Part shown: piece after piece, positions 1-64,000 of the stretch
Layout: each line of letters begins with the position of its first letter
How positions within the stretch are numbered: the first letter of the stretch is position 1
Source of the DNA: Octopus vulgaris
Taxonomy: Eukaryota
Assembly (NCBI GenBank): GCA_951406725.2
Contig: OX597828.1
Span: 46,996,001 to 47,060,000, forward strand
Direction: 5' to 3'
Length of the DNA: 64,000 bases
The notes under the pieces: model-generated
What the model was told of the DNA's origin: nothing
The model's input: the letters and a program-made list of their open reading frames with translations, nothing else
The model's database searches: none
Program-made: the position numbers and the translations under genes

Positions 1-576
1 ACGGAGCTGGCTGTTATTTCTAATATGTGGAACGCCAACATAAAGACGTCATGTGACAAGTAATTGCGACTCCGTTGAACACGTATCGAGCTGGATCATC
101 AGCGTGTGTAACTTAACAACAGTCATGTAACGTCAGCAATGTAACATAGACTACATTACATGCTGTTACTACTGTAACAAGTATTGTGGAACAGGGTGTG
201 ACGTGTGCTGGGTAGCATGGTTGTGCAACATAGCTTGTTAGAATGTAAACTAGTACAATCTACGAAGTTTAGCTGTTACGGACGTAACATTAACGTGACA
301 AACAGCGACCCATTATTTTGCCCACTCAGTAAGGGTTTTATTTAATTCATGATACATGATAACCTGTATGTATGCATGTGAAGATACACGCACGCGCGTC
401 GGGATTCCTTCAGTTTTCGACAACTAAATCCACTCAAAAGGTTGTGGTCGACCCGTGGTGCTTTAGTAGAAGAAACCATGCAGTGGGACAGAACCCGGAA
501 CCGTGTAGTTAAGAAGCAAACTTCTTACAATATCACACACACACACCTGTATGTATGTGTGTGTGTATGTATGTAT

Positions 577-624
<48 letters not shown>

Positions 625-1656
625 ATCAGTTATGGAACAGTAGTTATCTTGTGTGAGTAACAAGGGACAGGCGGAAGCAAAATATGAGAAAGTTTTCTAA
701 ATGAAAAAACAAAAAAAAAATGCAGTGTATTTGAGGGAGGGGGAGGAGAAAAGAAGCGAATAAGTAACCTGCTTATGATTGGTTGTGAAGGAAGAGGAGG
801 AGGAGGAGTATATTATAGTAAGTGTTCGGTTGTGTGAGATGGAGGTGGATTTCTTTAGGGTGGTCGTCGTAGTGGTGATGGTGCCAATATTGGTATGGGT
901 GGAAGTGAAGAACGGGAGTGGGGGAAACAATGTGTGAGGTCGGGTTAGAGGCTAAGGTAGCACGGAGAAACGGCGTGTGCGCGCGTTTGTGTGTGTCTGT
1001 GTGTTTTATATAAAGGGTAGCAACGGAGTGAATGATGAATCGGGTATGGCCGAGGCTGGTTGAGATGGAGTAAAGGAAGCGAGACGCAACCGGGTACTGA
1101 CTGGATGATGGTGGGGGTGGTTAGCTTAAGGACTGAGTTTTCATGTGAATCTGTTTTGTTTGTGGGGTGGATTGATGGGGTGGGGGCGTGGGAATTGTGG
1201 AGAGAAGGGTAGATAGATGGATAAGTGTGAGGTTAGTGAGAAGGTAGGTAGGTAAATGTATAGGTGGGTAGATGTAAAGATAAGCGGGTAGGTAGATGTG
1301 TTCAGGGTGGGGAGAAAAGAAAAAGGAAAAAAATGGTAAAGCAGGGTAGTCATGTTGTTTGGGAGGTTGGGAAAGGGTGTGTCGTTTTCCCCTCTCCACA
1401 TAATCAGACACCTCCTATTCACTCTCTGGAGAGAGAGAGAGAGGGAGGGAGGGAGTGGATGGATGTGGAGGTATGTTACGGTGTAATATTTAGCTGAAGA
1501 ATTCGGTCACACAGTTCTTACTTCCTCTCTCTCTCTCGCGTCTCTTCTATCTCACACACACAGCTTTGTCTGTCTTTCATTTAACCACACACACACACAC
1601 ACTCTCTCTCTCTCTCTCTCGCACACACAGTATCTGTTTCAAACATGCACTCTCTC

Positions 1657-1760
1657 TCCTCTGTCTCTTCTCTCTCCTCTGTCTCTTCTCTCTCCTCTGT
1701 CTCTTCTCTCTCCTCTGTCTCTTCTCTCTCCTCTGTCTCTTCTCTCTCCTCTGTCTTCTC
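1657..1760. repeat. 18-bp CT-rich minisatellite
   Basis: CTCCTCTGTCTCTTCTCT x ~5-6. Confidence 0.9.
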
Positions 1761-2732
1761 TCTCTCTCTCCCTCTTTTCCTCTGCCTCTCTCTCTCCCTC
1801 TTTTCCTTTGTCTCTCTCTCTCTGTCTCTCTCCCTCTTTTCCTCTGCCTCTCTCTCTCCCTCTTTTCCTCTGTCTCTCTCTCTCCCTCTGTCTCTCACGC
1901 AACCAAACCTTCTGTCTCCCTCCTTCCTTCGTAGTGGAGAAGCTATAATCAGTCGATTCAATCTCAATATATTTCTGGTACTTACTACGTTTCGATCCGG
2001 AATAATGAAGTCAAGTGTGATGGAGAAAATTCAAAAACACAATTCCCTGCTTTGATTTGAAACCTGAATGTTACAGTTCGAAAGTTATCAATACATATCG
2101 ATATTTTGAGCCACCGTTCTACCGTTTCTGCCAATCAGCTTGACACCAAAAATATTGCATTGTTGTTTCTTTACGTGGAGGCACCAGTCTATGATGTTAG
2201 ATATGGCCGAGTGGGCCCCCATGGAATTCCGGGTTCAAGACCACTACGTAACATCTTGGGCCAGTGCAGTTACTCTAGCCATCAGGAATATTGGAGAGGG
2301 GTGAAGTAGACACAGGTGGAGGTGTGGATGCTCGTTAAGAATTCCGTTAGAAGGAATGTATCAGATTTAACCTGAACCACCTACATTGGTTCTGCTTAAT
2401 AACGTTAAGGGGACACATGTCTGTGAAATACTCAACCACTTGCGCGCTTATACAATGGGCAGGTTTAGTTAATCGAACTAAATGATCATCGTCGAAAACG
2501 ACGGGGTATCCACCGTCTTCATGTATTGAACGGTAAGCTCGCCTTTAATCTCAAATGGTTATTATTTTATCTGTCCCGGAAGATTTAGTCGGGGAGAGAT
2601 TTAAACAAAACAAATGCAAAGTAACTCGTGACCCTAAAAGGATAAATGTAAATTCCACAAGATGTTTTACCCACCACTCTGCTACCGATTCTAGCAGAGC
2701 AGGTGAAATATCCGTATTTGAGAATTGGATAT

Positions 2733-2950
2733 ATATTTCTTTACTACCCACAAGGGGCTAAACGCAGAGGGGATAAACAAGAACAGACACACGGATTAAG
2801 TCGATTACATCGACCCCAGTGCGTAACTGGTACTTAATTTATCGACCCCGAAAGGATGAAAGGCAAAGTCGACCACGGCGGAATTTGAACTCAGAACGTA
2901 ACGGCAGACGAAATACGGCTTCGCATTTCGCCCGGCATGCTAACGTTTCT
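2733..2950 (-). mobile_element. tRNA-derived SINE family B (GTCGACTTTGCCTTTCATCCTTTCGGGGTCGAT core)
   Basis: Same unit as the 33878 and 43611 arrays; other copies near 3163, 14130, 15325, 23810, 27000, 27241, 28050, 30530, 36827, 63095. Confidence 0.85.
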
Positions 2951-3605
2951 GAATTGGATATAGGTTTACTGTCTTTTAATACCAGCCTAGAATGTAACTG
3001 GTATCGAGTGATTACATCAACATCTCACTGAAACTTAATGAAAATATAAAGTCACTTTTCATTGATAGTTAATGTCAACTGGATTTGAACTTAAGTATAC
3101 TGTCACGGGGCTTCGCATTTTGATTAGTCAGGAAAAGAAAGAAATCGATTAGATTTCAATAAGGTAGCGAGCTGGCAGAAACGTTAGCACGCCGAACGAA
3201 ATACTTGGTGGCATTTTGTCCGTATTAACGTTCTGCGTTCAAATTCCGCCGAGGTCGAGTTTGGCTTTCATCCCCTTCGGGGTCGATGAAATAATTAACA
3301 GTTGAGCACTGAGGTTGATGTAATCGATTTACACCCTCCCCCGAAATTACTGGCCTTCTACTAACAAACATTATTGGTGCATGACTTATTTATAATCAAT
3401 ATCGGAAGAGAGTGATGGTGGGGGGGGGCATATCTGAATTAAAGATGGAGACCAGATATCCGAAGACGACACGATACGATTCAGTTTTAATCCTCGACCG
3501 AATATCTGCTAGCAAAGAGGCCTCATTTTCATTAATCGTAATAATACGTTTTTATGTATTCGTATATATTGTGATATCAACCCTTTCAAATTCTGGAAGA
3601 TGTTC

Positions 3606-3695
3606 TTTATATAAAGTTATACTTTCTAAATTGTCCAACGGAGGTTTTATTATTGGTAAGAGTTGTTAGTAAAACACTTGTCATTATTGACGTCA
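3606..3695 (+). promoter_or_regulatory. Possible ASMT-like promoter / non-coding exon: TATA-like box, donor at 3656, palindromic CRE TGACGTCA at 3688-3695
   Basis: tttatataaag 3606-3616; TTG|gtaaga; TGACGTCA. Confidence 0.25.
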
Positions 3696-3803
3696 CAAAC
3701 CGTCTGTGAAATTTGTTCTAAACATTGGCATACTCAGAAATATTCTGAAATATTTCTCGTTTGATATTTTCGAATTATTTTTTAATTTTTTTTTGTTTTT
3801 CAG

Positions 3804-4024
3804 AGCAGCGAACGCGGAAAGTTTTTAGTAAAACATTAAATCACGGACAGCATTCGATTTTTTCCGTCCAATAATTTTGCTTCTTTTGGAGGATCTGGGG
3901 TTAACATTTTCACAAAATTCCTAATAGATGTATTTACTTCGAGTTTCACGTTTTCAAAAAATGTTCACATTCTCCCGAGAGTTTATAAAATTCTTCTGAT
4001 TTCACCAACATGCAATTCTCGCTT
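3804..4024 (+). CDS. Candidate first coding exon of the ASMT-like gene (5' UTR + ATG 4010, MQFSL, phase-0 donor)
   Basis: Strong acceptor ttttgtttttcag at 3803; CAAC-ATG context; CTT|gtaaga donor at 4025 is phase 0, matching the 12696 exon; in-frame DFTNMQFSL resembles DYANGFMVSQ of ASMT exon 1. Confidence 0.4.
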
Positions 4025-4837
4025 GTAAGAATAACGTTTCTAAAATGGATAGGTGGGTTAGATGGAGTGCATTCGTCCAACGGCATAACGTCTGTCGTGT
4101 TTACAGAAGATGTGGGTTCAAATCCCACGACAGCCTTGGACTTTTTTTCTATCCAAAGTGATTTTCGACCCAATATTTACGAACTATTTATAATAGCTTT
4201 AAATTGCACTGTTCACCACAAAAACAAAAACAGCCTTAATAAATCTGATACATTATATATCGAACTCGAGAGGTTCTGGGTTCAATTCTTTCGGCAAAAC
4301 GCTATTTTCTATAGTTTCGCTTTGATCAATACCTTGGATAGAATTGGGTAGACGGAGGCTGTATAGAAAAGCCTATCGAGTGGATTATACCCGGAATTCA
4401 AAAGATACAATACAGGTCATACAGTATATTATGTTGATTCTGCCTGATAATAACGTTAAGGGTACATGCGACTGTGGAGTACTCAGCCACTAATTAATGT
4501 GATATACGTCTGTATGTATATATGTGTGTCTATATGAGGAGGAATGTATGATATTGAGGAACATGGTGATGACAAGATGATGACGGCCACAGTAATAATT
4601 ATGGTGGTGATGATGATGCTAGTGGTGTTGGTGGTGGTGGTGGTAGTGTTGGTGGTGTTGTTCTCAGCTAGAAGTATCCGACTTTGACATTTTACGTAAG
4701 TCTGGAGAGGGTGGGAGGTTTCGGGTTGGCGGGTTGGTGGGGTCAGGTTATTAAGCAACGCAGACACCACATCACCCCGGCATTAAGCGCAGCGTCTGGC
4801 TAGACAGACATAACACTCAACGTCATCACCGCCTTCG

Positions 4838-4870
<33 letters not shown>

Positions 4871-5208
4871 CTCTACCACTACCACCACGACCACCACCAC
4901 GACCATCACCACAACATGACCCGGCAATAAGCGCAGCGTCTGGTTTAGATAGATATAGTACCACCACCACCACCATCACCATCTCCCCTCTCACCCTAGC
5001 AACACAACCACCACCCGATACCAATGCTACTACGGCCACCGTTTTCATCAATCCACAGTGTCGCACGGCACCAAAATGTGTTACAATTTCTCCCATACCA
5101 ACACCAATCACTACACAAACACACACACAGTCTCTCTCCCTCTTCATAGCTATACACCTTGCCAGACACTTGTACACACGCATATATATATATAATATAT
5201 ATATATAT

Positions 5209-5239
<31 letters not shown>

Positions 5240-5269
5240 ATATATATAATATATATATATAATATATAT

Positions 5270-5309
<40 letters not shown>

Positions 5310-5739
5310 ATATATGTACATACATGCATAGTCACAAGAATCACATTCTCTTTCTCTATCTCTCTATCTCTCTCTCTATCTCTCTTTCTCTCTCTCTCTC
5401 TATGCTAACATGTACACATAATTTGCTAGCTGCCGTTCTAGACTGACTGGAAGAGTTTTCTAGGTAGTCTGGGTAGGGGGGAGGCGGACGAAGGGGGCGG
5501 CGAAAGGGACAGAATTTAGATTGAGGAGGAGGTGAGTGGGGGGGGATTGAGTGTTATGAAGTTATGTTGGCTGGGTGGCTGGCTGGCTGGTTGGTTGGTC
5601 GGTCGAGTTGTCTGTTAGTAGTTTGGTACATTGAGGTAAGATGTGTGCGGCGGAGGGTGGGAAGTGGTAGACGATCAGGTGTGTGTGTGTTTGCAGGCAT
5701 GCACCTCTCACTCTCCCTCTCTGTTAGTGTAGAGATAGA

Positions 5740-5879
<140 letters not shown>

Positions 5880-5938
5880 CATACACACACACACATACAC
5901 ACACACACACATATACATATATATATATATATATATAT

Positions 5939-5997
<59 letters not shown>

Positions 5998-6001
<4 letters not shown>

Positions 6002-6156
6002 AGTGGCTGTGTGGTAAGTAGCTTCCTTACCAACCACATGGTTCCTGTTTCAGTTCCACTGTGTGGCACCTTGGGCTAGTGTCTTCTACTATAGCTTCGG
6101 GCCGACCAAAACCTTGTGAGTAGATTTGGTAGTCGGAAACTGAAAGAAGCCCGTCG

Positions 6157-6208
<52 letters not shown>

Positions 6209-6390
6209 TACATCGCTTGACAACCGATGCTGGTGTGTTTACGTCCCTTAATTCAGCAGTTCAGCAAAAAAGACCGATAGAATAAGTTCTAGGCTTACAA
6301 AGAATGTCTTGGGGGGGGGTCGATTTGCTCGACGAAAGGCGGTGCTGCATCATGGCCACAGTCAAATGACTGAAACAAGTAAAAGATAAT
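5998..6390 (+). mobile_element. tRNA-derived SINE family A (CORE-like central motif), with internal TA/TG microsatellite
   Basis: GGAGTGGCTGTGTGGTAAG head, GGTTCAGT box B, CCTTGGGC.AGTGTCTT motif; many copies in the window. Confidence 0.85.
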
Positions 6391-6398
6391 ATATATAA

Positions 6399-6434
<36 letters not shown>

Positions 6435-6525
6435 TTACTCCTTGTCCAGATTTCTCTATTTACTGTGACTGAGACAATTGGAGATTAATTTTATAATTAT
6501 GATGTTGGGAGGTGGTAGTCTGGGA

Positions 6526-6556
<31 letters not shown>

Positions 6557-6831
6557 TAATACAAATTACATATAAAAGGATAATTTATGTATACGCATAT
6601 GCATCCACATTTTGTGTGTGTGTGTGTAGACTTGTGAGCGTACATAAATTATCCTTTTATTTGTAATGTGTACACACGTGTGGACGTGTGTGTGTGTGTG
6701 TGTGTGTGCATAAATCGTAGCACTCTAGATATGGCTATTTCTAAGCTTATATATGTACGTGAGAGCGATTGTATATGCGTTAGTGGTATAGCTGTATATA
6801 ATAAAACGGTGTGTTTATGCTGAGCGTTCTG

Positions 6832-6898
<67 letters not shown>

Positions 6899-7271
6899 GC
6901 ACACTCTCACTCTCTCACGCACACACACGCGCACACGCACACACGCGCGCACACGCGCACACGCGCGCACACGCGCACACGCATACACACACACACACAC
7001 ACACACACAGCTTTTTTATTTTTCTCTCTTCTCTCTCTCTCTCTCTCTCTCTCTCATACACACACAGCTTTCTATCTCTCTCTTTCTCTCGCGCGCTCTC
7101 TTTAGTCTGTCTGACAGATGTTAGGCCACGTGACTCTGACTGGGCGGGGGATTACCATCACGGAACTATTAAAAGAATCACTGGCTGCCGTCTCCTCGCA
7201 GACTGCTTTGATATCTGTTACATCATTTCCACAGGTCTTTCACTATCACTCCTCACACTTTCTCACCCCAC

Positions 7272-7306
<35 letters not shown>

Positions 7307-7568
7307 CACCCTCTTCCCCCTCCTCCTCCTCCTCCATGTCTGGGAAATTTGTCTGTCTGTGTGAGGGCCCGTGTGTGATCTCGGTGTGTGATCTTCGTAC
7401 GTTTTCATGTTGCCGTGTGTGTGTTTGTCTTTGTGTGTGCGTTTGTGTAAGAATCAAAAATTTGAATAAACTATTTTTTCACACTTATTCTGTGTGTAAA
7501 TTGATGAGTGTGTCTGCGTGTGTGTAAATAGTACACCTGTTTATATAGATATGCGCGTGCGTTTGGAG

Positions 7569-7594
<26 letters not shown>

Positions 7595-7600
<6 letters not shown>

Positions 7601-7663
7601 GCACTTACGCACACATTTGCATACACACACACATATATATATATATATATACACGCACTTACG

Positions 7664-7700
<37 letters not shown>

Positions 7701-7822
7701 GCACTTACGCACACATTTGCATACACACACACACACATATATATACACACGCACTTACGCACACATTTGCATACACACACACATATATATATACGCACAC
7801 GCACTTACGCACACATTTGCAT

Positions 7823-7874
<52 letters not shown>

Positions 7875-7900
7875 GCACTTACGCACACCTTTGCATACAC
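7595..7900. repeat. Minisatellite CACGCACTTACGCACACATTTGCATAC separated by variable CA/TA tracts
   Basis: ~6 copies. Confidence 0.9.
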
Positions 7901-8132
7901 ACACACACACACACACACAAACACGCACACACACAGATGTATATTGTGTGACAGCAATTATTCACATATGCATCTATGAGGTGTGTGTATTCACATATAG
8001 CGATGTGTATACATTGTGTACATACGTATGCACGTATACAAAACAAATGGATGGATGGATGGAGGCTGGATGTATGAGAATGAGTGATAATCACCGGCGC
8101 GGCTGATAGTGACGCATGATGCTTGTGCGTGC

Positions 8133-8170
<38 letters not shown>

Positions 8171-11109
8171 CAAATGTATTTATCACTGTAGATACGTGTG
8201 TGTGTGTATATATATGCGTGAGTGTGTGTGCAAGTCTGTGTTTTGTGTGATAACCCGAGGTGCCAAATTAGCTGACACATCCACAGACTGCCTCAGTCAT
8301 TCAGTGCCAGACGGAGATTGACGATGATTTTCGGATCAAATTTTCGCTAATCACATATGATGATACATTCCGTCGTTGTTGTTGTTGTTGTAATTATTAT
8401 TATTATTATGAGCTTGCACTGTATCCTGTCAAAGTTGACTCACATTCTCGACTGTCGCGGGGAGAAGGGCAGCGGCTTGAATTTTATTTTTGAGATCAAC
8501 TGATTTAGCATTTTCTCTCAATCTCTCTCCTTTTCACACACACACACACACACATATATACACACCACCATCACCATAGAACTCCTTTCGATGTTATTTC
8601 CCACACTTTATGTGTGTGTGTATGCATGTATGTATGTAAGTATGCAAATGTGTAAATGTGCGTATATGTGTATGTACACGCATCCGTATATACAAATATG
8701 TTAGTGTATATATATATATATATACGCATATTGGAAGTCTGCACCTACATAGATTGACTTCTGATAGTAGTGCGAGTGTGTATATACATATTACATATGT
8801 ATGCGAGTATATATATTATCAAGGTTATGTTATCAAATTATCGTCAGTGTTACGAAGCTGAACTCTTCACTGGGTCTTCAGATACATTTAGTACCATAGT
8901 TCGTGCCTAGCTGACTAAATCCGTCTTCAATTTATTTTATCTCCATCACCAACACAGGTGCACAAAATACACACGCACAGTAAATGTAAATTAAAGAGGC
9001 GGTTTATAGCATTTCTTATTTTAAGGTCTACAACTTGTATATTCGAGATGTGTGTCTAGGTGGTAAGGTGACCGGGGTGACTACCATAAGGTCATGGGCT
9101 CGATTCCGGGTCGCTTCATGTTGCTTCATACCACTCGCGTGGTAAAACTGCGTCCAAAGGCTGACAAAGCTTCAGGTCAGTGCTATCCTGGTGTGACAGT
9201 TTTATTGAGCCAATAGAATTACTCGTAAAATACTACAGGATACAACAGACTTCTTCTCGGTGACCTCTCCCGTCGCTTCGACAAATGAGTTCATTTGCTG
9301 AACAACTTGCACAATGAATACTATAGTGAATATATATGGAATATTTGAATATAATGAATATTATAGTGAATATAGTTTGTGCAGAGCTAGTCCCATTCAC
9401 TTGTCCCTTAAACTTGTATTGATCTGGGCCAACCAGTGCTATAAACGCAGTGCTTCTCAGGATGCCGGATTTGTATGAAGTTCCCTTATCTTAGATGGGC
9501 AGCTAAAGACCTGAAGGACCTCATCTGTCTTGGATCTGTAGGAGTGTCTGCAAGTGACCTTCTTCCGGAGGCAATTCCTTGATATGCCAATTAACCCACA
9601 GGTACTACTGGCAAGCAGTATTACAAGTCACAGTAGATCTGGGAACAAGAGTTATTAAGAAGTGGTTTTGCACTTTTCGGAACTCCCAAACCTCGCCTTC
9701 TTTTAGCTTAGTTTCAAATATGCATATTGTAATGGTTAGGAGGACAGGCTTTCCGTTGTAATATCGTGCACTCGAACCATGTGCTGACGGCACAATGTGT
9801 CATCGAATAAGACACTTCCTTGTAATTTTGCTCTAGTACACTCATCTAGACGCGAGTTCCAACAACTACCTCTGGGTTTAAGCTTATGAAGGACTGGTGC
9901 CCCGTCGAAGAAAGGCTTTCAAGGCTACAAGTAACCATTGCAAGTTTCTGTTATAAACTATCATGAGTGTATAACTGGATATATCTAGAAATCGTATTTT
10001 TCTATGTTCCTTACTCCTTTATAAGATGGCAGGGTTGGATTTGAGGGAAATTTAGCTGCTATTTTTCCAAGATTAGATTACTACATAGCAGCTTCTACAT
10101 TATTTTATGTGCCCAATATTTAGTCTAAATGGTGCTGTTGGTAGTACTATCTTGTGGAATAGTAAGTGAACCTCGATCGGAGGGATCTCTGATCAAAGAC
10201 TTTCAATTTTCAATCATCCCGTCCTTTTACGTCTTTTTTTGACATAGTATATCTAGCACGAGAAGGCGCATAGCTCAGTGGTTAGAGTTCGAATCCCGAA
10301 ACGGGCTGCGTGTTGTGTTCTTGAACAAGATACTTTATTTCATGTTGCTCCAGTTCACTCAGCTTTAGAAATGAGTTGTGAAGTCACAGGTGCCAAGCTG
10401 TATTGGCCCCTTTGCCTTTCCCTTGGACAACACTGGTGGCATGGAGAGGGGAGGCCTATATGCAGAGGCGACTGCTGGTCTTCCATTAAAATAACCTTGC
10501 CCGGACTTGTGCCTGGGAGAGTAACTTTCTAGGTGCAACCTCATGGACAGTCATGACCGAAGGGGGTCTCAGTATATATCTAGCACTGCATTATCCAAAA
10601 TGACAGTTTTGTTTTCAAGATAATAGGATATGATTTGAAAGCGACTCTGACTGCTATTTCAGGCAGGTCAAGTATTTATTTAATGGCTTCTTGGAGACCT
10701 TGATTAACTGTAGAATAACGTAGATCTGTCAAATTGACTCTACAACCCGGTTGTATTCTAGACACGCACCTATGCATAGACGTGCAGACACACATGCACG
10801 TACAGTTATACGCTCGCACGCACGCATGCGTACACGGTGTTGCATTTAAGGTCAAAAACACACAATATTGCTAGCGCACGCAGTCTCGAGCTCGGACACA
10901 CGTGCGCGCTCACACACACAGTTATAAACGTACACACACAATTCCGTGCTCACACGCATATACGCGCACACAGTTATGAAGGTAAACACAAATTCAGTGT
11001 GAGCGCACAAGTCGTGCACGGACACAAAATATGCGCATGCGCGCACGCATCTACAGTTATGAATGTACACGTGCGCGCACACGAACATACACTCTCTCAC
11101 ATCGAAAGA

Positions 11110-11380
11110 CAGAGAGAGAGAGGCACAGAGAGAGAGAGAGGCACAGAGAGAGAGAGAGGCACAGAGAGAGAGAGAGAGGCACAGAGAGAGAGAGAGGCAC
11201 AGAGAGAGAGAGGCACAGAGAGAGAGAGAGGCACAGAGAGAGAGAGAGGCACAGAGAGAGAGAGAGGCACAGAGAGAGAGAGAGGCACAGAGAGAGAGAG
11301 AGGCACAGAGAGAGAGGGAGGCACAGAGAGAGAGAGGCACAGAGAGAGAGAGGCACAGAGAGAGAGGGAGGCACAGAGAG
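11110..11380. repeat. (AG)nGCAC minisatellite
   Basis: 16-18-bp units. Confidence 0.9.
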
Positions 11381-11840
11381 AAAGGAAGAGAGAGAGGCAG
11401 AGAGAGAAAGACAGAGCGAGAGAAAGAGAGACAGAAGGAAAGAGAGAGAATGAGAGGATGTTGAATACCAGTCAGTCGGTTAGCGAGACATGGAGATTTA
11501 TGCAAGAAGAAATCCATCTTTTCTGTTTAAGTGTTGATAAATCAGTCATGTACAATATATCAAGAATTGTCACCGAGCTCGTAATGTAAGGGAGATAACT
11601 CTCAGTACAAAATAAAAACCGAATAAAATTATCGAAGATTTAACGGAAGCTGTCGTAGTAGTAATGGTGTTGACAATTTTTATTTAACACTAGGTAGATC
11701 ACAACAGAGCGTACTTATAATTTAAGGCATTCCAGCCGTGACCATCCTGCATCTTTATGGTTATGCTAGACCACATCTAATGCAGTCTTTGTCTCCCTCA
11801 CCACCTGCCTTCGTCTTTTGTTTATTTTCGTATACTCTTT

Positions 11841-12237
11841 ACTCTTTTGTTTCAGTCATTTGACTGCGGCCATGCTGGAGCACCGCCTTTAGTCGAGCAA
11901 ATCAATCCCGGGACTTATTCTTTGGAAGCCCAGTACTTATTCTATCGGTCTCTTTTGCCGAACCGCCAGGTGACGGGGACGTAAACACACCAGCATCGGT
12001 TGTCAAGCAATGCTAGGGGGACAAACACACACAAACATATACACACACACTTATATATATATATACATATATACTACAGGCTTCTTTCAGTTTCCGTCTA
12101 CCAAATCCACTCACAAGGCATTGGTTGGCCCGGGGCTACAGCAGAAGACACTTGACCAAGATGCCACGCAGTGGGACTGAACCCGGAACCATGTGGTTGG
12201 TTAGCAAGCTACTTACCACACAGCCACTCCTGCGCCT
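11841..12237 (-). mobile_element. SINE family A, full length
   Basis: Reverse complement of the 28759 copy. Confidence 0.85.
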
Positions 12238-12695
12238 AATCGGCTGTTATTTCTTGTAGATTGAAAAAGTTATCTTTATTTTCGGGAAAAATTCTGTTCT
12301 GTTTCCGACCTTATTGCTTCTGCATTCCTCCACTGTTAAATAATTTTTTTCTTTTTCAATTTATTTTGCGCCCTTCCTAATTTTAACAACCCTGGCAACT
12401 GAGAGCTGATGTGTATACGTCCCCGTAAGCTAGCGATTCGGCAATAGAGACCGATAGATTAAGTACTAGGCTTACAAAGAATAAGTACTGGGGTTGTATA
12501 TAGCGCATGTTTAACTGACAAATTCAGTTGACAAAACATCGCTATCCCCAAGTATAACAATAAAGCAAACCTTGCTCTGCGGTATTTCTTGCCGATCTTT
12601 CCGTTACGAGTTCAAATCTACCGTGATCAACTTTGTTTTTCCTCACTTTTGGTGTCTTGTTTTAATTCTTGTTTTTATCTTTTTATCTTTTACAG

Positions 12696-19524
<6,829 letters not shown>

Positions 19525-19526
<2 letters not shown>

Positions 19527-19530
19527 TAAA
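19525..19530 (+). promoter_or_regulatory. AATAAA polyadenylation hexamer overlapping the stop codon
   Basis: TTT TAA TAAA; further AATAAA copies followed by a GT-rich stretch near 22380-22460 could be a distal site. Confidence 0.3.
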
Positions 19531-19618
19531 AAAAAAGTATTAAAATACAACAAACAATTGTACATTCATACACGTATCACATATACATACATATATTCAT
19601 ACATACAAACATGACTAT

Positions 19619-19667
<49 letters not shown>

Positions 19668-19880
19668 TTCAATTGTGTATGCTAGGATATATATACATAC
19701 ACATTAATACATTTGTGTATGCTTGTATATAAATATATATATGTTTACGCATTTGTTTGAACATTCTTATACATACACTCATATGCAATACATGAAATTG
19801 ACATTTAAGACATCTACATATGTCTGATAATACATGCATACACACACATGATTTGCATGGATGCATACATATGTACGTGC

Positions 19881-19936
<56 letters not shown>

Positions 19937-22088
19937 GCGTCGCGTTCTACATTAATCTCATAAATATTGACATCGGACATATCTTTTTGTCGTAAAGAAA
20001 CTTAAAGGGGAACACAACGAACACGTTACGAGGATGATGACGATGACTATAACGATGAGGATTATGATAATGGTGAAATAGGGGGAGACTGTGAATTTCT
20101 TGCTGATTTAAAAAGTGTAGAAACATCGTTTTTCTTTCTGACACACTCACAGATATACACAAAAAGGACAAGTATTTTTTTTTTTATTTCATCGTTAAAT
20201 TTCAAGATAAGACAATAGTATTATTGGTTATATTGTCATATATTTATAGTTAGAGAGATGGAGATATTATCATGTCCCAGTATATTTCTGGTATGTCTAT
20301 TTTATCGATACCGGTGGCATTTGAAACCTTCCCCCACACAACTCATAATTAATATAATAAACATTACTTGCTAGTATATGTTAACTCTTCTAGATAGTTT
20401 CACAAAACTACGAAACAGTTTTTATTTTTACCATCAACACTACTACTACTAACAATAATAATAATATCAATTGCCAGAGACCTTTATATTGTATTAATTT
20501 CCTGGTGTGCTTTTATTCAAAACAGAGGAAGATTAAGCTAACCTCTACGAGATTTTAATTCAGAAATCCTTTATATAAAACTATAATTATTGACATACTT
20601 ATATTAAATCCAAATGAAAGGATCCCGTGGAACTGTTTCGTTTTACTTGTTTCTTCTCCCATGATAATAATGTCTTAAACAGCATTTCTAGTTTTTGTAG
20701 ATAAATGGACTTTGTTGAGTAGAGACATACAAACAGCTAATCTTGCAACAATGTGAATCTTACATCATGTTTGCAGCTCATTTTAACTCGCCCGCTTTTC
20801 TCTCTTTCTCTCTCTCATTCAGTAAAATAAGTCATCTGAAATTTTCATACGTCTGAAGATTCATCCTGTATGTAGCAGCAAATTTTACTTATTTTTAATA
20901 GAGAAAGAGAGATGGGAAGTTTATAGCTGTGATAGTTTAGCACCCTTTCCCAAAAGCATGTGGAACCACCATGGGCAAACTTTTTGGATGGACATGCCAA
21001 CGAAAAATTATTTTAGCAGTGCGGCCCACTTCTTGAAAAGAAGGTTGCCTATGCTTGATATAGAGGATTTTTCATCTGCCAAAACAAAGTGGAACTGTTT
21101 GAGCACTGGGCTTATAGATCTTTCTTTTAAACTGAATGACAAAATGAATGTAGACAAGAAAGAAGGAAAAAAAAGGGGAAATAAACAAAATATTGGAAAG
21201 AAAGAAATCATCGACCAAAAATTATTCTTTTTCATTAATCAGGAACAATGTTGACGAAGTTTTCCTTTTTTTTTTCTTTTTTTTTTCTTGCATATTTTTT
21301 AAATTTTTAACTCTCAGCCATTTTGAAAAAGAAGCAAAACAATTTCTTGTCCTCTGCTCAATATCCATCAAAATAAAATATAATTCACCAACTCATATTT
21401 GGAAAGTGGGTATTAATAAACAATGACTAAAGTAATAAGAAAAATTATAATAATCGCGATGGTGACGATGGGTATGTTAATGACGTATTTTTTTCTTTAC
21501 AAGTATGGGTAGTACGATATTATGGGACATTCGAGCTTTTTTCTCTATCTCACACAAACACACACAACACACACATACATACACAACCACACGTGTCCGA
21601 AGGACAATACGGACGACCGTAAAATTAACATTGACGCAATTTGTCAATTATTTTATCATAATGACGCAACATCGGCGCAAAGCCGCTACCATTATAAAAG
21701 GAGAGGAGAGCCGGTCGAGAAAAATCAAACCATTGTGCTTGACCGGTACTTAATTATATTTGTACCCGGATGGATTATAGGCAAGATCGTCTTCGTCCAG
21801 AAATGTAATTTAAAATATAGCAAAAGACATTTAGTCCGACTCTCAACCGATTATTCTAATCCACAGCTCTTAATATAATTAATAACGAAACTAATATTAA
21901 TAATTATAATAATAATAATAATAATAATAATACGGAAAAGGAATATATAATTTTTTTTGTTTATATGTATTTTTTACTTTGTGTGTAGTGTATGCATGCG
22001 TGTATGTTTGTGTGTGTGTTTTTTTTGTTTTATTCTTTACCGTGACAATTTTGAAACAATATCAGTGTGTGCATCTGTATGTATTATT

Positions 22089-22122
<34 letters not shown>

Positions 22123-22747
22123 TTGTATGATTCTACGTGTGTGTGTATGTGATTTCATGTTTCTCTGTGTGTGTATTTCTTAATGATGCATAAGATACTG
22201 ACGACGAACTGGTGTTAATAATAATAATAATGATGATGATGATGATAATAAAAGTTAATGAAGACAAAGATGGTGGTGAGGACTATCATAATAGCAAGAA
22301 TAACAACCATAATGTTATACATCAGAAGAGAGACAAAATAGATGAAAATATTATATATACACGAAATTAAACATTAAAAAAATAAAATATTTAAAAGAAT
22401 TTTAATAAAATAAAAATAAAATATAATTCTTTGATTTCAAAGATTTGTTGTTTTTGTTCTATTACATCATGTTTAATATGCACGTGTGTCTGCACAAAGA
22501 TGTATATGTATACTGCCTTGTGAACAAATCCCATGTAAATGGTACCGCTTCCCCTACTACGTTTCTTCTTCTTTTACCCTCGTCTTTTCTTTCCTTTCCT
22601 TTTCTACTTCAAGAAAATTCGTTCCTTTTGGATCGATCAGTTCTGAACTTTAATTTTCTGCTTCGATTCTTCTAGCATTTAAGGAATAATGTTTAATTTT
22701 GTCATATGGCCGGTTACCAGCTTTTGGTAATGGGCTAACGATATTAA

Positions 22748-22848
22748 TCTTTAGCACACTGTAGGTGCGTGATGTCACCTTATGAGTTTGCTCCCCCGTA
22801 GTAAGAGGACAGGGAAGCAATTCTAGAGAGAATGTAATGTGCTAAAGG
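22748..22848. mobile_element. Tiny TTAA-flanked MITE
   Basis: TTAA|TCTTTAGCACA ... TGTGCTAAAGG|TTAA. Confidence 0.55.
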
Positions 22849-24179
22849 TTAATGCAGAGGGTAAGCCAATGTAATCGACTTACCTCAAACACCACCGCTG
22901 CCCCAGTACTCAACCGGTAAATGTTTTATTGACCTCTGAAAGGAAGAAAGGTAAATTTCACTTGGACGGAATTTGAAATTATAACGCAAGAGCCAAAAGA
23001 AATACTGTTAATCGTTTTGACCGACACCCAAACCATTCTGCCAGATGATCGCCTTCTATTCAAGAATTAATGTCAATGACTAGTCTTGCCGACCACCAAA
23101 AGGGCGCTCCTGTATTATTATTATCATTATTATTATTATTGAGTTCTGATTAGAAGAAAATGTTTTGGGGTTTCAACTCGGTCAATCTACTACCTGCAAT
23201 GACGTTCGTTGTCGTATATAATTCATTTTCCGTCATGGTTCCGGGTTCAGTCCCATTGCGTGGCACCTCGGGCAAGTGTTTTCTGCTATACCCTCTAGCT
23301 AATCAAAGCGTAGTGGTAGACGGAAATTGAAGGAAGTTCATTACATTTGTCTGTCTGTCTCTCTCTCAACACCGCTTGACAACCGGTGCTGGTTTGTTCA
23401 CACCCTACATAACTTAGCAGTTCGGTAAAAAGACCGATAGAATAAATACCAGCTTTTATAAAAAAAAAAACAAAAGCACTGGAATCGATTCATTCGACTA
23501 AAATGTGCAAGGTGGTGCCCCTGCATGGCCAGGGTCTAATTAATGACAAACAGGTAAGATACAGTGCGATCAAGAACTGAATCGACCAGTCAAAATATAT
23601 TGGTGGATTTTATTGTGCAATAGATGTGTAGATCGAACTTCACAGCGGCGATTTTTCTTTTGTTAATCCTTCAGTTTGTGGGACTCATTTGTACTTGTTT
23701 TGCTTTTTTTTTTTCTACTTTCCAGTGTGGTGCGAGTGTTGAATGTTCAACGCTAAGATCTCTACCACGTTTCGTGTAGTTTTGTTTTGGTAATTTTCAG
23801 AAATGGCTTAAAGACAGCGAATTGACAATAGTATGCAGGCCGGGTAAAATGCTTAGCGGCATTTCGTCCGTCTGTAGGCGCTGAGTTCAAATGCCTCTGA
23901 GGTTGATCAAATAAGTACCAGTTGAGTACTGGGGTCGATGTAATCAACATATGCCCCTCCCCCACCAAAAAAAAATTACTGGACCTGTGCTAAAAATCGA
24001 AATCACTTTCCAGAAACTACCTCCCAGTCGTTCGCCGTCAGTCGCAGAAGATTGCCCATAACCTTTCTCACCTTCAACACACTCAGACTCTCATGGCTGT
24101 ACGAAACCTTTGGAACCAATGATAGGTAATAAATTCTATTGGCAGTATCTTAGTCAAATACTTGATTGAAATTGCGAAT

Positions 24180-24568
24180 AGGCACAAGAGTGGCTGTGTG
24201 GTATGTAGCTTGCTTATCAACCACATGGTTCCGGGTTCAGTCCCACTGCATGGATCCTTGAGCAGGTGTCTTCTACTATAGCTTCGGGCCGACGAAAGCC
24301 TTGCGAGTGGATTTGGTAGACGGAAACTGAAAGAAGCCCGTCGTGTATATGAATATATGTGTGTTTCACTATCTGTTTGTCCTCACAACATCGCTTGACA
24401 ACTGATGCTGGTATGTTTACGTCCCCGTAACTTAGCGGTTCGGCAAAAGGAACCGACAGAATCATTACTATGCTTACAAAAAATAAGTCCCGGGGTCGAT
24501 TTGCTCGACTAAAGGCGGTGCTCCAGCATGGCGGCAGTCAAATGACTGAGACAAGTAAAATAAAAGAT
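24180..24568 (+). mobile_element. SINE family A
   Basis: Same head, body and tail as 5998. Confidence 0.85.
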
Positions 24569-24639
24569 TAAGTGTATGGAGAGTTTCTGCTGCCTTAGGT
24601 TCGATTTTGAATAATAATAAAGTCTGAATTATCGGTTAT

Positions 24640-24925
24640 TACACAAGGATGCTGCGAATGGCTCTAAATGTGAAATGACAACAGCATATAACAAATGAAT
24701 GCCTCTATCGAGACCTCTCGAAAGCTAGCGAGAAGATGAGGCAAAGAAGGCTCCGACTCTCCAGTCACTGCGTGCTCCACCGTACACTGCAGGCATCCTA
24801 GGGTGTTTTGTGGAACGCACTTCATGGTGATGTAAGAAGAAGAAAACGTTGTCACACTTGTAGACACTGGCCAAGAATGTATCCAGGACTTCGAGGTAGT
24901 GATGATGAATCAAGATGTGTGGCGG
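24640..24925 (+). mobile_element. Decayed RTE-clade LINE, C-terminal ORF fragment
   Basis: YTRMLRMALNVK*QQHITNECLYRDLSKASEKMRQRRLRLSSHC; in-frame stops. Confidence 0.75.
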
Positions 24926-25003
24926 ATGGACATTTTCGCTGTGGCCCGTGTTGGAACCCAGTCATAATAATTAAATAAAACCCTTTAAATTGGATAGCTA
25001 ACA

Positions 25004-25036
<33 letters not shown>

Positions 25037-25335
25037 ATGACGGGTAATTTCGGAAATATACTTTTACTATCATGAAACATGGCATACAAACAATAAATAT
25101 AAATTAACTTTTTTCAAACATTTTGGTTCTTACACAAAATTATTAATTCAATGCTAATTTTCCTAAGAAGAATATTTATTATCCCGACCACATAGTTCTG
25201 GATTCAGTTCCACTGCGTAGCACCTTCGGCAAGTGTCTTCTATAACCTCGAACCGACCAAAGACTGAGTGGATTTGATAGACGTAAACTGACACAAAGCC
25301 CGTCGGATGTGTGTATATGTATGTATGTATGCATA

Positions 25336-25369
<34 letters not shown>

Positions 25370-25426
25370 ACGGGGAGCTTTATGAAAATAAACAAAAGAC
25401 GAAGGCAGGTGGAGTACAAACAAACA

Positions 25427-25472
<46 letters not shown>

Positions 25473-26057
25473 TGTTCCTTCTCGAGCCATGTCTGGCTCA
25501 TAAGGACCGGTTTCCCGGTTTTTTTGGCGTATAGGTTCTCCACCTGGACGGGACGCCGGTCCGTCGCAGGTGAGCTGAAAGATGCATGAGGAAAGAGTGA
25601 GAGGAAAGTGTGGCGAAAGTGTCAGCAGAAGTACGCCATTACCTTCTGCCGGAGCCGCGCGGTGCTTAGGTGTTTCGCTCATAAACACACACATCGCCCG
25701 GTCTGAGATTCGAACCCGCGATCCCTCGACCGCGAGTCCGCTGCTCTAAGTACTAGGCCATGTACCTCTACCATATATATATGTGTGTGTGTGTGTGTGT
25801 TTTGTGACTGTTTATTCCACACCACCGCTTGACAACCGGTGTTGGAGTATTTACGTCCCAGTCACGTAAATAGAATAAATACCAAGCTTTAAAAAAAATA
25901 TATTCCTGAAGTCAATTCCTTCGACTAAAATTTCTTCATGGTGGTACTCCAGTATGGCCGGAGTTTCACTGAAACAAGTAAAAGATAAAACATTGCTTTA
26001 AAATAGAACTAAATAAACAAATTTTTCGTTTGTATAACTCCTAAATGTGGAGGCAGT

Positions 26058-26740
26058 GGAGGCGCAATGGCCCAGTGGTTAGGGCAGCGGACTCGCGGTC
26101 ATAGGATCGCGGTTTCGATTCCCAGACCGGGCGTTGTGAGTGTTTATTGAGCAAAAGCACCTAAAAGCTCCACGAGGCTCCGGCAGGGGATGGTGGTGAT
26201 CCCTGCTGTACTCTTTCACCACAACTTTCTCTCACTCTTACTTCCTGTTTCTGTTGTACCTTGTAATTCAAAGGGCCGGCCTTGTCACTCTCTGTGTCAC
26301 GCTGAATATCCCCGAGAACTACGTTAAGGGTACACGTGTCTGTGGAGTGCTCAGCCACTTGCACGTTAATTTCACGAGCAGGCTGTTCCGTTGATTCGGA
26401 TCAACCGGAACCCTCTTCGTCGTAACCGACGGAGTGCTTCCATATGTGGAGGCCCAGTGGTTAGGACAGCAGACTTGCGGTCGTAGGATCGCGGTTTCGA
26501 TTCCCAGACCGGGTGTAATGTGTATTTATGGAGCGAAAACACCTAAAGCTCTACGGGGCTCCGGCAGGGGGTGGTGGCGACCCCTGTTGTACTCTTTCGC
26601 CCCAACTGTCTCTCACTCTTTCTTCCTGTTTCTTGAGCAACGCTGCGATGGACTGGCGTCCCGTCCAGCTGGGGGTAACACATACGCCATAGAAACTGGG
26701 AAACTGGGCCCATGAGCCTGGCTAGGCATGAAAAGGGCGA
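26058..26740 (+). mobile_element. Two adjacent tRNA(Arg)-like-headed SINEs (family C) with different 3' tails
   Basis: GGAGGCGCAATGGCCCAGTGGTTAGGGCAGCGGACTCGCGGTC...GGTTTCGATTCC (box A/B, TCG anticodon-like loop); related copies at 10263(+), 25480-25772(-), 59495-59700(-), 63823(+). Confidence 0.8.
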
Positions 26741-28758
26741 GAAAGAAAAAGAAAACGAAAGAACAACTATAACTGTTCTGTCATTTACTCCTCCTCCTCC
26801 TCCGGCCAAGAAACGTAGTATATACACTCATCCTGCACCTCATATTAAATCTCTCTCTCTCCCCTCTCTCTCTCCCCCTCTCTCTCTCCCCCTCTCTCTA
26901 TGTTTCTATTACTCCCTCCCAGTACGATATATAGCATGTGTTGTGAAATCAACTAATGTTTATATCAGTTGTTGCAGAGATTGACACAATATTTGGTTTG
27001 GCGCTACGTTCTGAGTTCAAATTCCGCCGAGGTCGACTTTGCCTTTCACCTTTTTTGGGGGTCGAGAAATTAAGTACCAGTGAAACACTGGGGGTCGATG
27101 TAATCGACTAGTCCCCTCCTACCAAATTTGGGGACTTGTGCCTCCAGTAGAAACGATTATATAGAGACTGACAACCTTAAAATATCCAACAGTAAGGAGT
27201 GAAAACAAAACCACTAGCTTATGCTAAATGGACGAACATAAGGCGCTGAGGTGGCAGAATCGTTAGTACACTGGGGAACATGCTTAGCAGAATTTTGTCC
27301 GTCATTACATTCTGTTCAAATTCCGCCGAGGTCGACTTTGCATTTCATCCCTTTCGGAGTCGATAAAATAAATACTAGTTTTGCACTGGGGTTGATGTAA
27401 TCCACTTAACCCCTGTTCTCGAATTGCTGGCCTTATGTCAAGCATTGAAACCAATATTACATAAGCATAGTGAAATGAAATTTTATTCCAATAACAACGT
27501 GTAACACGATTTTTGTCTGTGAGTGGCAACTCTTATTTCCTATTTGGTTACCCCTATAAAGCATGAAAAAGGGCTAATATTTCCTCCAAACTATGCTTTT
27601 GTTACATTCATCAAAACCCCAAAGAATCCTTCTCAAAACATGACTATGATGCTCCCCCATTACTTCTACTCATGATCGGAGGTGTGCATATTGTCAACCA
27701 CTAAGGGACATGCTCAACTGGTTAAGGTCAAGCAAGTGACAAGCAAATCTGTGGAGCTGAGCAGAATATTTTGCTATAATGCTATTTCTGCTTCAGTAAC
27801 TCAGTGCTAAATCTGTCTGAAATGTAATGGAAAATAAGTCAATTTCAAAACATTGATGTCCCGGTCACAAAAGCAAAGCTTGAAGGGAATAGTAGTCATT
27901 TCCCTTAATATTTAGATAGAAGCAAATGAGAAACAACACTATCAAAGACAAAAAAAAAAAGGATTTTAATTTTGTTACACATAGTAATAGCATCTACGTT
28001 TAAAATAATGCTTTCAATTTTTTTCTACAAGGGCAGCTTGGAAGAGGGGACTAAGTTGATTGCATCGACCCCAGAGCGTAACTGGTACTTATCTAATAGA
28101 CCCCGACAGAATGAAATGCACAGACGAACGTAGCAACAGACGAAATACCGCCAAGCATTTAACCCGGGGTGCGAACGATTCTGCCACCTCGCCGCCTTAT
28201 CTACATTTAGAATAATAAAATCTAAAGTTTGATTGTTGGTGGTGGCCTTTATTTATTTTTTTTTTTCTCAGATTGATTTTAATTTTACTCCACGATAAAG
28301 TTGCTTCAGTTTCCAAGCAATATCGCAAATAAAATTCTTTTTCAAACACAAACAAATCTGCAATTTCGAAAACAGCAGCAACAGCCATGTTTACAATGAC
28401 ATTTAAACTTGTCTCTGTTACTTGTTATCTCAAGCAGGGGTCCTTAACCTGAGCAGTGACACCCCTTGAAGGTTATTAATGCACAAAATGGCGGCAAATG
28501 TCATTGAGGCTTTAGTGGGTGGCTGAATGTTTGGAGGAGGCGTTATTTTTCTTAAAAATAAAATATTTAAAACAGCTAGATTAATTATGTCTTAAACGCA
28601 CTTTTCAAAAAATGTCTTTGTCAGGATGAGAATATGTTTAGGATATTCTTTTACCAGTAAGCGGAAATGAGATTAATGGCAAGTCAAATCCTTCTATAAT
28701 TTTGTTATATAAGTTCTCGCTTTCTTATGTAATTTCGGTTAATATTTAACATAACATA

Positions 28759-29150
28759 GGCGCAGGAGTGGCTGTGTGGCAAGTAGCTGGCTTACCAACC
28801 ACATGGTTCCGGGTTCAGTCCCACTGCGTGGCACTTTGGGCAAGTGTCTTCTACTATAGCCTCGGGCCGACTAAAGCCTTGTGAGTGGATTTAGTAGACG
28901 GAAACTGAAAGAAGCCCGTCGTATATATGTATATATATATATTTGTGTGTGTGTGTTTGTGTGTCTGTGTTTGTCCCCCACCACCATCACCATCGCTTGA
29001 CAACCGATGCTGGTGTGTTTACGTCCCCGTAACCTAGCGGTTCGGCAAAAGAGACCGACAGAATAAGTACTAGGCTTACAAAGAATAAGTCCTGGGGTCC
29101 AGCATGGCCGCAGTCAAATGACTGAAACAAGTAAAGGAGTAAAAGAGGGT
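28759..29150 (+). mobile_element. SINE family A
   Basis: GGCGCAGGAGTGGCTGTGTGG...CTGAAACAAGTAAA. Confidence 0.85.
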
Positions 29151-29257
29151 AAAGAGTGACCGTAATAGCCCACGAAAATATATAGAAGAGGCACGCGCTA
29201 GAAGTACTAAAAGAAAATTTAAGTAATAATTAAAGGCAGAGGCGTGGATGTGTGGTA

Positions 29258-29957
29258 GGAAGCTTACTTCTCAACAACATGTTTTTTCGTTCAGACTGAC
29301 TGCGTAGCATCTTGGGCAAGTGTCTTCTGTGATAGCCTCGGGTCGACCAAATCCTTGTGAGTAAATTTGGTAGACAGAAACTGAAAGAAGCCCGTCGTAT
29401 ACATGTGTATATACAGGGTGTCTCAAAAGTCACTGATGGGTTTCGATTTTTAATAACTTCCTTAACTTTGCAAATAAATGCATGAAATTTTGATACAATA
29501 TAAAAGACATAATGGAAATTAATATGCATAAATCATATTTTGCAAGACCACTACATCACATATGAAAAATGACATTGCTTATGACTAGCAGTTGCTACAG
29601 CAGAGCTTTGGAGAGAGTATAATCTCTCGCTAGGGCAATGTCAGCTTGCCTTCGCGTTCTCCAGAACGTTCTCCAACTGACGGAGAACATGAATAGAGAA
29701 ACCAGAGAAGTGGGGTCTGAAACTCTTGAGGGTGCTATGGTGCAAATTTTGTAATGAGCACGGGCGCGTTAAACCGAAAATGGCTTCCATTTAATCGATG
29801 TAATATTTCATATGAGTTGTAGCGGTGTTGCAAAATTTAACGTGTCCACATTAATTTCAATTATGTCCTTTATATTGCATCAACATTTCATGCATTTATT
29901 TGTAAAGTTAAGGGAGTTATTAAAAACTGAAACCCGCCACTGATTTGTAGGACACCC

Positions 29958-30027
<70 letters not shown>

Positions 30028-30345
30028 TGTGTGTGTTTGTGTGTGTGTGAGTGTTTGCGTGTGTGTGTGTGTGTTTGTATGTGTGTGTGTTTGTGTGTTT
30101 GTATATGTGTGCGTGTGTGTGTGTGTGTGTTTGTGTCTGTCCTTGAACACCACCACCGCTTGACAACTAATGTTGGCGCGTTTACTTCCCGTAACTTAAC
30201 GGTTCGGCAAAAGAGATCGATATAATAAGAACTAGCCTTTAAAAAATGAAGCCTGGGGTCGATTCGTTCGACTAAAACCCTTTAAGGCGGTGCCCTAGCA
30301 TGGCCGCAGTCAAATAACTGTAACAAGTAAACGATAAAAGATAAA
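29258..30345 (+). mobile_element. SINE family A interrupted by a MITE in its TA tract
   Basis: 5' half ends GAAGCCCGTCGTATA at ~29400; 3' half resumes CACCGCTTGACAAC at ~30153. Confidence 0.75.
29414..29959. mobile_element. Tc1/mariner-type MITE with ~145-bp imperfect TIRs and TA flanks
   Basis: TA|CAGGGTGTC... / ...GACACCCT(A)|TA; long inverted similarity 29414-29556 vs 29818-29959. Confidence 0.85.
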
Positions 30346-30694
30346 AAATGGATAATGCCCAGCACAAACTTATCTTCTTCTTGAGAATAACCTGCTGGAT
30401 TTTATTTATTTATTTCAAAGTAAGGAAGGAATCGTTTGTAAAAAATGATTCTATGAAAGGAGGCGCTGAATCACAAAATGTTGAAAATCAGTGCCTCGGA
30501 AGGTCTGCCATGGATGGAGAAACTTTTTAAGGCGGTGAGCTGGTAGAAACGTTAGTACACCGGGCGAAATGCTTAGCGGTATTTCGTCTGCTGTTATGTT
30601 CTGAGTTCAAATTCCGCCGAGGTCGACTTTGCCTTTCATCCTTTCGGGGTCGATAGATTAGGTACCAGTTACACACTGGGGTCGATATAATCCT

Positions 30695-31660
30695 TTAATC
30701 GCGATTCACTGCAACCGCGTTTGACATAATGACATACAAAAACATTTGCATGTTTCCAGTAATCCCCTATGTTAGTACAAATCCGTTTTATCCTCAAACA
30801 TTGTAGCCTTTAGACGGAATAAGAATATAAGAGAATTATTGACCTCTATATCTGACTCTAAGAAAACGAACATTGGAGTATCTGCACGCTGTACCTTAAA
30901 GAACAGCCGCAAGAGAGGTAAGCCCTATTCTTTGTGCAACAACATGAGTGAAGTGAATTCAATCAGAAATCATAACAGAAATGTTATGATTTATACAGAA
31001 GGTGGAACATGTAAAGATTCCCATTTGGTGTACGTTGCAGAATGCACGAAACACAATTTATGTTGGCTGTACAGCAGAGCAATTAAACAAAAGGTTTAAT
31101 GGGCACAGATTCGACGTTAGGCATAATAACAGTAGTTCGACAGAACTTGCTGAACATTTTGTTTCAAATTTGAAGAAGACTTGAAAGTGCATATTCTCAG
31201 GAAATATTCTGAATCTGCTTCACTTTCACTTCTCAGAATATATGAGGTGAAATATGCTTGCGGGTTATTAACATCATACCCTGGAGGAATGAATAAGATT
31301 ACACGAGAATATCATGAAATTTATACAAAACTTGTTTGATTAAATATTCTTCTTTCTCTCTTTTTCCTTTTCTTTTTTCTGTCGTCTTCTTTTTTCTGTT
31401 TTTTTCAGTCTTTTTCTTTTCGCCTGTTATAAAATTGTAACTTAAAAACTGATGATGTCATTCCATCAACGTGTGGACGCTGGTTGCTCTCGTTCATACT
31501 TTACGTTTAAATTTCTGTAATTTTGAATTTCTATAACTTCTTATTTTGAACTTGACAAAGACAGACGTACTGTTGAAATATCGTTCAACTAATAAAATAT
31601 CTATTACAATCGAATCGCGCTCTTCGTCTTGACTGTTTACCTTTGTGAAGAGTTACGTCA
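30695..31660 (+). mobile_element. Penelope-like retroelement 3' fragment: frameshifted GIY-YIG endonuclease plus 3' terminal region
   Basis: IVAFRRNKNIRELL linker; CKDSHLVYVAECTKH / IYVGCTAEQLNKRFNGHRFD...ELAEHF; hammerhead motif downstream. Confidence 0.88.
31546..31588 (+). ncRNA. Minimal type I hammerhead ribozyme-like motif, U3-A8 core variant
   Basis: UUGAAC-UUGACAA-A-GACAG-ACGUA-CUGUU-GAAA-UA-UC-GUUCAA; perfect 6-bp helix I, 5-bp helix II, AUC triplet. Confidence 0.7.
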
Positions 31661-31779
31661 ATCCTTTTAAAAATATTATTATTATTATTATTATTATTAT
31701 TGTTGTTGTTGTTGTTTTAATTTTTTCCCTTCTTTCAATTTTGTTTCTATGTCTTGTCGATGTCTTCCCGACACTTATA

Positions 31780-32366
31780 TCAAATAAACACACTGTATAC
31801 ATTGCTAGGCCATTAAACTACATACCTCAGATTTCAAAATGAAATTAAGTTGTATGGAAAAAAAAATTACATGGGTGATAATCGTTCTCATAGCGACAAT
31901 GCTCTTCTTAATACGTGTGATGTACTATAAAACAACCTTTTGCATTCCTAGCATCGATGATAAGCCAGGGATCATTCCGAAATAATTTTCAGTTTCTTTT
32001 TTTTTTTTTATCACTCCAAGTGCTCCTACAATCATTAGTATTCTAACCACCTTGAGATGCCACACTTCTTAAAAATTTCAACGAGCAAATCTTTATATTT
32101 TCTGCGCTTGCCAAATTCTTTTGCCGAGGTATTATGATCAAATATATTGATATATTTGATCAGATATATTTTATCAGGTAATATATATGATCAGATATTA
32201 TGATTAAGCATATATAAATATACATATGATCAAAAGGAATAAACATTTCGATCAATAAATAAACTTTATCGTTTTGATCTTTCGCAACAATATCCGGTTT
32301 ATTAGCTTGGATGGTTCTGTCTGTATGAACTGGAAAGTTCCACAGAACGGTTAGATTTCCCCCCAT
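31780..32366 (-). mobile_element. R4/Dong-like non-LTR element 3' fragment (restriction-like endonuclease domain)
   Basis: VLWNFPVHTDRTIQANKPDIVAKD...LLIEMFIP, then KYKDL and ALG motifs; (TTA)n beyond its 3' end. Confidence 0.8.
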
Positions 32367-32576
32367 TTACAGCCTCAGAGTGATGCTTATCATCCTCATC
32401 ATCATTATCATCAACATAATCATCACCACCATCATGACCTCCATCATCATCATCAATCATCATCGTCGTCGTCGTCGTTGTTACTGTTGTTGTTGTTATT
32501 ATTATTATTATTATTATTAGTAGTAGTAGTAGTAGTTGTAGTAGTAGTAGTAGTAGTAGTAGTAGTATTGTTATTA

Positions 32577-32631
<55 letters not shown>

Positions 32632-32647
32632 CATTATTATTATTATT

Positions 32648-33182
32648 GAGTGAGAGAGCAGTGCATGCCCTCAAAGTGACGCTGGGGTATAAATATACGA
32701 AGCCCAGTCTGCCTATCATGACCACCTGTCTGATAAGGGTGCACCAGGTACATGCATCACAACCATATGTGCGCGACATGGTGATCTCATATCAAGATAA
32801 ACAGCACATGACCTTGCAGGTGGGGCCCAGTTAGAATTTTCTTCAGGTTGAGTAGCCCATCCCGCTCAAACGGTCCCAGAATAAAGGTTGTTTAAGGATG
32901 TTGAAAGAACCACCCATGTTTCCAGAGGTGAATTATTCAAACCCCAAAGAATCCATCTCAACACATAGCTATGATGCTCCCCCACTACTTCTGCTCGTGA
33001 TCAGAGATGCACATATCGTCAGCCACTGAGGGACATGCTCAACTGGTTATGGTCAAACAACTGACAAGCAAATCTGTGGTATTGAGCAGAACATTTGCTG
33101 TAGCCCATCTTTTATACCAAGACAAAACAATGTACATGATAACACTTCCAATCAGTTAAGATCAGAAGCCATGAGAGCCACT
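32648..33182. mobile_element. ~540-bp non-coding interspersed repeat embedded in (TTA)n; copies at 36036-36592, 37099-37622, partial 27600-27780
   Basis: GAGTGAGAGAGCAGTGCATGCC...GAGAGCCACT; near-identical copies. Confidence 0.8.
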
Positions 33183-33194
33183 TATTATTATTAC

Positions 33195-33257
<63 letters not shown>

Positions 33258-47153: not shown

Positions 47154-48847
47154 GGCGGCGGCGGCGGCGGCAGCGGCGGCAGCGGCGGCAGCGGCGGCAG
47201 CGGCGTCGGCGGCGGCACGGCAGCAGCGGCGGCAGCGGCGGTAGCGGCGGCAGCGGCTGCAGCGGCGGCAGCGGCGGCAGCGGCGGCAGCGGCGGCAGCG
47301 GCGGCAGTGGCGGCAGCGGCGGTAGCGGCGGGAGCGGCGTCAGCGGCGGTAGCGGCGGTAGCGGCGGTAGCGGCGGTAGCGGCGGTAGCGGCGGAAGCGG
47401 CGGCAGCGGCGTTAGAGGCGGCAGCGGCGGTAGCGGCGGCAGCGGCAGTAGTGGCGGCAGCGGTGGAAGCGGCTGGAGTGGCGGCAGCGGCGGCAGCGGC
47501 GGGCGGAGGCAGCGGCGGCAGCTGCGGAAGCGGCGACAGCGGCTGCAGCGGCGGAATCGGCGGAGGCGGCGGAGGCGGCGGCAGCGGCGGCAGCGGCGGT
47601 AGCGGCGGAAGCGGCGGAAGCGGCGGTAGCGTAAGCGGTGACAGCGCAACCCGCGGCAGCGGCGGCAGCGGCGGCAGCAGCAGCAGCAGCGGCGGCAGGG
47701 GCAGCGGCGGCGGGGGCGGCGGCAGCGGCGGCAGCGGCGGCAAGCGGCAGCGGCGTCGGCAGCGGCGGCAGCGGTAGCGCTGCGGCCGCAGCGGCGGCAG
47801 CGGCGGTAGCGGCGGCAGCGGCGGTACGCGGCGGCGGCAGCGGCGGCAGCGGCGGCAGCGGCGGCAGCGGCGGCAGCGGCGGCAGCGGCGGCAGCGGCGG
47901 CAGCGGCGGTAGCGGCGGCAGCGGCGGCAGCGGCGGCAGCGGCGGCAGCGGCGCAGCAGCGGAAGCGGCGGAAGCGCAGCAGCGGCAGCGGCGGTAGCGG
48001 CGGCAGCGGCGGCAGCGGCGGCAGCGGCGGTAGCGGCTGCAGCGGCGGCAGCGGCGGCGGCGGTAGCGGCGGTAGCGGCGGCAGCGGCGGCAGCGGCGGC
48101 AGCGGCGGCAGCGGCGGCAGCGACGGCAGCGGCGGCAGCGGCGGCACGGCGGGAGCGGCGACAGCGGCGACAGCGGCGGCAGCGTCGGCAGCGGCGGCAG
48201 TGGCGATAGCGGCGGCAGCGGCGGCAGCGGCGGTAGCGGCGTTAGCGGCGGCAGCGGCGGCAGCGGCGGCAGCGGCGGCTGCACCGGCAGGGGCGAAAGC
48301 GGCGGCAGCGGCGGCAGCGGCGGCAGCGGCGGCAGCGGCGGCGGCGGCGGCAGCGAAGCGGCGGCAGCGGCGGCAGCGGCGGTAGCGGCGGCAGCGGCGG
48401 CAGCGGAAGCGGCAGCAGCGGTGGCAGCGTAAGCGGCGGCAGCGCGTAGCGGCGGCAGCGTAAGCGGCGGCAGCGTAAGCGGCGGCAGCGTAAGCGGCGG
48501 CGGCGGCGGCGGCGGCGGCGTAGCGGCGGCAGCGTAAGCGGCGGCAGCGTAGCGGCGGTAGCGGCGGCAGCGAAAGGAGGTCAGCGGCGGCAGCGTAAGG
48601 CGCGGAAGCGGCGGCAGCGGCGGCAGCAGCGGAAGCGGCGGCAGAGGCGGCAGAAGCGTAAGCGGCGGCAGCGGCGGCAGCGGCGGCAGCGGCGGCATCG
48701 GCGGCAGCGGCTGCAGCGGCGACAGCGACGGCAGCGGCGGAAGCGGCGGCAGCGGCGGCAGCGGCGGAAGCGGCGGTAGCGGCGGTAGCGGCGGCAGGGC
48801 GGAGGCAGCAGCGGCAGCGGCGGAGGCGGCGGCAGCGGCGGCAGCGG

Positions 48848-48878
<31 letters not shown>

Positions 48879-49720
48879 AGCGGCGGAAGCGGCGGCAGAG
48901 GATACGGCGGCAGCGTCGGCAGCGAAAGCGGCAGCAGCGAAAGCGGCAGCAGCGAAAGCGGCAGCAGCGAAAGCGGCAGCAGCGAAGCGGCAGCAGCGAA
49001 AGCGGCAACGTAAGCGGCAGCGGCGGAGACGGCAGCGGCAGCGAAAGCGGCAGCGTAAGCGGTAGCGGCGGAGACGGCAGCGGCAACGGCAGCGGCAGAG
49101 ACGGCAGCGTAAGCGGCAGCGTAAGCGGCAGCGGGCAGCGGCAGCGAGCAGCGGCAGCTGGCAGCGGCAGCGGGCAGCGGTAGCGGGCAGCGGCAGCGGG
49201 CAGCGGCAGTGGGCAGCGGCAGCGGCAGCAGCAGCAGCGACGTCAGCAGTGGTAGCGGCGGCAGCGGTAGCGACGGCAGCGATAGCGGCGGCAGCGGCGG
49301 AGACGGCAGCGGCAGCGGCAGCGGCAGAGATGTCAGCGGCAGCGGCAGCGGCAGAGACGGCAGCGGCAGCGCGGCAGCAGCAGAGACGGCAGCGGCAGCG
49401 GTGGCAGCGGTAGCGGCGGAAGCGGCAGCAACAGCAGCGAATCCAGCAGTGACAGCGGCGGCAGCGGTGGTAGCGGCTGGAAAGCCAGGAGAGGGTGCAG
49501 GGGGCGACTGCAGCCGCGGCGGCACCAACGGCAGTGGTAGCAGCGAGCGGCAGCGGCAACAGCAGCAGCAGCGGCAACAGCAGTAGCGGTGGCAACAGCA
49601 GCAGCAGCAGCGGTAGCAGCAGTAGCGGTGGCAACAGCAGCGGCAACAGCAGCAGCAGCGGTGGCAGCAGCGGTGGCAGCAGCGGCGGCAACAGCAGCAG
49701 TGGCGGAAGCAGCGGTGGTA
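46806..49720. repeat. 2.9-kb GC-rich (GGC GGC AGC)n degenerate triplet expansion
   Basis: Direct reading; register shifts repeatedly through single-base indels. Confidence 0.95.
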
Positions 49721-50069
49721 TCGGGGTAAAGTAATACAAATACTTCTGTGAGAGAAATATGTTTTATATCGCATTGAATTAATCCATCCTTTTCGTGGCG
49801 TAAAAAGATATTCCACTGTTTGACCTAAAGTATAACAAATGTTGGTGGTCTTTTATTTGGTCCCGTAAAACTAAAAGATGTTATCAAAACAATAAGAATC
49901 ATTGAAAAGATCCCAGATGGGCGTTAACGGAGCCATGTTTGGCAAACACGATGAAAACGATATCTCGTGCTTCCCCCTCATTATAAAGTGCATAGACATG
50001 AGCCAATGAATGAGTTTCTTACATGGTCCCCCAATTTGTTATATATTTATATATATGTGTATATATATC

Positions 50070-50105
<36 letters not shown>

Positions 50106-50113
50106 CATACATG

Positions 50114-50161
<48 letters not shown>

Positions 50162-50173
50162 TTTATATATATA

Positions 50174-51740
50174 CTAGCAGTATCGCCCGGCGTTGCTCGG
50201 GTTTGTAAGGGAAATAACTATATAAGCATTTTTAGAGAGTTATAGCCAAAAAATAGCAAAAAAATGCATTAAAAATTGAAAAAAAATTAAGGTAAATTTT
50301 TTTTTAAATCGTTGACACATCGTAGATATTTTTAGAGAGTTACTTCCCTTATATAAAAGCGAAAAAAATGCATTAAAATGGAAAAATATGATGGTAAATT
50401 TTTTTTAAATCGTAGACTCATCGTAGACGCACGCTAATACCCAGAAGGGCTCGATATGAATCATGACTATAAGATACCCGCTTTTGGTTAAACTGCACCG
50501 CAAAATGTGGGAGTAGTTAGGAATCTAAATCGTAGGAGATAGACACACAACTTCACTCTTATATAAAGATGCTTTTTTTTTTCAGTCATAGTGTTAGATT
50601 TGTGAAGGTCTTCAGTAGAAAATCCTTCGAATTCTGACTCGCTGCTTGATATAATGAAATTCGTATCCATTTTTTGTCAGAATTACAAATTTTGAAAACA
50701 CAATAAGGAACAAATTTCGGAAAAAAATCTCCCATAATTCACGGAATTAAAATTACACTTCGATTTTTGTACAAAACTGTAGTTGAAGTGTTTACGAAGT
50801 ATAATACGTGTTTTCACGAATGTACTAAAGAGATTTGCTCTGATATTCTCATTTAAATATGAATAGGTAAATTCGGGCGGCTTGGTAACTATATATAAGT
50901 GTCGTCTGTTTATACATAAACACTGTTTCATACTGCAATTATATATACATATATCTATATATAATATTATATAATAAAATATATACAGAGTAAAATAAAA
51001 ACCAATTTACCTTTTCTGTCCGTCCGTGTGTCTTTGCAAATGTGTTGGAATGATAAGTGAGTTGAGTTTTGGCGCCTTTTTTACTAATAACAAACACACA
51101 CGTGTTTGTATGTAGTTGTATGTGTATGTAGTTGTATGTAGTTGTATATGTATGTGTATGCGTGTGTGTGAGGAATGACACACACACACTCACGCACGCA
51201 CACATGTACATCAATGCTTTGGGAGTGATATGTTAAAATATTGAGTTTTCTCGAATTTTGTCTTAATTGGTGGTAAAATTGAAAGAAATTTTTTATGGCA
51301 TCACCCACTGAAGTACTCTGAAAAATCTTAGGTAAATTCTAATTGAAGAAATTGTGTGAGGAGTAAATAGTTATGTATTTATTTGTTTCTGTTTGCTGTG
51401 TTTTTTTATTTTTTGAGTAGTGGTTTAAATACTTTCAGTTTAGTCTTCCTCAAATCACTCTGTCGCTATTTACTTTCATTTTATTCGTTGCACACTGTGT
51501 GTGTGCGTTTGCGTGTGGTGTAAACAAGACTAAGAAAAGCATTTGACACACACACCAGAATGTGAGTTTTCTGTAAATTTTGCTTAATTGGAGTTTAAAT
51601 TTTAAAAACTGGACCTGGCATGACGCGATGCATTGTACTCTTAAAAATGCTAGGTAAATTGTAATTGAAGAAATCCTATATTGTAGATTTGTATAACTCC
51701 CAAAGGGAGGCAGATAAAATCTGCCTTTTATAATAAGAGA
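50174..51740 (-). mobile_element. Compound non-autonomous Helitron-like element (two A|TC 5' ends at 50569 and 51740, one hairpin + CTAG|T 3' end)
   Basis: Minus strand ends CCCGAGCAACGCCGGGCGATACTGCTAG|T; starts TCTTTATATAAGAG and TCTCTTATTATAAAAG; internal duplication 51240-51352 vs 51563-51673. Confidence 0.65.
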
Positions 51741-51921
51741 TATATAACCTGCCTTCGTCTTTTGTTTATTTTCGTAAACTTTCCCGTTATATATATATAT
51801 ATATCGTTGCTATTAAGTTAAACTGCGTATGTCCAAATTTGGCCAAATACGTCTTTTTCAATATTTATTTTTGCTTGCAATAGCCGATTCTTTTAGTCAA
51901 ACTATCGTATTTCCAGCTTTG

Positions 51922-51953
<32 letters not shown>

Positions 51954-52149
51954 AGCTTCAGCTAAATCTCCGTTAGATTACACACTCTTAAAGAATGAAT
52001 AAATAAATGAAGCGAAATAAGAGATTGACTGATGTAATTTATGGTTGAGATACACTTGCTATGGTTAAGATATAGAAGCGATAGTCACGGTTGGAATAAC
52101 TTTGACGATAAGCGGGGAATTGGCTGTGTGGTAAGAAGTTTGCTTCCCT

Positions 52150-52757
52150 CAAAACTGTCCCCAGGAACAAAGTAAGGTCCTGGAGCAGTTGATTGAAACC
52201 TCTGTAGAAGAGGCAATGAAGGCGGCCGAGGAGGCGGAGGATTCATCAAAGAAGGGCCGCAAGAGGAAGAAGGTGAGCAACAATGGGTGCTCACCGAAGG
52301 ATCCTAGGAAGGAGGAAGGAGAGGCGAATCTCCCGGTCACGGAGGAGACGCACCCTCTCTCATTTGAAAAGAAAAAAGAGAAACGGCACATTGCCGGGTT
52401 GTGCCACCGGCAGGGGAAGAGACACCGTTGGCGGGAACTGTGCCGCCAACGGTAGAATTGGATATCCCGCCCCCGGAGGAAGACGAATTATTGGTCTTCT
52501 TCGATAGAGGCGGAGAGGTAGAAAAGGTGGTGGAAAAGCACCATAAGGGAGCACCTTTAGCTTGCACACAGGATCCCGAATGGTCTTTGCAGATAGCTGT
52601 GGAGGTCATAACGTTGCCCGTGAAGAATAGGCTGAGGGGACTCAATGGGGAATATCGCTTGTACCCAGGCGACGCCGATACGGCACCCGCTTTGATCTTG
52701 AATGAGGCGTGGGTGATAGCGGAGTATGCGGGCACAAGTGATGTTGAGGAGGAATAG
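52150..52757 (+). pseudogene. GC-rich frameshifted coding fragment (~200 aa), probably a retroelement ORF1 C-terminus
   Basis: QNCPQEQSKVLEQLIETSVEE...KKGRKRKK, frameshift in A-runs ~52366-52383, then PPPEEDELLVFFDRGG...DVEEE*; no splice context; identity inferred. Confidence 0.45.
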
Positions 52758-52951
52758 TGATAAGAGGTTGAAAAGCCTCAGTGTTATTGAAAGTTCCGAG
52801 TTTGGTAAGAGGCTTAGCACTTCATTTTGTTATTGAATATTGTGAACAGTGTAGAGGTTTGTTATTCTCGCTATCAGAAATGCAATAAACCAGCGATATT
52901 GCTTCTGTGGAAAACTACGACCAACGATGCTAAAGTCTTACTTTGTAAAAT

Positions 52952-53035
<84 letters not shown>

Positions 53036-53560
53036 GACTTGCATTGTTTGCAAGTCGTAGTTGCTATGAAATCCGCCTGGCATTTCTTAAGTGCTTTGCC
53101 CACCCCATGTCTCTCAGCTGGTCACTTAAATATTATATGTCATTGTTGAGGTCATCACTCTCAATGGAGAGATGTCACTATTACCCAGAAGCCTCCTTTC
53201 ATGAGTGTGGTCCCCAACTCCCCGATATGTGATCGTCTGCGAATGGCACATAACCTCTTAAAGACGTAATCTGCATTGTTTTCGGTGGATTTTTTTCTTT
53301 AACCAAAGTTCCTAAAAGAACTCAAGTTGTTATTGTTGATCTGTTTGAAGTTAATATAATTTTTGCATATACACACATATATGTATGCGTACGAATACGT
53401 GTGTATGTGTGCGCATATATATATATGTGTGTGTGTGTGTGTGCGTGTGTGTGTGTGTGTGTGTGTAAGTGTGTGTATATATATATGTATATATGTATGT
53501 GTGTATGTGTGTATGTGTGTATGTATACATACTTATGTGTGTGTGTGTGTGTATATATAT

Positions 53561-53613
<53 letters not shown>

Positions 53614-53617
53614 TATA

Positions 53618-54170
53618 GGCGCAGGCGTAACACTGTGGCAAGAAGATTGCTTTCCAGTCACATGGTTCCGGGTTCAGTCCCACTGCGTGGCATCTTGGGC
53701 AAGTGTCTTCTTCTATAGCCTCGGATCGACCAAAGCCTTGTGAGTGGATTTGGTAGACGGAAACTGAAAGTGAGAATTTACAAAAAAAGCAAAAGACGAA
53801 GATGGGTGCGTAAAGAATAAACAAATGTATTAGTTTAATGCTCAGCAAGTGAGAAAGTCTTTTATGTTTCGAGCCTAGGCTCTTCGACAGAAAGGCACAC
53901 AGAAATAAACAGGGCGAGAAAACAGAAAAAGGTTCAGTGGCTAGCGATCTATCATGGCAAATATACATATATGTTTGAAATGTCAGTGTTTATCCCTCCA
54001 CAATCGCTTGACAACCAATGTTGGTGTATTAACCTCCCCGTAACTTCGCGGTTCGGCAAAACAAACCTATAAAATAAGTATTAGGCTTACAAAGAATAAA
54101 TCCTGAAGTCGGTTCGTTCAACTAAAGCTTGGCCGCAGTCAGGTGACTGAAACTAGAGAATAAAAGAATA
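53618..54170 (+). mobile_element. SINE family A interrupted by a Penelope-type short repeat (53785-53960)
   Basis: Head and body to 53770; 3' half resumes at ~54000. Confidence 0.75.
53857..53896 (-). ncRNA. Second copy of the A6U hammerhead-like motif
   Basis: GCCUUU-CUGUCGA-A-GAGC-CUAG-GCUC-GAAA-CA-UA-AAAGAC. Confidence 0.5.
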
Positions 54171-54622
54171 TACATCAACACACAATAATATGTATGTATG
54201 TGTGTATGTATTATGTATGTATGTTTGTCAGTCATGAGCGACGTGGACAGCCTTCCTGATCTTCTTCGCGAAGCCCGGCCATGATTTATGCATGTGTGCA
54301 TCTATCTATCTATCTATATAGCTAGCTAGGCATACAGACAGACAGACAGATAAAAAGATATATATATATATATATACATATACACACATATGTGTGCATG
54401 CGTGTATTCATATATATATGTATGTATTTATTTATTTGCATTTATGTATTTATTTATTTGCATTTATGTATGATATATGTGGGTGGTTGGGTAGGTGTGC
54501 GTGTGTGATTGCATGTGTGTATGTGTGTGTGTGTATGTGTGTGTGCGTGAGTGTGTGTAAATACCACATGTAGCTGTCTTAAGTATTTCCAACGACTGAC
54601 TGAACGGAAGCAGTTGCAACCC

Positions 54623-54654
54623 TATATAAATATAAATATTCGAAAACCTCAGTC
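54623..54654 (+). promoter_or_regulatory. Candidate TATA + Inr core promoter with no identifiable gene
   Basis: TATATAAA at 54623 and TCAGTC with A at 54651 (28 nt spacing); CGGAAG at 54605 and 54798. Confidence 0.2.
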
Positions 54655-55229
54655 AAGATTTGATATATCGTCGAACAAGGAAAATGAGTAGTTCATTCAT
54701 TTACTTATCATTATGCGCAGAACACATCTGCACCCATGATAATAGACGTGAAATTACCATGTTTTCAGTACAGCGCGTAAAGCTCACACATATGAAACGG
54801 AAGTGGCTCTTGTTGGTGCTATAAAGTAAACAAATATGGTTTAAACACATGATAATGTTCCGGACTACGATAAATCTATTACAAAGGTGACTGAATAGGT
54901 TAGCCTTTTGATAGTTGAAAATTAATCCAATAAAAAGTCATGGATATATCTGCAAAATTACACTAATTTTGGTATTTTAGTTGAAACTGAAGAAAGTATC
55001 TGATTGAGTCTAATTCCCAAGAAACATAGATTACAACTTAAGGAACCATTAATGCACATTATAATGAGCGTTATAGAAACGCCCGAGTGATTATATGGTT
55101 GTGGATATTGTCGCACTTTAACTTCCAAATTTATTTCGACAGCGAAGTTGTAAGACTTCTTTCTGAATGTGTAGATGTAAATGTATGCCTGATATATCTT
55201 TTGTTTCACTTCTATCTGCAAGAAGGGCC

Positions 55230-56170
55230 TTAGCTATATAAACTAATATTTTAAGAAAGACAGATGTTAGGACGATAATAATTACAAAGAGAAGCGTTTT
55301 GTGTTTTCAAGGGGAACTATAGTTCAATGATTTTTACATTCTAAAGGGTGATATAAACAATTATAAGATTGATTTATTAATTTTGAAGAAGCATCACTGT
55401 CTATTTGTCGTTTTGCAAAGTGCTACCTCAGTCTCTGGCGAAATTGCAGCTTTTTTAACATTTTGGGTGAGTAAAAGAGTAAAAGAGTAGTTCTCTATTT
55501 GTGCTAAGCTTAACCGCTTTCTGAGCGGAGTATATATATTCAGTCTGCTTTATAGTAGTGACTTCGGTATGCTGTTAATAGTTTTTCTATGAAAGTTTCT
55601 TAATTCACCAACCTTCTAGTTTATTATGTTGAAGCTGTAATGTTTGGGTGGTATGGATAGCATGTTTATTCCTATTATCTTATTTTTAGCATTGAGTTAA
55701 GTGTTTAATATTAGTCTAACTCTTCTGTAATACTCTCCTCTAATTTTCTCTTTCATTTCCTAGATATTTATATGGACGATTGTTGTCTAATTCTCTGATT
55801 CTGTGTCTATGTCGAGTGCAGTGTTTTCGGTCCTGATTAATTTGCTTCTTTTCAATATCATTTTGGCACGTTTGTCCAGCCCCATGCACATTCTGATGTC
55901 CTTGCTGAAATTATGGACAACTTCCAGGTGTCTCTGTCCCCTGATATTTTTAGCGAAAAACTTTTAATCATTCGTGCATAGAAAACGATTTGTTGTTTGT
56001 GCATAACATCTATAACCTTTGGGGGTTTCATCTAACAAGTTTGTTAGTGGGGTTAGAACAAGGCAGAAAAGCAGGGGTGGCAGCAAGTCTCCTTCGAAAA
56101 TTCCTTTTCTTATGATAATAGGGCAGGTTTTAACGACTTGTGATACATTTTTCAGTGTTATTACAATTAG
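55230..56170 (-). mobile_element. R4/Dong-like reverse transcriptase fragment, decayed
   Basis: IRKGIFEGDLLPPLLFCLVLTPL (QGD motif) and degenerate YMDD (CTND); (TTA)n flank. Confidence 0.75.
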
Positions 56171-56237
<67 letters not shown>

Positions 56238-57049
56238 TCATATACGCACAACAGATTAGACCTGTTGGACAAAAAATCTTCCTAGCATCGAGTTACAAGA
56301 AGTAATCTTAGATAACAAGAACCTTCCAAAGTGCACTAGCTGTTCCTAATAATGCTGTTTTCTGGTGTTGCACCGAGATAGGTTTTATGCTTATTTCTTC
56401 TTCTATCTTTTCGAATATTTAAGGATAGTTCCTAAAATACCTATAACTACAGATTATTATTATTATTGTTGTTGTTGTTGTTGTTGTGTCATGGAACATC
56501 TATGAAACGAAACTAGAGGACAAATATTTGATCCATTTAATTAATCACCAGTTACAAAATCCTTACCCACACCACTCCTGCACTCACCTCAACTCTATTC
56601 CATTCCATAACACTCCACTCTACTTAATTTACTCTACTGCATACCACTCATATTCACTAACCACACCCTCTCCTTTCTTTCACTCCACTCCACTAACTCT
56701 ATTCTAATTTATTTAATTCATTGATTTCAATTTGCTATACTCGGCTCACGCTACACTTGTTTCTTTTGAGTCACCCCATTTCACACAATCAACTCAACTC
56801 TCTTCGCCACGTTGACTCTACTCCACACTCAACACTTCACACTCCACCCCCCCCCCACCCCCACCCCACACTCCATTCCATTCCACTCACTGCATGTTCG
56901 AATATGTTTGAAAATGAGACTGACGAAGAACGGCAATAGAAGCAAAGAGAGTAAAATGTGATACTTTTGTAAATAAAATGTGTCAGTTGTTATTTATGTT
57001 TGTTGCTTGATTTCGTTCGCTTTGCCTTAGATTTATTTTTGTAGAGGAT

Positions 57050-57990
57050 TGGGTATTCGTTTACGCATAATGTTCGGTCAAAAGTTATGCAATATTTTGT
57101 TCACTTATTTGTTTTATTCGTCAAATCGCGACAAAAGCTGCCTAGCAATCAGAGTAGGGGGTCATCGCATTGCACTGCCTCACGCCACCTTTCTGCCAGT
57201 TCCTTGATCCCACGCCGACACCAGTTCTTGTTCCACGAAGCGAAGCGAAGAACTCCTTCACTGAGGCTTCCACGTCCTCTAGGTTGATGAAGAATCGCGA
57301 GCGCAGGAAGGGAGACATGGATCGGAACAAGTAATAATCCGAGAGAGTTAGGTTCGGACTATATGCTGGGTGCAGCGTCAGTTTGATTCCGTCGAGTTCC
57401 TGGAATTTATTACTGGTCGCTCGAGGGGTATGAGGTCCTGTGTCCTTTTACTGGAGAAGAACTCGCTTTCTGTTAAACAATACCGAGTGCAACTGAAACC
57501 CGGGTGTTCTTTTGGCACAAACTTGGCAGACACGCGTCTCATACCTAAATCTTCAGGAATAACGAACTGAACTGAACTGTACTATAACTAATCTTCACAT
57601 CCTCTGATAACTCACGGGTGGTGATTCGACCATTTTCCCTCACAGCTGCGCGCACATCTGCGATGTTTTTGTCAGTTCTGCTGGTTGCAGATCTCCCAGA
57701 ACGTTCATCAATATAGACATTTTTCTGCCATCTTGGAAACGCTTGGACCACTCGTACACTGGTATGCGGCTCATACACTTTCTGCAACTTTGTATAGGCC
57801 TCTGAGCAGGTATCACCATAACACACACCTTCTTTCCAAGCACTGTTGTAAATAGCGAAAGTGGGCTAGGGCTTTAAAACGTGGTGCACATGCGCAACAG
57901 AGTTCAAGATCTGTGTCAAGCAGCTTTACTCTGCGTGCTTTAGCTTCGTTACTAGGTAACAGTCCGGATACTTATTGATCAAACCTCCTA
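57050..57990 (-). mobile_element. Decayed, internally deleted mariner transposon
   Basis: TIR-like TAGGAGGTTTGATCAATAAGTATCCGGACT at the right end; HTH motifs VYEWSKRFQDGR, ERSGR, RITTREL, SAKFVPK; C-terminal HPAYSPNLTLSDYYLFRSM. Confidence 0.85.
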
Positions 57991-58397
57991 TTTGTATCAT
58001 TCTACTCTCACTATGGGAGTGTATCTAATATTGGAGTGCATCTATTATGGGGTTATGTATTTACGTAGTAATGTATATATATATATATATATATATATTT
58101 TATCTTTTATCTTTTACTTGCTTCAGTCATCAGACTGCGGTCAAGCTGGGGCACCGCTTTGAATGTTTTGTCGAAAGAATTGACCCCAGTACGTATCTGT
58201 TAATCTATTTGTTTAGAGCCAGATATTTATTCTATCTGTCTATTTTTCCGTACCACTACATTACAGGTATGCAGCCACACCAATACGAGTTTTATTTTAT
58301 TGTTTGTATATATATTTTAAACACTCTCAAAATGCTTTTTTAATCTAATCTATTTTACTTCCTCTCCTGTCCTTTTCTTGTCTTTTGTTTATATTAA

Positions 58398-58605
58398 CCC
58401 TATTAATATTCAAACCGGCCATATCCAACCCAAATATCCTACCGGATTTGTGTTGAAACCAGCCAGATCAAGCCACTCACGCCTACCCTACAATGTCATT
58501 CTAATAGTAAGTTACCACACCATCGAAATCCCAAAGCTATGAGATAGTACACGATTGCTTCAAACCAATGTGAATGAATAACCATCACACTTGAATGCTA
58601 AAGGA
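58398..58605. mobile_element. piggyBac-type MITE with TTAA flanks
   Basis: TTAA|CCCTATTAATATTCAA ... TTGAATGCTAAAGGA|TTAA. Confidence 0.65.
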
Positions 58606-59194
58606 TTAAGGATGGTCGAGCCCCTAAACTTAGATCCAGCATCTTATTTGATAACATATAAATATATTTATTATTTACATTTATTCTTTATTGGCAATAC
58701 CAATCTAATTTTATCAATTATGGGTATTTCATGCATTTTATATGCAAAGAATGATTTTGTATGTATATGCAAAATTGAAACATTGGTGTAACCATGATGT
58801 TCTGTTGATCTGAAGAGTTGGCCTTCTATATCTGCATTGATCTGTGATTATACAACTCTACTGCGCAATGTGTTGCATGGATATTGGTACAGACATTTAA
58901 AATAATTAATTGTACGCAGAATTTATTACGTATATCAAGTGATTATATAGATATAGTCACCTCTCATGCCGCCCTACTTTTATTGTGTATACATTCCTCA
59001 TGAAAGATATATTAGACTGGTTTTCCTGCATTCTACATTATACTCCTCCGTATTGGATACCCATGTGATATGGTAGCCGGGTTCACTAGAGGAGCTTTCT
59101 GTGATAGCTACAAGATTCTATGGGTCCATAGTTTACACTACAAATTTATACGTATATATGTGTGAGTGTGTGTGTAAATATGTATGTACGTAGT

Positions 59195-59252
<58 letters not shown>

Positions 59253-59697
59253 TACATACATACATACATACATACATACATACATACATACATACATACA
59301 TACACAATATATATATATGCATATATATATATAGATACATACATACATATATACAGATACAGATATAGGTATAAGTATTTATATACATATATATGTGTGT
59401 GTGAGCGCGCGTGTGTGCGTGCACATATATATTTATCCATATATATTTATCCATATACCTATACCATATATATACATACATATATAAAGAGAACGTACAT
59501 GTGGCTGAGCGCTCCACAGACACGTTTACCCTTAACGTAGTTCTCAGGGAGATTCAGCGAGACACAGAGTGCCACAAGGCTGGCCCTTTGAAATACAGCT
59601 GCTACTCATTTTTGCCAGCTGAGTGGACTGGAATAACGTGAAATAAAAAGGCTTGCGATCGTGAGTCGAATACCCTAAGCACTAAGCTCCGCGCCTT

Positions 59698-59733
<36 letters not shown>

Positions 59734-59734
59734 A

Positions 59735-59816
59735 CACATAATTATAATTAGGGTTCAGCTAACTTGTTCACCACATGTGGTGAAGCGGTTAGCTGAACCC
59801 TAATTATAATTATGTG
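59735..59816. repeat. 82-bp near-perfect palindrome
   Basis: 29-bp perfect outer arms, 3x3 internal mismatch, 18-bp perfect core TTCACCACATGTGGTGAA. Confidence 0.95.
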
Positions 59817-59926
59817 GATAATTTTACCTATAAAGGTTATTTTAACGTACCGATCTACTTGGTAGAATTGTTAATTAATTAATTAATTAATTAATTTAAT
59901 TAATAAATTTTACCCTTCTATTATTA

Positions 59927-59972
<46 letters not shown>

Positions 59973-60065
59973 CGGGAAGGTTTACGAAAATAAACAAAAG
60001 ACGAAGGCAGGTGGAGTACAAACAAATAATGTATTAGTATGGCGCTCAGGAATAGAAATAAAGAA

Positions 60066-60104
60066 GTCTTTTACGTTTCGAGCCTACGCTCTTCGACAGA
60101 AAAA
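60066..60104 (-). ncRNA. Minimal hammerhead-like motif, A6U core variant, in a short TA-flanked repeat (59971-60168)
   Basis: UUUUU-CUGUCGA-A-GAGC-GUAG-GCUC-GAAA-CG-UA-AAAGAC. Confidence 0.55.
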
Positions 60105-60163
60105 TACACAGAAAAGAAACAAGGAGAGAAACAAGGAGAGAAAAAATTGCGGTAGGGACGATC

Positions 60164-60205
<42 letters not shown>

Positions 60206-60719
60206 TTAAATAGCAAAGTCTTATTGTGTACAAACTTTGTTTTCATGTTATTGTATTGCATAAGATTAACGATCCAAGGTCTTTCAATATATATATATAT
60301 ATATATATATATATCTATAGATGCCAAATATATATATATGAAATTGCACGAATTTTGCTGCGTGCAGACGTTTTGATATATGTACAACTTTTTGTATAAT
60401 TTGATTCATATTCATACTGTATATGTATGTATGCGTTTACGCGCATCTTTTGTGTATGTTGATATATATATGTGGATTTTTTTATATAAATATATTGCAG
60501 TATTTATAACAGGTTTAATTCTATGCATTAATTTGTATAGGTTTTTTCCTCGGTATTTTCCTCGTTTTATAATTTTTATAAGTTTTTATATATATACATA
60601 TATTTTTGACCTTTTGTTTATCGCTCGAAGATTGACCGTTTTTTTCAGGCCTCAAACAAGTCATTTCTTTTTAAATGTGCGTTTGTAGTAGATTGAATTA
60701 ATATATATGTTCCATTCTA

Positions 60720-60767
60720 GCAAAACTGTCTGATGAACGGCAACAGAACTCAGAGTAACGATTTTGT
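60720..60767 (+). ncRNA. Degenerate hammerhead-like motif, canonical CUGAUGA, damaged helix II
   Basis: GCAAAACUGU-CUGAUGA-ACGGCAACA-GAA-CUC-A-GAG-UA-ACGAUUUUGU; 10-bp helix I with one mismatch. Confidence 0.35.
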
Positions 60768-60790
60768 TGAATTTTCTGCGCTTAAATAAA

Positions 60791-60850
<60 letters not shown>

Positions 60851-62440
60851 GTGTGTGTATGTATATATATATATATATATATATATACATGTGTGTGTAT
60901 GTGTGTGAGTGCGTGTACGCGCCTATGGCGCTCTTCCTCCATAAGATGTTTGACCTAGGACAAAACATATGCTCAAGGTGCTGAAATTTCATTTAATTCC
61001 CAAAGTTCTTGTTAACATGATATCAAAGGTGCATAAGTATACCTGACCAAACTGGTACAACGGAAGAGGAGCGATCCTAAACACTGATGACCTGATTTCA
61101 GAAACCCTAGTATTTTTTACCACTAGGCCACTCCTGCGTTCAATTTCTTTATTTTAAGAAGTGCGTCAATCTTAATGACATTTAAACTATAAACACATCC
61201 AAATGGTTTCGTTTTGTTTTTTGCTTTACCTTTTAGTTTTACTTCAAATTTGATTTATTTTATTTTATTCATTTTATTCATCTTTTTATTTTATTTATTT
61301 GTTAACTTATTTATTTGTTATCTTAACATATTTCACTTCCCCCACCGAATTATACATTATTCAAATTTCCTTTATATAGATGGATTTTCTTTTCTGTCCG
61401 TGTTTTGAATTACAACTTTCTCAGATAGCAACGACCTTCTGAAAGATAGCTTTTGCGAGTCAAGTCAGAAACAACCTTTCTAATTACGTATCCGTTTTAA
61501 TTTTTTTTTCTTTTCCTTCTGTGTTGCTGGCTATTAACGAAACCCTTCATGAGTCGTTTAATTTGTACCTGTTAGAAATAACAGCCAATTTACCCTCAAA
61601 TCACTCATTACCTCTTTTCAAAAAGACATCGGAAAGACTGAATATTTTGTCCGGGGTGCATAATGTCTGGAAAATGATGGAGAGATTATAGTTAGAAAAA
61701 ATGTTATCGAGAGGTCTAATTGTTCATGGTTTAAACAACAATGATAACAACAGCATGAGCCAATGTGAGTGCGTCTACTGGGTCGCTCAATTTGCTGTGA
61801 ATATCATTTAAATTTCTCTCGTATCACACCTTGTTGGCTTTAAAAATAAAAATAAAACAAGGTTATATTGAATAATGTACAATAATGAAGTCGTAAATAG
61901 ACACTCAACAGAATAAAAATTAAAGCTGGTATTGTTCACTAGGCCATTAGCTGTGTTGTAATAGTACTGGTGTATACGCTGTATGGCTGAATGATTAACA
62001 AGTTGGGAGTAGGCGTGGCTATGGGCGCAGACATGGATGTTTGTAAGAAGTTTGCTTTCCAACCACATGGTTCCGGGTTCAGTCCCGCTGCAGGAAACCT
62101 TGCACAAATGTCTTCTATTATAACCTCGGCAGGCCAAAACCGTCTAAGGGAATTTTGTAGACGGACACTGAAAGAAGCTCGTCGTACATATGTGTGTATG
62201 TATGTATGTATGTATGTATGCATGTATGTATGCATGCATGTATGTATGTATGTATGTATATATGTATGTATGCATATATATATATATATATATACATGCA
62301 TACATACATACATACATACATACATACATACATGCATGCATACATACATGCATACATGCATACATACATACATACATACATACATACATACATACATGCA
62401 TACATACATTCATACATACATACATACATACATACATACA

Positions 62441-62476
<36 letters not shown>

Positions 62477-62581
62477 TATAAAGTTAATCCAAACATGAAA
62501 ACACAAAGAGAAAACACAACAACGCGAGAACGTGGAACAAATAGTATTATTGGACGCTCAGGAAAGAAGGAAAGAAGGAGA

Positions 62582-62616
62582 GTATAACGTTTCGAGCTGA
62601 GCTCTTCGTCGGAAAC
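62582..62616 (-). ncRNA. Minimal hammerhead-like motif, U4C core variant, in a TA-flanked repeat (62480-62686)
   Basis: GUUU-CCGACGA-A-GAGC-UCA-GCUC-GAAA-CG-UU-AUAC. Confidence 0.5.
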
Positions 62617-64000
62617 ATAGGAGAAGGAAAGATCCAGAGAAGGGAAGACAGAGGAAAAAATTCGCCAACGGTACACACGCGGTCACATATATATATATAT
62701 ATATGGTTTTCAACGGCAAACTTTGCTATAACGGTTTGACTCAGCCGTAAAAGAACTGGATACATTACCCCCGACGGCTTTCCTCAGTTTCCGTCTAAAC
62801 CTGTTTCACTCACAAGGTTTGAGTTCATCTATGCTAGAAATCACTTAATTGCGAAGCTATCTTCTTAGTCACACAACCAGGAACGGCTTATGTTTGTATA
62901 GAAAAGGGCCGAAAAAATATTGTTTTATAATTATGTTTTATCTTGAAGTTTCGTATCTGTATATTCTTTACCCCACATCATATCTCGTTCATTTCTTTCT
63001 AGAATCGTTTTCAAGCATGACCCGTTATTCCTCTATATAAACTTATAAATAGAATTGGTAGAGTATGGAATATAATATCTTGCAGTAATTGTCAGGCAGC
63101 GAGCTGGCAGAAACGTTAACACGCCGGGCGAAATGCGTAGCCGTATTTCGTCTGCCGTTACGTTCTGAGTTCAAATTCAGCCGAGGTCGACTTTGCCGTT
63201 CATCCTTTCGGGGTCGATAAATTAAGAACCAGCTACGCACTGGGGCGATGTAATCGACTTAATCCCTTTGTCTGTCCTTGTTTGTCCCTTCTATGTTTAG
63301 CCCTTTGTGGACAATAAAGAAATAAGAATCGTTAGCACAACTGGAAAATACTTAGCAGCATTTCGTTTGTCTTTACGTTCTGAGTTCAAATTACACCGAT
63401 CGACTTTACCTTTCATCCTTTTCAAGGTCGACCCCGACATTGCTGGATTTGTTTCAAGGTTTGAAACTGATATTAAAGCCTGCTTGATTAGGGTTGGAAT
63501 GACTATGTCTGAATATCAATAAGAAGAACAACAGGGTTACATTAGTGTTGTAAAATAAGGTATAAATACAAACATGATCACCTAAAAACTTAAACGAATA
63601 TAGAATCTATGAGTCAAAGAGGAAAGCCACGTGGCCGATGGACGCGCTAGAACCAGCAGCCAAAATCCCTGTCAAAATCCTTATCGCCGTCGTGTTGGAG
63701 ATATGATGTGACCATAGGGATAGACTACAATGACAACAACAGTGACAACGACAAAGCCAATACAACAAGCAAACCACACCAACTAGAACCACAAGATTTT
63801 AGAAAGATTATCAGCGAGGTGTGGAGGCGCGTGGCTTAGTGGTTAGGGTGTCAGCATCATGATCGTATGATTGTGGCTTCGGTTCCTGGACCGGGCGACG
63901 CGTTGTGTTCTTAAGCAAAACACTTCATTTCACGTTGCTCCAGTCCACTCAGCTGGCAAAAATGAGTAGCGCTGCGATGGACTGGCGTCCCGTCCAGCTG

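Follow-up and report, generated by a model that had tools for sequence, protein, structure and literature searches.

Downstream of a broken endonuclease reading frame, octopus DNA carries a segment that reads like a hammerhead ribozyme with U and A, instead of C and G, at core positions 3 and 8. This raises the questions of whether the segment belongs to the minimal hammerheads of Penelope-like retrotransposons, whether its U3-A8 pair was inherited from the element family or arose by decay of this one copy, and whether it could still cleave. We considered these in the window, the whole 64-kb stretch of DNA that was analyzed.

Anatomy and fold of the motif

Read base by base, the segment consists of two helices and a core with an extra A, and has no helix III (Table 1). 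All core bases outside the 3-8 pair are canonical, positions 3 and 8 are paired as U-A, and cleavage is predicted from the sequence to fall after C31582. An earlier note had proposed helix I, helix II, the AUAU palindrome, the AUC triplet and the same cut, and our coordinates agree with it base by base; the extra A31559 had gone unmentioned.

Table 1. Positions in the window of the hammerhead motif, the element around it and related features.
Feature	Position	Strand	Basis or remark
Inverted 5' piece of element, part of region just after RT core	30696..30803	-	tblastn, aa 227-262 of P0006
Broken linker + GIY-YIG endonuclease remnant	30779..31339	+	alignment to relatives
Pyrimidine-rich tract after stop codon	31340..31430	+	seen in sequence
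3' terminal repeat (pLTR) region of high-copy family	31430..31670	+	contig placement; left edge is where placement began, not fixed
Canonical-looking CUGAUGA box	31449..31456	+	seen in sequence; no GAAA after, not a complete hammerhead
Possible helix I extension	31541-31545 with 31591-31595 (span 31541..31595)	+	past 2-nt bulge 31589-31590
Minimal type I hammerhead, U3-A8 core, extra A, G-U-closed helix II, AUAU palindrome	31546..31588	+	base-by-base reading
Helix I 5' arm	31546-31551	+	pairs with 3' arm 31583-31588, 6 bp
Core U3 U4 G5 A6 C7 A8 A9	U3 31552, A6 31555, A8 31557, A9 31558	+	
Extra A after A9	31559	+	
Helix II, 5 bp	31560-31564 with 31570-31574	+	closing pair G31560-U31574
G12-A13-A14-A15.1	31575-31578	+	
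AUAU palindrome (15.1-16.1)	31578-31581	+	
U15.2, A16.2, U16.1, C17	31579, 31580, 31581, 31582	+	
TTA then TTG microsatellite abutting element 3' end	31674..31717	+	seen in sequence
Second, more diverged solo pLTR stub	36594..36765	-	blastn 115/146 identical, E 7e-29

The isolated 55-nt segment folds into exactly helix I plus helix II at -9.1 kcal/mol, an unexceptional energy (z of -1.52; matched by 19 of 200 shuffles). A descriptor combining core, both helices and palindrome, written after sight of this motif and of the published one, has a single match on the two strands of the window, at 31546-31588, and matches in none of 100 block shuffles. Hence, it is the rarity of the combined core-plus-helix descriptor, and not the energy, that argues against a chance match. 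As more native context is included, the helix probabilities drop, from ~0.99 for 55 nt to 0.15 for 241 nt and 0.01 for 331 nt. The possible extension of helix I is weak, being present in the minimum free energy structure of a 141-nt context and absent from the centroid, and the bulge that it spans is variable, with T31590 changed to C in 55-71% across copies. The Rfam hammerhead models gave no match in the motif region, either at the gathering score or at E values up to 10, and this segment without helix III is thus not a canonical type I hammerhead; annotation pipelines undercount such motifs because Rfam misses them. When viral, metagenome and prokaryote collections were scanned for the pattern, three, four and two loci came up, respectively; all nine were rejected as chance matches that do not extend beyond the pattern, none having a hammerhead 5' half.

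Motifs of this architecture have been described. In its available text, the paper of Cervera and De la Pena (2014, PMC4209133) defines a class of minimal hammerheads (min-HHR) with an extra nucleotide and a palindrome and gives a U3-A8 variant, with ~1,300 matches in Penelope repeats of Schistosoma mansoni, and the accessible part of Perreault et al. (2011, PMC3088659) reports that positions 3 and 8 pair in hammerheads and that C3-G8 covaries naturally to U3-A8, with in vitro activity cited for the U-A version. The novelty that the earlier note had implied for U3-A8 is thus lost to papers of 2011 and 2014. As far as that text describes them, the S. mansoni Sm3/Sm4 min-HHR share with the octopus motif the type I form, the lack of helix III, the palindrome at 15.1-16.1, the extra nucleotide between 9 and 10.1 and U3-A8, as well as U-rich 5' and AU-rich 3' flanks, a pLTR position after the endonuclease and an occurrence mostly as solo copies beside truncated elements. 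They differ in that element family and host are others here, helix I has 6 bp (with the possible bulged extension) and helix II 5 bp, and U3-A8 is joined with a majority G10.1-U11.1 pair. The AUAU palindrome occurs in 5 of the 56 published representatives by our own count, whereas the two U3-A8 representatives carry ACGU or AGCU. The covariation in PMC3088659 is the same compensatory 3-8 swap, although in the accessible part it is not tied to Penelope repeats, and the motif here lacks helix III. We found no hammerhead literature naming C3U with G8A and, in the texts available on octopus Penelope hammerheads, no description of this family. Judged by sequence, the 31546-31588 motif has every feature of a metazoan Penelope minimal hammerhead of the U3-A8 subtype, a class marked by a CUGANGA(H) ... 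GAAA ... UH core in which positions 3 and 8 pair as C-G or U-A, and by a pyrimidine at 11.1 opposite G10.1.

The broken Penelope-like element

Along the insertion lie, in order, an inverted 5' piece, the linker and endonuclease, the stop codon, the pyrimidine tract, the pLTR with the hammerhead and the TTA microsatellite. The stop codon of the GIY-YIG remnant (31337-31339) is 207 nt upstream of the hammerhead on the same strand, and the reading frame of the remnant is broken twice, near 31050-31070 and 31160-31185. Pfam gave no matches on the window's own three reading-frame fragments, and a word-index protein search with the first upstream fragment scored none of its 41 candidates; with phmmer, that fragment has 42 relatives at E ≤ 0.001. 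A Pfam scan of 28 of the 42 found GIY-YIG at E ≤ 0.01 in eight, above the curated cut-off in five. Four of the 42 matches (P0009, P0016, P0032 and P0034) were set aside as repeat-rich unrelated proteins or as having no tblastn match. The relative P0006 carries Pfam RVT_1 plus GIY-YIG and aligns over 30800-31333 (+) with an E value of 4e-16, and its residues 227-262 match 30803-30696 (-) at 47% identity in a tblastn search against the window (E 1e-5). It is through this alignment of P0006 to both pieces that the endonuclease identity and the RT-then-GIY-YIG order are established. The inverted piece is matched by P0015 and P0020 too, and ~67 residues of the relative's sequence are absent between the inverted (30696-30803) and direct pieces. 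The sense-orientation placement of the hammerhead in a Penelope pLTR behind a GIY-YIG remnant, as the earlier note had it, therefore holds, with the remnant supported through its relatives.

Instead of two pLTRs around an intact ORF, this copy has one pLTR and is 5'-truncated, inverted in part and frame-broken, with the RT almost wholly missing; the single pLTR and broken ORF make it a defective copy, like most genomic copies. Loose ends of contigs placed on the pLTR turn into TTA/TAA repeats at ~31631-31668, and the TTA/TTG microsatellite at 31674-31717 is likely the insertion target. The linker of the relatives holds a cysteine motif that is degenerate here, one cysteine reading Y. This motif of the relatives may point to the Neptune/Nematis type. 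Neptune/Nematis-type elements, in the available text of Craig et al. (2021, PMC8557442), likewise have a C-terminal GIY-YIG after the RT and a linker motif like that of the relatives, and inverted 5'-truncated pieces and insertion at microsatellites, as seen here, are described for Penelope-like elements in the same source. The difference lies in their zinc-finger-like linker motif, of which a cysteine has been replaced here, and in the loss of nearly the whole RT.

Several other repeats occur in the window. A SINE-like repeat of ~184 bp forms head-to-tail arrays at 33877-35025 and 43657-44034 and is scattered through the window too, including beside the inverted piece of the element. At 17450-18609 there is a 34-bp minisatellite of 34 copies with 98% matches, and 46800-49715 is a degenerate GCA/GCG triplet repeat of ~2.9 kb with a GC content of 66-71%. 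Exon-like pieces of what we take to be a gene resembling an O-methyltransferase lie within ~12690-19460 (+), near 12700-12870, 14900-15050 and 19390-19460.

The 3-8 pair across the family

To place this copy within its family, we used four of 24 listed runs of public data, namely three DNA contig sets from three organisms (X1, X2 and X8) and one raw RNA run, placed on 31430-31670 at a likeness of at least 80%, with changes listed from 5% of depth; a termite-gut RNA run with a 0.05 share was left out of the evidence. The DNA runs placed 1,941, 2,022 and 1,948 contigs, and the changes listed made up 40 rows, with 67 further rows outside the listing; to the 40 rows the counts of places by kind of change were matched; the shares are of depth-weighted contigs and not of copies, are unphased values per position, and leave aside copies less than 80% alike. 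Places with a change from A of at least 5% numbered 7, 8 and 9 in X1, X2 and X8, every one matched to a listed row. Neither A8 nor any other core or helix A is among them, each alternative letter at A31557 stays below 5% of depth in all three DNA runs, and three of the changed A places lie in loop II (X2/X8). For U3, a change to C is below 5% in X2 only, where both T>C places and the single T>A place are listed, none of them being U3, and every change from T is matched to a row; one T>C place remains unlisted in X1 and another in X8, which leaves U3 unbounded in those two runs. Given that A8 in three of three runs and U3 in one of three are unchanged at the 5% level, we infer that U3-A8 was inherited from the source element. 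The outcome that the earlier note had named as the sign of independent decay, other copies with C3/G8, did not occur.

The placement largely refutes the reading that U3 and A8 arose independently, by decay, in this one copy of a C3-G8 family, or that the motif is a chance match, which we regard as very improbable. The second copy in the window does have G8, folding energy alone is not significant and Rfam is silent, but A31557>G stays below 5% of depth in all three DNA runs, the descriptor is absent from every shuffle, and the position of the motif fits the pLTR layout given in the available text of PMC4209133.

The closing G-U pair of helix II had been read in the earlier note as CpG decay of a G-C pair, and as a lesion of this copy that reading fails. 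In the DNA runs, C at 31574 (U11.1) accounts for 27, 17 and 28%, and among RNA reads for 26 of 86, so that U is the family majority state, and the neighboring CpG at 31582-31583 is decayed in only 2-12% in the DNA runs; CpG loss in the source element may be the origin of U11.1. By our own count G10.1-U11.1 closes helix II in 8 of the 56 published representatives (PMC4209133, available text).

Frequent listed variation within the motif lies in loop II or is fold-compatible. In X8, the changes of at least 5% listed inside the 43 nt are U11.1>C, C17>U and those at three places in loop II, every one of them fold-compatible, and the private changes of this copy (31531 and 31535) fall outside the motif. 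Conservation of this kind tests selection only weakly in a family that is fairly uniform. In X1 and X2, 13-14 contigs have a loose-end consensus before 31570 with C at core position 4 (31553) and U3 and A8 kept; these are possibly a dead sub-lineage.

The solo pLTR stub at 36594-36765 is 79% identical and reads U3-G8, with the helix I 5' arm lost, a mismatch in helix II and no descriptor match. It sits between TAA microsatellites, and its upstream 30 bases resemble the loose-end consensus of the RNA run at 22 of 30 by eye, a likeness that makes it a likely member of a sister subfamily. Its opposite strand and broken helix I rule it out as a dimer partner. At positions 7-8 the TG of this single damaged copy, set against CA in the main motif, would fit a CG ancestor, and a U-G wobble at 3-8 occurs in nature in a Saccoglossus representative (PMC4209133, in the text available). 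At 31449-31478 (+), 100 nt upstream of the main motif, lie the CUGAUGA box plus a U and a GUC...GAC bracket, which may be what is left of half a core within the same pLTR; T31481 is unchanged at the 5% level in all three DNA runs. As a second hammerhead or internal duplication the box was rejected, since no GAAA follows it and its likeness to the motif is no better than that of shuffles (565 of 1000), and it was also rejected as the missing 5' half of a hammerhead ending in the downstream GAAA, because, by inspection, the arms do not pair. It is conceivable, at a small chance, that the family records the path of the core swap in thousands of datable copies. C3-G8 would first have become the U3-G8 wobble that the older copy at 36594-36765 still has, and CpG loss at C7-G8 would then have given U3-A8; the CUGAUGA box would be a relic of an earlier canonical hammerhead in that repeat.

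Inheritance from the source element leaves the alternative that the ribozyme of that element was already dead, U3, A8 and U11.1 being three transitions fixed by drift (two of them at possible CpG sites) and then amplified since cleavage was dispensable. All three changes are indeed C>T or G>A, the shared CG ancestor suggested by the one stub would agree with this, and the RNA run has no pile-up of ends. As given in the available texts, cleavage is dispensable for insertion in vitro in another Penelope element (PMC11167929), and Naiad elements spread without canonical hammerheads (PMC8557442). Against this, both core changes hit the partners of one pair while the other core bases, the helices and the palindrome are kept, frequent variation is confined to loop II or to fold-compatible changes, and the same swap arose in Schistosoma families (PMC4209133, as accessible) in a version reported active (PMC3088659, likewise in part). 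On balance, we think a dead source element unlikely.

Cleavage and its meaning for the element

In our judgment, held with high confidence, the locus is a minimal type I hammerhead in the 3' pLTR of a high-copy Penelope-like retrotransposon, here present as a broken copy that is 5'-truncated and inverted in part; U3-A8 is the family norm, the motif would likely cleave after C31582 weakly and only if paired with a second copy, and on its own this copy is likely inert. Where two motifs lie in a tandem element transcript, they would swap strands, with their two AUAU palindromes pairing into a helix III of 4 bp, and the cut after C17 would trim the element RNA out of a longer precursor; the source lineage would have retained U3-A8 owing to the importance of the 3-8 pair. 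The computed swapped dimer gains four A-U pairs from the palindromes and comes to -11.6 kcal/mol against 2 x -8.4 kcal/mol for the monomers, in a nearest-neighbor model that ignores core contacts. This unfavored dimer energy and the weakening of the helices in longer contexts are consistent with weak or protein-assisted activity. In the available parts of the sources, a min-HHR monomer does not cleave and dimers and trimers cleave at a low level (PMC4209133), a dimer model is reviewed in PMC6765202 and PMC6155905, and another Penelope hammerhead cleaved only with the element protein and left no RNA-seq ends at the site (PMC11167929). The octopus motif would presumably behave as the published min-HHRs do, with weak, dimer-only cleavage. 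There is no second intact same-strand motif in the 64-kb window, so this copy could cleave only in trans.

The raw RNA run, of which ~6% was read and 282 reads were placed, has no pile-up of molecule starts or ends, which is weak counter-evidence because a fragmented cDNA library rarely shows a cut. The reads run in both directions (143 first and 139 second mates) with similar depth on both strands, and 89% of them run on into unlike sequence; by their sequence, these are old copies inside other transcripts. That the host has recruited this particular copy to cut one of its transcripts we find barely credible. In favor of it, the motif has stayed whole next to a broken coding region, but intactness needs no selection at this locus because the motif is the family majority, monomers of this type are without cleavage in the accessible text of PMC4209133, and the window holds neither a partner nor an RNA end signal. 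The earlier note had taken the compensatory swap as an argument for selection on catalysis; this stands insofar as the swap is not local decay, but it was overstated, as it can concern only the source lineage and not this copy.

The locus also differs from the non-LTR retrozymes, which in the available text (bioRxiv 10.64898/2026.07.22.740005) are likewise type I hammerheads derived from Penelope pLTRs but form tandem arrays without coding sequence, whereas here a single motif is attached to an endonuclease remnant. Tandem units each with a hammerhead are a retrozyme feature, and the window has one descriptor match in 64 kb and no array at the locus.

If the stepwise path from C3-G8 were true, a single genome would be enough to trace the fitness path by which a catalytic RNA underwent a compensatory change. 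The family adds one more high-copy Penelope family with a U3-A8 core, present in several related organisms, and it strengthens the published picture in which the bases at 3 and 8 change but their pairing persists.
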